From: an uncultured cyanobacterium
GTDB taxonomy: Bacteria; Cyanobacteriota; Cyanobacteriia; Cyanobacteriales; CAWCAG01
Assembly: GCA_963793425.1 (NCBI GenBank)
Contig: CAWCAG010000007.1
Coordinates: 512,001-576,000, forward strand
Reading direction: 5' to 3'
Length of the DNA: 64,000 nucleotides
Part shown: one piece after another, positions 1-64,000 of the stretch
How the letters are laid out: each line of letters opens with the position of its first letter
Numbering within the stretch: position 1 is the first letter of the stretch
Translations under genes and position numbers: made by a program
The notes under the pieces: generated by a model
Told to the model about the DNA's origin: nothing
Database searches by the model: none
What the model saw: only the letters and a program-made list of their open reading frames with translations

Positions 1-10
1 ATAACTTTTT

Positions 11-33
11 TCAGTTATCAGTTATCAGTTATC
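11..33. repeat. Heptamer short tandem repeat (TCAGTTA)x3, STRR-like
   Basis: tcagtta tcagtta tcagtta tc read directly; such heptamer repeats are common in cyanobacterial intergenic DNA. Confidence 0.6.
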
Positions 34-36
34 TAA

Positions 37-83
37 ATGGTCAATGAAGCCCAACGGCAACGGCAAGCCGTACATTGACCATT
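37..83. terminator. Inverted repeat downstream of sqdB, possible terminator or 3' stabilising hairpin
   Basis: aatggtcaatg ... cattgaccatt 11-bp inverted repeat just past the sqdB stop. Confidence 0.45.
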
Positions 84-92
84 AACCATTGA

Positions 93-1292
<1,200 letters not shown>

Positions 1293-1456
1293 TCAGGTAT
1301 TGGTACACTGTAGGGCATTTAAATCTCTTCAGAAAGTAAGATTGTATATCAAAATACTTTTATTTCTAAAGGAAGGGAATTTTTTTGACCATGAAAACTT
1401 GGAACGGGGATTTAAGCAATTAGCCGTAGAGTTAGTCGAGATAAATTAATAGCTGA

Positions 1457-1681
1457 TCAACTAACTACTTCAACTTCACTCTCTTTAAGATGGGCGCGAA
1501 ACTTCTTACTAAACTTAACTTGTACAGGTAAATTGGCGCTTACAGGTCTGCCTTTCCATTCTGTAACTATGGCAATAACCTCTCCCTCCATCCCTTGGAT
1601 ATCAAAAGGCTTTTTCCTGTTTTCGGGATGATGATAAACAATAACAGATGCAGTGACACGGACGCGATCGCCAACTTTCAT
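1457..1681 (-). CDS. ftrV: Ferredoxin-thioredoxin reductase variable chain
   Basis: MKVGDRVRV...VYHHP...G.EGEV...WKGRPVSANLP...KFRAHL; ATG at 1681. Confidence 0.93.
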   Translation of the reverse strand: MKVGDRVRVTASVIVYHHPENRKKPFDIQGMEGEVIAIVTEWKGRPVSANLPVQVKFSKKFRAHLKESEVEVVS

Positions 1682-1802
1682 ACAATTTGTCTTCTCTCTT
1701 AGTGAGCTTAAAATTGAACCTTTAAGCATTTGTCTACGACTTTACCATTTTTGCATACCACTACCCCAGACACTAGTGGTTTGTCAATTTTCAAGTGTCA
1801 CT

Positions 1803-2971
1803 TTATAGAACTTCTTCATAAACCTGAATCATTCGTTGTGCGATCGCCTGCCAACTATAATGAGAAGCGGCATAATCTTGAGCTTTTTCTCCTTTAGCCT
1901 TAAGTTCGTCCTTATTTTGCAAAGCTAATAGAATCCCTTCGGTTAAAGCCGTTACCTCACAACTAGTAACCCAACCAGCCTCTGCATCACGAACTTCTTG
2001 CCAAATATGAACTTGATCAGAGATTACCACTGGAGTTCCTGCTGCCATCGCCTCTGCTACGGCGATGCCAAAATTTTCATAATAGGAAGGCAGGATAAAT
2101 AAATCCGCATCTTGTAACAAGGCCAGCTTAAATTCTCCCCCGACAAAGCCAGTAATAGTACTGTGGTTAGCTAACCCAGAAGCTTGAATCTGCCCTTGAA
2201 TCTGCTTTTCATACTCAGGATCTTGGGGATTGGCCCCGCTAAAACAAAATGAAACTCTTGCCCCTGGTTTAATAAATTATTCAAAGCCGGTATCAGTAAA
2301 TCGAGTCCTTTTTTAGGATCAATACGAGACATAAATAAAAGCAGTGGCTTATGGGGGGGGATACCCAACTCAGCCCGTCCTTGACCCGCTTCTGGCCGAA
2401 ACTCTGGTAACTTCACTCCCAAAGGAACAATAAAATCTTTCGTCTTTGCCCCAAAACGTTGAGAAATTTTCGCTTCTTGGGCGCTAGTAAAATGAACTCC
2501 TGCGGCCCCAGCCAAATTCGGTTTTTCTAAAAGGGAACCATAAATAGTCTTCAGTTGCTTCTTTTTTTGCAAATCAGCAGGGTCAAGAGTTCCCAAAGGG
2601 CGTAGTAAATAGGGTAATCGTTGCAAACGTGCTACGGTAGCTGCTGCGGTACTAACAGGAGAGAAAAGAGCGTGTATATGTGCTAAATCATACTCTTCGC
2701 CATGAGCCACCAACCAACTTAAAAGGGTAGGGGAAAACTTATAACGGCGAAAGGGAGAACAGCGAAAATAACGTATTTCATAACCATCTTGCTTCACTGG
2801 TTCATTAAGAGGAACATTTAAAGGAGGTTGACCCACATCTCCATTAGAATCAGTGGTTAGTAAAGTAACCTCAACCCCCTCAGCCCCTAAAGCCCCGGCT
2901 AAACCAAGAACCATTTGACTAGGGCCACCGTAAACTAAAGAAACCGAAGGGACAATTTGTAAAACACGCAT
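1803..2971 (-). pseudogene. hpsP: GT4 glycosyltransferase (HpsP-like, hormogonium polysaccharide) split by a 1-nt frameshift at about 2234-2237; possibly a sequencing error
   Basis: N-part MRVLQIVPSVSLVYGGPSQMV...FMSRIDPKKG and C-part LPSYYENFGIAVAEAMAAG join if one G is added to the GGGG run, giving LAGANPQDPEYEKQIQGQIQASGL...LALLQD. Confidence 0.8.
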
Positions 2972-3271
2972 TTTGGGGGCATTTAATTATTGGGCGATTG
3001 AGTTTGTAAACAAACTATGACAAAAACTGAAGCTCAAAAATTCACTTTTCCCCAATGTAGCCTGCTTTACTCTCATCTCCCAAAGAAAGTTTCACAGGAC
3101 TTTTCAATAGCTTAAAGGGATGATGCTTAGGGCAGCAAGGGTTAAAAACACCTTGAGAAAGCAAACTTAAGTAGACAAAGAAGAGGAAAATTATCCTTTC
3201 CCCCTTACTTGAGATCACCTTTGCATCATAAACTTGAATTTAAGAGGTAAACGGCAGTTGAGAGGTTTTTT

Positions 3272-4561
3272 GTGAAAAGAGTATTAGGAATTATTTTGGG
3301 AGGAGGTGCTGGAACCCGTCTATATCCCTTAACAAAAGTACGGGCCAAACCAGCAGTTTCCTTAGCGGGGAAGTATCGCTTAATTGATATTCCGGTCAGT
3401 AATTGTATAAATTCAGAAATTTATAAACTTTATGTTCTCACTCAGTTTAATTCAACATCCTTAAACCGTCATATCGCCCAGACCTATAACTTTTCGGGCT
3501 TCACAGAAGGGTTTGTAGAAGTCTTGGCGGCACAACAAACTGCTGAGAATCCTGGTTGGTTTCAAGGAACGGCTGATGCTGTACGCCAATACCTCTGGCT
3601 ATTACAGGAATGGGATGTAGATGAGTATTTGATTCTTTCTGGAGATCATCTCTATCGCATGGACTATCGCGATTTTGTTCAACGTCATCGCGAAACAAAT
3701 GCGGATATTACTCTTTCTGTCGTACCGATTGATGAGAAAAGAGCATCTAGCTTTGGTTTAATGAAAATTGATGATAACGGTAGGATTATTGATTTCAGCG
3801 AGAAGCCAAAAGGTAATGCCCTCAAGCAAATGCAGGTAGATACCACAACCTTGGGATTACCTCCAGAAAAAGCCAGAAGAATGCCCTACATTGCTTCAAT
3901 GGGGATTTATGTCTTTAAAAAGGAAGTTCTTTGTAATTTGTTGAAAGCGAATCTTGAAGAAACTGACTTCGGAAAAGAGATTATTCCTGCTGCTGCCCCA
4001 GATCATAATGTTCAAGCTTACTTATTCAAAGGCTATTGGGAAGATATTGGTACAATTGAAGCTTTTTATGATGCTAATTTAGCTTTAACCAAGCAACCTG
4101 ATCCTGCCTTCAGCTTCTATGATGCCAATGCCCCCATTTATACTCGTTCACGTTACTTACCCCCCACAAAACACTTAGATTGTCAAGTAACCGAATCAAT
4201 GGTAGGAGATGGTTGTGTTATCAAATCCTGTCGTATTCACCACTCTGTTTTAGGAATCAGAACCAGGATAGAAGAAAACTGTAGTATTGAAGATAGCTTG
4301 ATTATGGGAGCAGATTTTTATGAATCTTCAGCCCAACGCCGAGCTTCTTTAGATAAAGGTAAACCTCCTGTGGGTGTTGGCAGCGAAAGTACAATTCGCC
4401 GCGCTATTCTTGATAAAAATGCCCGTATTGGTAATAAAGTTCTGATTCTTAACAAAGATCGTATTGAAGAAGCTAATCGTGAAGAGCAAGGCTTCTATAT
4501 CCGTAGTGGCATTGTCGTTGTGTTAAAAAATGCTGTAATCCCAGACGGGACAGTAATTTAA
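3272..4561 (+). CDS. glgC: Glucose-1-phosphate adenylyltransferase (ADP-glucose pyrophosphorylase)
   Basis: [44 protein letters not shown] start. Confidence 0.98.
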
Positions 4562-4693
4562 CCACCTCGGATGAGGGAGTAGTAAACTGATAAAAGGCGA
4601 CCCTATAGAAGTTATTAACCTTAACGAATACTAAAATGGGCCGCTTTTTATCTATTTGCAAACATACAATAATTAAAACGAGATAGAGGCATA

Positions 4694-5002
4694 ATGAGTC
4701 AACGCGATGGTTTCACCGGGGGATTTTTAACAGGAGTAGTTGTTGGTGGCATTTTTGGAGGTTTAATGGGGGCGCTAGTTGCCTCTAAAAGCGAGAGAGA
4801 AACCGCAGAAGAAAAAGATTCTTTACTTAAGAACAACAATCAACCAGAGATTGCGGCTGGAACAGAAGAAAGTATCGAATTTGCCCGTCGTAGCTTAGAA
4901 GATAAGATCGCCCAACTAAATTTAGCCATTGATGATGTACGTCAGCAACTAGGTACGGTTAATGGCAAAAGCATTGGTGTAGAGATAGAAAATGATTATT
5001 AG
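4694..5002 (+). CDS. Conserved cyanobacterial hypothetical protein (Gly-rich TM helix plus coiled coil)
   Basis: GFTGGFLTGVVVGGIFGG; ARRSLEDKIAQLNLAIDDVRQQL; lies just upstream of YggT. Confidence 0.8.
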   Translation: MSQRDGFTGGFLTGVVVGGIFGGLMGALVASKSERETAEEKDSLLKNNNQPEIAAGTEESIEFARRSLEDKIAQLNLAIDDVRQQLGTVNGKSIGVEIENDY

Positions 5003-5101
5003 TTCTTATCTAGGAAGTTGCTAAATTAACGAAGGGCAGTTCTACAAATCCAGTAGAATAGGTGTATTAAGACAATTCAGCCAAAAAGGTTCTAAAAACT
5101 T

Positions 5102-5374
5102 ATGAGCGCTACTCAACTGTTCGCTACTAGCCTTGCCAACTTTATCTCGATTTATTCTCTGTTACTTTTGGTGAGAATTCTGCTAACGTGGTTTCAAACT
5201 ATGGAATGGGCCAATAATATTGCTGCTTTCTTGAGTCCCATTACTGATCCTTATTTAAACATTTTCCGTTCCTTTATTCCTCCCCTGGGCGGCATCGACT
5301 TGTCTCCCATCGTGGCAATTTTCGTTCTCAATTTTATTGGCTCTCAGTTAGGTAGATTAAGCCAAATAATTTAA
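5102..5374 (+). CDS. YggT/YlmG family membrane protein
   Basis: RILLTWF...ITDPYLNIFRSFIPPLGGIDLSPI. Confidence 0.93.
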   Translation: MSATQLFATSLANFISIYSLLLLVRILLTWFQTMEWANNIAAFLSPITDPYLNIFRSFIPPLGGIDLSPIVAIFVLNFIGSQLGRLSQII

Positions 5375-5829
5375 TAGTAGTAAGGGCGAACTTTTCTGGC
5401 AAAACCAGAAGCTTTAAATTGCTTAAGCTGAAGAGGCGTTGGTTGATTTGCAGGTACACTAATCCTGATTTGAAAATCACTAACGCCAGGAGGAATTTCT
5501 TCAATAGAACCAATGCGATTACGGTTTTGCATCGCTGGGTTGCCGTTGGCATCGTAAATGCGACCGAAAACATCAGCATCCACCACCAGCTTGCTAGTAG
5601 AGTTATTAACCTTGCCACTAACAACAAAACAGTTAGCTGCCCTAGTTGAACCAGTACCAACAAATCCTTCTGACAATTCAGCAGAACATTCTTGGTAGGA
5701 AAGATCAGAAATTTTAACTTGAGTCAAAGCAAAAGCTTGAGGAGCAACCAAGGAACTAAAAAGCCAAAAGCAAAGGGAAATAGCTATAACAGTTAAAGCT
5801 CGAATACTCATAAAACCGGATGCTCTCAA
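5371..5829 (-). CDS. Conserved exported hypothetical protein
   Basis: Signal peptide ending AFA; two Cys; DADVFGRIYDANG motif; start may be the ATG at 5811. Confidence 0.75.
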   Translation of the reverse strand: MRASGFMSIRALTVIAISLCFWLFSSLVAPQAFALTQVKISDLSYQECSAELSEGFVGTGSTRAANCFVVSGKVNNSTSKLVVDADVFGRIYDANGNPAMQNRNRIGSIEEIPPGVSDFQIRISVPANQPTPLQLKQFKASGFARKVRPYYY

Positions 5830-6029
5830 TTATTTTGTGGAATAATGCCTTGATCTTAAGATAACGCGGATTAGTTATCAATTAAATTTTAGTTAATTTG
5901 CGGTGCATTAATTACTTAAGAGTCAATACTCAACATCTGGTTTTCATGAAATTAAGAGTATAGTGCTAGAGTCAAGGACAAAAGGGGATTTAGCATCAAA
6001 ATCAATTATTAGCTTTATAATTTGCACCC

Positions 6030-7124
6030 ATGGTATTGCCAACTAATTTAACCAAACGCTATCAACATATTCTTTGGGCTACCGTTCGTCACTATATCGC
6101 TACAGCAGAACCAGTGGGTTCAAAAACTTTATATAATCAATATGACTTTAGGGTTGCCGCCACAATCCGTAATGCTATGGGGCGTTTAGAAAAGGCTGGT
6201 TTACTCTATCAACCCTATACTTCTTCTGGTAGGATTCCTTCAGACTCTGGTTATCGAATTTATGTAGATAACCTCATGACTCCGGATGAAGCTTTAGGCA
6301 ATAGGGTAGAAGAGTTGCTGAGTAGTAAGCTTAATTGGGATTCTTGGAGTTTCGAGGATCTTTTGCGGGGGGCAGCCCAGATTATTGCTACCCTAAGCGG
6401 TCATATTGCCCTAATTACTATGCCCCAACATTCTACTACGAGATTGCGTTACTTAAAGTTAGTCGAAATTGGGCAACAACAAATCATGTTAATTGTGGTG
6501 ACAGATTGCCATAAATCTCAATCTATTCTTATGGAAAGAAACTCAACACAGAAAAGAGAAGATGGAGTAGATATACAGTTAACAGAAAGAGAACTAAATA
6601 TGCTTTCTAATTTTCTTAATAGTAAGTTGCAAGGACATTTGCTATCAGAATTAGCTTGCATAGATTGGGGAGAATTAGACCGAGAATTTGAATGTTATGC
6701 AGATTTTTTGCAAGTATTGCAAAAGGAATTAACTCGCCGTTCCCAAGCCCCTAAATCTAATCCTATTATGGTTAGGGGGCTTTCAGAAGTTCTACGCCAA
6801 CCAGAATTTTCCCAATTAGAACAAGTGCAAATGTTGCTACATTTATTAGAAGAAGAACAAGAGCAGCTTTTACCCTTAATCTTAGCTATCCCAGGAGCAG
6901 AAAGTAATCAAAAGCGAGTTACTGTGAGAATTGGTGCGGAAAATCCTCTTCAACCTTTGACAACTTGTACTTTAATTTCTGCTTTATATTGGCAAAATGA
7001 AGTCCCTTTAGGCAGTGTTGGTATTATCGGTCCAACGCGAATGTTATATGAAAATGCCATTCCTTTAGTAGAGTCAGCAGCAGATTATCTTTCTAGTACT
7101 TTAACTCAGGTTTTTGCATTTTAA
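6030..7124 (+). CDS. hrcA: Heat-inducible transcription repressor HrcA
   Basis: YIATAEPVGSKTL, ATIRN, TSSGRIPSDSGYRIYV, GIIGPTRM.Y. Confidence 0.95.
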   Translation: MVLPTNLTKRYQHILWATVRHYIATAEPVGSKTLYNQYDFRVAATIRNAMGRLEKAGLLYQPYTSSGRIPSDSGYRIYVDNLMTPDEALGNRVEELLSSKLNWDSWSFEDLLRGAAQIIATLSGHIALITMPQHSTTRLRYLKLVEIGQQQIMLIVVTDCHKSQSILMERNSTQKREDGVDIQLTERELNMLSNFLNSKLQGHLLSELACIDWGELDREFECYADFLQVLQKELTRRSQAPKSNPIMVRGLSEVLRQPEFSQLEQVQMLLHLLEEEQEQLLPLILAIPGAESNQKRVTVRIGAENPLQPLTTCTLISALYWQNEVPLGSVGIIGPTRMLYENAIPLVESAADYLSSTLTQVFAF

Positions 7125-7130
7125 GCGACG

Positions 7131-7877
7131 ATGGAAATAATCAACTCAAAAATACAGTCCATCCTCAAGCTAGAGGGCTTGAGTTTAGCTACATATGTGG
7201 GAAATGTTTATTTATTACAAGATATCTTTTTTACTGTTTATCCTGGGGAATTTATTGGTATTGTTGGTGCTTCGGGGGCGGGAAAAACTTCTCTTTTACG
7301 CTTAATTAATCGTCTTGGAGAAGCGACTTCTGGCGCAATTTTTTTTGAAGGGAAAACAATTAAGCAAATACCCATTCAGAAATTACGCCAACAAATAGTT
7401 CTCGTCTCTCAAGAGCCTAAACTATTAGGAATGAAGGTAGAAGAAGCCCTAGCTTATCCTCTAAGGCTTAGAAAAATTTCTTCCCAAGAAATCTCCTCTC
7501 AAGTAAATAAATGGCTGGATAAATTAAAGATTAATCCAGATTGGTTAGAGCGCAATGAACTACAACTTTCTACTGGACAAAAACAACTTATTGCTATTGC
7601 TCGTGGTTTAATTATAGAACCCAAAGTTTTATTATTAGATGAACCAACTTCAGCTTTAGATATAGAACAAACAGAGCATTTACTAAAGGTTCTTAGGGAA
7701 TTAACCACCGAAAAGAAAACCACCATAATCATGGTTAATCATCAACTGGAGTTGATTAAAAGATTTTGTCAACGCATCCTTTACCTAAAACAGGGAAAAT
7801 TACAGCAAGATGCTCTAAGCAAAGAAGTTAATTGGTTGCAATTAGAAAAAAGTCTGAAAGAAGCAGAATTATACTAA
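7131..7877 (+). CDS. ABC transporter ATP-binding protein
   Basis: Walker A GASGAGKT, signature LSTGQKQ, Walker B LLLDEPTSALD. Confidence 0.93.
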   Translation: MEIINSKIQSILKLEGLSLATYVGNVYLLQDIFFTVYPGEFIGIVGASGAGKTSLLRLINRLGEATSGAIFFEGKTIKQIPIQKLRQQIVLVSQEPKLLGMKVEEALAYPLRLRKISSQEISSQVNKWLDKLKINPDWLERNELQLSTGQKQLIAIARGLIIEPKVLLLDEPTSALDIEQTEHLLKVLRELTTEKKTTIIMVNHQLELIKRFCQRILYLKQGKLQQDALSKEVNWLQLEKSLKEAELY

Positions 7878-8123
7878 ATCCGATGTATAAAAGCCAATAA
7901 TGAATTAAACATAAGTTAACCAAACGATAATTCGTTACTGGTGTTTCTATTTTGTTTGTACACAACTTTTTAGGGATAATACTTCAAACAATTTTCAAGT
8001 TGAGAATATTCACCTGCTGCATTTTTTTGTAAGCTACAGTATCAATTGTCGTCATTTCTGTTCTTTTAGCAGATAGTATTTCGTACTCAAATATCTCAGC
8101 AACAACGTAAAACTGTTCTCTTT

Positions 8124-9272
8124 CTATGGCCAAACTTGTTTACCTTGTTTGTCAATGTAAACATACTCGCCTTCTAAGGTAGAGTGCCATAATGTGTTCT
8201 CAAAATTATTTACATAATCTAAACGGGCCGGTACAACCATTTGGCCAGTCTTATCAATAAGTCCCCACTTACTATTAGATTTTACAGGGGCCAATCCGTT
8301 AGTAAATTCTTCCGCTATTTGAAACTGTGATTCGATAGCTATTTTTCCTGTTTCGTCAATATAACCCATCTTATTATTTAGTTTTATGGGAGCTAAACCT
8401 TCAGCAAATTTTCCTGCAAACTCAAATTGAGGAGAAATAGCCCACTTACCTTTCGAGTTAATAAATCCCCATTTTCCTTTACTCTCAGCAGCAGCCAAAC
8501 CTTCTGAAAAACTGCTTGTCCATCCTAACCAAGGACGGACTACCCATTTTCCTTTTTTGTTGATGAAGCCCCAGCCACCATATTTAACAGCAGCTACTCC
8601 TTCTGAAAATGATTCTGCTGCCTCAAATTTAGCTTTGCTTACTTGTCTACCTTCGTTATCAACAAAACCCACTAAATTATTTTGGAAAAACTTAGCTCGT
8701 CCTTCTGAAAATTGGGCTACAGATTCATACTGTGGTGATACTATAAATTCACCAGTTTTGTTAATGAAACCCCACTTGCCATCTTTTTGAGCAGCAGCTA
8801 AACCTTCTGAAAAGTTATTAAGTTGAGCAAATTGATTCTTGACTACCAATGTTTCCTGATGGTCGATAGCTCCCCAAAGATTATCTATTTTGACTAACGC
8901 TAGTCCTTCCACAAAAGGTCTAACTTCAGCAAATTGAGGGCTAATAACTACTTTACCTTTTGTGTTAACAAAACCCCATTTACCTTCTATTTTTACAGCA
9001 GCAAGTCCTTCAGAGAAGGTAGTAGCATCAGCAAATTGAAGAGGAATCATTATCTGACCTGAGTTGTCAATATAACCATATTTGCCCTGTTCATTGACAA
9101 GATATCTTTCTTCGGACATATTACTAAGCTCTGAGGAAGAAATTGTTACAGAATTCAATTTATTAGAGTTACTTGAGACTAGTTGGGGAACCTGGCAACT
9201 GCTAAGGATAAAACTAATAGTAATAGTTATCCAGAAGTGGATTGTAATTTCTTTAATAATTGATCTGCTCAT
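8124..9272 (-). CDS. WG-repeat (KWG) lipoprotein; candidate immunity protein
   Basis: Lipobox ILSSC; about 7 repeats of FSEGLA..K.GKWGFI(N/D)..G; starts 34 bp after the DUF4157 gene stop. Confidence 0.88.
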   Translation of the reverse strand: MSRSIIKEITIHFWITITISFILSSCQVPQLVSSNSNKLNSVTISSSELSNMSEERYLVNEQGKYGYIDNSGQIMIPLQFADATTFSEGLAAVKIEGKWGFVNTKGKVVISPQFAEVRPFVEGLALVKIDNLWGAIDHQETLVVKNQFAQLNNFSEGLAAAQKDGKWGFINKTGEFIVSPQYESVAQFSEGRAKFFQNNLVGFVDNEGRQVSKAKFEAAESFSEGVAAVKYGGWGFINKKGKWVVRPWLGWTSSFSEGLAAAESKGKWGFINSKGKWAISPQFEFAGKFAEGLAPIKLNNKMGYIDETGKIAIESQFQIAEEFTNGLAPVKSNSKWGLIDKTGQMVVPARLDYVNNFENTLWHSTLEGEYVYIDKQGKQVWP

Positions 9273-9306
9273 CTAGCTTCTAAATCAGAATGTTTTTTTG
9301 AAGACA

Positions 9307-10629
9307 TTAAGACTCATTCTTAATGGTAATTCTGCCTACACTTCTTGAATCTTTTCTAGATTGGATTAAATAAGCCCATATTTGTTCCCAATGTTCTGTA
9401 TTAACAACTGTGACACAACCTTGGCTCACCATACCTGGATGTAGATAGCGATCTCCACTATTACCGATACGGAACCAAGTTGTGGCGTAGTTACCATATG
9501 CGGCTCCAAGACTATGTTGATAGTCAGGAATTTCTAGATCGTATGTACCTGAAGGAATAGGATTGGTAGCATCCATATGTGCGCTTATGGGACCGAAGCT
9601 ACCAAAATTAAACTGACCATTCCACACATTTCCAAAATCCTTGACTTTTGTCCAAGTTACCTGAGCTGAACTATTAGGATTGAGGTAATGACCCAATTGG
9701 TCTGTGCTTACCTTTGCTTTTTTGTCTTTATAATACCCTTCGTGAATTTTAATCCTTCTTACGTCTCCTTCGTTAGTTAATAGGGTAACTTTGAGAGTAT
9801 GTGGAAGTTCTACAGGCTCTCCAGGGATATGGAAAGGACCAAGATAACCACTTTTTAAATCAGCCCATCCTGGGTGCTGTGGAGCTACAATACGACGATA
9901 CGTACCTCCTCTAGCAATCAATTGCTCTTCATTTCCCCTAGAAGCTGCTTGCTCAGATTGCGAATCTTCCTTTTTAGCAACAAAGCTGTTGTTATCTGGA
10001 ATGGATGAAGTGTTCTTTTGATAGTCTTTTAATAAAGGCTGAACAGACTCTCCAGCAGCTACCTTAGCCCCCACAGCATCAGCCTCCACCTCATACTTAT
10101 CTCCCACCTTGCCCATCTCCCCCGCAAGTTGTACCTTACCGGATTGTTGCTGGACAACATGAGTTCCTTCATGGGCAGCTAACTCAACGCTAGGAGGCTT
10201 TTGGAAAGCAATCTTGTTCCCCATTGTATAAGCCTGCGCCCCCAATTGCTTACTCGCTGCTGTTGCTGGGCCACCGATATAAGCTTGGACATGGGATAAA
10301 TCTTGTCCAAATGACCTTTGAATTCTATCTAAATGGGGTAACGCTACAGGGGAACCTGTAAAACCTGTAGCAGCAATCTGGGTGGGAGAATGATTAGCTT
10401 CTTCACCTCCACATTTGGCACATTTAGCTTGTACCTGTAAACCAGAACACATATTATCCCACATGGCCTTTTCACCGGCTATTTGCTGTTGCGTTGATGA
10501 CTTCTTTTGAACTACAGGATTAGGAGTAGCTTTTTGTTGTACAGGTTGAAAGTGAGGGGCAGAATTAATAGTTGGCTTTGGTACAGGAGGAATAAAAGAG
10601 CTAGATTTTTGGACAAGTTTGTGACTCAT
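9307..10629 (-). CDS. DUF4157 (eCIS core domain) protein with C-terminal Tlde1/DUF2778-like L,D-transpeptidase-fold toxin domain
   Basis: RSFGQDLSHVQ...LGAQAYTMGNKIAF...LAAHEGTHVVQQ (HExxH at 10159-10173) then YEVEAD; C-terminus PIPSGTY...RYLHPGMVSQGCVTV. Confidence 0.85.
   Translation of the reverse strand: MSHKLVQKSSSFIPPVPKPTINSAPHFQPVQQKATPNPVVQKKSSTQQQIAGEKAMWDNMCSGLQVQAKCAKCGGEEANHSPTQIAATGFTGSPVALPHLDRIQRSFGQDLSHVQAYIGGPATAASKQLGAQAYTMGNKIAFQKPPSVELAAHEGTHVVQQQSGKVQLAGEMGKVGDKYEVEADAVGAKVAAGESVQPLLKDYQKNTSSIPDNNSFVAKKEDSQSEQAASRGNEEQLIARGGTYRRIVAPQHPGWADLKSGYLGPFHIPGEPVELPHTLKVTLLTNEGDVRRIKIHEGYYKDKKAKVSTDQLGHYLNPNSSAQVTWTKVKDFGNVWNGQFNFGSFGPISAHMDATNPIPSGTYDLEIPDYQHSLGAAYGNYATTWFRIGNSGDRYLHPGMVSQGCVTVVNTEHWEQIWAYLIQSRKDSRSVGRITIKNES
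10299..10629 (-). repeat. Copy 1 of a 331-bp direct repeat (shared leader of the two toxin-like genes)
   Basis: Ungapped match to 11771-12101 with about 17 mismatches counted by eye. Confidence 0.95.
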
Positions 10630-10668
10630 GGTTAGTGACGGAAGGAAGATAATTTGAGTAGAAAACAG

Positions 10669-10710
10669 TGCTTCTTAAACATTGCTTCTTAAACATTGCT
10701 TCTCAAACAT
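10669..10710. repeat. 14-bp tandem repeat (TGCTTCTTAAACAT)x3 upstream of the DUF4157 gene
   Basis: Units at 10669, 10683 and 10697; the third has one mismatch. Confidence 0.9.
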
Positions 10711-10766
10711 TCTGTTACGGAAACATCTTTTAAAATGAGTTCCAATGTGAACTTTCGTCAAAATAA

Positions 10767-11162
10767 CTAAAGACCGATTAATCCTGTTGAAACAGAAACA
10801 TTGACAACTTTGCCTTCTTGATGATCAATTGCCACTAACCATCTTCTTGAAACAAGCAATGCTTTGCTAAGCAACAGTTTGCTAAAGTCACAATGAAGAA
10901 AATCTTTCTCCTCAGTAGTTCCAAAAGTTTCATCTTGGAGATATCTACACTTAAAGCGATTTTCCTCCATTACTTTTTTTGCTTGGAAAACAGGACTACC
11001 CACCGAAATATGAGCTAGAATCTCTTTTTCCATCAAGCGTGGATCTTCATAAAACTTGATTTTGTTTACCATTGATTTACTCGCAAAGTTAAAAGCAACG
11101 TACACAATGATTCCTACTAGGAAAAGAAGTAAAAAGTTTAGTGGTTTTTGATATATATTCAT
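10767..11162 (-). CDS. Small membrane-anchored hypothetical protein; candidate immunity protein
   Basis: N-terminal hydrophobic helix FLLLFLVGIIVYVAF, two Cys; starts 9 bp after the stop of 11172-12101. Confidence 0.75.
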   Translation of the reverse strand: MNIYQKPLNFLLLFLVGIIVYVAFNFASKSMVNKIKFYEDPRLMEKEILAHISVGSPVFQAKKVMEENRFKCRYLQDETFGTTEEKDFLHCDFSKLLLSKALLVSRRWLVAIDHQEGKVVNVSVSTGLIGL

Positions 11163-11171
11163 GTTGTTGAG

Positions 11172-12101
11172 CTAAATTTTCATTTTCCAACCAGGGGCCC
11201 ATACAGGTGGAGAAGGATTACCTAAATCAGCATCTCGTATACCTTGATGAGCTACAGAGTTACTGTTGGGACCTAATGGAAAATAACGAAGTTTTTGGGC
11301 TGCAATTCGACGCATTGTACCCACTAAGCTATCCCTGTATCTATTACAGGCTTTAAAATCCAAGTTAGTTGCTGCTTTAATTGTGCCACTGATATTTCTT
11401 CCCCAATCTACAGAACTAGAATCATATTGCCCATAGCTAGTGACTAAGTATCCCCAAAAACCTTGATCCGTTCCACTAGAGTTGCTTGAATCAGTACGAC
11501 TTACATCACTGGCAGTACCACCAGTGCTACCACTACCGCTACTACCGCTAACACCTCCATTTGCACTCGGTCCACCGCGAAAAATTGTTTCTCTTGCAGA
11601 TTCGATAGGTTTACCTTGCTCATCTACAGCTACTGGATCTGAAACTATAATGAAACCATGATTACCTACCCCAAAATCTACTCCGTAGTAGCGAAGCTCA
11701 ACTTTACCTGGCCGAGTAAAAGATTTGGCAAGTTGTATTGTTGAGGCTCGGTCACTTTCTACTTTAGCTGAATCTTGTCCAAATGACCTTTGAATTCTAT
11801 CTAAATGAGGTAACGCTAAAGGGGAACCTGTAAAACCTGTAGCAGCAATCTGGGTGGGAGAATGATTAGCTTCTTCACCTCCACATTTGGCACATTTAGC
11901 TTGTACCTGTAAACCAGAACGCATATTATCCCACATTGCCTTTTCACCGGCTACTTGCTGTTGCGTTGATGACTTCTTTTGAACAACCGGATTAGGACTA
12001 GCTTTTTGTTGTACAGGTTGAAAATGGGGAGCGGAACTAATCGTTGGCTTTGGTACAGGAGGAAGAAAAGAACTAGATTTTTGGACAAGTTGGTGACTCA
12101 T
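11172..12101 (-). CDS. Polymorphic-toxin-like paralog: shared leader, DUF4157 core missing, C-terminal H...YxxxGPNSNS...PGW domain
   Basis: First 110 aa nearly identical to 9307-10629, diverging after RSFGQD; C-terminus NHGFIIV...IFRGGP...YFPLGPNSNSVA...WAPGW. Confidence 0.8.
   Translation of the reverse strand: MSHQLVQKSSSFLPPVPKPTISSAPHFQPVQQKASPNPVVQKKSSTQQQVAGEKAMWDNMRSGLQVQAKCAKCGGEEANHSPTQIAATGFTGSPLALPHLDRIQRSFGQDSAKVESDRASTIQLAKSFTRPGKVELRYYGVDFGVGNHGFIIVSDPVAVDEQGKPIESARETIFRGGPSANGGVSGSSGSGSTGGTASDVSRTDSSNSSGTDQGFWGYLVTSYGQYDSSSVDWGRNISGTIKAATNLDFKACNRYRDSLVGTMRRIAAQKLRYFPLGPNSNSVAHQGIRDADLGNPSPPVWAPGWKMKI
11771..12101 (-). repeat. Copy 2 of the 331-bp direct repeat
   Basis: Matches 10299-10629. 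Confidence 0.95.
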
Positions 12102-12298
12102 AATTAGTCAGGGAAGAACGCTACATTATCGTACTTTGTGCCGGGATGTCTCTTTCTCCTCGTTTATCTGACCTAATCTATCAAGCTAGTGAAGAACAAT
12201 CTACCTATATAACCTTCAATTTAGCCCTAAAAACTTTTCCTCAACCTTTATCAAAACGAAAAAAAGGTTTAAAACCCCGCCGTTTTAGGGCGGATTCG

Positions 12299-12327
12299 TT
12301 GATTTTTTCAGGTACAATAAACATAAT
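12299..12327 (+). promoter_or_regulatory. Putative sigma70 promoter of tnpB
   Basis: TTGATT-N17-CATAAT upstream of the tnpB ATG. Confidence 0.4.
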
Positions 12328-12354
12328 TTGCCAATAGCAACTGTTGCAACCAAC

Positions 12355-13551
12355 ATGAAAGCTAGATACAGATACAGATTTTACCCAACGAAGGAGCAGA
12401 AACACTCATTTGCTCAACTATTTGGCTGTATCCGCGTCGTCTGGAATGATGCTCTGGCACAATGCAAAAGTGAAGGCAAAGCATTAAGCTACAACAAACT
12501 ATCTAGCCTGTTAACCATAGCCAAGAAGACAGAAGAAAGGATTTGGCTAAGGGATGTATCAGCAGTCCCCTTACAACAAACTTTAAGAAACTTAGCCGCA
12601 GCCTATAAAAACTTTTTCGACTCGTGCCGTGGTAAAAGGAAAGGTAAAAAAGTCTTACCACCAAGATTCAAAAAGCGGAGTAATCAACAAAGTGCAGCAT
12701 TTACAAAATCAGCCTTCTCAATGGAAGGGCAACAAGTCTGCCTAACGAAAATTGGCAACATTACACCTATACTCTCAAGAGAACTTCCCTCAACTCCCAC
12801 CTCTCTAACAGTAATCAAAGGTAGTGCGGATAGATACTTCATAAGCTTCGTAGTTGAAATACAACCACAAAACTTACCTAAGTGCCAATCAAGCATAGGA
12901 ATAGACTTAGGAATAACCGACTTTGCCACATTCAGTAATGGAGAGAAAATCAAAGCCCCAAAACCCTTAAAAAAGAAACTAAAGAAGCTCAGAAAACTAC
13001 AACGTAACCTTGCCAGAAAGACGAAAGGTAGTAAGAGACGAGAATTAGCTAGAAGGAGAGTAGCCAAGCTTAACGCCAAGATAAAAGACACCAGAACAGA
13101 TTTTCTACATAAGCTATCAACTAAGATAATTCGTGAAAACCAAACGATAATCTTAGAAGATTTAAACGTATCGGGAATGCTCCGAAACCGTAAGTTATCC
13201 CGTGCAATTAGTGATTTAGGTTGGCGTAGTTTCAGAACTATGTTAGAAGCCAAATCAGTAATGTATGGCAGAGAATTTAGGGTAATAGATAGATGGGAAC
13301 CCACATCACAGAGATGTCATGAGTGTGGTTTTAGAGGCGGCAAGCAGGAACTCTCTATTAGAGAATGGACTTGCTTAAACTGCGGTGCAGTTCACGATAG
13401 AGACGTTAATGCCGCCATAAATATCAAAGTCGCGGGGGGACACTCTGAGACGATAAACGGACGTGGAGGGAAGCGTAAGACTACAACCGTAGCAGCACCC
13501 AAAGAAACGTCAACCCACTTAAAACCTGTTCAACTTTCGTTGTTTGGGTAG
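12355..13551 (+). CDS. tnpB: RNA-guided endonuclease TnpB
   Basis: N-terminal HTH YRYRFYPT; RuvC residues GIDLG, ILEDLN, DRDVNAA all present; Zn ribbon CHEC...CLNC. Confidence 0.95.
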   Translation: MKARYRYRFYPTKEQKHSFAQLFGCIRVVWNDALAQCKSEGKALSYNKLSSLLTIAKKTEERIWLRDVSAVPLQQTLRNLAAAYKNFFDSCRGKRKGKKVLPPRFKKRSNQQSAAFTKSAFSMEGQQVCLTKIGNITPILSRELPSTPTSLTVIKGSADRYFISFVVEIQPQNLPKCQSSIGIDLGITDFATFSNGEKIKAPKPLKKKLKKLRKLQRNLARKTKGSKRRELARRRVAKLNAKIKDTRTDFLHKLSTKIIRENQTIILEDLNVSGMLRNRKLSRAISDLGWRSFRTMLEAKSVMYGREFRVIDRWEPTSQRCHECGFRGGKQELSIREWTCLNCGAVHDRDVNAAINIKVAGGHSETINGRGGKRKTTTVAAPKETSTHLKPVQLSLFG

Positions 13552-13611
13552 ATGAGGAATCCCCGTCTCTTTAGAGCGGGGAGGATGTCAAACCATAGTC
13601 TTAATCCCCAT
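13430..13611 (+). ncRNA. Predicted TnpB omega/reRNA overlapping the tnpB 3' end and right end; guide predicted as the flanking ACCATAGTCTTAATCC...
   Basis: Inferred from known TnpB biology plus the right-end hairpin and TCAA boundary; 5' boundary approximate. Confidence 0.55.
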
Positions 13612-15296
13612 GCCCCCTTACGTCACTGGCAAATTATCACTCCCATAGGTACAGACCCCCTGTTTTTACGTCCCTTAGCCTTAGATGAAACCATCTTCCA
13701 CTACCTCTTAGGACAACCTTGCCTTGACCCACAATTACAGGGTTTAGTCAAGCCTTTAACCCTGAAGCAAACAACCTTGCCCCCTTCCCACCAAGCCTTA
13801 GCAACCAGGTTAATCACTGCCTGGTCTAGCCCTAACCCTCCGGTAGTACAATTAGTGGGTTCTGATTTTGCTGCTAAGGCTACTATTGCTGCTATTTCAA
13901 CTCAACAGTTAGGCTTTTCTTTACTCACCATCCCTGCCCATCTCCTACCCCAAGAAACCACAGCATTACAAGAATTCTGCCAACGACTAGAAAGACAAAC
14001 TATTTTGGGACGTAGCTTAGTTTTCCTCGATTGTCGTCAAATCTTAGAAAGTGATGGTTTAGCAGAGAAATTCTTTTCTCAATTAATTGAACAACTGCCT
14101 ACTCCCTTCCTCATTAACTCCCCAAAGCCCAAACAAATTTCTCAACCTTGCTTAATTCTGGAAGTTAACCCTCCCACTAAAGGGGAACAATTGCAACTTT
14201 GGCAAACTGCCTTGGGAGATGTGGCTACAAATTTAGAAACAGAATTGGCATCCTTGGCATATCAATATAATCTCGACCTCCCCACTATCCAAACCATCTG
14301 CACTCAAACTCTTACAGAATTGAACTTAAGTAACTCTCCTAGAGAATTACTCCCCAGCCTCCGACAAAACTGTCACCGTTTAGTTCGTCCAGCTTTACAA
14401 GGGTTAGCACAACACATCGAAACCAAAGCAGATTGGGACAGATTTAATCCTGCCGGAAAAAGAAAAGAACATCCTTGAAGAAATTGTTGCCCAAGTTACT
14501 TACAGAAAAACTGTTAGTGCCGACTGGGGCTGGGCAGGGAAAGGGCAACGGGGACAGGCAATGGTGGCAGTCTTCGCTGGGGCAAGTGGTACAGGAAAAA
14601 CTATGGCAGCAGAGTTGATTGGAAAGAGGACAGGTTTGGATGTTTATCGTATTGATTTGGCTGCTGTGGTGAGTAAGTATATAGGGGAAACGGAAAAACA
14701 TCTGGGTCAAATTTTTGATGGTGCAGAAAGGGGAGGAGCAATTTTACTTTTTGACGAGGGGGATGCTCTGTTTGGTAAGCGTACTGAAGTAAAAGATAGT
14801 CGCGATCGCTATGCTAATTTGAGTGTTAGTTATTTGTTGCAACGTTTGGAAGCTTACGGTGGATTAGCTATTATTACTACTAATTGGGAAGAATCTTTGG
14901 ATAAAGCTTTTAAACGGCGTTTTCGCCATATTGTTCAGTTTCCCATGCCAGATAAAGAGACCAGGAAGCTACTTTGGCAAAGGATTTTTCCTCAAGCGAC
15001 ACCAACCCATCAGTTAAACTTTACGGAGTTAGCAAAGATGCACATTAGCGGTGGTCATATTCGCTCCATTGCTCTTAATGCCTGCTTCCTCGCTGTCAAA
15101 ATAGGACAACCAGTGACTATGAAGCAAGTGGCGATCGCTGCCCGTGGAGAGTACATAAAGCTAGATTTGGGAAATATGGATAGTTTTACTCAGCGTTGGT
15201 TAAAAGAAGCGGAGTTAAGTTAATTAAAACCTACTCCCTTAAAAAATAACTAAATTTTCTTTGCAAATCGAAAAAACAGTAATACAATCATTATTC

Positions 15297-16773
<1,477 letters not shown>

Positions 16774-16856
16774 TTGAGCAAGTTTTCAGGAATTACTCAC
16801 TTCCAACTTGTGGTTTAAAACAGATGAGTTGGATGAATAGGAGTAAGAGGTTATGG

Positions 16857-16899
16857 TTAGAGAGTTGGATAAAATTAATTAATCTCCAATCTCTCTAAC
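16857..16899. terminator. Inverted repeat between convergent thiC and amidohydrolase genes
   Basis: gttagagag.ttgga ... tccaatctctctaac. Confidence 0.55.
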
Positions 16900-16927
16900 T
16901 ATTCTTTAATGATTTAACCATCAGCTA

Positions 16928-18139
16928 TTAGCCATTAAACTTTTCCACACAACGCACAAACATTTCCACCCCCGTACTCAACGCAGACTCATCAAAATTA
17001 AAGCGGGGATGATGATGAGGGAAATCTAAACCTTGCTTTTCGTTAGCAGAACCAAGAAAGAAGTAACAACCTGGTACTTCCTTGAGGAAAAATGACATAT
17101 CCTCACTAGCCATAGTTTGACATTCCGGTACAACTCCTTGGGGAGTTTCGACAACTTGTAGGGCAACCGAACGGACTAACTCAGCTATGTTAGTATCATT
17201 AATTACAGGAGGATATAATTGCCAATAATCCAACTCATATTTTGCTCCATAACTCTGACAAACTCCCGCAATTACCTCTTCTACGCGCTGAGAAAGGTAA
17301 CCTTCTAGGGTAGGATTGAAATAGCGTACCGTACCGCTTAAATAAGCTCGATCAGCGATCGCATTTAAGGCTGTTCCTGCTTTTAGTTCCCCGACGGTAA
17401 CTACCGCCGAATCTAAGGGATTAACATTACGGGCAACTATACTTTGCAAAGCATTAACAACTTGGGCGCTAACTAGCACAGCATCAATGGTTTGGTCTGG
17501 CATAGCCCCATGACCACCCTTACCGAAAATATCACAGCGAAAACATTCTACCGCCGCCATCAATGCCCCTGAACGTACTCCTAATGTACCTACAGGCAAG
17601 CGATTCCATAAATGAAGCCCGATAATAGCATCAACATCAGGATTCTTGAGAACCCCCGCCTCAATCATTGGTTTTGCACCTCCTGGATGCTCTTCAGCCG
17701 GTTGGAAAATTATTTTGACAGTTCCCCGAAAACTATTCCGATGAGTTTCTAGGTAATAAGCTGTTCCCAAGGCGATCGCTGTATGCCCATCGTGGCCACA
17801 AGCGTGCATGACTCCATCATGGCGAGAACGGTAGAGTATACTATTCTCTTCCTGGATCGGTAAAGCATCCATATCTGCTCTAATTGCTAAAACTGGGCCA
17901 GGATGAGAACTATTTATAGTTGCAACGATACCAGTTTTAGCGATGTCTGTTTGATGATCAATTGCCCACTCTTGCAATTTTTGGGCGACAAATTTTGCAG
18001 TTAACTTTTCTTGAAAACCCAGTTCAGGATATTGATGAAGATGTCTTCGCCATTGTACTAACTGGGAATGTAAAGCTTTAATTTCTAACCGGATTTGAGA
18101 AAAATCCAGAGAATTAGTCTGGGGGAAAGTAGATACCAT
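16928..18139 (-). CDS. M20 family amidohydrolase (N-acyl-L-amino acid amidohydrolase)
   Basis: RRHLHQYPELGFQE, RADMDALP, MHACGHDGH, FQPAEE, HHHPRF. Confidence 0.93.
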   Translation of the reverse strand: MVSTFPQTNSLDFSQIRLEIKALHSQLVQWRRHLHQYPELGFQEKLTAKFVAQKLQEWAIDHQTDIAKTGIVATINSSHPGPVLAIRADMDALPIQEENSILYRSRHDGVMHACGHDGHTAIALGTAYYLETHRNSFRGTVKIIFQPAEEHPGGAKPMIEAGVLKNPDVDAIIGLHLWNRLPVGTLGVRSGALMAAVECFRCDIFGKGGHGAMPDQTIDAVLVSAQVVNALQSIVARNVNPLDSAVVTVGELKAGTALNAIADRAYLSGTVRYFNPTLEGYLSQRVEEVIAGVCQSYGAKYELDYWQLYPPVINDTNIAELVRSVALQVVETPQGVVPECQTMASEDMSFFLKEVPGCYFFLGSANEKQGLDFPHHHPRFNFDESALSTGVEMFVRCVEKFNG

Positions 18140-18356
18140 AATTTGTTAACTCGCTCTTATTAAAATTGGTTAATTTTTATTGGGGAAGTTTGCCGCAAAT
18201 TTAGTTAGTATCACTAGTTAATGTGATTGCGATCGCACCAAAAAATAACTAGAGTCACTACCTTATTGATAACATCAATCATCATGGAGTGATGGGGAAT
18301 TACTTATTGTTAAGTAATTTTTGTCTATTTTGCCCAAGGCGAGGGAATGTAACACC

Positions 18357-21005
18357 ATGCTCCCTTCTGACTCTAAATTTGTATCTTATGGTCGTACAAA
18401 CTCCATTTCTCAGTTTATGGAGTCTGAATTTGTTTGCGTATATTTCACTACTTTGATACGAGATGTTGCTGAATTGATGTATGAAAACCAGTCAGGATAT
18501 GTTGTCATAACTCAAAACAGAACAACTAAACAAAGTAATCAATCTGTAACACCTTTAGGCATTATTACAAAAGGGGATATTTTCCGCTTTCAACTTGATG
18601 GGTTAGATATTCATAGCATCCAAGCTCAAGAAGTAATGAGTACACCTTTGTATTATCTAAAAACCGAAGATAGTTTACAAAAAGCGTATCAAGAAATGCA
18701 ACGCCTTGATGTGAGCCATTTAATGGTATTAGACAAGCAAAATAAACTACAAGGGGTAATAACAAAAAACAGTTTGTTACGAAGTATTGATACTAGTTTA
18801 ATAGATAGCTTAAAGCAACAGCTTAATCGCCTCCAAGCAGAAAAGCAAACACTAATGTCCCAAGGCAACGTGCAATTGGAACAGCAGGTTAAAAGACGTA
18901 CCGTACAACTCCAAGAGCAGTCAGAATCTCATCGCTTACTAGCCAATTTGGCTGGAGATATTCGCACCTCTCTTAATCTTCAAGAAGTTCTTGATACTAC
19001 CGTTGAAAAAATACGTCAATTTCTCCAAACTGATCGAGTATTTATTTGTCGCTTTAATCCTAAAGGAGATGGAGTAGTAGTTGCAGAATCTGTCGGTGAG
19101 AGTTGGCCTTCTTTGTTAGGAGAAACTTTGCCTGAATCTTGTTTTGAGTCTAGTTGGATAGAAAGTTATTATCAACATCTTACTCGCAGAATTACTAATA
19201 TTTACGAGGCTGGACTTAGTGATGGCAAAATTCAATTACTCGAACAGTGGCAGACAAAAGCGAAGTTAACAGTACCTATTTTACTAGATGTTAAGTTGTG
19301 GGGTTTGGTTTGCGCTCATCATTGCAGATATACCAAGGAATGGTCTTCTTCATCTAGTAATTTGCTCTTAAACCTTGCTTTTCAAGTGGGCAAAGCTATT
19401 CAGCAATCGGAACTTTATCAACATTCTCAATGGGAATTAGAAGAGTATCAAAGAGAAAAAACTGCTTTGAAAGAAAGGGAGCAACGTCTTTGCAAGCATA
19501 ACCAGGTTTTGATGAATTTAGCCAAAAATAAAATCCTCAGTTCAGGAAATATAGCTGCGTCTTTGCAGAAAATAACTCAAGTAGCAGCCCAAACTTTAGA
19601 AGTGGATCAGGTTGGTTTTTGGCTTTGCAATAAAAATTACTCAGCTATACATTGTCATGATTTGTTTTGTCTAAGTACAAAAGAGCATTTAGCAGACATT
19701 CAGTTAAATATTGGCAAAGGTTCTAGATATTTTCAAGCTTTAGAAAGTGAACGTATTATTGCAGTTGAACACACTGATGTTGATCAGAGAACTAAAGAGT
19801 TTCTAGAAGCTTATTTCATTCCTTACCGAGTTAAATCTGTATTAGATGCACCAGTTTATTTAGATGGTAAATTAATAGGAGTTATTTGTCACGAGCAAGT
19901 TACGAATATGCGTCACTGGACTGTAGAAGAGCAGAATTTTGCTGGTTCCATCGCTGATTTAATTTCTTTAGCTTTTGAAGCAGTAGAAAGAAAGGCTGCT
20001 GAAGCAGAAATTCTTAGGTTAAATGAAGAGTTAGAACAAAGAGTAATTCAACGGACAGAGGAACTTGAAACTGTTAACAAGGAGCTAGGAAAAGCTCGTA
20101 GGCAATTAGAAAAACGGGTCAAGAAAAGAACAGCACAACTAGAACAAGTCAATAAAAACTTAAGACAAGAAATTATCGAACGTCAACAAGCAGAAGCTTC
20201 TTTACGAGCTAGTGAGGAACGCTATGCTACCTTAGCTAGTATTTTGGAAATAACCAATGAAGAATTGGAAATAAGAGTAGCTCGACGTACTGCTGAGTTG
20301 CGCCAAGTTATGGCAGAATTGCAAGAAGAAATTATTGAACGTAAGCAAGCTGAGACAAAAATTACGGCATCTCTTAAAGAAAAAGAAGTTTTACTTAAAG
20401 AAATTCATCATCGAGTTAAGAATAACTTACAAGTCATTTCTAGTTTATTAAAATTGCAGTCTAGCTATGTCAAAGATGAGAAGGTTTTAGCTTTATTTGA
20501 AGAGAGTAATAATCGTGTTAAGACTATGGCTCTTATTCATGAGAAGTTATATCATTCTCCTAATCTAGCTCAAATTAATGCTCAAGAATATATCAACAAT
20601 TTAACCAACAATATTTTACATTCCTATAGTATTTTTAATAAAAAAATTAAATTATCTTTAGATGTGGAAGATATTTTATTAGATATAGATACAGCTATAC
20701 CCTGTGGACTAATTATTAATGAATTGGTGTCTAATTCTCTTAAATATGCTTTCATTAAAAAAGAAGAAGGTTTAGTCTTGCTTAAGTTCAGCAAAAATAA
20801 ACATCAAGAAATAACTTTGCTGGTAAAAGATAACGGCATTGGTTTACAAGAAGGGTTAAAAATTGAAGAAGCTGATTCTTTAGGATTACAGTTAGTTTAT
20901 AACTTGACTGAGCAACTAGAAGGGGACATCAAAATTAAACGAGGACAAGGAACCTATTTTGAAATAAATTTTCCTTACCCCAAACATCAGGAGGAAGTAA
21001 CATGA
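18357..21005 (+). CDS. Sensor histidine kinase: CBS-CBS-GAF-GAF-coiled coil-HisKA_2-HATPase
   Basis: CBS pair; GAF motifs FLQTDRVFI and LWGLVCAHHC; LLKEIHHRVKNNLQ; INELVSNSLKYAF; DNGIG; start uncertain (18321/18357/18417). Confidence 0.9.
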   Translation: MLPSDSKFVSYGRTNSISQFMESEFVCVYFTTLIRDVAELMYENQSGYVVITQNRTTKQSNQSVTPLGIITKGDIFRFQLDGLDIHSIQAQEVMSTPLYYLKTEDSLQKAYQEMQRLDVSHLMVLDKQNKLQGVITKNSLLRSIDTSLIDSLKQQLNRLQAEKQTLMSQGNVQLEQQVKRRTVQLQEQSESHRLLANLAGDIRTSLNLQEVLDTTVEKIRQFLQTDRVFICRFNPKGDGVVVAESVGESWPSLLGETLPESCFESSWIESYYQHLTRRITNIYEAGLSDGKIQLLEQWQTKAKLTVPILLDVKLWGLVCAHHCRYTKEWSSSSSNLLLNLAFQVGKAIQQSELYQHSQWELEEYQREKTALKEREQRLCKHNQVLMNLAKNKILSSGNIAASLQKITQVAAQTLEVDQVGFWLCNKNYSAIHCHDLFCLSTKEHLADIQLNIGKGSRYFQALESERIIAVEHTDVDQRTKEFLEAYFIPYRVKSVLDAPVYLDGKLIGVICHEQVTNMRHWTVEEQNFAGSIADLISLAFEAVERKAAEAEILRLNEELEQRVIQRTEELETVNKELGKARRQLEKRVKKRTAQLEQVNKNLRQEIIERQQAEASLRASEERYATLASILEITNEELEIRVARRTAELRQVMAELQEEIIERKQAETKITASLKEKEVLLKEIHHRVKNNLQVISSLLKLQSSYVKDEKVLALFEESNNRVKTMALIHEKLYHSPNLAQINAQEYINNLTNNILHSYSIFNKKIKLSLDVEDILLDIDTAIPCGLIINELVSNSLKYAFIKKEEGLVLLKFSKNKHQEITLLVKDNGIGLQEGLKIEEADSLGLQLVYNLTEQLEGDIKIKRGQGTYFEINFPYPKHQEEVT

Positions 21006-22102
21006 GTTCAACGACTATTTTAGTAGTTGAAGATGAAACAATTGTCGGTATGGGGATTAGAAAAGCTCTTAAGGATATGGGCTATGATGTCCCAGCAGTA
21101 ATTAGTTCTGGAGAAAAAGCTATTGCTAAGGCTCAAATAATTACTCCAGATTTAGTAATCATGGATATTAGCTTGAAAGGAAAATATGATGGTGTAGAAG
21201 CAGCGAAACAAATTCAAGATGCTTTTCATATTCCCATTGTATACTTAACCGCTCATAGCGATATCAAAACTTTGCAAAGAGTAAAACAAACTAAACCTTT
21301 TGGTTATGTAGTGAAACCTTTTGAAGAACGTGATTTACAAACTACTATTGAGATAGCATTGAGTCGGTATCAAGCGGAAAAAGAAGTACGTCAAGCTTTA
21401 GAAAAAGAAAGAGAAATCAATCAGTTGAAGCATCGCTTTCTTTCCATGACTTCCCATGATTTACGTACTCCTCTGTCTGTGGTTTCTTTAGCAGCAGAAT
21501 TGCTAGAGAGTTTTAGTTCTACTTGGGAAGAAGAAAAGAAGCTGAGATATATTCACAAAATTCAACAAGCTGTTCGGCAAATGGATAATTTGCTTGAAGA
21601 CATTTTAATTATTGGTAAAGCCGAAGTTGGTAGCTTAGGATTTAATCCTAATCATCTCAACTTAGTTGAGTTTTGCCAAGAGTTGGTAGATGAGTTACAG
21701 CTTATTTTCCAAACTAGATCACCGATTAACTTGGTATTTAAAAATTCTTGTCAGGAAGCTTATATGGATGCCAAATTACTGAGGCAGATTCTTACGAACT
21801 TATTGTCTAATGCAATTAAATATTCTCCTAATAATCAACCTATTAATTTTTATTTGAGTTGTGATCATAATTTTGCAGTTTTTTGTATTCAAGATCAAGG
21901 TATTGGTATACCTCCTCAAGACTTACAGGAACTTTTTAAAAGCTTTCGTAGAGCTAGTAATGTTGGGGAGATTCCTGGCACAGGATTAGGTTTGGCTATT
22001 GTCAAAAAGCTTACAGAAATTCATCGAGGTACAATTTCTGTAGAAAGTGAGTTACAAGAAGGTACTACTTTTACCGTTAGTTTGCCATTTGGGAAAGCCT
22101 GA
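21002..22102 (+). CDS. Hybrid response regulator-histidine kinase (REC-HisKA-HATPase)
   Basis: ILVVEDE, DLVIMD, KPF; SHDLRTPL; NLLSNAIKYS; GTGLGL; 4-bp overlap with the upstream kinase. Confidence 0.93.
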   Translation: MSSTTILVVEDETIVGMGIRKALKDMGYDVPAVISSGEKAIAKAQIITPDLVIMDISLKGKYDGVEAAKQIQDAFHIPIVYLTAHSDIKTLQRVKQTKPFGYVVKPFEERDLQTTIEIALSRYQAEKEVRQALEKEREINQLKHRFLSMTSHDLRTPLSVVSLAAELLESFSSTWEEEKKLRYIHKIQQAVRQMDNLLEDILIIGKAEVGSLGFNPNHLNLVEFCQELVDELQLIFQTRSPINLVFKNSCQEAYMDAKLLRQILTNLLSNAIKYSPNNQPINFYLSCDHNFAVFCIQDQGIGIPPQDLQELFKSFRRASNVGEIPGTGLGLAIVKKLTEIHRGTISVESELQEGTTFTVSLPFGKA

Positions 22103-22119
22103 TGTGATTATATTAGTTA

Positions 22120-23064
22120 TTAATAAGCTACATTCGGTCGGTTGGCAGTATCTAGAAATTTTAATTGTTGGTAGAGCATCTCAATCTTAGGTAAAATTAT
22201 TCCTTGATGAGCAGCACGTTTTAAAGGGTTGCCAACAATTGCCTCTATTTCTAAGGGACGATGGTTATCATAATCTAACTTCATACTAGTATGATAGGGT
22301 TTCATCTGTTTGGTATAATGCAACATAGTTTGAATATAATCATTAGTAATTTCTTTGCCTTCACTCTTTGCTCCGGCTGCAACTTCTGTCATGATTTTCT
22401 CTACTAAACAACGGCTACTTTCTTCAAGCATTATTTGTTTAGTTGTTGCATCTAAAACTACTGATAAGCCGTTATAGGGTATGTTCCAAACTAACTTTTG
22501 CCACCGGGATTTAAGCAAGTCTTGACTAAATTTTATTTCTATGGCTGCATTAGCAAAATCTTTGGCGACCTCCTCCATTTCTTTGGTAATACCAGCAGCT
22601 TTATAGTTAGGATTATATGCACCAATGGTTATGTAACCGTAGTCTAAATGGCGAATATGTCCTGGTGCAGTTTTATTGGAGCAAACGAAACAGAGTCCTC
22701 CTACAATGGCTTGGCTATTGGCGAATTCGGCTATTTTTTCTTCTACTCCTAAACCATTTTGTAATAATAAAATAGTACTATTTTCTTTTAATAAAGGGGG
22801 GAGTAGGTAAGGGAGAAGATGATTTTGGGTGGTTTTGAGGGCAACGATAATCACGTCACAGATGGGCATTTGCTGCACATCTTGATAAGCTTTTACTTGA
22901 GATAAAGTGAAGTTGCCATTGATAGATTCAATAACTAAACCCTGCTTTTTGACGTGATGATAATCTCTATTTAAAAGAAAGTGAACTTCCTTTCCTGCTC
23001 TTTGTAAACAAGCACCGTAATAACCGCCAATAGCACCTGTACCAAGGATTGCATAGCTGTTCAT
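22120..23064 (-). CDS. panE: 2-dehydropantoate 2-reductase (ketopantoate reductase)
   Basis: GTGAIGGYYG, LQNGLG, WQKLVWNIPYN, TSMKLD...LEIEAI. Confidence 0.9.
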   Translation of the reverse strand: MNSYAILGTGAIGGYYGACLQRAGKEVHFLLNRDYHHVKKQGLVIESINGNFTLSQVKAYQDVQQMPICDVIIVALKTTQNHLLPYLLPPLLKENSTILLLQNGLGVEEKIAEFANSQAIVGGLCFVCSNKTAPGHIRHLDYGYITIGAYNPNYKAAGITKEMEEVAKDFANAAIEIKFSQDLLKSRWQKLVWNIPYNGLSVVLDATTKQIMLEESSRCLVEKIMTEVAAGAKSEGKEITNDYIQTMLHYTKQMKPYHTSMKLDYDNHRPLEIEAIVGNPLKRAAHQGIILPKIEMLYQQLKFLDTANRPNVAY

Positions 23065-23067
23065 GGT

Positions 23068-24012
23068 TTAAGTCTTACTACTCAATTGAGCTTGGTAAAC
23101 TGCGATCGCTAATAATTTGCTTAAATAAACGAGATATTCTTGAGTATTTTTTTCCCAGGTGTGAAAAACAAGACATTTATGAATTAATAAAACTCCCCAC
23201 AATTTTCCGGCAACTAAAATGGGGACAAATAACAAAGACTTTACTGCGCTTTTTTCAAAGCTTGTAACTACTTCTTCTGGAAACCTTGCTTCTGATATCT
23301 TATCAATAGCAATGATTTCTCCTTGATGATAATTTTGGCCATAATATTCTTGTAAAATAGGATCTAGTAAAGATAACTCTGTTAAAGGGAGGCAATTAGG
23401 AGCAACGGCTTCTATAATTAATTTACCGTCTAGAGTTTGTATGGCTACCCTTTCGACTTGCAATAAAACCTGTAAATTAGTGACTGTATTGTTTAGTATT
23501 ACTTCAAGGTTCTCTACTGAACTTAACTCCTCAATAATACTTTTAAATAACTCTTGCCAGCCTTGGTGCTGACGTAACTGAGACTTTGCTTCTTGGGCTT
23601 CTTTGAAAGCTTGATAAGCCAAAAGGAGACGTTGTACCCTTTGAGAAAGTACAGCCCAGTGAATTGGCTTAGTAATATAATCAGTAGTGCCAGCTTCAAA
23701 AGCTTGATCCACAGAATCTTGATCATCAAGCACCGTAATCATCAAAATTGGTGTGCGATCGCCTCCCGGAAGTTCCCTAATTCTCTGACAACAGGTAAAA
23801 CCATCCATTCCTGGCATAACCGCATCAAGAAGTACCATATCTGGTTGACAGCGGCGATATTCCCTAATTCCCTGCTCTCCATCTTTGGCATCCATAACCC
23901 GGTAGCCTTCTTCTTCCATCGCCAAATTAAGAAGTGTCCTCATAGAACGATCATCATCAATCACTAAAATTAAAGGACTTTCTTGCTGAAAAACTGTGCT
24001 AGTTTCACCCAT
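23068..24012 (-). CDS. Response regulator with C-terminal GAF domain
   Basis: [20 protein letters not shown]-terminal [20 protein letters not shown] at 24012 overlaps the upstream kinase stop. Confidence 0.88.
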
Positions 24013-27000
24013 TCTGACATTCCGATTGCAAAGCTTTTTTAACTTTCTCATACTCCGCCTCAATCTGCATAAGCTGTTGAGAAGAAATCTGGGTATTTCC
24101 TTGCCGAGCTAAATCTTCTAGCTCTTGGCAGTATTGAGAGAGGACAACTGCCCCTAAATTAGCACTACTTGAGCGCAAACTATGGCTGGCATGACGAAGA
24201 GTTTGGGCATCTCCTGCGGCGATCGCGCTATGTATTTTAGCAATGTTTTGGGGAGCATCTTCAAAATACTGTTCAATAATTGTCGTTAAAATGCCTTTGG
24301 CTCTAGCTCTACCTAGCTTTTTTAAAGCATCTAAAACCTGATAGTCTATCACTTGAAAAGAAGTAAGTGCTGAATTATTTTTTTTTAAATCTAGTTGCTT
24401 TTCTCTAGCAATTACGCTAGCTTGTTGTAAAATGGGCAGCAATTCTGACTCACGAATCGGCTTGCTAACATAACCATCCATTCCTGCTTGCAAGCATTTT
24501 TCTTTGTCTCCTTGCATTGCGTAAGCAGTAACTGCGACGATTCGGGGGCGCTCATGGGAACTCCAGCCTTGACAGATTAAACGGGCAGCAGTGAAGCCAT
24601 CCATTTGGGGCATTTCCACATCCATTAAAATAAGGTCATAATTACGTCGTTGGAGAGCTTTTAAAACTTCCTGACCATTACTAACAACATCTGCTTGATA
24701 GCCTAATTTTTCTAAAATTAAAAGAGCTACTTGCTGGTTAACTCGATTATCTTCAGCTAAAAGTATTTTCAAAGGTAAGGCTGGAGAATTGATTTCTGGT
24801 TCAGAACTTTTTCCTAGGCGATAAACTTTTCTAAAAGCTGCTTCCGATTCCCTGCTAGTAATTTCTAGAGTTGCAGGTTGAACAAAAATAGCTAAAATAG
24901 CTTCATAAAGGCGGGACTTTTTCACAGGGTTTTGTAACCAAGCTGCAAAATTAACTTCTTTATGAGGATCTACATCTTTAGCTACCAAACCTAAAGCTGT
25001 AATCATAATAATTGGCGTTTCTGAATAAGCTGGGAGATGGCGAACAGCTTTGGCAAGATTAAAACCATCCATTTTAGGCATTCGCAAGTCAAAAATTAAC
25101 AAATCAAAGCCTTCATCTTCCTTCAGCAAATCTAAGGCGGCTTCACCAGAAGCCGCAGTTGTTGCCACCAAACCCCAAGCTTGGGTAAGGTGGGTTAAAA
25201 ATTGGCGATTGATAGCATTATCATCCACAATAAGCAGACGTTTCCCGACTAAATTCGTCTCGCAACCATGGCGATTACTTGCTAAGGAAGGAGGCGCTAA
25301 GGGAAATGAAGTTGTAAAATAAAAAGTTGAGCCAACCCCAAGTTCACTCTCAACCCACATACGACCCCCCATCATTTCCGTCAAACGCTTGCTGATAGCT
25401 AAACCCAGCCCTGTACCGCCATATTCACGGGTAGTAGAGGTGTCAACTTGACTAAAAGATTTAAAGAGGCGTTGCTGTTGTTCACCAGAAATGCCAATAC
25501 CTGTATCTTTAACCCTAAATTGAATGGTATACAAATTATCCTGACTTTTTTCAAGTAAGGAAACAACCACCACAATCTCTCCTCTGGCAGTAAATTTGAG
25601 AGCATTACTAAAGAGATTAACCAAGATTTGACGTAATCGAGTCACATCTCCCACCAACAAGGGAGGAATCTCTGGCTCGACAGTATAAACTAACTCTAGC
25701 CCTTTTTCTGTGGCTTCCGGAGCAATTAAATCTAAAGCATTTTCTAAACAAACTTGCAACTCAAAAGGTTGCTCTTCTAATTCTAGTTTTCCTGACTCAA
25801 TTTTAGAAAAATCGAGGATGTCATTAATGATTACCAGTAAGGCTTCACCGCTGTTACGAATAATTTCCACATAACCCTTTTGTTGGGGAGATAAAGAGGT
25901 ATCGAAAAGAATTCCTGTCATGCCAATGGTAGCATTCATAGGAGTACGTATTTCATGGCTCATAGTGGCGAGAAATTCGCTTTTAGCCCGGTTTGCCGCT
26001 TCAGCCGCTTTTTTGTGCTTTGTTTCTTGTTCGAGGAGTCTCGCTTGGGCTAGGGCAATACCTACCTGGCTAGCAACAGCTTCTAAAAGTTCAATTTCTT
26101 CAGTACTCCAGTGACGAAAGCGATCACATTGATGTAAGGCGAGGACACCATTATGTTTGCCTTGATAGGAAGTACGGACAGCTAAAATTGATTTTAATTC
26201 TACTTGGCGACAGATTTGAGCAGCGGATTTGAGTAGGGGGCTTTGGTAAACATCATCAGCAGCAACAGCTTGATCGCAACTAAAGACTTGTTGAGCATAG
26301 GCATCATCTGCCACAGGAATTTCTATATCTAGAATCGAGCAGTACTCTCCATTTAAAGACTCAGCTAAGCAGTGAAGTTTCGGAGTTGGTTGTTGTTGAT
26401 AAGTGTAAACAACGCAACGGCTAACTTCAAACGCTTTGCTAACCTCTGTGACTGTAGTTTGGAGAATTTGTTGGGTATCTAAACTACGGCGAATCTCTTC
26501 GGTGATTTGTTTTAATAGTAAGGTTTGTTGATACTGCTTTTGCAATAATTTTTGACCCTGCTTACGTTGGCTTATATCCCAATAGAGCCATAGATGTCCA
26601 TAGTAACTTCCTTCAATAAAAATTGGTACATAGTTACGCTCAATAGTTCTGCCATCAACTAAACTCAATTCTTCGTTGATGACAATTTGTTGTTGATTAA
26701 TAATAGTTTCAATTCTAGCCAGATATTCTTGGGGATTAATTAAGACTTGTTGCGTATTCTGAGCAATCTTTAGACAATCTAAACTAATCAATTCTTCTGG
26801 AGAAACTGTGAGTTGAAAAAGATGGCAAAATTCCTGGTTAGCTAAGACAACTTTTCCTAATTCATTGGTTAATAAAACCCCGGCTTGAAGATTTTTGATT
26901 AAGGCAGTTAATCGTGAAGTTGTGGTACGAATTGCTTGCTGGGATTGTTTGTGCAAGCTAATATCTTCAATGATAGAAATAAAATAGTCTGGCTGACCAG

Positions 27001-27802
27001 ATGTTTTATAAACTAAAGAGACTGTTACCTTAACCCAAATTAGAGAACCATCTTTAGTTTGATATCTTTTCTCCCGGCAATAAGTAGATATTTTCCCTGC
27101 TAACAACTGCCCGACATATTCTCTGTCTAACTCTAAATCTTCAGGGTAAGTAATATCGATGAAAGTCCTTTGCTTAAGTTCTTCTTTAGAGTAATTGACA
27201 ATTTGGCAAAGTTTGGGATTAACTCGAAGAAACTTACCCTCTAAACTAATGCGAGCAATACCGATGGCAGCGTGGTTGAATATAACGCTAAAGTAATCTT
27301 TTTCTTGTTGTAGTTGTTGGTTAACCAGGCTTAATTGTTTAGTATGATCTGCTTCTCGACGTTGTAAAATACTTTCTGCTTGTTGGTAAGTTGTGACATC
27401 GCGGATCACAAAAATCGCTCTAGCTGTTTTCTCCTCTGGTTTAGTAGAACTTTCAATATGTAAGTATGACCAAGATATTTCTAAATTAATGATTTTGCCG
27501 TAGCGCTCATATTCGTAACACTCTTTGCCTTTAGTTTGCTTTTTTAATACTTGATTAAGAGGATGTAATTCAGGTTTGATTAGTTCGTTTTGCTTAGTTA
27601 AAGGTAATAGTTTAGTTAACAAAACCCCTATAATAAGTATGTGGGGTTGGCCAATCAAGTGAGCAAAAGCAGCGTTGCACCACTGAATATGACCAAGGGT
27701 GTCAGTCCAGGTAATAGCATCCTCCACTTCTGTCAAAGCGGCTTCCATAGTGCCTAGAGTTGCTCTTAACTGACTAATTTGGTTTGTCAGTTCTGCTGTC
27801 AT
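24005..27802 (-). CDS. Hybrid sensor kinase: PAS x3-GAF-HisKA-HATPase-REC-REC-Hpt
   Basis: [34 protein letters not shown], two REC domains, Hpt [12 protein letters not shown]. Confidence 0.95.
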
Positions 27803-28100
27803 GGTTTTTTGATATTCTCCAAGGGATAAGCTGAACTAGACGGTCGTTAGAGTGTCATGGGAAACAAAAATTAATGAAATTATGGCCGAGCTTTCTAGGT
27901 TATGATGAGCTGTTAATAAAAATAAAATGATACTCTGGCAAGGTTCTTCCATTTTAACTTTAAATAATTATCAATTTGCGTATTTACAATTAATCCTTAA
28001 GTTGTATCTTATGGTATTGAATATCTAGACTTTGGAATAGAGACAATAGCTAGGTTAATAGCTGAAAATGATTGAATAGCTATTGGGAAGTTATATTAAG

Positions 28101-28331
28101 ATGAGGGACGAAGAAAATATCGCAACGAGTCAGGCGGAGTTTTTAACCAATTTTCATCACGAACTTCGTACCCCTTTGACCAAAATACTATCTTCTGCTG
28201 AGTTGCTTAAAGATTATGGGGAAACTTGGTCGGAAGAAAAACGCCTAAAATATCTTCAGTATATTCAAGATGGTGCTTTAGATATCAGCAATAAGTTAGA
28301 TGGTGATCAACTCATCGCCGAAGGAAGTTAG
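28101..28331 (+). CDS. Stand-alone HisKA (DHp) mini-protein, 76 aa
   Basis: FLTNFHHELRTPLTKILSSAELL...WSEEKRLKYL; no ATPase domain follows. Confidence 0.7.
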   Translation: MRDEENIATSQAEFLTNFHHELRTPLTKILSSAELLKDYGETWSEEKRLKYLQYIQDGALDISNKLDGDQLIAEGS

Positions 28332-28472
28332 CCAAAGAAATTCCTCCAGTGCAACCCCTATTAGTTTAACTGAAGCGATCGCCGTATCTACGATTAACCT
28401 AAATGGGGAATATTATGGATATAAGAAGGAAGAAACTTCTTAGCTCTGTTAGAGAGGAATCCAGATAGATTA

Positions 28473-30770
28473 ATGGCTAAGCGATCGCTTAAAGCATCCC
28501 CAGAAGGTATTATTAGAGCCAAGAAAGCTTTTCAAAGAAAGGGCTGGACTCAGGAGTATCTAGCCGCCGAGGTTGGTTTATCTACTCGTCAGTCCATTTG
28601 GAAGTTTTTTACCGGAAGACCAATTGAGAGGCATCTTTTTGTGGATATTTGCTTTCAATTGGATCTTGAATGGCAATCTATCGCTGATTTACCTCCAGAT
28701 GTAGAGCCTTTACCTGCCGCCACGGGGTTAGATAATCATGCCGGAGTAGAAAATTGGGTGGTGACTTTGCGCTCCCAAACTAAGGAGCAAATTCAAGCTC
28801 AATGCGGTATTTTGCAGTCATCTTTTGATATGACTCAACCTTTATTACTAGATTCTATTTATACTAATGTTAACATTTTGCCCCATCTTACTAATCAAAG
28901 ATGGTTAGAAGTTTCAGATTTGCAAGATTCTCGCCCAGAGGTGGAACGCCCTCGGTTAACCTCAATAAATCAGCAGGTAGTTGCAGGTATTCAAGCCGCT
29001 ACCGATAGTGCTAAGTTAATGATTTTGGGTAAACCTGGGGCTGGCAAAACTACCTTTTTACAGTATTTAGCGATTCAATGCAGCAAAGGTGAATATAAGG
29101 GTGATTGCATACCGATTTTTATCCAGCTACGCAATTTTGTAGCTCAAACTAAAGAAGAAGAAGATTTTAGTCTTACAAATTATATTGCTCGAAGTTGGAG
29201 TAGTTATCAAGTTACTCAAGAACAAGTAGAAATTCTTTTGCAAAAAGGTAAGCTTTTAGTACTTTTAGATGGATTAGATGAAGTTCCCAAAGAATATAGT
29301 CAACAAGTTTTAAAAGAAATAGACCTTTTCGCTAATAACTACTATCAAAATCAAGTTATTATCACTTGCCGTATTGCTGCCCAACAATATTATTTTCGAG
29401 GATTTAATTATGTAGAAATTGCTGACTTTGATTCTAGCCAAATTAGAACTTTTGCCCAGAAATGGTTTGTTGCCAATTCTGGTGGTTCTGAAGAAGCAGG
29501 AATTCTTTTAACCAAGAAGTTTTTTGAACAGTTAGAATGCCGAGAAAATCAACCAATCAGAGAATTAGTTGCTACGCCTATTTTATTGAGCTTAATCTGC
29601 TCTGTATTCCAAGAAAGAGCTACTTTTCCGACTAAACGTTCTAAACTTTATCAAGCAGGTTTAGATATTCTGTTGGTACGTTGGGACCAAGCAAGGGGAA
29701 TTCAAAGGGATCAAGCTTACCGTAACTTATCTTTAGCGGATAAAATCAAGCTTCTTAGTCAGATTGCGGCTATAAATTTTGAGCGAGGTAGTTTCTTTTT
29801 TGAAAAGAGTGAAATACTCGATATTATTAGCAATCATTTAGCTAAATTACCTAATCATAAGCCAGATCCAGAAACTTTATGGTTAGATAGCGAGGCAATC
29901 CTCACAGCCATTGAATTACAACATGGTTTATTGGTAGAAAGAGCTAGAGACATTTATTCTTTTTCTCATTTAACTTTTCAAGAATATCTTACTGCCAGAA
30001 AAATAGTTGCTAGTACTGATAAAGAAGTATTAGAAGAGTCTTTAAATATGCTTGCTAGCCATGCTACTAATCCACAATGGCAAGAAGTTATTTTATTGAC
30101 TTCGAGTATGTTACCGAATGCAGATTTTCTTTTGCAACTAATTAAAAAAGAGATTGATAAAATTTTCAAGGGTAAAGAAGAGCTGAGAAAATTTCTTAGC
30201 TGCCTCAATCAAAAAGTTAATAGCTTAGATGTCTCTTACCATTTAGGGGCAGTAAGAGCTTTTTATTTTACTCTTTTTCAAGATAGAGACTTGAATTTAG
30301 CTTTATCTTTAGACCCCAGTTTAGCTTCTGATTTGTCTCCAGATTTAGCTTTAGATTTAGCTTTAGCTCGCGCTTTTCGTATCAGCTTAATTTTAATCAA
30401 AAGCCCAGACCTGAAAAATATCATCAATTTAGGCTTTGCTTTAGATTTAGAGCGCAATTTCAACTTAGAGAAACCATTGCAGCAAGCCCTAGAAAAACTC
30501 AAACAAGAACTACCAGATTTAGAAATAGGTAAAGAGAAACTTCAATCTTGGTGGCATAGTTATGGTGCAGAATGGGTGAGCAAATTTAGAGCTTTACTAA
30601 TTGAATACAGACAAATTGGTTATGAATGGCAGTTTACTCTTCAACAAGAACAATTACTGCGAAAATACTATGATAGTAACAAATTTATGATTAAGTGCCT
30701 GCAAAGCGATTGTCAAGTTAGTGGTGATCTGCGCCAAAAGATAGAAGATACAACTTTAAATCTCCCCTAA
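28473..30770 (+). CDS. HTH-NACHT protein with C-terminal helical (NCH2-like) domain
   Basis: N-terminal Cro/C1-like GWTQEYLAAEVGL; GKPGAGKT; LLDGLDE; ITCR; TPILL; FSHLTFQEY; WW...W...R...IG..WQF. Confidence 0.9.
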   Translation: MAKRSLKASPEGIIRAKKAFQRKGWTQEYLAAEVGLSTRQSIWKFFTGRPIERHLFVDICFQLDLEWQSIADLPPDVEPLPAATGLDNHAGVENWVVTLRSQTKEQIQAQCGILQSSFDMTQPLLLDSIYTNVNILPHLTNQRWLEVSDLQDSRPEVERPRLTSINQQVVAGIQAATDSAKLMILGKPGAGKTTFLQYLAIQCSKGEYKGDCIPIFIQLRNFVAQTKEEEDFSLTNYIARSWSSYQVTQEQVEILLQKGKLLVLLDGLDEVPKEYSQQVLKEIDLFANNYYQNQVIITCRIAAQQYYFRGFNYVEIADFDSSQIRTFAQKWFVANSGGSEEAGILLTKKFFEQLECRENQPIRELVATPILLSLICSVFQERATFPTKRSKLYQAGLDILLVRWDQARGIQRDQAYRNLSLADKIKLLSQIAAINFERGSFFFEKSEILDIISNHLAKLPNHKPDPETLWLDSEAILTAIELQHGLLVERARDIYSFSHLTFQEYLTARKIVASTDKEVLEESLNMLASHATNPQWQEVILLTSSMLPNADFLLQLIKKEIDKIFKGKEELRKFLSCLNQKVNSLDVSYHLGAVRAFYFTLFQDRDLNLALSLDPSLASDLSPDLALDLALARAFRISLILIKSPDLKNIINLGFALDLERNFNLEKPLQQALEKLKQELPDLEIGKEKLQSWWHSYGAEWVSKFRALLIEYRQIGYEWQFTLQQEQLLRKYYDSNKFMIKCLQSDCQVSGDLRQKIEDTTLNLP

Positions 30771-31060
30771 AAGAGTTTATAAAACAACAATTCCAGCTTG
30801 TAAAATTAACTAGTTGAAGTTAAGGAGCTAAAAATAGCTTAGACGAAAGTATTTATCAGTATATTCTTCATGAATTCAGGAACATTCCTGAATTTATAAC
30901 CAGAGGAACATCTTTTTCCCATCAACTATTGATTAGTTAGAAATAATTTATCCTTAGTAAACTTAAAGAAATTATCTCAAAAAGATTCTTTTCCTGAGAA
31001 TCCTTCTTTTGAGCGAAATAGTTTGAATTAAGCACAGCTAAACAGGAGTTATAATTATTA

Positions 31061-31960
31061 ATGGTAAACATTAACAGAGTTGCTGTTGTTGGGGGAACTC
31101 ACGGCAATGAATTTACTGGAGTATACTTAGTGAAAAAGTTTACTCATTTCCCTGAACTAATTCACAGAAAAAGTTTCCAAACCGAAGCAATATTGGCTAA
31201 TCCTGGAGCTTTTCAAGCAGCAAGAAGGTATCTTGATAAAGACCTCAATCGCTGCTTTATTACACGAGATTTGCATAATCCTACTCTCCGTACCTACGAA
31301 GAAAAAAGGGCTAAAACCATTTATCAAACTATTGGTTTTCAAGGAAGTTCTCAAGCAGATTTCATCTTAGATTTACACAGTAGTAGCGCCAATATGGGAT
31401 TGACAATTATCCTAGTCAATGACCATCCTTTCAATCTGAGGTTAGCTGCTTATTTAAGTCTCATCGAACCAACAGTCAAAATCTATTATTGGACAGAAAA
31501 AAAACAAGAAAATCCTTTCCTCAATTCTCTATGTGAACTAGGTTTTACTCTGGAATTAGGGCCGATTGCACCTAAAACCCTTAAAGCTACTATTTTTCAA
31601 AAAACAGAAAATCTCGTTTATCGTATTTTAGACTACCTGGATAAATATAACCAAGGTTTATTACCAACACCAGAGCAAGAGTTAACTATTTACCAGCATT
31701 TTAAAACTATTGATTATCCCAAAAATGAAGCAGGAGGAATTCGAGCAATGATTCATCCTCAACTGGAAAATAGAGATTATCAAAAGCTTCAACCAGGAGA
31801 TCCTTTATTCCTAACTTTTGAGGGAGAAACAATCTTTTATCAAGATGAAGAGTCTGTTTGGCCACTTTTTATTAATGAGGTTGCTTACTATGAGAAAGAA
31901 ATTGCCATGTGTCTTGCCAAAGAAACTAAAATCAAGATTCCTGAATACTCCAATTTTTGA
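31061..31960 (+). CDS. Aspartoacylase
   Basis: GGTHGNE, RRYLDKDLNRCF, DLHS, FINEVAYYEK. Confidence 0.92.
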   Translation: MVNINRVAVVGGTHGNEFTGVYLVKKFTHFPELIHRKSFQTEAILANPGAFQAARRYLDKDLNRCFITRDLHNPTLRTYEEKRAKTIYQTIGFQGSSQADFILDLHSSSANMGLTIILVNDHPFNLRLAAYLSLIEPTVKIYYWTEKKQENPFLNSLCELGFTLELGPIAPKTLKATIFQKTENLVYRILDYLDKYNQGLLPTPEQELTIYQHFKTIDYPKNEAGGIRAMIHPQLENRDYQKLQPGDPLFLTFEGETIFYQDEESVWPLFINEVAYYEKEIAMCLAKETKIKIPEYSNF

Positions 31961-32061
31961 GGAGTCTAACCTCTCTTTAAAAAAAAGACTAAACAGAAAC
32001 ACTAGTTTGCTCAAAAATTAACTTTCAGAAATTCTTTACATCCAGGTCATTACAACTAGAT

Positions 32062-33732
32062 TTATCTCAAAGTTTGTCTTGCTGAAGCACTAACAAGATC
32101 AACAACAAAAGTAAGTATGATAAATACTATCAAAATAGTAACAACACTAGGATAATCGAAATTACTTAATTGCTCTGTTAACAACCTACCCAAACCTCCT
32201 GCCCCCACTAAGCCAACAATAACAGTGGCACGGATACAAACTTCCCAACGGTAAAGAATATAGGCAAGAAAGCGAGGTAAGGTTAGAGGTAAAATCCCAT
32301 AGAGAAAAACTTGCCCTGATGTTGCCCCCAAAGCAGAAAGAGATTTTAGAGGGCGTTGATCCAGGTTTTCTATTACCTCTGCCATTAAACGTCCCAGGAT
32401 ACCTAAATTATGTAAACCAAGGGCGATCCCACCGGGTAAAATGCCTGGAAAAAAGCCAAAAAGAAAAATTAGAGCCCAAATGGGTTCGGGAACAGCCCTA
32501 GTTAAAAGTAAAATAAAGCGAGTAGTGATTAAGAGAAAAAGGGGTAATAGTTTGTTGCTTTTAACAGGGTTAAATACTCCTCCTGGCAAAAACAAATTAT
32601 TAGCAGCAGTAAAAGAAAGTAAAATTCCTCCTGCGCCAGCTATAACTATTGCTAAAACTGACATAGCTAAGGTTTGTTGGGCTAGTTTCCAGAGGGAAGA
32701 GAATTGACTAAAATTAGGTGGGAAAGCATCTGTTACTATGGTAATCAGGTTATTAATTGTACGAGGCGAACAAAGTTGAGAAAAATCCGCTTTGATGTAC
32801 CAAAAAGAAAAAATGATTAAGCTAACTGTACCAAGGATAGAGAAAATAGTTAAATAAGATTTTCTCTCCCTAAAATAGGAAGTTTGAGTCTTTTTGAAAC
32901 TAAGAAAATGTAAATCTAAACGAGTTGGGGCATCCAAACTACGACGTAGCAGAGAACTCCATAAATCGACGCTACCAGTCAAAAGAATTAAAGCAATCAG
33001 GAAAGTCCACATTTGCTGGTAATTCAAAGCTTGCAGACTAAGCAAAATTTCATAACCCAGCCCCCCAGCCCCAATAATACCTAACACCGCAGCAGAACGA
33101 ATAGAACATTCAAAACGGTAGAAAGCGTAGGAAAGGAGATTAAGGAAGGCTTGGGGAATTAAACTGTAAAGAAAAGCTGGTAAAGGGGCAACCCCACTAC
33201 CCAACAAACTTTGTAAAGCTTGGGGTGATGTCTCATCTAAAATCTCTGCAAAAACTTTAGCTGTAATTGCGCCAAAAGGAAGGGCGATCGCCCCTATTGC
33301 CACTAAAGGATCTAGTCCGAAAATATTAACAAAAAATAAACCCCAGATTGCTTCATGAATTGAGCGAGGTATCGCTAAAATTCCTCTTACTAATAACCAA
33401 GGAGCGCTAGAATTATTAGGAAATAAACAATGCCACCAAACTTGAGAAGAAAACAAGCCCCCGATCATACCAATAAGTAAACTTAAAAAAGTTCCGCAGG
33501 TAGCAAAAGCTAAGGTGGTTAAAGTTGCGTTTAAAGTTAAACGGAGAAATTCAGGACTAATTTCTGGAGAAGTTGCGGCAGCAAGGAAGCGCAAAACTAA
33601 GGTAATGCCTCCAGTATTAATTAAATCCCCTTGAAAAACTCCTGCAACCTGTAATGACCAAAGCAGAGAAAGGAGCAAAATAAAGCTCCAAAAAGTATGC
33701 CAGTTAAGGAAGTAAAGCCGAAGGGAGTTCAC
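32062..33732 (-). CDS. PhnE/PtxC-family ABC permease with two fused permease domains
   Basis: Two copies of R(S/A)(I/V)xE...YR(F/W)E..IR.A...G..GAGGLG. Confidence 0.88.
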   Translation of the reverse strand: MNSLRLYFLNWHTFWSFILLLSLLWSLQVAGVFQGDLINTGGITLVLRFLAAATSPEISPEFLRLTLNATLTTLAFATCGTFLSLLIGMIGGLFSSQVWWHCLFPNNSSAPWLLVRGILAIPRSIHEAIWGLFFVNIFGLDPLVAIGAIALPFGAITAKVFAEILDETSPQALQSLLGSGVAPLPAFLYSLIPQAFLNLLSYAFYRFECSIRSAAVLGIIGAGGLGYEILLSLQALNYQQMWTFLIALILLTGSVDLWSSLLRRSLDAPTRLDLHFLSFKKTQTSYFRERKSYLTIFSILGTVSLIIFSFWYIKADFSQLCSPRTINNLITIVTDAFPPNFSQFSSLWKLAQQTLAMSVLAIVIAGAGGILLSFTAANNLFLPGGVFNPVKSNKLLPLFLLITTRFILLLTRAVPEPIWALIFLFGFFPGILPGGIALGLHNLGILGRLMAEVIENLDQRPLKSLSALGATSGQVFLYGILPLTLPRFLAYILYRWEVCIRATVIVGLVGAGGLGRLLTEQLSNFDYPSVVTILIVFIILTFVVDLVSASARQTLR

Positions 33733-33846
33733 GCATTTAAAATGTTTAATTTAGCATTGCTCTACTCTAGTCATTTTTGCAAGCTAGACTAATAATTGTA
33801 CGGTGGGATCGCCCAAAACAATAATTGAAACAAAGAGTATAAAACC

Positions 33847-34272
33847 ATGCGAATGCTACATACCATGATTAGGGTATGCAACTTAGAAGAATCGGTGAAA
33901 TTCTATTGCGAAGTTTTGGGTATGAAATTACTTCGTCAAAAAGACTACCCTGGGGGCGAATTCACCTTAGCCTTTGTGGGTTATGGCGACGAATCGGAAC
34001 ATAGTGTCATTGAACTCACCCATAACTGGGGGGTAGATAGTTATGAAATTGGGGATGGTTTTGGTCATCTTGCCCTGGGGGTAGATAATATCTATGATAC
34101 TTGCGCCCAAATTAGAGTGCGAGGAGGTAAAATCACTAGGGAACCAGGGCCAATGAAACATGGTTCAACGGTAATAGCCTTTGTTGAAGATCCTAATGGT
34201 TATAAGATTGAGCTAATTCAGTTAGGAACTCAAGGTTCTCAGCAAAAGAAAGAAACAGCTACTGCAAGTTAA
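33847..34272 (+). CDS. gloA: Lactoylglutathione lyase (glyoxalase I)
   Basis: [32 protein letters not shown]. Confidence 0.97.
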
Positions 34273-34401
34273 GTCATAATTAACTAGCGCACCGTGGCAA
34301 TAATAACTGATACTAGCAATTGATGAGATGGGAAAATCAAGGAAGTCAACCATTGCTTCCCATTAATTCATTAATTTTGCCTAACCTCTGTTGCCATCCC
34401 C

Positions 34402-35448
34402 ATGCTTGAGATTTTCATTGCTGTCCTTATTGTTCTCTCAGGTTCGGCTATCTGTTCTTGTGCAGAAACTGCTTTACTATCTATATCTACAGTTAGAGTT
34501 CGCCAATTAGCCCAGTCTAAACAACCTGCTACCTTGGCGCTTTTAGCAATCCGGCAAAGGATAAATCGTCCCATAGCTACTATTGTCATCCTTAACAATA
34601 CCTTCAATATTATTGGTAGTATTGTCATTGGCAGTTTAGCAACTCAAGAATTAGGAGATGCTTGGTTAGGGCTATTTTCGGCAGTATTAACCTTTTTAAT
34701 TATTGTCTTTGCTGAAATAATTCCTAAAACTTTAGGAGAACGCTATGCTCACCATATCGCTCTTTTTGTAGCCATTCCTGTTAAAGGGTTAACTTTCCTC
34801 TTCACTCCCTTAGTTTGGTTAATGGAACAAGTAACCTCTCCTTTTGTTAAAGGAAAAAAACTACCCACCACCAACGAAGCAGAAATTCAATTCTTAGCCA
34901 GAATTGGTTATCAAGAAGGAGTAATTGAAGACGACGAAGCAGAAATGATTCAGCGTGTCTTTCAATTGAACGATCTTAATGCTGCTAATCTTATGACACC
35001 AAGGGTGATTGTTACCTATTTGCGAGGAGAATTAACTCTTATAGAGGCTAAAGATGAAATCTTAAATTCTCAGCACACTCGAATTATTGTGGTAGAAGAT
35101 TCTTTAGACAGAGTAACTGGCGTAGCCTTAAAGCAAGACTTACTCGCTGCGATGGTAGAAGACAAAAGCGATCACCAAATTGCTAATTTAGTTCGTCCTG
35201 TCCATTATGTCCCAGAAACAGTTAGAGCAGACAAACTACTCAAAACCTTTCAATCTACCCATGAACATCTCTTTGTTGTTCTTGATGAGTATGGCGGAGT
35301 CTCAGGGGTTGTCACCCTAGAGGATGTATTGGAAGTACTTACCGGAGAGATAGTTGATGAAACAGATAGAATTATCGATCTCCAAGAAATTGCCCGCAAA
35401 CGCAGAAAAAATATGTTGCAGTCTATGGGATTTGATCATGAAGATTAA
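34402..35448 (+). CDS. CNNM/hemolysin-family (DUF21 plus CBS) membrane protein
   Basis: SCAETALLS, FAEIIPK, MTPR, VLDEYGGVSGVVTLEDVLE. Confidence 0.92.
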   Translation: MLEIFIAVLIVLSGSAICSCAETALLSISTVRVRQLAQSKQPATLALLAIRQRINRPIATIVILNNTFNIIGSIVIGSLATQELGDAWLGLFSAVLTFLIIVFAEIIPKTLGERYAHHIALFVAIPVKGLTFLFTPLVWLMEQVTSPFVKGKKLPTTNEAEIQFLARIGYQEGVIEDDEAEMIQRVFQLNDLNAANLMTPRVIVTYLRGELTLIEAKDEILNSQHTRIIVVEDSLDRVTGVALKQDLLAAMVEDKSDHQIANLVRPVHYVPETVRADKLLKTFQSTHEHLFVVLDEYGGVSGVVTLEDVLEVLTGEIVDETDRIIDLQEIARKRRKNMLQSMGFDHED

Positions 35449-35681
35449 GCAGAAGGAGTACCGAAAGAAGAACTCTGCTGCTTTTTGTCATTTCTTTCAT
35501 CTTCTTCCCGACGGCCATCACCACGAGAATCACTCCTTTTTTGTTCACCTTGAGCAACAGTTTCTTTTTGAAGAGCCTCAAATTGCAAAGGCTTTTGGGG
35601 CTGAGATGCTGTTTGGTAATGACAATTTACCAAACCAGTAATTAATAAGCTTGTTAACAAAACCGAACCCTGAATTTGCAT
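35445..35681 (-). CDS. PatX-like small secreted protein with variant RGDGRR motif
   Basis: Signal-like MQIQGSVLLTSLLITGLVNC, Pro-containing spacer, SRGDGRR at 35508-35528; alternative start at 35696. Confidence 0.55.
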   Translation of the reverse strand: MQIQGSVLLTSLLITGLVNCHYQTASQPQKPLQFEALQKETVAQGEQKRSDSRGDGRREEDERNDKKQQSSSFGTPSA

Positions 35682-35823
35682 AGCGAATATTCTCATGAAA
35701 GCTTTGTTCACTAATGCAATCTTTTTTGCCCTTAATCCGTACAAAAAAGCATTAATGTGACAGTTCTTAAACTGATTACTCGGCAGACTTTTTAAGTCGT
35801 TAGATATACGGATAAGCTATTAA

Positions 35824-36192
35824 TTAGCGCTGCCAAACCACTAAAATCACACCACAAACAATAAATCCTAGACCAACGAGACGACTTGTAGGAATAGTCT
35901 CGTGAAAAATAAAATACCCCAGTAAAACTGAAAAAATATAAATCAAGGAAGCTGAAGGCCCCACAACACTAAGCTTGACGCGGGTAAGCAACATAATATA
36001 AAAAATAGCTCCTAATCCATAGCAAACCAAACCAGTAACTAGTTCAGGGGTGGTAGCAATACCAAGAATATGACTAATTAGATTATTGGCAGTAACTTTT
36101 CCTAACTTAAGGGCCCCTAACTTTAAGAAAAACTGTCCTAAAGCACTAATTGATATTGATAACAGAAGGAGAACCAATTCTGGTGGTGTCAT
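35824..36192 (-). CDS. EamA/SMR-like small transporter
   Basis: Four hydrophobic helices; GQFFLKLG, LSVVGP, FHETI...GLGFIVCGV. Confidence 0.85.
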   Translation of the reverse strand: MTPPELVLLLLSISISALGQFFLKLGALKLGKVTANNLISHILGIATTPELVTGLVCYGLGAIFYIMLLTRVKLSVVGPSASLIYIFSVLLGYFIFHETIPTSRLVGLGFIVCGVILVVWQR

Positions 36193-36357
36193 AAATTATT
36201 GCGAAATCAAGATAAGCAACTTTGGATTATATCTTAGTGTTTGCTTAGCTTCCGTTAATATACTGGTTTATGTGAATTGATTTTCTGGCGTTGCCAAACA
36301 GACTCTTCCTGGGAAGCGATGTTATTCTAGCCATTAACAACCACAAATAAGCTTCAG

Positions 36358-36834
36358 ATGACCAAATCCTCTAACCTGTCCTGGTACTCAACTTTGTTGA
36401 TGGGAACTGTCTTCCTAACCTTGGGAATAAGCATCAAACCGACTCAAGCACAAAGTAGCTATGCACCTATTCCTATACCTCAAAGCAACGAAATTTCTGA
36501 TCGGCTTTCAGAATCAGACATTCCTACAGGTGATGGCGGTTTTTTCCGAGATTATTTAGTAAATTTACAGAAAGGAGATCAAGTAGCTATAGACCTTCTT
36601 TCTGAAGAGTTTGATACAGTGATCACCTTAATCGCTGATGATGGTTCTGCGGTAGGAGAAAATGATGATGGTCCCGATGGCAGTACTAATTCTCTGTTGT
36701 TTTCCAGAATTGCAGAAACAGGTAAATATGTCGTTCGGGTTAAAGCCTTTGGAGAGACTGGAGGCGGTACATTTTCCCTTAAAGTAACCCGTTTGCGACC
36801 TACAGGTGGTGCAGCAACTTGTGATTGTGAGTAG
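36358..36834 (+). CDS. Exported PPC (pre-peptidase C-terminal) domain protein
   Basis: Signal peptide ending AQ; GDQVAIDLLSEEFD...ENDDGPDGSTNS...GKYVVRV. Confidence 0.85.
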   Translation: MTKSSNLSWYSTLLMGTVFLTLGISIKPTQAQSSYAPIPIPQSNEISDRLSESDIPTGDGGFFRDYLVNLQKGDQVAIDLLSEEFDTVITLIADDGSAVGENDDGPDGSTNSLLFSRIAETGKYVVRVKAFGETGGGTFSLKVTRLRPTGGAATCDCE

Positions 36835-36844
36835 TTGGGGATGT

Positions 36845-37636
36845 TTATAATACTATAGTTAGAAAGCACAGTAATAATGCTTCTGTCCATTCTACCACCG
36901 CACCATAGGTATCCCCTGTATGACCTCCTAGTTGACGATTAAACCAGGCAGCTACAGTTATAGTAGTTACAGCCCCACCTAGTATCATTGCTAAAGGTAG
37001 CTGCCACCCTTGGGGATGAAAGTAAAGGGGAGTACTGCTCAAGGCAATTAAGGTAAGCAAACCTAAAAGTAAGTCTTGGGGTAGTTGTATCGACTCTTTG
37101 TGAAATGCACCTTTACCTTCCGGTTTCAAATAATCATAGTATGCGATCGCCCAAACTTGTCCCCAACGTCCCCACCCAGCACAAAACATTAAAGCTAACC
37201 AGCGGTAGTTGGTTAGTTCGCTTAAAGCAGCAGTTTTTAAGAGTAGAACCATGACTGCTGCTATTACCCCAAAAGCACCTGTGCGACTATCCTGCATCAC
37301 TTCTAGTCGGCGTTCTGGTTCCAATACTCCCAAGCCATCAGCACTATCAATAGCCCCATCTAGGTGCAAGCCTCCGGTGATGATAATCCAAATTCCGACA
37401 ATTAAAGCACTGCGGGTTAACCCTGGCATAGCTAATTGCTCTAAACCAAGATCCACTAACCCTAAAAAACCACCAATCATAATACCAATCAGAGGAGCAA
37501 AACGGGCTACCCTTTGCCATTCTAATTTCCACTGAGCAGGTAAAGGTAGATAAGTATAAAAAACGATCCCTCCTAAAAATGACTTGAAGACGGATTTGCT
37601 TGATTTTACGGATTCATGATGCATAAATTGCTTCAT
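36845..37636 (-). CDS. cobS: Adenosylcobinamide-GDP ribazoletransferase (cobalamin synthase)
   Basis: [33 protein letters not shown]; start uncertain. Confidence 0.95.
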
Positions 37637-37763
37637 TCTTAATCGAAAATTTAATGAACCGCAGAAATTTATGGCAACAGCGGCTAAATCTTGGGCTAAG
37701 ATCGTCTAGTAGTCTGGCTTAATTAAACAGCAGACCATCCAAAAGCATCACAGGCTTTTCCCT

Positions 37764-38213
37764 ATGAGTCAAGAACAATCCATACACCAATTACCAGCCC
37801 CTTGTATTATTGATAACGGCATTGTTGTTAATAAGGACGATATGCACCGCCTCCTAACCAATCTAGGTCGCGTCAAGTATATTCACACTTTAGAAGAGAA
37901 ATTACAAGTTGAAGATGAGGGTTTTGTAGTCGAGGTTTTCGGCGATCCTCACCAATCTACCTTAATTGTTAATGGTTCTCTTCACCTGAATGTACAGAGT
38001 TTTGATTATTTACAATTGCATCGTTCTGAAAATAGAGAAGCTTATTTTGATTTAATTCAAGATAATCGCCAGTTGCGACTAATTCCTCTGTCTAACCCCT
38101 TAGAAGAGCAAGTTAACAAAAATTTGGATGTAGACGCTTTAGAAGCAATGGTAGCTCAAGTTCTCTCTGCTAAATGGGATGTACAAATTGATGAGGATGA
38201 TTGCCCTTTTTAG
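37764..38213 (+). CDS. Conserved cyanobacterial hypothetical protein
   Basis: Clean ORF; LPAPCIID.GIVVNK.DM...NVQSFDYL...QDNRQLRLIP. Confidence 0.8.
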   Translation: MSQEQSIHQLPAPCIIDNGIVVNKDDMHRLLTNLGRVKYIHTLEEKLQVEDEGFVVEVFGDPHQSTLIVNGSLHLNVQSFDYLQLHRSENREAYFDLIQDNRQLRLIPLSNPLEEQVNKNLDVDALEAMVAQVLSAKWDVQIDEDDCPF

Positions 38214-38253
38214 GACTTTAAAATTAATGATGATTATTATGGCAACTTAATTA

Positions 38254-39360
38254 GTGGGATTTTCTTTTCAGCATCAAGGACAATGTGGTCAAACCCAAGC
38301 TAGGGCTGGAGTGTTGCATACGCCTCATGGCAACATGGAAACCCCTAAATTTATGCCTGTGGGAACTTTAGGGACGGTTAAAGGGTTAACTCCGGCCCAA
38401 TTAGAAGATTGTCAGGCCCAAACTATCCTAGCTAATACTTACCACCTACATCTGCAACCAGGAGAAAAAATTGTTGCCGCAGCGGGAGGACTCCATAACT
38501 TTATGGGTTGGCAGCAACCAATTTTAACGGATTCTGGTGGCTTCCAAGTATTTAGTTTGAGCAAACTACGGAAAATAACTGAACAAGGAGTTGAATTTCG
38601 CTCTCCTAGAGATGGCAGAATAATTAACTTTACACCAGAGGTTTCTATTCAGATTCAGAATACCCTAGGTGCAGATATTATCATGGCTTTCGATGAATGT
38701 CCTCCTTACCCTGCTCAGTATTCTGATGTGGTTGCGGCCACTGAACGTACCTACCGTTGGTTAAAGCGTTCTATCCAAGCCCACCAACGCCCTCAACAAC
38801 AGGCTTTGTTCGCCATTGTCCAAGGAGGGATTTATACTGATTTACGCCAAAAAGCGGCGCAGGATTTAGCAGCCCTAGACCTTCCTGGTTACGCCATAGG
38901 AGGAGTAAGTGTAGGAGAACCCCCTGAACTAATCAATCAGATTGTACGCTCAACTGCGCCTCTTTTACCCCCTCATAAGCCGAGATATTTAATGGGAGTA
39001 GGGACATATCGAGAAATGGTTCAGGGGATTGCCTCCGGAATTGATATGTTTGATTGCGTTATTCCCACCAGATTAGGCCGTCATGGTGCAGCTTTGGTAA
39101 GGGGGGAACGTTGGAACCTCAAAAATGCTCGCTTTCGAGAAGATTTTACCCCCCTAGACTCTCTTTGTAGCTGTTACACTTGCCAAACTTTCTCCCGTGC
39201 TTACCTGAATCATTTAGTGCGATCGCGGGAAATGTTAGGTTATATTTTACTTTCTTTGCATAACGTTAGAGAATTAATTCGCTTCACTGAAGATATCAGA
39301 AGAGCAATAATTGCTGATCGATTTGTCGAGGATTTTGGTGAGTGGCTGACGGATAAGTAA
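38254..39360 (+). CDS. tgt: tRNA-guanine(34) transglycosylase
   Basis: [31 protein letters not shown], Zn site CSCYTC...H. Confidence 0.97.
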
Positions 39361-39464
39361 TAAGTGATAATACTTGTTTAAGTTATTAATAACCGACTAC
39401 CAACTCATGTTAAAATTCCCCTTAAATATGATTAAAACTTGTTTTGGAAAGGTAAAAAAATAAT

Positions 39465-39602
39465 ATGGAAGTAGTGATGTTGTTAGCGAAATTACCGGAA
39501 GCTTATTCTCTTTTCGATCCTTTAGTGGATGTTTTACCGATCATTCCCCTCTTTTTTCTTTTACTTGCCTTTGTTTGGCAAGCAGCGGTTGGATTCAAGT
39601 AA
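39465..39602 (+). CDS. psbK: Photosystem II protein K (not in the ORF track)
   Basis: Translated by hand: [45 protein letters not shown]. Confidence 0.97.
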
Positions 39603-39780
39603 ATGTCTAACCACTCAGTTGTTTGAGGAGTTGGGGGTAGGAGATTAACTTGAGGAATTAACCAAACTTTGTATTGTTTTTAAGCTGCGATCGCAATCAC
39701 AAAGTGTTTTTTCCTCAAGAGACTGGCACAGAAAGAAAATATCCGCCAGAATCTCGAATTAGGGGTTAAACCGCAACTCC

Positions 39781-40473
39781 CTAATGTAACTCTCCTTCCA
39801 CCATCACCTCACCAATTTTGGCATTATCCTTAAATTTATTGGTTTCGTAATATGCCCCCCCTGAAGATTGGGGATAAACCCCAACAAAGCCTTTTGCTCC
39901 TAGATTGCCATTGGTTCTAAAAGTTATTTTTTGGTCAGCCGTTTCAGCAAACTTAACAAATTCCCTAGCTTCGTAATCTGTGTTGTAGCTTAAGGTTGCT
40001 TGCCCATAAACAGATTCAGCTTTTTTAATCAGAGTACCTGGCCCTACCCCTTCTGCTGTACGAAACTGGGGGTTATCTGTAAGCAAAATTTGGATCGGGT
40101 CTTGATCCTCTAATTGATCAAAGTTGAAGTAAAGAATGTAATAAAGAGTCTCGCTACCTTTTTTAACTGCGATCGCATCTAAATCCACCATGAAAGAAGG
40201 TAAAGTTTCAAAAGTTACCTCATCACCCAATTTCTCTTTAAGTTCACCCAACGTCATACCAATTTGGGCTTCACCAATTCCTTGTTCAGAAAGAGCAAAT
40301 TCTTCTGAAGCGGGGGCTTTTAGAGGTTGAGAAGTTGTTGGTGATTTTTCTTCTGCTTGGGACTCTGATTCTGTAGTAGTGTCTTGGTCTACAGAATTTG
40401 GTTCAACTTCAGCTTGAGGATTACATCCTGTGAGAATGAGCAGTAATATTGCTAAAAAATAGACTAATTTCAT
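39781..40473 (-). CDS. Hypothetical lipoprotein
   Basis: Lipobox LTGC; GIGEAQIGMTL; FRTAEGVGPG. Confidence 0.8.
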   Translation of the reverse strand: MKLVYFLAILLLILTGCNPQAEVEPNSVDQDTTTESESQAEEKSPTTSQPLKAPASEEFALSEQGIGEAQIGMTLGELKEKLGDEVTFETLPSFMVDLDAIAVKKGSETLYYILYFNFDQLEDQDPIQILLTDNPQFRTAEGVGPGTLIKKAESVYGQATLSYNTDYEAREFVKFAETADQKITFRTNGNLGAKGFVGVYPQSSGGAYYETNKFKDNAKIGEVMVEGELH

Positions 40474-40554
40474 AGTTAAATTTATTGGTAATTGATATTT
40501 CTACTTTCCCTTACTGGTTTAAATTTAAGTTCAATTAGAAAAAATAGAAACAAC

Positions 40555-40583
40555 AAAAAGGGATAATTTGTGACAATTACCCC
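40555..40583 (-). terminator. Rho-independent terminator (minus strand)
   Basis: Minus strand ggggtaatt-gtcaca-aattatccc-ttttt. Confidence 0.65.
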
Positions 40584-40627
40584 TGTGAAATTCAGTATGA
40601 CATTTTTGAGTGGATGTGGAGGAAGAT

Positions 40628-40804
40628 TTAGCTAAGGATGAAATAGTGGAGATTATTAAGGTAGTGATAGTAGGGAAGGCTACAGGATTGGCGACGTTCG
40701 TGATAGCGGCTTTGATGGCGGTGGTTTTGCCGATTAGTTTCCCTAGTCAGTTGCTCACAATCTGAACAGGTAAGCTGTAGCTTGAAGCTTTGTTGATTGT
40801 TCAT
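40628..40804 (-). CDS. Unannotated 58-aa small protein (CxxC, His/Arg/Tyr-rich)
   Basis: MNNQQSFKLQLTCSDCEQLTRETNRQNHRHQSRYHERRQSCSLPYYHYLNNLHYFILS; followed by a terminator. Confidence 0.45.
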   Translation of the reverse strand: MNNQQSFKLQLTCSDCEQLTRETNRQNHRHQSRYHERRQSCSLPYYHYLNNLHYFILS

Positions 40805-40933
40805 TGCTTAATTCTTGACACCCAAAAGTTATCTTAACTTTCAGTATTGAATAACCAGATTTGCGATCGCGTTTGTGTTTTGTTTGCTTTGTGTATAAAT
40901 TGGGTATGCTTTACATTGAAAATTGACAAATTA

Positions 40934-41335
40934 CTAATCGGGCTTACCAAACCTAAATTGTGGTCCAAAAGCAAGTAATACTAAATGTCCGACTAAGATT
41001 AATAAATCTCTTTCCAATCCGGCTACTTTTTTAACATCTCCTAAAAAAGCAGGAAGTTGAACAGTAGCGATCGCCCCAGCAATAATAAATAACAAAACTA
41101 AATTAGCAATTGCCCAAAAACGACCAAATAAAAGCAAGACACTGGCAATCACCTCAACAATACCTGTAATTGGTCCCAGGAAACCAGGTAGCCCAAAACC
41201 AACGAATTTTTCCATGGCTACATCCCAAAAAATAGCTTTTGGCAAACCGTGATAAAGAAAAATTAATACCAATGTGATACGCACTATCCAAAGGGCATAA
41301 AACTGAAACTTGTTGTTAGCAAAAGAAATATTCAT
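40934..41335 (-). CDS. DoxX family membrane protein
   Basis: RITLVLIFLYHGLPK...VEVIASVLLL...GLERD. Confidence 0.85.
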   Translation of the reverse strand: MNISFANNKFQFYALWIVRITLVLIFLYHGLPKAIFWDVAMEKFVGFGLPGFLGPITGIVEVIASVLLLFGRFWAIANLVLLFIIAGAIATVQLPAFLGDVKKVAGLERDLLILVGHLVLLAFGPQFRFGKPD

Positions 41336-41356
41336 AAACTTTAACTCCTTGATTTA

Positions 41357-42103
41357 TTAAAGAGACTGATAACTTTTCATAACCGAAATACCTTGTGGTT
41401 GCAGAGTATCAGGCTGGTTTTCTATGGTGACTAAAACTGATTTAGCGTTGGTTAAACTATCTGGCGATAATTCTATGTGAACTGTTCCTTCTTCGTCGGG
41501 TTTAAAGTTGATACAGCCAACTTTTTTATTTGGAGAGACAGCCCACAAACGATAAACTTGGTTGCCTGGTAAAGAGTCTAAGTTTTGGAGAGTAAGGACA
41601 GCTTTTTGTTGTTCAGGGACAATAAATAAGCTTCCTGATGCCCCTTGCAACCTATTAATTCCCCTTAAAGCCACCAAACTATTATTAGGTTGGCGTAATA
41701 AGGTAATGAGTTCCTTTTGCTGTTGCAACTTTTCTTGGTTAAAAGCAAGTTGTTGGCGCAAGTAATAATCATCAATGCCTAAACAAATAGCCCCTAAAGT
41801 AGCGAAGGCTGCAACCAGCCACCCCCAACCTTGCAAGGTAAAACTAAAACCAGCTTTCGAGGAAAATTGTTGCCTTTGGGCTGTGGCTAGAATAAGTTCC
41901 CGTAATTCTGGGCTAGGTGTTTGACTTGGTAAGCCATAAGGCACTAAAGCTAAGGTTTCTTGCAGTTGTTCAATTTGTTCTAGTAACTCAGGATTATTGG
42001 CTAGTTGTTGTTTTAACCAAGTACATTCTGCTTCATCCAAATCTCCTAAAACATAGCCAGCCAATAACTCTTCTAGGTTGTCAAACTCAGGAGTATCATT
42101 CAT
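41357..42103 (-). CDS. Anti-sigma factor (RskA-like)
   Basis: ELLAGYVLGDL, PSPELRELIL, single TM, LP.NQVYRLWA, LVTIE. Confidence 0.9.
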   Translation of the reverse strand: MNDTPEFDNLEELLAGYVLGDLDEAECTWLKQQLANNPELLEQIEQLQETLALVPYGLPSQTPSPELRELILATAQRQQFSSKAGFSFTLQGWGWLVAAFATLGAICLGIDDYYLRQQLAFNQEKLQQQKELITLLRQPNNSLVALRGINRLQGASGSLFIVPEQQKAVLTLQNLDSLPGNQVYRLWAVSPNKKVGCINFKPDEEGTVHIELSPDSLTNAKSVLVTIENQPDTLQPQGISVMKSYQSL

Positions 42104-42107
42104 CCCT

Positions 42108-42728
42108 CTATTCCTGCCCCAACTCTTGTAGGGCTTGTCGCAGTTTTAGCAGCCCTCGGCGACATCGAGTTTTGACTGTTCCTAAAGGTAGATTTAGATG
42201 TTGAGCAATTTGAGAGTGACTTAATCCTTCATAATAAGAAAGTTCTAAAACTTGGCGTTGAGGTGCTGATAGTTGTTGGAGTGCTTTTCTTACTTGGTAG
42301 GTTCTTTCCTCTGTTGACACTTTTTCTAGAGGATGGCAGGAACTGTTAGTAGCTGTAAGATCATTCATTTTGCCTCTGTTTTGTAAAAGTTTCCACCAGG
42401 AATTTCTACTACGGAGACGGTCAATAGCCCGCGAACGGGTTAACATCATTAAGTAATTGTAAAAAGAGCCACGTTGCTGCTGATAATTAGGATGTGCCTG
42501 TAAACTAAGAAAGACTTCTTGGGTTAAATCTTCTGCTTCTGGAGGATTATTTAACATCCGTTGAGCCAAGCGGTAAACCAACAAGCCATAGCGGTCGTAT
42601 AATATCCCTAGAGCAAAGGTATTTCCCTGTTTGAAAGCAGCAAAAACATCTTCGTCTGTATAAGAGGCAAGCTGAACTCTTGGCTCAAAAGAATAGGTTA
42701 TCAAAGGATCACGACGCACTGAATTCAT
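42108..42728 (-). CDS. ECF RNA polymerase sigma factor (SigK-like)
   Basis: LYDRY, EAEDLTQEVF, RSRAIDRLR, YYEGLSHSQIA...LGTVKTR. Confidence 0.93.
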   Translation of the reverse strand: MNSVRRDPLITYSFEPRVQLASYTDEDVFAAFKQGNTFALGILYDRYGLLVYRLAQRMLNNPPEAEDLTQEVFLSLQAHPNYQQQRGSFYNYLMMLTRSRAIDRLRSRNSWWKLLQNRGKMNDLTATNSSCHPLEKVSTEERTYQVRKALQQLSAPQRQVLELSYYEGLSHSQIAQHLNLPLGTVKTRCRRGLLKLRQALQELGQE

Positions 42729-42818
42729 AATTAGAAAGCAAAAGGCAAAGACAATTTAGCAATAGGCATTGTGAATAATAGGCAAGAGGTTAGGTAAAAT
42801 TTTTCTGCTTACTTGGTA

Positions 42819-42844
42819 TACGGAGGTGATGCTCATTTGGATTC
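42819..42844 (-). promoter_or_regulatory. Putative ECF (SigK-type) autoregulatory promoter GAATCC-N15-CCGTA
   Basis: Minus strand gaatcc-aaatgagcatcacct-ccgta about 90 bp upstream of the sigma ATG. Confidence 0.5.
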
Positions 42845-42896
42845 ATTTACAATCTGAAAGTGATGAAAATTCTTTTATAAGCAAGGAGTTAAACCT

Positions 42897-43475
42897 GTGG
42901 TCAAAACCAGGTCAACGATGTTACCCATCGGGACAAAAGCCCCCGAATTCAACCTTCCAGATACAGTTTCTGGTCAAACCATTTCTTTAGCTAATTTTGC
43001 TGATAGCAAAGCTTTGTTGGTGATGTTTGTTTGCCAACATTGCCCTTTTGTCAAGCGTGTTAAGACAGAATTTACAAGGTTAGGTAAAGACTATGTAAGC
43101 AAGGGAGTGGGGATTGTTGCTATTAGCGCGAATGATGTGGAAAAGCACCCCGATGATTCTCCAGAAAACCTTAAAGCCATGGCAGAAGAATTAGGTTTTA
43201 ATTTTCCTTTTTGCTACGACGAAACCCAGGAAGTGGCAAAAAGTTATACAGCCGCTTGTACGCCAGATTTTTTCCTTTTTGATGGCGATCGCAAGTTGGT
43301 TTATCGAGGTCAACTTGATGATAGTATCCTTGACGAAAGCTTACCAGTGACAGGTAAAGATTTACGCTCAGCTATTGATCAGGTTTTAGCCGGAAAAGAA
43401 ATTACTCTAGAACAAAAACCCAGCCTCGGTTGTAACATCAAATGGAAGCCAGGAAATGAGCCAGCTTATTTTTAA
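42897..43475 (+). CDS. Thioredoxin-family (AhpC/TSA-like) protein
   Basis: MFVCQHCPFV, AACTPDFF, YRGQLDD, GCNIKW. Confidence 0.92.
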   Translation: MVKTRSTMLPIGTKAPEFNLPDTVSGQTISLANFADSKALLVMFVCQHCPFVKRVKTEFTRLGKDYVSKGVGIVAISANDVEKHPDDSPENLKAMAEELGFNFPFCYDETQEVAKSYTAACTPDFFLFDGDRKLVYRGQLDDSILDESLPVTGKDLRSAIDQVLAGKEITLEQKPSLGCNIKWKPGNEPAYF

Positions 43476-43511
43476 ATGACAGCTTTTGTCTAACAGCTTA
43501 GTAATTAGTAA

Positions 43512-44432
43512 ATGACACTGTACGATAATTTTATTGAACAGTTAATGCAACAGCCTGAACTGAATGTAGCTGAGGAAATTTGTAAGCTGGTTGAAAATAA
43601 GATTGAGGTGGGCGATCGCCTTAAGTTCCAACAAGTAGATAAACTCAAAGAATGGTTGGATAGCTTTCGCCCTTTTTCTCCAATTCTTGTGGCAGAATTG
43701 AAAAAAATTTATGATGTTCAATTTACTTACAATTCCAACGCTATTGAAGGTAATACTTTAACCCAAAGTGAAACAGAATTAGTCTTATCAAAAGGAATTA
43801 CTATTGGTGGGAAAACCTTACAAGAACATTTAGAAGTTGTAGGACATCAAGATGCTATTAATTATATTGAAACCTTAGCGAGAAAAGATAGTCTTGTGGG
43901 AGAGTGGGAAATAAAGCAAATTCATAATTTAATTTTAAGAGCGATCGCTCCTGAAGAAGCAGGCAAGTACAGACAACTTGATGTTAAAGCAGCAGGAACT
44001 AGTTATGTTTATCCCGCTCATTATTTGTTACCACAGTTAATGACAGAATTTGTTAGCTGGCTGAATTCAGAAGCAAAACAAACATTGCATCCTATTGAGT
44101 ATGCAACCCTAGCTCATTTTCGCTTTGTTTCTATTCACCCTTTTCGAGATGGTAATGGCAGAACGGCAAGATTATTAATGAATCTTCTTTTACTGCAAAC
44201 TGGATATCCTGTTGTAGTTATTTCTAATCAAATTCGTCATGAATATATTAATGCGGTTGCCCATGGACAACAAAATAAACAGGATATTAAGCTACTTTTA
44301 AATATCATTCTTGATGCCACCTATAAATCTTTGGTAGAAACTTTAACAATTGTGGCAACTGCCAGAGATAGTAGAGGTAAAGGAGAGAATTTTCATGAAG
44401 AAATGATAGGCTTTCTAAAGGTAAGAAATTAA
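43512..44432 (+). CDS. Fic family protein with N-terminal inhibitory motif
   Basis: HPFRDGNGRTAR catalytic loop; SNAIEGN. Confidence 0.93.
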   Translation: MTLYDNFIEQLMQQPELNVAEEICKLVENKIEVGDRLKFQQVDKLKEWLDSFRPFSPILVAELKKIYDVQFTYNSNAIEGNTLTQSETELVLSKGITIGGKTLQEHLEVVGHQDAINYIETLARKDSLVGEWEIKQIHNLILRAIAPEEAGKYRQLDVKAAGTSYVYPAHYLLPQLMTEFVSWLNSEAKQTLHPIEYATLAHFRFVSIHPFRDGNGRTARLLMNLLLLQTGYPVVVISNQIRHEYINAVAHGQQNKQDIKLLLNIILDATYKSLVETLTIVATARDSRGKGENFHEEMIGFLKVRN

Positions 44433-44462
44433 GTTTTGAAAAGCTGATTACCGAGTTTAATA

Positions 44463-45053
44463 ATGAAACTAACTTTATCAATTATGAAAGGAAAACCACT
44501 TTTACTTTTACTCGGATTACTAACCCTTAGTAGCATTAATGTACCTGCATTAAGTCAAGCCAACCCCACCGCAGGAATTCAACGCCCTGTATTACGAATA
44601 GGAAGCCAGGGAGACTACGTATCTCAAGTACAAGCGGCCCTAAAATTATTGGGTTACTACACCGGAGAAGTTAGTGGGATTTATAATGAAAGCACCGTAA
44701 TTGCTGTTTCTCGCTTTCAAGAAGCTGCTAAACTGAATGTTGATGGTATTGTTGGTTTAGCGACTTGGATAAGCCTCTTTCCTGTCACTCCGCCCCAAAA
44801 TAGCACAGCTACAATTCCTAGCAATAACCCAACTGCCACAGCCACCACTTTACCGATTTTAAGGGAAGGGATGCAGGGAGAAGCCGTAGTCAAATTGCAA
44901 AAAAGATTGATAGCACTAGGTTTACTCTCAGGAAGTGCCGATGGCTCTTTTGGACAACAAACTTTAGCTGCTGTTCAAGCGGCCCAAGCAAGTTTTAATT
45001 TAGCAGTAGATGGGGTTGTGGGGGCGGCAACTTGGAGAGCATTATTAAAATAA
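44463..45053 (+). CDS. Exported protein with two peptidoglycan-binding (PG_binding_1) domains
   Basis: Signal peptide; two copies of LR.G..G..V..(L/V)Q..L..LG...G...DG(I/V)VG.ATW. Confidence 0.9.
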   Translation: MKLTLSIMKGKPLLLLLGLLTLSSINVPALSQANPTAGIQRPVLRIGSQGDYVSQVQAALKLLGYYTGEVSGIYNESTVIAVSRFQEAAKLNVDGIVGLATWISLFPVTPPQNSTATIPSNNPTATATTLPILREGMQGEAVVKLQKRLIALGLLSGSADGSFGQQTLAAVQAAQASFNLAVDGVVGAATWRALLK

Positions 45054-45060
45054 ATCACTT

Positions 45061-48000
45061 TTAGTTGTCCTTCCTCACAACACAATTACGCCCTTGCTCC
45101 TTCGCCTCATAAAGCGCTTCATCAGCCCTAGTAATTGACTGTTGTGGCTCTAGGCTGAGATTAGGTACAATTTGAGCAATACCAATACTCAAAGTAACAT
45201 AATTACTTACTGAAGATTGAGCATGGGCAATCTTGAGCTTCTGCAACTCACAACGTAAATTTTCAGCCACCTTCTCTGCCCCTTCAGCATTGGTATTAGG
45301 CAAAATAATTGCAAACTCTTCTCCACCATAACGAGCAACCAAATCAGCAGGGCGATTAACGGCACGAGTCATTGCTTTAGCTAGTTGCTTAAGGCATTCA
45401 TCCCCTGCTTGATGACCATAGGTATCGTTATAAAGTTTAAAGTAATCTACATCGCATAATAGCAAAGCTAGGGGCTGTTTTTCCCTAGCTAACCTTTGCC
45501 ATTCCGAATTTAGATACTCATCAAACTGACGACGATTTGCTACTTGAGTCAAACCATCTAGGGTTGCTAAACGGTGTAATTGCTTATTGGCCTCTTCTAA
45601 CTGCTGATATAATTGCCCTTGATGGATGGCGATCGCCACTTGAGTTGCTAATTGTTTAAGCAATTTTATATCCGTAGACTGCCAAACTCTAGGGCTACGA
45701 CAATGGTGAGCAATCATTAATCCCCATAATTGTTCTCCGTTTAAGATCGGTACTACCAAATTAGCTTTAACTTGAAAACTAGCTAACATTTCTAGATAGC
45801 AAGGGTCAATACCCGCTTCTTGAACATTATTAATGGTAGCTATTTTTCCTTGGCGATAGAGAGGAACAGATTTTGCCCGGAAACAAGGATCATCAATGCT
45901 TGCTCCTAACATTGATATCCAGGGGCTTTCCACCGATTCAACGGCTACCTTGCCATCCCAATCAGAAGAAAATTCGTAAAGAATAACCCGATCCGTTTGC
46001 AAAAATTCTCTGATTTGCGTGACTGTAATGTTGAGAATTTCCCCTAAATTTAAAGAAGAGAGGATTTGCTGAGCAATTTTAGCAATTAACTGTTCTCTGT
46101 TTGCTTGTTGAACAATTATTTCTAATTGTTGGTTGGAGGTGTTAAGTTGTTCGTAAGTTTGTTGAGAAGTAAATTGCTCTTTGCTTTCATTGTTTATAGG
46201 TACACTTTTGCGTAGATATTCCTGAGCTTTGTGAGCTGGTAAAGGTTCACTAAAAAGATAACCTTGCACTAAATCACAATTGAGGGAACGCAGAAATTCC
46301 AACTGTTGAAGGTTTTCCACCCCTTCAGCAATCACTCGCAAGTTTAGCTTTTGCCCTAATGTTACTACTGCTCTAATAATTGCTGCATCTGTTTTATCAG
46401 CAATGGAATCTTTCACGAAACACTGATCGATTTTCAAAGTATTGAGGGGAAAATACTTCACTGAGTTAAGGGAAGAATAGCCAACACCAAAATCATCAAT
46501 AGCAATTTGCATACCCATTTGTCGCAGTTGATGCAAGGTGCGAGTTGTAAACTCTACATCTTGCATAGCAGTTGTTTCGGTAATCTCAATTTCTAAATAG
46601 GCAGGATTCATACCTGTTTCAACTAAGATAGCGACCAAATCATCAACTAAAGCAGGTTGATTAAACTGGCGGGCGGATAAATTAACAGCAACTCTGATGT
46701 TACCAAAGCCTTCTTTTTGCCAATGTACCTGTTGCTGACAAGCTTCTTTAATAACCCATTCTCCTAATTCACAAATTAAATCAGTTTCTTCAGCAAAAGG
46801 AATAAATTGATTAGGAGAGACAAAGCCCCGCACAGGATGCTGCCAGCGAATTAAAGCTTCCATAGCCACAGCTTGACCTGTTTTAAGATCAATTTGGGGT
46901 TGATAATAGAGAATAAATTCGTTTTTTAGTAAAGAAGAGCGTAAATCTGCTTCAATACTGAGGGAATTGAGGGGAGGGTGAAGAGAAGGAGAGTACATTT
47001 GGTAAGTATTTTTTCCTTGCTGCTTAGCACTATACATGGCAGCTTCTGCATTCAAGAGTATAGTTTCGACATCAGAGCCATCGTAGGGGGCAAGGGCAAC
47101 ACCCAAACTTGCTGTTATATAAACCGGTTGCTCTCCCAAAGAAAAAGGCTTGCTTAAGCAAGCTTGAATTTGCTGGGTTTTTGTTTCTATTACCTCTCCC
47201 GTAGCACCTTTAATATTCCGTAGCAAGAAAACAAACTCATCTGCTGCCCAATGAGCCATCACATCTTCTTCTTCTAGGGTTTGCTGCAATCTTTTAGCTA
47301 CTAGCTGTAATAGTTTATCCCCGAAAGCATGGCCGAGGGCTTTATTTACCTGCTTAAATCTATCTAAATCCAAAAACATCACCACCATCAATTCCCCTGT
47401 ACGATTAGCGTTTAACAAAGCCAGGGAAAGTTGTTTGCTGAATAGTTGGCGATTAGGTAAAAGAGTCAAAGAATCTCGCTCAGCTTGAAGCTTTAAGGTT
47501 GATTCTAATTGCTGCTGACGGTTGGTTGTATAAATACGCTCAGCAATTAGTCTTGCCAATTGTAAATGGTTGTCACTCCAAGGTTGAGACTGATTTTTCT
47601 TGATTTCTTTCCAAGGTAAAAAGGATTGGCGGGGGCGGTGGTTGGGTGCAGAGTTTTGATTGCCAGCCCAAATTATTTCTGTATCGTATCCTGGACGGAA
47701 AATACTCAGATAGCCTGTATTTTCTGAATTATTTTGCAAAGAAATGATTAAAATTGATTGGATAGAAGTTGCGGCAAAAGACTGGTAGAAAGAAGTAAGC
47801 TGAGGAACAATTTGAGAGCTTGAATCCAATACATAGTAAGGAAAATGCTCCGCTTGCTTAGAGACATTTTGCAGACAATCAACAACTAAATAATTCCAAT
47901 CAGAGGTTTTTTCTAATTGGTCAATCTCTGGTTGCTCTCCAGAAGTATAACTCTGTTCTGCTTGTTTGAATTCATCTACTAGATATAACCTGCCTCCACA

Positions 48001-48663
48001 GCCATCTAAGGCAGAGACGGTAAAATCTAACACCATTTGCCAAGTTTCTTGGGATGGTGAAGTTGCCAAAAAACTACTAACTTGAGCAATAATAGCTTCC
48101 TGACTTGCTAAGGCACGAGATTGAGCTTCCAATCTTTCTCCTGCAATTACTAAAGATAAACGTTCTAAAAGTAGCTCGATTTCTGAGAAAAGAGCTTCTT
48201 GCCACTGTCGAGGAGAGCGATGGTGAATAGCTAACAACCCCCAAAGTTCTCTACCATCAAAAATAGGCAAGGTAGCCGATGATTTTATGCCTAAGCTGTG
48301 TAAGTATTCTAAATGACAGGGATCAACAGAATGATAACTTTGCTGAAGATTTACTCCCGTCGATTCTGTTTTTGAGCGAGCTAAGGCAGTATCAACTATA
48401 ACTCTTCCCCTAGAAGCTATTAATTTGTCACGGGCTGAGGGAGGTATATCTTCAGCAGGAAAGTGTAAGCCCAGCAAGGAAGGCAATTTGTTGTCCCGTA
48501 TCGATTCAGCAATAACTATCCCTGTCCCATCAGCCTCAAAGCGATAAATCTTAACCCGATCTACTTCTAATAAAGAGTTAACTTCTTCAACAATAAGGTC
48601 AAGTATTTCTTGTAAAGAACTTGGTTTTTTGAGAATATTATTCAAACTTCTAGAGGGGAACAT
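45061..48663 (-). CDS. cph2: Cph2-type photoreceptor: GAF-GAF-GGDEF(degenerate)-EAL-CBCR GAF-GGDEF
   Basis: GAF1 FPAEDIP and VDPCH (bilin Cys); degenerate WAADEF; EAL with [12 protein letters not shown]3 DPCF plus CY; RPAD...YGGEEF. Confidence 0.88.
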
Positions 48664-48946
48664 AGAGAGCTATCGAGGAATCTCACTAACTGGGTTAAAT
48701 ATAGCTATTTCACTTATATTAACAACTATTAAGAACATTTTATTTCCTCTTTGGGGTAGACATTATGTTCTCCTTTAGGCTTAATATAGACTCTGCTCTT
48801 ATGGGCAAGATTTATTTTTTCTCAAAAAAATTACCTTGGTTATATGTTTGTCAAAAAACTTAGTTAAATGTTATTAATTAAGCAACAATTGTCTTGTTAT
48901 CACCAGGTTGTCTACTAAGGTCAAAAAAATCGAGATTGACTGACAG

Positions 48947-49840
48947 ATGACAAACCTTAACCATAAGCAGAGATTAAAAAGATTAAGTAAGAGTCTATTA
49001 GAGAATAGCTGTCAAATAATTCAGGTGCATGAGCCAAATTTTACCCGTACTTTTTATGGATATCTTTTCGATATTCATCCTGAATTAAAGCCCCTATCCA
49101 CTCATACTAACTTAAGCAAACAAGAAAGCCTACTCTTAGATTTCTTAGCTTTTTTCACTCAAAACCTATCAAATCCGGATCTTTTGATAGCTCATTTGAA
49201 AGGGCTAGGAGCAAGACACGTCAAATATGGAGTTAGACCAGAATATTATCCTCTTTTCGGCTCTGCTTTACTCAATACTTTTACCCAGTATTTCAAGAAA
49301 AACTGGACAGAAGAATTAGACCAAGCCTGGCTAGATGCTTATCACGCTATTACTGCTTTAATGCTGGCAGGAGCCGAGTATGATCCTGAAGTTTTACTTA
49401 TCAAAAAAAACTCTAAAGAAATTTCAGAAAAACAATCTTATTCTCCAGAAGAGCTTATTCAAATCAGCTTTTCAGAACTCAAGCCTTCCTTACAAGAATT
49501 TGTACGTGTTTTCTATAAAAATCTTTTCGTAAGCTATCCCGAAATAACTATTTTGTTTACTAATACTTTTATGATTAAACAAGAAAAAGTATTAATTACT
49601 TCTCTATGTTTTGTGGTTAAAAACCTTACTAAACCTGAACTACTTGAAGCTAAATTGAAGGGACTAGGAGCAAGACATATCAAGTATAGAGTATTACCAG
49701 AATACTATCCACTTTTTAGTCATATTTTACTAAAGACTTTGGCTCAGTACTTAAAAGGAAACTGGACAGTAGAAGTAGAAAGAGCCTGGTTAGATTCTTA
49801 TAATCTCATTACTTCTCTAATGCTACAAGAAAAGGAATAA
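48947..49840 (+). CDS. Tandem two-domain globin (no reductase or output domain)
   Basis: Two copies of FY..LF...PE...KQE...LKGLGARH.KY.V.PEYYPLF...WT.E...AWLD.Y. Confidence 0.85.
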   Translation: MTNLNHKQRLKRLSKSLLENSCQIIQVHEPNFTRTFYGYLFDIHPELKPLSTHTNLSKQESLLLDFLAFFTQNLSNPDLLIAHLKGLGARHVKYGVRPEYYPLFGSALLNTFTQYFKKNWTEELDQAWLDAYHAITALMLAGAEYDPEVLLIKKNSKEISEKQSYSPEELIQISFSELKPSLQEFVRVFYKNLFVSYPEITILFTNTFMIKQEKVLITSLCFVVKNLTKPELLEAKLKGLGARHIKYRVLPEYYPLFSHILLKTLAQYLKGNWTVEVERAWLDSYNLITSLMLQEKE

Positions 49841-49847
49841 CTCGTTT

Positions 49848-50399
49848 CTAATTCAAATAAGTTGTACTAGTAGGATGGTTGTATAAAGGAGCAAGTAACC
49901 AAGAAACCAGAGAACGCTCTTTGTAATCTACGGTTAAATAAGCTTTACTAATATTAATTGTTGTTTCTGATTTCTTAGCACTACTTAAATTAGCACCTCG
50001 TAAATCAGTACCAGTTAAATCAGCACCGCTCAAATCAGCACCAGTTAAATCAGCACCAGTTAAATCAGCACCGCTCAAATCAACCCCTCGTAAATCAGCA
50101 CTCCTTAAATTCGCTCCCCTCAGATCCGCTTCACTCAAATCTGCCGCAGTAAATTCTGCATAACTTAAATTAGCACGACTCAAATTAGCACCACTCAAAT
50201 TAGCCCCTTCAAAAATAGCTAGCTTGAGATTAGCTTGGCAAAAATTAATTCTTCTTAAGTTAAGCCAACTAAAGTTTTCATCACTAAAATTGAGTTGCTT
50301 AAAATCATATTCTCCGGCAGAATATCGCTGTAACAGCTCTGGAAGAGAAATTTTTTTCAAGTTATTTTTAGTAGCAGCACCTTCTTGTAGAAACACCAT
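49848..50399 (-). CDS. Pentapeptide repeat protein
   Basis: A(D/N)LxG repeats; ELLQRYSAGE.DF N-cap. Confidence 0.9.
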   Translation of the reverse strand: MVFLQEGAATKNNLKKISLPELLQRYSAGEYDFKQLNFSDENFSWLNLRRINFCQANLKLAIFEGANLSGANLSRANLSYAEFTAADLSEADLRGANLRSADLRGVDLSGADLTGADLTGADLSGADLTGTDLRGANLSSAKKSETTINISKAYLTVDYKERSLVSWLLAPLYNHPTSTTYLN

Positions 50400-50490
50400 A
50401 AAAACTTCCAGTTAATTTGAGGGTTTGTTTATTTTCTCAGTATGGAAGATAAAGATTCGCGATCACGTTCGCGTTGATGTATAACTTGTT

Positions 50491-51231
50491 TCAAACAACT
50501 TCTAGCTCATCCAAACTAGCGATCGCTACATCAGCTTTGTCTAAACAAGCAGTTTGAGCCTCTCCCCAACAAATCCCAATAGTCCCTGCTGCTCCTGCCT
50601 TAGAAGCCATTTCAATATCTCCTGCTGAATCTCCTATCATTAAAGTTTGTGCTGCTTCTACCCCCAAAGCATCACAAGCTTGTAAAAATAGAGCAGGATC
50701 TGGCTTGCTTAGCCCCTGGGTTTCCACTCCCATACCCAGTTGAATATAAGCAGAAAGTTGGTGACGTTCTATAAAAGCTTTTACCCCAGCAGTAGAATCA
50801 GCAGAGAGAATTGCCAATTTTAAATTAGCTTCAGCCAGAAACTTCAACACTTCCAAGCTACCAGCAAACAGAGGAGAAGTATCTGTATTTCCTTTGAGGT
50901 AGCGCTCTGCTTCTTCAAAAGCAGAATGAGCAATTTCTAAAGATTCAAACCACCCTCTCCCCGTTTCAGCAATATAAGCTGCTGTCGCAATTTCATTGTC
51001 TCTGCGACTTCCCACCGCCATCAAACCAGTAGGATCTAGTTGAGCATCCAAAATACCAAAAGCCATTAGTAAAGGCTCCCCAATACCAGGAATTTGAGCA
51101 TCAACCATGCGCGCTCTTCTCTGCCCTAATTCTCGCAAAAAGTTTTGAGAATTTTCTAAAGTCCCATCTTTGTCAAAGATAATGGCTTTGATGTTAGTAA
51201 ATGTCACATCCTGACAGCGAATAGTTGTCAT
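50491..51231 (-). CDS. HAD family hydrolase
   Basis: IIFDKDGTL, SKPDP, MIGDS..D. Confidence 0.92.
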   Translation of the reverse strand: MTTIRCQDVTFTNIKAIIFDKDGTLENSQNFLRELGQRRARMVDAQIPGIGEPLLMAFGILDAQLDPTGLMAVGSRRDNEIATAAYIAETGRGWFESLEIAHSAFEEAERYLKGNTDTSPLFAGSLEVLKFLAEANLKLAILSADSTAGVKAFIERHQLSAYIQLGMGVETQGLSKPDPALFLQACDALGVEAAQTLMIGDSAGDIEMASKAGAAGTIGICWGEAQTACLDKADVAIASLDELEVV

Positions 51232-51262
51232 TTTAATTTTCCTTGCTAAATTTTATCAACAC

Positions 51263-51289
51263 AAAAAAAAGAGGGTTTTCCCTCTTTTT
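51263..51289 (-). terminator. Rho-independent terminator after rpsA (potentially bidirectional)
   Basis: aaaaaaaagaggg-tttt-ccctcttttt. Confidence 0.8.
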
Positions 51290-51371
51290 AGATAAGATTG
51301 GATATTTCTATGGTTGCAAAGCATTGAGCTTAACACCCTAATTGCAGAAATATCCCCAAAGCTAATTGTTG

Positions 51372-52478
51372 TTACTCTTCCACTGCTACAACAGCTTCTT
51401 CAGTTGAACTTTCTCCAGACTCAGAATCAGACTCAGAATCATTGTTATCTGCAACTGCTTCTGGTTCTGCAACTGCCTCTGGCTCTGCAACTGCCTCTGG
51501 TTCCGCAACTACCTCTGGCTCTGCAACTGCTTCTGGCTCTATGGTTTCCTCCGGTTCTACAACTGCCTCTGGTTCTGAACTTTGAAGCATTTTTTGACGA
51601 TATTTTTCTGCCATTTCCTCAGCTTTCTCAAAAACCAAGTTCGGGTTTTTGAGCATATCACCAGGTTCTGGCTCTAGCTGCTTGGTAGAAAGAGAAATTC
51701 TGCCCCTTTCTGCATCTAGATCAATAATCATCACCTTCAATTCATCATTGACACCAAAGACACTATGGGGAGTATCGATATGATCGTGGGATATTTCTGA
51801 GATGTGTAACAAGCCGCTGACACCACCAATATCGATGAAAGCTCCGTAGGGTTTGATTCCTCGTACAGAACCAATCACAACTTCCCCTACTTGCAAACCA
51901 TTCATCTTCCTTTCTACTAAGGCGCGACGATGGCTAAGAACTAAACGATTACGATCTTCATCCACTTCCAAGAATTTAAGAGGTAGTTCCTGGGCGACTA
52001 AATCTTCTTTCGGCTGTCGCGTGCTGATGTGAGAGCCAGGAATAAAGCCTCGTAATCCTTCAATACGTACTAAGGCTCCTCCTCTATTCGTAGCGAATAC
52101 GGCTGAGCGTACTGTAGCATCTTCATTTTGGAGTTGACGTACTCGCTCCCAAGCTCGCATATATTCTATGCGGCGAATAGAGAGAGTTAACTGCCCATCT
52201 TCATTCTCATCAGTTAGAATAAAGAATTCCCTCGTCTCATCAGATTGCAAGACTTCATTGGGATCGTCAACTCGGTTAATTGACATCTCTTGAATGGGAA
52301 TGTAGGCAGCAGTTTTCGCACCAATGTCAATCAAAGCGCCCCTTGGTTCCATACTAAATACGGTTCCAGCGACAATATCTCCCGGACTAAAGTGATAGTC
52401 ATATTTGTCTAAAAGGGCGGCAAAATCCTCATGAGTAAAACCAATATCTTTATTAACAGTTGTTTGCTGACTGACCAT
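51372..52478 (-). CDS. rpsA: 30S ribosomal protein S1
   Basis: DFAALLDKYDYHF, three S1 domains, GLLHISEISH. Confidence 0.97.
   Translation of the reverse strand: MVSQQTTVNKDIGFTHEDFAALLDKYDYHFSPGDIVAGTVFSMEPRGALIDIGAKTAAYIPIQEMSINRVDDPNEVLQSDETREFFILTDENEDGQLTLSIRRIEYMRAWERVRQLQNEDATVRSAVFATNRGGALVRIEGLRGFIPGSHISTRQPKEDLVAQELPLKFLEVDEDRNRLVLSHRRALVERKMNGLQVGEVVIGSVRGIKPYGAFIDIGGVSGLLHISEISHDHIDTPHSVFGVNDELKVMIIDLDAERGRISLSTKQLEPEPGDMLKNPNLVFEKAEEMAEKYRQKMLQSSEPEAVVEPEETIEPEAVAEPEVVAEPEAVAEPEAVAEPEAVADNNDSESDSESGESSTEEAVVAVEE
51450..51575 (-). repeat. Seven 18-bp tandem units encoding (EPEAVA)n in the S1 C-terminal tail
   Basis: EPEAVV EPEETI EPEAVA EPEVVA EPEAVA EPEAVA EPEAVA. Confidence 0.9.
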
Positions 52479-53055
52479 GTGCGTTCAAATTCCTAGTTGT
52501 TATCTCCGTAGTTACTTTGTCTTGATTGCGATGTACGCTCAACCTTTCTTAAATAAGACCTGCACCTATCACTCTCATTATGCCTTTAGTTTTGGAATTC
52601 TTGGTTAAGAAGAGTTTCCTACACGAACCGGACTTAGCAGCCTTAGTTGGCAGTTGTTTCGGCAATGCTTCTTAACTCTATGGTAGAGCGCCGAAGAGGG
52701 CAAAGCTTGTACCTCTTTCAAATGGTTTGATTCTTAAGTTTTTGCTTTGCTGTTACTACACTAACTAGAAAGGATAGTTTAAACTATATCTTTAACTAAG
52801 GTAGCTCCAGTATCTAACGAGCCAAAATTAAATATTTGCTATTCACCACAAAACAACATCCCTCCCTAGAGATTTTGTGAGAATTACTTCGGCTAATAAT
52901 TTAGACCTAAGCTCAAGTATTTTTTCAAGGCAGGATGCAGGATTAGATATTTTTAGCAAAAAATTGTGAACCAACCAAGGACACAGAGTTACCATTGTAA
53001 CTTAAAAGTAGCTACAAAATAACTAATCTTTGAGGTAAAAATTCAATCTTAGCCC

Positions 53056-53592
53056 TTAAGAAGATGTCATCATTGAATTAGAAAGATCACTATTTGCTGT
53101 TTCTGATGAGGTGGAGTGCCAACTTTCTGATGTATCATTAGCTTCATTCTTGAGTTGATTTAATGTTTCGACGAAATCTTTGATGCCTTGAAATTGGCGA
53201 TATACTGAAGCGAAACGTACATAAGCAACTTCATTTTCTTGGCTTAGGTACTTAAGTACTAATTCACCAATTTCATAACTAGCAATTTCCCTTCCTGAGC
53301 GCTGTTGAATTTGAGTTTCAAGATCGTCAACTAGCTCTTCTATTTGTTGATGGGTAACAACAGTTTTTTCGCAAGCTCTAACAATTCCTCTCAAAAGCTT
53401 AGAACGAGCAAAAGATTCCTTGCTCCCATCTCGTTTATGCACTGTTATGGGTACAAACTCAATACGTTCGTAGGTAGTGAAACGATTTTTGCACAGCAGG
53501 CATTCCCGTCTTCGTCTTACACTTTGACCCCTTTCCGTAGAGCGAGATTCTAAGACGCGGCTATCTGTATGCTGGCAAGAAGGACACTGCAT
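53056..53592 (-). CDS. nrdR: Transcriptional repressor NrdR
   Basis: MQCPSC...SRVLESR...[18 protein letters not shown] cone; [10 protein letters not shown]. Confidence 0.97.
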
Positions 53593-53648
53593 AATCGTAG
53601 TCCAGGAAAGGAAGAGGAAATAAATGTATTGGTAATCAAATACAAAAA

Positions 53649-53712
53649 CCTGAGCCGCGCTGTTTTTTACTCCTTCTCTTTTTTGAGAACTAACAAAAAA
53701 CTCCGGCTCAGG
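53649..53712. terminator. Long stem-loop between psbT and nrdR
   Basis: cctgagccg...gttttt...ttctc-tttttt-gagaa...aaaaaac..cggctcagg nested inverted repeats. Confidence 0.5.
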
Positions 53713-53770
53713 ACCTTACAAAGGTCTATAAGGCTTAGCAATTCACCATCTTAATAGAAATGGGAAGCGC

Positions 53771-53866
53771 TTATTTCTCAATTCGGGGAGGTTCCCGAAA
53801 GGCGATCGCGAAGAAAAGTACCCCTAGCGCCAGGGTTAAAACTAGAATGTAAGCAACGCTTTCCAT
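53771..53866 (-). CDS. psbT: Photosystem II protein T (not in the ORF track)
   Basis: Translated by hand: [31 protein letters not shown]; directly after psbB. Confidence 0.97.
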
Positions 53867-53980
53867 GATATATTTTCCTGATTGCTTTAATAAGATTCTA
53901 TCAAGAAAAGGGATTGGTGGCACTAAAGAAGTTTTAAATACTTGCTCTAGCTAAACCAAACCCTTGTCATTGAAACCTTT

Positions 53981-55510
53981 TTAGGCGGTTTCTTTTACCC
54001 TAGTAGTTTTGTCACCAAGTTTTTGGAACAAACCCCATTCGACTTGTTCTTCGAGGTCTGCTTCAACACCAGCAAATACGTCGCGGAATAAAGTCCGAGA
54101 ACCGTGCCAAAGGTGACCGAAGAAGAATAACAAGGCGAAGACGGCGTGGCCATAGGTGAACCACCCTCTTGGACTAGTACGGAATACACCGTCAGAGTTT
54201 AGGGTTTCCGTATCAAACTCGAATATTTCTCCTAATTGAGATTTACGAGCGAACTGTTTAACCACTTTGGGGTCTTTAAAAGTTTGACCGGATAAAGAGC
54301 CACCAGCCAAAGACACTGTTACACCAGTCTGTTCAATACTGTATTTAGATTCTGCACGACGGAAAGGAATATCGGCGCGAACTATACCCTCTGAGTCAGT
54401 TAAGACTACCGGGAAGGTTTCAAAGAAGTTAGGCATACGACGAACAGTTAGTTCCCGTCCCTCGCCATCCTTAAAAATAGGATGTCCTGCCCAATCTTGA
54501 GCAATACCGCTTCCTTTATTCATCGCGCCAGTACGGAATAAGCCGCCTTTAGCAGGAGAGTTACCGATGTAATCGTAGAAAGCTAATTTGTCAGGAATAG
54601 AAGCCCAAGCTTCTTGTGCTGTTGCACCATCGGCTAATTCTCCTTGAACTCGCCTTTGAATTTCTTGCTGGAAGTAGCCTTGATCCCATTGATAACGGGT
54701 TGGACCAAATAGTTCCATTGGTGTGGTAGCGTTGCCATACCACATTGTTCCTGCTACGACAAAAGCAGCAAAGAAGACAGCAGCTATACTACTAGATAGT
54801 ACTGTTTCAATGTTACCCATGCGCAGAGCGCGATACAACCTTTCAGGAGGTCGGACGCTGAGGTGGAATAAACCAGCAATAATGCCGACAATTCCTGCGG
54901 CAATATGGTGAGCAACTACACCTCCTGGGTTAAAGGGGTTAAAACCTGCCGGCCCCCATTCTGGTGCTACCGGCTGTACGTGACCTGTCAAACCATAGGG
55001 GTCTGAGATCCACATACCAGGACCAAATAGACCGGTGAGATGAAAGGCTCCAAAACCAAAGCAAAGCAGACCAGACAAAAATAGGTGAATACCAAACATT
55101 TTTGGCAAATCTAAAGCTGGTTCTCCGGTACGAGAATCTCTAAATAATTCTAGATCCCAATATACCCAGTGCCAGCAAGCAGCTAAGAATAAAAGACCAG
55201 AAAGAACAATATGGGCCAGGGCTACGCCTTCAAATGACCAGAAGCCAGGGTCTGTACCGATATCTCCGGTGATATTCCAACCACCCCAAGAGCCGGTTAC
55301 GCCTAAGCGTGCCATGAAGGGCAAAACAAACATACCTTGCCGCCACATGGGATTTAAAACGGGATCACTAGGATCAAAAATTGCTAGCTCATAAAGAGCC
55401 ATAGAACCTGCCCATCCTGCTACTAAAGCAGTGTGCATCAGGTGTACAGCAATGAGCCGTCCTGGGTCGTTCAGGACGACTGTATGCACTCTATACCAAG
55501 GTAGTCCCAT
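53981..55510 (-). CDS. psbB: Photosystem II CP47 chlorophyll-binding protein
   Basis: [33 protein letters not shown] upstream. Confidence 0.99.
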
Positions 55511-55813
55511 AGACTACGCTCCTCCTCTTGAGAATAAATGTCTACTTCTACTCTTCTTTTCTTAATTCGGTATTAGATTTTGTCATAATTACAGCCTTTG
55601 CAGAACCGCAATATTAAGGGTTCTTTAACGGCTAAATCAATCTAGACAAAAGTTTCTCTCGAAACTGAAGATTATTTAAAGAAGTGTAACTATTGTTAGA
55701 GTCGATTGCAAGACTAAAACAGTTTACTAGGGGGAATTGGTGGCTGAAGACAAGGCAAATTATGAAAGTACAGATAAATTAAGTACTTAAATCTTTACTA
55801 ATCTTTACTGTTC

Positions 55814-56140
55814 TCAATCAATTGCTAGTTGTTGAGAGTTAAGTATCGTATTTGCTTTGCTTAAGCGTTCGATGGCTATATCCGCAGTGATTAAACGCCT
55901 TAATACCACCTGACCAATAGTTTGAGTCAGAGTAGCAGCCGTAGTAACACTAGGTTTGATTTCTACCATCAAAACAGCTTCTTCTACTTGATAAAGCCAC
56001 AACTTTTCTCCCTGCTCTAAAATACAGAGATTTAAACAGTTTATTTGCGGTTGGCGCTGCCAGGAATTAGCGTTCCAAAGTCCCCCAAATTCCCAAACTC
56101 TACCAACTATCCAACCATCAGCTAAAAAAAAGTATTTCAC
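55814..56140 (-). CDS. Conserved cyanobacterial hypothetical protein
   Basis: MKYFFLADGW.VGRVWEFGGLW...LWLYQVEEAVLMVE...IGQVVLRRL. Confidence 0.75.
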   Translation of the reverse strand: MKYFFLADGWIVGRVWEFGGLWNANSWQRQPQINCLNLCILEQGEKLWLYQVEEAVLMVEIKPSVTTAATLTQTIGQVVLRRLITADIAIERLSKANTILNSQQLAID

Positions 56141-56244
56141 TCTTGATTTGCGACAAGATTATTTTGGCGGCAAATTTCCTTGTTTAGTATAGTCGGGGAT
56201 TTCCCATAAACGCTAGTTTTATTTAAGGCTAATGCTGTGTCAAA

Positions 56245-57141
56245 TTATTTAAGAAGAGGCAACAAGACTGTTACAAAGTAATAAACTAGGGGTGCTGTAA
56301 AAACATAGCTGTCAGTACGGTCGAGAATGCCTCCGTGACCAGGAATTATTTGACCAGAATCTTTTACTCCCGCATCTCTTTTCATCATGGACTCAGTTAA
56401 GTCTCCGAGCAAACTAGCTACTCCAATCAAAAGCCCGAACACAAGCCCTGTTAATTGCCACCAAGGCCAGTTTAAATACCAAGCCCCCACTTCTGCTAAA
56501 ATAACGCTGCCAGTAAACCCGAATAAAGCACCTTCTACGGTTTTTTTGGGGCTAATATGAGAAAGTTTAGTGCGTCCTAGAAATTTGCCCATAGTATAAG
56601 CACCAATGTCAGCGGCCCAAATACAACCGAAGGCAAGTAGGGTAATGGTTAAAGCTTTGGGGAAAGTATTGAAGTCTGTCCAAGATTCAGGCCAATAAGC
56701 ATTTAAAGATAAGTTGGTTATTTTTGGGCTGCTTTGAGCATAAGCAGAGGAAGATACCTCAGCCAAATTAACCCTTAATCTAATCCAGTAGCTAGGCAAA
56801 AAGCCGCCATAAAACAGCCCTAATATGGAAGTTGAAATGTCAGCGATGCTGGCCATTTTAGGCTGGAATAGTAGGTAAAAGCAGATGAAGGTTCCAGCAA
56901 TAGGGAACATGGCATCAGTTAAAGAAGGGGTAACTATAGCCGTAATTAACAATAATTGCGAAACCACTAAAGTCGTTTTCCCTGCTGGAGCAATTCCTTT
57001 GGCTCTTACTAGTCGGAAATACTCTAGTTGCCCCAAAAGAACAATGACACCCAAACCGACAGTAAAGTACCATCCTCCAAAAACTATCATCCCTACAGCC
57101 AGAGCGATGGCAACAATTCCACTGAAGATTCTAGACCACAT
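56245..57141 (-). CDS. cdsA: Phosphatidate cytidylyltransferase
   Basis: ISPKKTVEG, GDLTESMMKRDAGVKDSG..IPGHGGILDRTDS. Confidence 0.96.
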   Translation of the reverse strand: MWSRIFSGIVAIALAVGMIVFGGWYFTVGLGVIVLLGQLEYFRLVRAKGIAPAGKTTLVVSQLLLITAIVTPSLTDAMFPIAGTFICFYLLFQPKMASIADISTSILGLFYGGFLPSYWIRLRVNLAEVSSSAYAQSSPKITNLSLNAYWPESWTDFNTFPKALTITLLAFGCIWAADIGAYTMGKFLGRTKLSHISPKKTVEGALFGFTGSVILAEVGAWYLNWPWWQLTGLVFGLLIGVASLLGDLTESMMKRDAGVKDSGQIIPGHGGILDRTDSYVFTAPLVYYFVTVLLPLLK

Positions 57142-57346
57142 AAGACAGACCCGCTTTTTGATAGATAGCGAAGGATAGCAGTAAGCAACTAGGTTAACAA
57201 AACCTTATGAAAGGTTAACAAAATACTCACTACACAGTTTATATCTTGGCTACCAAGAAAAAGCTAGGAGGCATCAACCCAACTGCTTAGCTTACCATGT
57301 AAACTTTTTATTCAATTGGCGCTCCCGCTCCTACACTTGTAAGAAT

Positions 57347-57937
57347 CTACAATTTCTCTCCACTCAAAATAAATATTGGACTTACAGCAGCAAAGACTTG
57401 CTGTATTCCCCGTGTTTCTAAACGGTTAACGGCTGATTGAACTACTTCTACATTACGAGCTTGTAATTCAGCTAAGCCTTCGGAAATTGTGTAGAGATTT
57501 TCTAGGTTACTGGCTATAGCAACCACTCGCCCTTGGGAAGGTAAATATTCCCACACAGACTTAAGAAGTTCTTTGACAGGTCTTCCTCCCTCAATACAGA
57601 TGCGCTGGGGAGGAAGACTCAGATGTTCTAAACATTCTGGAGCGCTGCCTTCAATTACTTCTACATTTTTGACCCCAAAGTGCGTACAGTTACGGCGAAT
57701 CAGTTTGGCAACATCTTCGTCTCTTTCTACAGCAATGATTTTGCTACTGGGGCAGAGTAAACCCATTTCTATGGGAATTGTACCTGTACCTGCGCCAATA
57801 TCCCACAGCACTGAGTTAGATTCCATCCGTAGGTAGGAGATAATTAATAATCTAACTTCGCGCTTACTGAGGGGAATACCAGGCAAGCGCTCGAATAGAT
57901 GATCGGGGATACCAGGGGTTGCGTAGGGCCAAATCAT
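57347..57937 (-). CDS. cbiT: Precorrin-6B C15-methyltransferase (decarboxylating) CbiT
   Basis: PGIPD..F, SKREVR, LWDIGAGTGT, EGSAP. Confidence 0.93.
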   Translation of the reverse strand: MIWPYATPGIPDHLFERLPGIPLSKREVRLLIISYLRMESNSVLWDIGAGTGTIPIEMGLLCPSSKIIAVERDEDVAKLIRRNCTHFGVKNVEVIEGSAPECLEHLSLPPQRICIEGGRPVKELLKSVWEYLPSQGRVVAIASNLENLYTISEGLAELQARNVEVVQSAVNRLETRGIQQVFAAVSPIFILSGEKL

Positions 57938-57968
57938 AAAGTTTTAAGGTCACAATACTAAAATCACT

Positions 57969-59435
57969 TTAATGGACAACCCTGATAGTTTTCAGACTAG
58001 TATCGCTACAACCTGTAATACTTCCTCCTGCTGCTAGGATTTTTTGCAGGAAATTGAGGGCAGAAGCAGAAATTTTTTCTCCAGGCATTAAAATAGGAAT
58101 TCCCGGAGGGTAAGGACAAATAATTTCTGCACTGATGCGGTCAACGGTTTGCTCTATAGGAAGGGTTGCGCTTGGGGCAAAGAAGGCTTCACGAGGGGAA
58201 ATTTGATTATTGCTAATAAACAGGGGCTGAGGGAGAGTGGGTAAAGGAATGTTTGGAGCGCGATCGCCGTATTTTGCAGTTAGAGTAGCAAAGCCTTGAA
58301 CTAATTTTTCAATATCTGCTTTGGTGTTACCCAGAGAAATAATAAAGGTTAGATTCTGTAACATGGGTAACTCGGCTGTTACCCCTAATTGTTGGTGGAG
58401 AATTTCGTCAGCGGCGAAGCCGTTAAGTCCTAATTGAGAGATCCCTACTGTTAGCCGGGTTAAATCTAAGTCAAGGAAGCCTGGTATTGGTTTAGTCGGT
58501 TTTTTGAGTATTGTTAATTTCCCTAGTTGGCTGAGGCTATTTATGGCTCTAGAAGACAGCTTGAGGGTTTGTTCCAGTAATTCTTTTCCTTGGGTCGCAA
58601 TTTGCCCTCTAGCGGCATCAAGAGAAGCTAAAAGTAAATAACTGGGGCTTGTGGATTGTAGTAGTTGAAGACTTTTAGTCAGCTTTTGTCGATCTATCCT
58701 CGAACCTTGGACGTGTAACATAGAAGCTTGGGTCATTGCCCCAATAACTTTGTGACTAGACTGTACGGTTAAATCTGCACCAGCAGCGAGGGCGGAGGTT
58801 GGTAAGTCTGGGTGGAAAGAAAAGTGGGGTCCGTGGGCTTCGTCTACAAGGAGGGGGATGCTATGTTGATGAGCAATGGCAGCAATAGCAGCTATATCGC
58901 CGCAGATGCCTTGATAAGTTGGATAGACGAGCATTATGGCTTTAGTCTTTGGATGCTCTTTTAAAGCCTCTCTAACTGCCTCTGGAGTAATGCAGTAGGT
59001 TAGATCCTGTTGGCGGTTATAGGGGGGGTCAAGAAAAACAGGAATAGCCCCAGAAAAAACTAAACCGGCAATCGCCGATTGATGAACGTTGCGGGGCAAA
59101 ATTATTTTATCTCCCTCACCACAGGTAGCGAGAATGGCAGATTCTACACCACAAGTAGAGCCGTTAACCAAAAACCAAGTTTGTTCTGCACCGAAAGCTT
59201 GTGCTGCCAGCTCCTGAGCTGCTTTAATGGTAGTCTCAGGAGCAAAAAGATTGTCTAACTCTGGTAATTCAGGTAAATCAGCTTTGAAGACAGCATCTCC
59301 TAGCAAATTAGCTAATCTTTTCGGTATGCCTTGACCTCGCTTGTGTCCTGGGGCATAAAAAGCGGCATCAGGTTGATTGGCTAAGGTTTTGAGGGTATCC
59401 AGTAAAGGGGTTTCACCTTGAGAATGAGAAGACAT
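57969..59435 (-). CDS. Orn/Lys/Arg decarboxylase family PLP enzyme
   Basis: FYAPGHK.G, LVNGST, VDEAHG, QSSHK, TSPSYLLLASLD, PYPPGIP; start uncertain. Confidence 0.92.
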   Translation of the reverse strand: MSSHSQGETPLLDTLKTLANQPDAAFYAPGHKRGQGIPKRLANLLGDAVFKADLPELPELDNLFAPETTIKAAQELAAQAFGAEQTWFLVNGSTCGVESAILATCGEGDKIILPRNVHQSAIAGLVFSGAIPVFLDPPYNRQQDLTYCITPEAVREALKEHPKTKAIMLVYPTYQGICGDIAAIAAIAHQHSIPLLVDEAHGPHFSFHPDLPTSALAAGADLTVQSSHKVIGAMTQASMLHVQGSRIDRQKLTKSLQLLQSTSPSYLLLASLDAARGQIATQGKELLEQTLKLSSRAINSLSQLGKLTILKKPTKPIPGFLDLDLTRLTVGISQLGLNGFAADEILHQQLGVTAELPMLQNLTFIISLGNTKADIEKLVQGFATLTAKYGDRAPNIPLPTLPQPLFISNNQISPREAFFAPSATLPIEQTVDRISAEIICPYPPGIPILMPGEKISASALNFLQKILAAGGSITGCSDTSLKTIRVVH

Positions 59436-59540
59436 AGATACCAAAAAGTAAGAAGATGTTGCTAAAGTATTTGACTGGTGAGGTATTAAGTGCAAGCTTA
59501 GCGATCGCCAATTAAACCTAATTAATTATTTTAAATTACT

Positions 59541-60632
59541 ATGTTGAAAGCTGGAATTGTTGGTCTGCCTAATGTTGGCAAGTCTACTTTGTTTAATGCT
59601 TTGGTGGCTAATGCCAAAGCTGAAGCAGCTAATTTTCCTTTTTGCACCATTAAACCTAACTTTGGAATAGTATCTGTACCAGACCAAAGGTTGGAGGTTT
59701 TAGCAAAAATTTCTACTTCAAAACAAATTGTTCCTACACGGATGGAATTTGTTGATATTGCTGGTTTGGTTAAAGGTGCTAGTAAGAATGAAGGATTAGG
59801 AAATCAATTCCTTGGTAATATTCGAGAAGTTGACGCGATCGTTCATGTAGTGCGCTGTTTTGATAGCGAAGACATTATTCACGTTTCTGGTTCGGTTGAT
59901 CCTGTTCGGGATATTGAAGTGATTAATTTAGAACTTGCTTTAGCTGATTTAACTCAAGTTGAGAATCGCCTAGAAAGAATACGTAAGCAAGCTCGTGCCA
60001 ATAAAGATGCTCAAGTAGAATTAGAGTTATTACAAAAGTTGGCTACCGCTTTGGACAAGGGGCAAATAGTACGAAAGATAGATTTAACGGAAGATGAGAC
60101 AGCGATAATTAAACCTTTAGGTTTATTGACCAATAAGCCAGTTATTTACGGCGCTAATGTTTCTGAAGATGATTTAGCTACTGGTAATGATTGGGTGGAA
60201 AGAGTTAAGGAAGTTGCGGCCAAAGAAGAGGCGAAAGTTGTGATTATTTCTGCTCAAGTAGAATCAGAATTAATTGAATTACCCGAAGAAGAGAGGGGAG
60301 ACTTTTTAGAGGCCCTAGGAGTGGAAGAGGGAGGCTTAAAATCTTTGATTGCTGCTACCTACGAACTTTTGGGACTGCGTACTTATTTAACCACTGGCCC
60401 TGAAGAAACCCGTGCTTGGACTATCCAAGGAGGTATGAAAGCACCTCAAGCGGCTGGGGTAATTCATACAGATTTTGAGCGTGGTTTTATTCGGGCCGAA
60501 ACTGTTAGTTACCAAAACCTAGTGGAAGCAGGTTCACTCAACGCGGCAAAGGAAAAGGGGTTAGTTCGCAGTGAAGGAAAAGAGTATGTTGTCCAAGAAG
60601 GAGATGTGATGGAATTCCGGTTCAATGTTTAG
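59541..60632 (+). CDS. ychF: Redox-regulated ATPase YchF
   Basis: GIVGLPNVGKST, ANFPFCTI, DIAGLV, AGVIHTDF..GFI, TGS domain. Confidence 0.97.
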   Translation: MLKAGIVGLPNVGKSTLFNALVANAKAEAANFPFCTIKPNFGIVSVPDQRLEVLAKISTSKQIVPTRMEFVDIAGLVKGASKNEGLGNQFLGNIREVDAIVHVVRCFDSEDIIHVSGSVDPVRDIEVINLELALADLTQVENRLERIRKQARANKDAQVELELLQKLATALDKGQIVRKIDLTEDETAIIKPLGLLTNKPVIYGANVSEDDLATGNDWVERVKEVAAKEEAKVVIISAQVESELIELPEEERGDFLEALGVEEGGLKSLIAATYELLGLRTYLTTGPEETRAWTIQGGMKAPQAAGVIHTDFERGFIRAETVSYQNLVEAGSLNAAKEKGLVRSEGKEYVVQEGDVMEFRFNV

Positions 60633-60704
60633 TAATCAAGCAAAAAAACTGGAATATCAAAAAGTTAAGTTCTTAAATATTCCAGTTAATATGAATTGCT
60701 TCCC

Positions 60705-60989
60705 CTAAGAAATCTGACCACTGAGACTGGGGATTTGCTCAAGGTCTCTAGACTCCCCCAGTTCATCATAAATTGTTAGCTTACTAGGATTACAACGTTT
60801 GACGGAAACTACAATTCCTTGAGCATTTTCACTTTTCAAATCTTCTAGGTAGCCAGCTTGAGCATTTTGAGCTTCTTGTTTGCTGGTAAAAGGTCCGAAA
60901 TAATAAGTACATTTAGGGGTTTCGGTAGTAATTTCTATCCAAACCGCTGCACCAACTAGCTGTAACAGATTAGTTAAAAAATCTTTCAT
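60705..60989 (-). CDS. DUF1816 family protein
   Basis: WIEITTETPKCTYYFGPF...GYLEDL..E.AQGI. Confidence 0.85.
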   Translation of the reverse strand: MKDFLTNLLQLVGAAVWIEITTETPKCTYYFGPFTSKQEAQNAQAGYLEDLKSENAQGIVVSVKRCNPSKLTIYDELGESRDLEQIPSLSGQIS

Positions 60990-61041
60990 CAGTTTTTTTC
61001 GTAGTATAGCAGGACTAAAGTAAAGTTATTTTTACACTTGT

Positions 61042-62025
61042 TTATACTATGTTGTTCTGATTTGTCAAAGTTTCCTGAGAAAACATTTTCAGATCCAGTT
61101 TTTCTGATTGCCGTTGCCGATACACTTCATACAAGGCAATGGCAGTAGCAACAGAAGCATTCAAGCTTGGTGTTTTGCCACTAAGGGGGATAGAGACTAA
61201 GAAGTCGCAACAGCGCTCTGTCAAAAGATTTAGCCCATCTCCTTCCGAACCTACTACTAAACCTACAGGGCCTTTAAACTCGACGGTGTTTAGAGGCTTG
61301 TGGTTTTGAGATACAGTACCATAAATCCAGAAATTCGCTGCTTTTAATTCTTCTAAAGCTCGACGGAGATTGACAACCCTAGCTACAGGGAAATTTTCTA
61401 AAGCACCAGCAGCCACTTTCATCACCGTAGAGGTGATTCCAGCACAGCGTCTCTGGGGCATAATCAAGCCCTGAGTTCCTAATGCTTCTGCTGTACGGAT
61501 AATAGCTCCCAAATTATGGGGATCGTTGATCCCATCAGCAATCACAAGCACGGGATCTTCTTTAAGCAGCTTTGCTTGTTCAATCAATGCCCCTAAATCC
61601 CAGTAGGAATAAGGAGCAACTTGAGCAGCTACTCCTTGATGATTAGCTCCTTTGGTAATCTGGTTTAAGCGTCGGGGATCAACTTCATCAATAATAGAAC
61701 CATTAGCTTTAGCTTCAATAAGTAAGGAGTGGAAGCGGTTACTATAGCGTAGTTTGGAAGTTACCCAAATTCGATTAATTTGCCGCTTTCCTTCTAATAC
61801 AGCCAAAACAGCATGACAGCCGTAAACTAGATCGTTGTCCTCTTGTTCTAAAGGATTAGAAATAGATTCAGTAGATTGAGAGGTTTGTATTTTTAAGGGT
61901 TTGCCCTGGCTATCCCCCTCAAATTTTCTCTGAGAAACGGCTTTGATTTTAACTCTTTTTTTAGTTAAAGGGCGATTAGGATTAGGGTTTTTGCTCCCCT
62001 TGAAGTTGTGATTTTGGTTAGCCAT
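61042..62025 (-). CDS. rlmB: 23S rRNA (Gm2251) 2'-O-methyltransferase RlmB
   Basis: [32 protein letters not shown]. Confidence 0.93.
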
Positions 62026-62057
62026 ATGTCATCGATGTTTAACATTACTCTGGTCAA

Positions 62058-62519
62058 TTAGTTGATTACCAACTTTGCTAGCAACTCATTTAACCTTTGG
62101 GGATCACTGATATAGAGATAACCAATGAGAGTTTCTAAAGCCGTTGCTTGTTGATAAATATCTGGAGAAAGGCGGCGAGGACTTTTGCTACTAGCATTTC
62201 TACCTCGACGAACAATTTCTAATTCAAATTTAGTAAGATAGGGGATGAGCGATCGCAGTTGATTCGCTTGAGTTTCTGCTCTAACTTGGGTGACAACTTT
62301 TTGATGATAAGTAGAAAGACGTTTAGGAGGCAGAAGATAGTGGGTGCGTATATAAAGCTCATAAACAGCATCTCCTAGATAAGCTAAAGATGCCGGAGAA
62401 AGGCGCTCAACTGGAACAGAATCACCGATAAATCTACTCCGTAAACTGGTTTCTACTCTTGGTAAGTTTGAGCCAGTTAGGGGGAAATCAAAATTATCTG
62501 GCTCCTTGGGTGGATTCAC
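62058..62519 (-). CDS. mrnC: Mini-ribonuclease III
   Basis: LAYLGDAVYELYIR, RRGRNA, YQQATALETLIGYLY. Confidence 0.93.
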   Translation of the reverse strand: MNPPKEPDNFDFPLTGSNLPRVETSLRSRFIGDSVPVERLSPASLAYLGDAVYELYIRTHYLLPPKRLSTYHQKVVTQVRAETQANQLRSLIPYLTKFELEIVRRGRNASSKSPRRLSPDIYQQATALETLIGYLYISDPQRLNELLAKLVIN

Positions 62520-62640
62520 ACTTTAAGCTTGCAGAATTATCTGTCCTCGTTAATTGTAGATGAAAACAAATAAAAAACAAGCTACCGGGCTAGTATAACC
62601 TCATAGCTTGCAAAATAATTGAACTGTAAACTGCAACTTT

Positions 62641-63015
62641 TTAAGAACCCTTAACATTGTCTAAAGCAATTTGCACAGAAGGCTGCATAGAAAGAAACTT
62701 TTCTAAACGAACTAGTTTCACTGTTTGAGTCACCCGGGCATTAGTGACAATTTGCAGAGTTCCCCCGGCTGTTTGGGCTTTTTTCACCAGTTGTACTAAA
62801 GCACCCAACCCAGAACTATCTACGAAATCAATTTGAGCAAGGTCTAAAATGACATTACTCGGTCCTTCGTCAATACAGTTACTAAGTACTCTCCGAAATG
62901 TAGGTTCGGAAAAGGCATCTAACAGTCCAGTAAGACGAAATATTTGGCAGTTTTCTTTTTCCTTGACCTCGCGAGTGCCCCTCAAGCTGACTGTCAAGGT
63001 TAGTGGCTCAGGAAT
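62641..63015 (-). CDS. STAS-domain anti-sigma factor antagonist; probable ATT start
   Basis: GLLDAFS, LDLAQIDFVDSSGLGALV; AGGAGG lies 5 nt upstream of an in-frame ATT at 63015. Confidence 0.88.
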   Translation of the reverse strand: MPEPLTLTVSLRGTREVKEKENCQIFRLTGLLDAFSEPTFRRVLSNCIDEGPSNVILDLAQIDFVDSSGLGALVQLVKKAQTAGGTLQIVTNARVTQTVKLVRLEKFLSMQPSVQIALDNVKGS

Positions 63016-63098
63016 AACTTCCTCCTAACATTTTGTAGCGTCGTAAGATCAATGTAATAGTATATAGCTAAATCGGCATTTTTAAAACAGAGATTTTT

Positions 63099-64000
63099 TT
63101 ATTTCCCTTTTTGTCGCATCAATTTAACAAACTCCTCAAATAAATAATCGGCATCATGGGGGCCAGGACTAGCTTCAGGATGATACTGCACAGAAAAGAA
63201 AGGTAGTTTTTTGTGACGCAATCCTGCTACTGTACTGTCGTTAAGATTAAGATGAGTGATTTCTACTTCAGCATTTAAAGAATCTGCTTCAACGGCAAAA
63301 CCGTGGTTTTGGCTAGTGATTTCCACCCTTTGTTCCAAACCCGCAGGCTGATTTAAACCTCGATGCCCAAACTTAAGCTTAAAAGTATCACCCCCAAGGG
63401 AAAGGCCTAGTATTTGATGCCCCATACAAATGCCAAACAAAGGTTTATCACCTTTCAGCAAAGCTTTGGTGGTTTCAATACCTTCAGTGTTAGCAGAAGG
63501 ATCTCCTGGACCGTTAGAAAGAAAAATGCCATCGGGATTGTGTTTCAGAATTTCTTCTGGTGGAGTGTCGGCTGGTACAACCACAACTCGACAGCCATAG
63601 CTAGCTAAGCGCTTCAGAATATTTCGCTTGACCCCAAAATCCAGGGCTACCACAGTTAGGGGTTTTCCTTGCTCTGAGATGGTTTCACTACCATAGTACC
63701 AATTAGGTTCTGTAACCTCAGACCATTCGTAAACTTCTTTAGTTGTTACTTCCTTAACCAAATTCAAGCCTGCCATAGTCGGAGCAGCTTTTACTTGTCG
63801 AAGTAACTTTTCAGGATCAAGAATTTCTGTGGAGATTCCCCCATTCATGGCTCCTAGAGAGCGAATTTTCCTGGTTAAGGCACGAGTATCAAGACCGTAG
63901 ATACCAGGTATATGATTCTCTGAGAGGTAATCTGGTAAAGATTGTGTCGCTCGCCAATTACTGGGGCGACGAGAAATGTTGCGGGCGATCACTCCCTTAA
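63099..64000 (-). CDS. carA: Carbamoyl-phosphate synthase small subunit (5' end outside the window)
   Basis: [52 protein letters not shown]. Confidence 0.97.

Follow-up and report, generated by a model that had tools for sequence, protein, structure and literature searches.

A 7,368-bp island at positions 7870-15237 of the window, by which we mean the whole 64,000-nucleotide stretch analysed, is probably a horizontally placed satellite cargo locus serving a contractile injection system (CIS) that has its structural genes at other places in the genome, and it combines polymorphic toxin/immunity pairs with a decayed loader ATPase. Satellite CIS cargo loci with such pairs are of a kind already known. 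The island is inserted between an ABC-ATPase gene and the leader of thiC. The corresponding flanks (window 6000-7869 and 15238-16999; 87-89% identical) are only 115 bp apart in the same-genus genome G001, and the block is an insertion without a counterpart at the same site in this congener. Four minus-strand ORFs, long and with strong family matches, make up its left part (Table 1), and chance is no concern for them. The original prediction had placed these ORFs head-to-head with a single ATPase gene, between an ABC ATPase gene and thiC and without structural genes. The four ORFs and the flanks are as described, and profile searches detected no CIS structural genes in the locus or the window; the ATPase, however, is not one gene facing toxin B and lies in three pieces. 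The DUF4157 assignment made there for toxin A holds, with a match to PF13699 (eCIS_core/DUF4157; E 3.3e-15, residues 101-164, with HEGTH); toxin B has neither the DUF4157 domain nor any Pfam match.

Table 1. Coordinates of the island's features and its flanks (positions in the window)
Feature	Position	Strand	Remarks
ABC_tran gene	7131-7877		left flank
WG-repeat lipoprotein, 382 aa	8124..9272	-	candidate immunity protein, toxin A
Toxin A, 440 aa	9307..10629	-	eCIS_core/DUF4157
Repeat copy 1	10299..10644	-	15 bp upstream + toxin A codons 1-110
Small single-pass membrane protein, 131 aa	10767..11162	-	candidate immunity protein, toxin B
Toxin B, 309 aa	11172..12101	-	leader + TseH/PPPDE-like C-terminal domain
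Repeat copy 2	11771..12116	-	15 bp upstream + toxin B codons 1-110
ATPase pseudogene, piece 1	12116..12246	+	matches about residues 64-115 of intact paralogues
IS200/IS605-family element, tnpB only	12247..13592	+	ORF 12328-13551, 407 aa; inside ATPase gene
ATPase pseudogene, piece 2	13593..14439	+	N-terminal + degenerate middle region
Extra frame-shifting base	14440	+	…DWD, a, DLILPEKEK…; frame switches between 14439 and 14441
ATPase pseudogene, piece 3, AAA+ module	14441..15223	+	GASGTGKT, LLFDEGD; PF00004, E 3.1e-21
thiC TPP riboswitch	15295..15391	+	RF00059, 71.1 bits; flank, outside island
ThiC gene	15400-16773		right flank

Toxin A runs from a leader through DUF4157 and a linker into an SH3-like domain (about residues 240-316) and a YkuD/Tlde1-like domain (319-440). 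In its AF2 model (pLDDT 86.6), the tip matches L,D-transpeptidase or L,D-carboxypeptidase folds, among them Pgp2 (6xj7; VIA Z 10.6, rmsd 2.5, 103 aligned), 4xvo (Z 10.5) and Csd6 (4xzz; Z 10.4), as well as Tlde1a (7uma; VIA Z 7.7). The Foldseek E-value is weak (1.2e-3) and the Tlde1 Pfam match falls under threshold (19.8 vs 30.1 bits); one homologue carries PF03734, and His397 and Cys405 are invariant across 24 sequences. The tip is thus predicted to be an L,D-transpeptidase-fold (Tlde1-like) His/Cys enzyme directed at peptidoglycan. Some A-type homologues lack DUF4157. The lipoprotein encoded downstream comprises nine WG repeats (PF14903, WG_beta_rep; E 3.5e-101) behind an N-terminal lipobox (...FILSSC, read from the sequence). 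Modelled together, the two proteins score 0.82 vs 0.11 for the best control, a mark reached by 116 of the 157 complexes with solved structures and by 2 of the 215 pairs that were mismatched; contact agreement between runs is at least 83%, partner pLDDT is at least 85, and the WG-repeat propeller sits over the active-site face of the toxin. This pairing occurs three times (in the island, at C7:56.3-59.0 kb of G000 and in L034), and a WG gene is the next ORF at 1 of the 22 scanned A-type loci of other genomes, only the closest (L034). The lipoprotein would most likely neutralise toxin A in the producer and its kin.

Of the DUF4157 region toxin B retains no more than roughly the first 22 residues, its leader being fused after ...RSFGQD straight to a TseH/PPPDE-like domain. 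This tip is C-terminal in every one of 136 remote homologues; among the 30 scanned, Rhs/YD families are present in 14 and eCIS_core in 4. The best fold match of the AF2 model (pLDDT 84.0) is TseH (6v98; VIA Z 9.8, rmsd 3.9, 126 aligned), with a weak Foldseek E-value (0.13) and low model confidence in a Gly/Ser-rich insert of about 35 residues. N167-S168-N169 is present in 60/60 sequences and H36 in 55/55; a partly conserved Cys occurs in 44/60, and the Ser is the sole invariant candidate nucleophile, standing where TseH/PPPDE folds have a Cys. The tip is best described as a putative TseH/PPPDE-like permuted papain-fold enzyme with a His/Ser pair, again predicted to act on peptidoglycan. The small membrane protein encoded downstream has a single hydrophobic 19-mer (residues 10-28) and no Pfam or NCBIfam match. 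It is paired with a B-type toxin in G000 and two other genomes: homologues follow such toxins in two modules of G001 and, as five tandem copies, in G288. Homologues also stand without a nearby B-type toxin at C7:903.8 kb of G000 and in G366, and directly after a contig end in G339 and G391. Most likely it neutralises toxin B in the producer and its kin.

In the structure models both tips have folds of the cell-wall-hydrolase type, and each partner belongs to the envelope, a combination that fits the antibacterial use hinted at in the original prediction and may extend to kin discrimination. The tip turnover expected there is also seen: C-terminal tips differ between relatives, the toxin A tip not being found in G001, G002 or G288 and G001 carrying other tips. 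All G001 toxin modules lack about the first 63 codons. One DUF4157 protein of G288 (713 aa, B-type tip) is encoded beside a Tail_P2_I gene, which bears on the link to a CIS.

The leaders of toxins A and B are identical at 103 of 110 residues and 94% identical in DNA, and a K(K/S)xS(F/W)xPP-like start recurs in four paralogues; this common leader may serve as the loading signal. It forms part of a 346-bp repeat (325 of 346 bases identical) whose outer end, 12116, is the exact start of ATPase homology, and P0002 of G001 has the same junction as toxin B, GQD/[SV]AKVESD. These two observations suggest that toxin B is the product of a recombination event at the first DUF4157 strand. Such an event would have copied the leader, taken out the DUF4157 core and deprived the Afp15-like ATPase gene next door of its 5' end; a TnpB element would have entered that gene later. 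Only 15 bp of the original upstream sequence are left to toxin B, and promoter-like sites are not enriched (15 found vs 15.5 expected in shuffled sequence). Neither a Sec signal nor another secretion-system domain was recognised in either toxin.

The ATPase remains are split by the TnpB element and the extra base, and compared with the long paralogues some 65-75 codons are missing from the start. A tblastn search with the four intact paralogues detected piece 1, two of them giving E 1e-5 and 2.8e-5; piece 2, in tblastn frame 2, is 29-34% identical to the paralogues. The ends of the element, whose ORF matches PF01385, PF07282 and PF12323, were set by blastn against other copies in the genome, and public-run contigs extend 29-31 bases into each end. 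Because the base at 14440 is absent from the contigs of three of four public runs (X1, X2 and X4; all four from one study, possibly the source of the assembly), the frameshift is not secure and could be an artefact of the assembly or of the strain; the G001 ATPase reads through the site (ADWEDLILPEKEK). Both ATPase motifs quoted in the original prediction, DLAAVVSKYIGETEK and FGKRTEVKDSRDRYAN, lie in ORF 14561-15223, and the proposed Afp15/Pvc15 type agrees with 46% identity (E 3e-65) to an AAA ATPase encoded on a Serratia entomophila plasmid between tape-measure and DUF4255 genes. The claim of a loader ATPase in the locus fails, the gene being a pseudogene (5' loss, TnpB insertion, possible frameshift). 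Toxin loading, if it still occurs, must therefore use one of the four intact paralogues, each of which adjoins a putative cargo gene; the PF22977 winged-helix variant is found in the paralogues.

The sheath, tube, baseplate and VgrG-like genes of a CIS are all present away from the island, divided among three loci: C7 (38-48 kb; sheath, three gp19 tubes, two Pvc16_N), C9 (Tail_P2_I, Baseplate_J, gp25) and C5 (gp19, CIS_tube, a VgrG-like spike gene). The nearest lie about 470 kb from the island. No ATPase gene was found within these three annotated structural loci, and PF13699 has nine matches in the genome.

Other readings of this anatomy have to be weighed. The island might be in decay and retained chiefly for its immunity genes, with selection still maintaining the two envelope proteins as a guard against neighbours' toxins while the products of the as yet unbroken toxin ORFs go undelivered. 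Up to three lesions in the ATPase, a G001 array of leaderless fragments with an ATPase 5'-truncated to 422 aa, a toxin B that can be viewed as a promoter-less chimera, and orphan copies of the small-membrane-protein gene all speak for such decay, and orphan immunity genes are reported to be well known for T6SS effectors (10.1101/2020.02.18.954545). We nevertheless consider it unlikely, given that each toxin ORF is complete and has its start codon, that the leaders are near-identical in DNA, that catalytic-type residues are intact in both toxins and that four intact paralogous ATPases are at hand.

Peptidoglycan-enzyme folds in both tips would also suit cargoes that degrade the producer's own wall under stress, with the envelope partners restraining them until then; two DUF4157 proteins are reported from Anabaena tCIS preparations, together with ghost cells without peptidoglycan (PMC8894136), and the gene content of the genome as a whole looks cyanobacterial, its closest plasmid and genome matches being cyanobacteria. 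Tip turnover, cognate partners and tandem partner arrays are hallmarks of inter-strain conflict, not housekeeping lysis, and self-directed lysis is very improbable. We give still less credence to polymorphic toxins independent of any CIS, exported otherwise or released by lysis, with DUF4157 as a mere pre-toxin domain and the ATPase in some other role. The distance from CIS genes, the use of the B-type domain mostly by Rhs proteins and the A-type homologues without DUF4157 would accord with this, but neither toxin shows a recognisable alternative export route, the ATPase type matches that of the Afp cluster, and every intact ATPase paralogue adjoins a protein bearing the leader or a GDKYEQEAD motif.

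Read as a satellite CIS cargo locus, the island shares features with several known systems. The eCIS-associated toxins with DUF4157 (EATs), such as AlgoCIS Cgo1/Cgo2 and Anabaena Alr3311/Alr3312, are described as having, like toxin A, an N-terminal region, DUF4157 with HExxH and a variable C-terminal effector (PMC8213781, PMC11297309, 10.64898/2026.05.27.728243, PMC8894136). In AlgoCIS, loading is reported to need the N-terminal region, with DUF4157 dispensable (preprint 10.64898/2026.05.27.728243), and DUF4157 is reportedly enriched in eCIS loci with an odds ratio of 2614 (PMC8213781). The domain occurs in unrelated contexts too; the T6SS effector VgrG2b also bears it (cited in PMC11297309). 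As reported for filamentous cyanobacteria, this genome combines CIS genes with many DUF4157 copies (PMC11297309), and in Anabaena thylakoid-anchored CISs have been linked to ghost cells without outer membrane and peptidoglycan (PMC8894136). Whereas 88% of known EATs are reported to lie no more than ten genes from a CIS operon (PMC11297309), the island is about 470 kb from structural genes; unlike EATs, toxin B is a natural form without the DUF4157 core, and both toxins have a candidate immunity gene, such genes being called uncommon in the EAT literature.

The AAA module resembles the Afp15/Pvc15/Alg15 loaders in its identity to the Serratia ATPase; unlike them, the island gene is a pseudogene, and this genome's ATPases adjoin cargo outside the three structural loci. 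With Tlde1 (Tae5)/YkuD proteins toxin A shares the fold, the conserved His and Cys and an adjacent envelope partner gene, but it has an SH3-like domain before the catalytic domain, a Tlde1_dom score below cut-off, a WG-repeat lipoprotein rather than DUF2195 as partner, and putative delivery by a CIS leader and DUF4157 instead of a T6SS. Toxin B has its His in a G-x-H-G/A context comparable to the GHAG reported for TseH of the Vibrio cholerae T6SS (PMC4453574), and PPPDE/DUF862 and LRAT-type permuted papain folds group with TseH as its fold relatives; its homologues form the ends of Rhs proteins, a position also reported for relatives of TseH, yet it has no match at the level of sequence and its invariant nucleophile candidate is Ser. 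Finally, the island recalls the orphan arrays of CDI/Rhs systems in its conserved 5' part, its variable tips with a small cognate gene behind each, the short arms of homology where the parts join and the leaderless modules of G001. VENN and PxxxxDPxGL are the junction motifs of CDI/Rhs systems, whereas toxin B is joined within the first strand of DUF4157, and both island genes, unlike members of those arrays, keep a full leader and start codon through the 346-bp tandem duplication.

The island studied here is probably a satellite cargo locus of a contractile injection system (CIS), in which two pairs of polymorphic toxin and immunity genes accompany a loader that has decayed. In a genome of the same genus (G001), the counterparts of window positions 6000-7869 and 15238-16999 are 87-89% identical and lie only 115 bp apart, and the island is therefore delimited to 7870-15237 (7,368 bp). 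The original prediction gave the order of the four minus-strand genes correctly, but the divergent AAA+ ATPase lies in three pieces and a TnpB ORF had been overlooked. Of the two toxin-like genes that it named, toxin A matches PF13699 while toxin B lacks the DUF4157 core, and the predicted loader ATPase has an AAA module resembling that of an Afp-type cluster but is a pseudogene. NCBIfam returned no match for five of the six proteins scanned. A scan for promoters and terminators was uninformative on expression, because its counts were no better than those of shuffled sequence (15 vs 15.5 and 5 vs 7.8, respectively). The flanking ABC-ATPase gene was considered as a toxin exporter and rejected, since it also adjoins thiC at the island-free G001 site.

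Features of the island and its flanks, of the related G001 array (L032) and of the CIS structural loci in the source genome (contigs C5, C7 and C9)
Feature	Location	Strand	Content or evidence
ABC_tran gene (flank)	7131-7877		Pfam
WG lipoprotein, 382 aa	8124-9272	-	nine WG_beta_rep repeats (Pfam, E 3.5e-101); N-terminus ends …FILSSC, lipoprotein-type signal
Toxin A, 440 aa	9307-10629	-	eCIS_core/DUF4157 PF13699, E 3.3e-15, HEGTH
Small membrane protein, 131 aa	10767-11162	-	single hydrophobic segment, residues 10-28; no family match
Toxin B, 309 aa	11172-12101	-	no family match
TnpB ORF	12328-13551	+	OrfB_IS605, Cas12f1-like TNB, HTH_OrfB
308-aa ORF	13552-14478	+	ORF listing
220-aa AAA ORF	14561-15223	+	contains the ATPase motifs of the original prediction
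thiC (flank)	15400-16773		TPP riboswitch at 15295-15391
G001 module	L032	-	broken B-like tip, then small membrane protein
G001 module, P0002	L032	-	A-type DUF4157 core, second partial 'TGF…LPHLD…GQD' start, B tip 68% identical to toxin B (B309), then small membrane protein
G001 module	L032	-	truncated, then small membrane protein
G001 module	L032	-	core joined to yet another tip, then two small ORFs
CIS locus 1	C7:38-48 kb		sheath, three gp19 tubes, two Pvc16_N genes, LuxR-type regulator
CIS locus 2	C9:197.7-201.7 kb		Tail_P2_I, Baseplate_J, gp25
CIS locus 3	C5:326-334 kb		gp19, CIS_tube, VgrG-like gene

The two toxins begin with a common leader. A direct repeat of 346 bp (10299-10644 and 11771-12116; 325/346 bases identical) spans 15 bp upstream and codons 1-110 of both toxin genes, and the encoded leaders are identical at 103/110 residues. 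Identity ends after …RIQRSFGQD, where the DUF4157 region has only just begun; past this point toxin A runs into its HExxH core and toxin B directly into its C-terminal domain, or tip. PF13699 with its HExxH motif scores 56.5 bits in toxin A against a cut-off of 22, while no PF13699 match was returned for toxin B, which keeps about 22 residues of the domain start. The same junction, GQD followed by [SV]AKVESD, occurs in P0002 of the G001 array. The outer end of the toxin B repeat copy, at 12116, is also the exact start of ATPase homology, and the event that created toxin B may also have cost the ATPase gene its 5' end and removed the divergent promoter region that originally lay there. The leader has a high content of P, Q, S and K, and its start (…QKSSSFIPPVPKP…PVQQK) resembles those of four further proteins of the genome that are putative cargo; a simple index of composition, applied as a gauge of disorder, gave no separation between the leader and the folded domains. 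The toxins thus have the build of polymorphic toxins, with a constant N-terminal part and variable tips that are also found on other delivery domains.

The ATPase gene is a pseudogene with no intact ORF, the result of a 5' truncation, an IS insertion and an additional base in the assembly. When the four intact paralogues in the genome (595-677 aa) were compared with the window by tblastn, three collinear pieces were recovered (12116-12241/12246, 13591/13606-14439 and 14441-15208); no homology to these paralogues was found upstream of 12116, and the gene therefore lacks about 65-75 codons relative to the long paralogues. A TnpB element lies between the first two pieces, with ends placed at 12247/8 and 13591/2 by blastn to other genomic copies, and by coordinate arithmetic excision of 12247-13592 would preserve the ATPase reading frame. 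Between the second and third pieces, the single base 14440 (a, between …DWD and DLILPEKEK…) shifts the frame; G001 reads ADWEDLILPEKEK at this site. One base at 14439/14440 is left out in contigs from three of four public metagenome runs, all of one study that is possibly the source of the assembly itself, and the frameshift may accordingly be a trait of one strain or an error of assembly. Five substitutions within 14403-14450 also set these contigs apart from the assembly; together with the single-base difference they cluster within about 50 bp, and differences are few in the next 800 bp. The pattern resembles strain heterogeneity at this spot or an artefact of the consensus. The run contigs extend 29-31 bases into both IS ends, and none bridges an empty site.

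With respect to its affiliation, the AAA part of the pseudogene is 46% identical over 243 residues (E 3e-65) to an ATPase encoded on the Serratia entomophila plasmid NZ_MT039141.1, and the N-terminal part aligns to the same protein weakly but collinearly (E 0.005). The Serratia gene has a CIS tape-measure gene on one side and a DUF4255 gene on the other, a position that by gene order we take to be that of afp15, a name that the record annotation does not use. The island ATPase thus closely resembles an ATPase from an Afp-type cluster that has been characterised, as expected of the Afp15/Pvc15 type. The inserted element belongs to the IS200/IS605 TnpB elements by its OrfB_IS605, TNB and HTH domains and by the common ends of several genomic copies. 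In the source genome this element family counts at least eight copies of near-full length besides many fragments, with a further fragment just past the window end (about C7:576.4-576.9 kb). About 6 kb past the window end, a 425-aa ORF (C7:582235-583512) encodes an AAA module that is 53% identical to the AAA part of the pseudogene, without a long N-terminal region.

Structural modelling (AF2) of toxin A (pLDDT 86.6, pTM 0.82) predicts an SH3-like domain followed by an L,D-transpeptidase/L,D-carboxypeptidase-like domain. L,D-transpeptidase-type chains make up all of the top 12 VIA matches (Z 8.4-10.6, 96-106 residues aligned), among them Pgp2 (6xj7; Z 10.6, rmsd 2.5, 103 aligned), 4xvo (Z 10.5) and Csd6 (4xzz; Z 10.4), which points to a YkuD-type fold; Tlde1a (7uma) matched with a VIA Z of 7.7, and the best Foldseek matches were to the same family, with an E of only 1.2e-3. 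At the sequence level, Pfam PF10908 (Tlde1_dom) fell below its gathering score (19.8 vs 30.1 bits), and searches of both toxins (A440 and B309) against solved structures yielded nothing useful. Residues 215-440 of toxin A have 22 homologues, of which 12 carry PF13699 and one, P0016, is the only one recorded with PF03734 (YkuD). His397 and Gly404-Cys405 (H183 and C191 of the fragment numbering being His397 and Cys405) are invariant in a 24-sequence alignment, and from the motif …HPG…SxGC… we infer that His397 and Cys405 are the equivalent of the catalytic pair. Tlde1/Tae5 is described as a T6SS effector that acts in the periplasm and whose immunity protein is periplasmic (10.1101/2020.02.18.954545).

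The tip of toxin B belongs to a broader family, with two relatives recovered by a word-based search and 136 by an exhaustive HMMER search, the match in each case being C-terminal. Among 30 relatives scanned, 14 carry Rhs/YD-type families and 4 carry eCIS_core, and most of the others are short and without any family; a profile of the family matched solved structures only in the Rhs DPxGL region, which is present in some members of the alignment. The AF2 model (pLDDT 84.0, with a low-confidence Gly/Ser-rich insert) best matches the T6SS effector TseH (6v98; VIA Z 9.8, rmsd 3.9, 126 aligned, with a Foldseek E of only 0.13), followed by the PPPDE/DUF862 protease 2wp7 (Z 7.5) and then CLN5, Aichivirus 2A and PLAAT4; 6r99 matched with a VIA Z of 7.2. 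H36 (55/55) and N167-S168-N169 (60/60; fragment numbering) are conserved, as are R63-G-G-P, D120 and Y161; H36 and S168 correspond to His148 and Ser280 of toxin B. The Cys that pairs with His in TseH/PPPDE enzymes was not found, as the sole Cys column is occupied in 44/60 sequences and the Ser is invariant (60/60). In the toxin B model S168 opens the last helix, the position at which papain-like folds have their nucleophile. Because the invariant S168 occupies this position, we read the tip as a probable His/Ser variant of the TseH/PPPDE-like fold, likely to work as these enzymes do, and as a candidate rather than an established member of the family. TseH is reported to kill from the periplasm and to have its immunity gene downstream (PMC4453574).

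A gene for a candidate immunity protein lies directly downstream of each toxin gene, and for both toxins this adjacency recurs. For toxin A, a second toxin/WG pair is encoded at C7:56.3-59.0 kb, about 10 kb from the sheath/tube locus, and consists of a DUF4157 protein of 501 aa whose tip is related and a WG protein of 377 aa. Of 26 loci with A-type tips in other genomes, the next ORF was scanned in 22: a WG gene was found only at the closest locus, in a Coleofasciculus MAG (51% identical), another DUF4157 gene followed at 2/22, and at most of the others the next ORF is unannotated and 117-342 aa long. When the toxin A tip (residues 240-440) was modelled in complex with the mature WG protein, the score was 0.82 vs 0.11 for the best control, a mark reached by 116/157 solved complexes and 2/215 mismatched pairs; the runs agreed in at least 83% of contacts with a partner pLDDT of at least 85, and the modelled contacts flank the His/Cys site. 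This model supports, rather than proves, binding of the WG lipoprotein to the tip. To our knowledge, WG repeats have almost no functional literature, and their Pfam name and accession lead to a repeat-modelling paper.

For toxin B, a word-based search with the small membrane protein returned only itself, while a genome search placed its family in 7/401 genomes of the order. A member follows B-type tips in two G001 modules, and in G288, a further genome, a 713-aa DUF4157 protein with a B tip, adjoining a Tail_P2_I gene, is followed by five tandem copies. These five genes (L078:5190-7478, G288:C16) form the pattern of an immunity-gene array. Members without a nearby B tip are present in G366 and at C7:903.8 kb of the source genome; for the G339 and G391 members the contig breaks off shortly before the gene, so that the toxin context is cut off. 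The B-family HMM matched B309 alone among six-frame ORFs of the source genome, which means that the second small-membrane-protein copy is preceded by a DUF4157 protein (522 aa) not of the B type.

Turnover of tips among relatives, which the original prediction had anticipated, was observed. The toxin A tip was not found with the present query in G001, G002 or G288, all three of which carry Pvc16_N, and G001 carries a related array (L032) elsewhere in its genome with other tips. In all minus-strand modules of this array some 63 codons are missing from the start, and adjoining them are an IS4-type transposase and an ATPase gene cut down to 422 aa; the locus is thus mobile or rearranged, with tips varying between close relatives. 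An orphan module of the array (L032:6062-6889, G001:C3) encodes a tip with the motif …WIGGDAYFHCKANCEAAQLGPYG…, which resembles the signature of serum amyloid A; two small ORFs (119 and 108 aa) come after the module.

Also in line with the original prediction, sheath, tube, baseplate and VgrG-like genes are present in three loci of the source genome. The toxins do not, however, lie within about ten genes of a CIS operon, the nearest structural genes being at C7:38-48 kb and the window starting at C7:512,001. The two Pvc16_N genes flank a GerE/LuxR regulator and a histidine kinase (L013:13-393 and L012:16449-17603; C7:44-46 kb), both of types described in the vicinity of eCIS operons (PMC8213781). 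The three structural stretches showed no ATPase gene. PF13699 has nine matches in the genome, and each of the four intact ATPase paralogues adjoins a protein bearing the leader or a GDKYEQEAD motif. Two such neighbors are free of DUF4157 and are putative cargo: a 715-aa protein with leader, TPR and PG_binding_1 (C5:2113566-2115713) and a 269-aa protein with the GDKYEQEAD motif and Ntox16 (E 1.3e-17; C7:303177-303986).

Two readings of the island have to be weighed. The main rival, that it is a decaying remnant kept for its immunity genes, agrees with the broken ATPase and is in our view unlikely; the four intact ATPase paralogues of the same genome speak against it. The satellite effector locus first proposed to serve a CIS encoded elsewhere is likely to stand as a satellite cargo locus, although its own loader has decayed. 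Family searches and structure prediction left it with DUF4157 and an identifiable fold in toxin A and a TseH-like fold model of toxin B, although toxin B has no Pfam match.

A wider reading is possible but doubtful. In it, the structural loci of this lineage would be loader-free and each cargo locus would come with its own Afp15-like ATPase, so that the mobile unit might consist of a loader and leader-bearing cargo. New cargoes might arise by recombination at the first DUF4157 strand, a swap junction comparable to VENN and DPxGL, the swap junctions of other polymorphic toxins; toxin B would be a natural product of this process, with the leader alone being enough. Two unannotated families might then be recognized, a His/Ser variant of the TseH/PPPDE fold shared by CIS and Rhs toxins, and lipoproteins with a WG-repeat propeller that confer immunity to L,D-transpeptidase-fold toxins.

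The locus bears on the function of DUF4157 and on the rules of CIS cargo loading. It offers a natural pair of putative cargoes with one leader, one member with the DUF4157 core and one without, in a genome where loader ATPases travel with cargo and not with the machine, as well as two candidate antibacterial enzyme/inhibitor pairs without family annotation: an L,D-transpeptidase-fold toxin with a WG-repeat lipoprotein, and a TseH-like domain of the Ser type paired with the small membrane protein. While its kind is already known, the locus is instructive for its leader-only chimera, its ATPases travelling with cargo, its WG-repeat candidate immunity protein and its Ser-type TseH-like tip.

The locus fits the published frame of eCIS cargo. 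DUF4157 is described as an eCIS core domain, N-terminal in many toxins (Geller 2021, PMC8213781); 36% of eCIS-associated toxins (EATs) are reported to carry it and 88% to lie within ten genes of the operon, with filamentous cyanobacteria rich in EATs/DUF4157 (Danov 2024, PMC11297309). In Anabaena, CISs are reported to be thylakoid-anchored, with two co-purifying DUF4157 proteins and ghost cells without peptidoglycan (Weiss 2022, PMC8894136). For AlgoCIS, loading is reported to be mediated by an AAA+ protein and to need the N-terminal region of the cargo, with DUF4157 and the C-terminal domain dispensable (10.64898/2026.05.27.728243). Toxin B, as putative cargo, is a natural counterpart of the engineered DUF4157 deletion.
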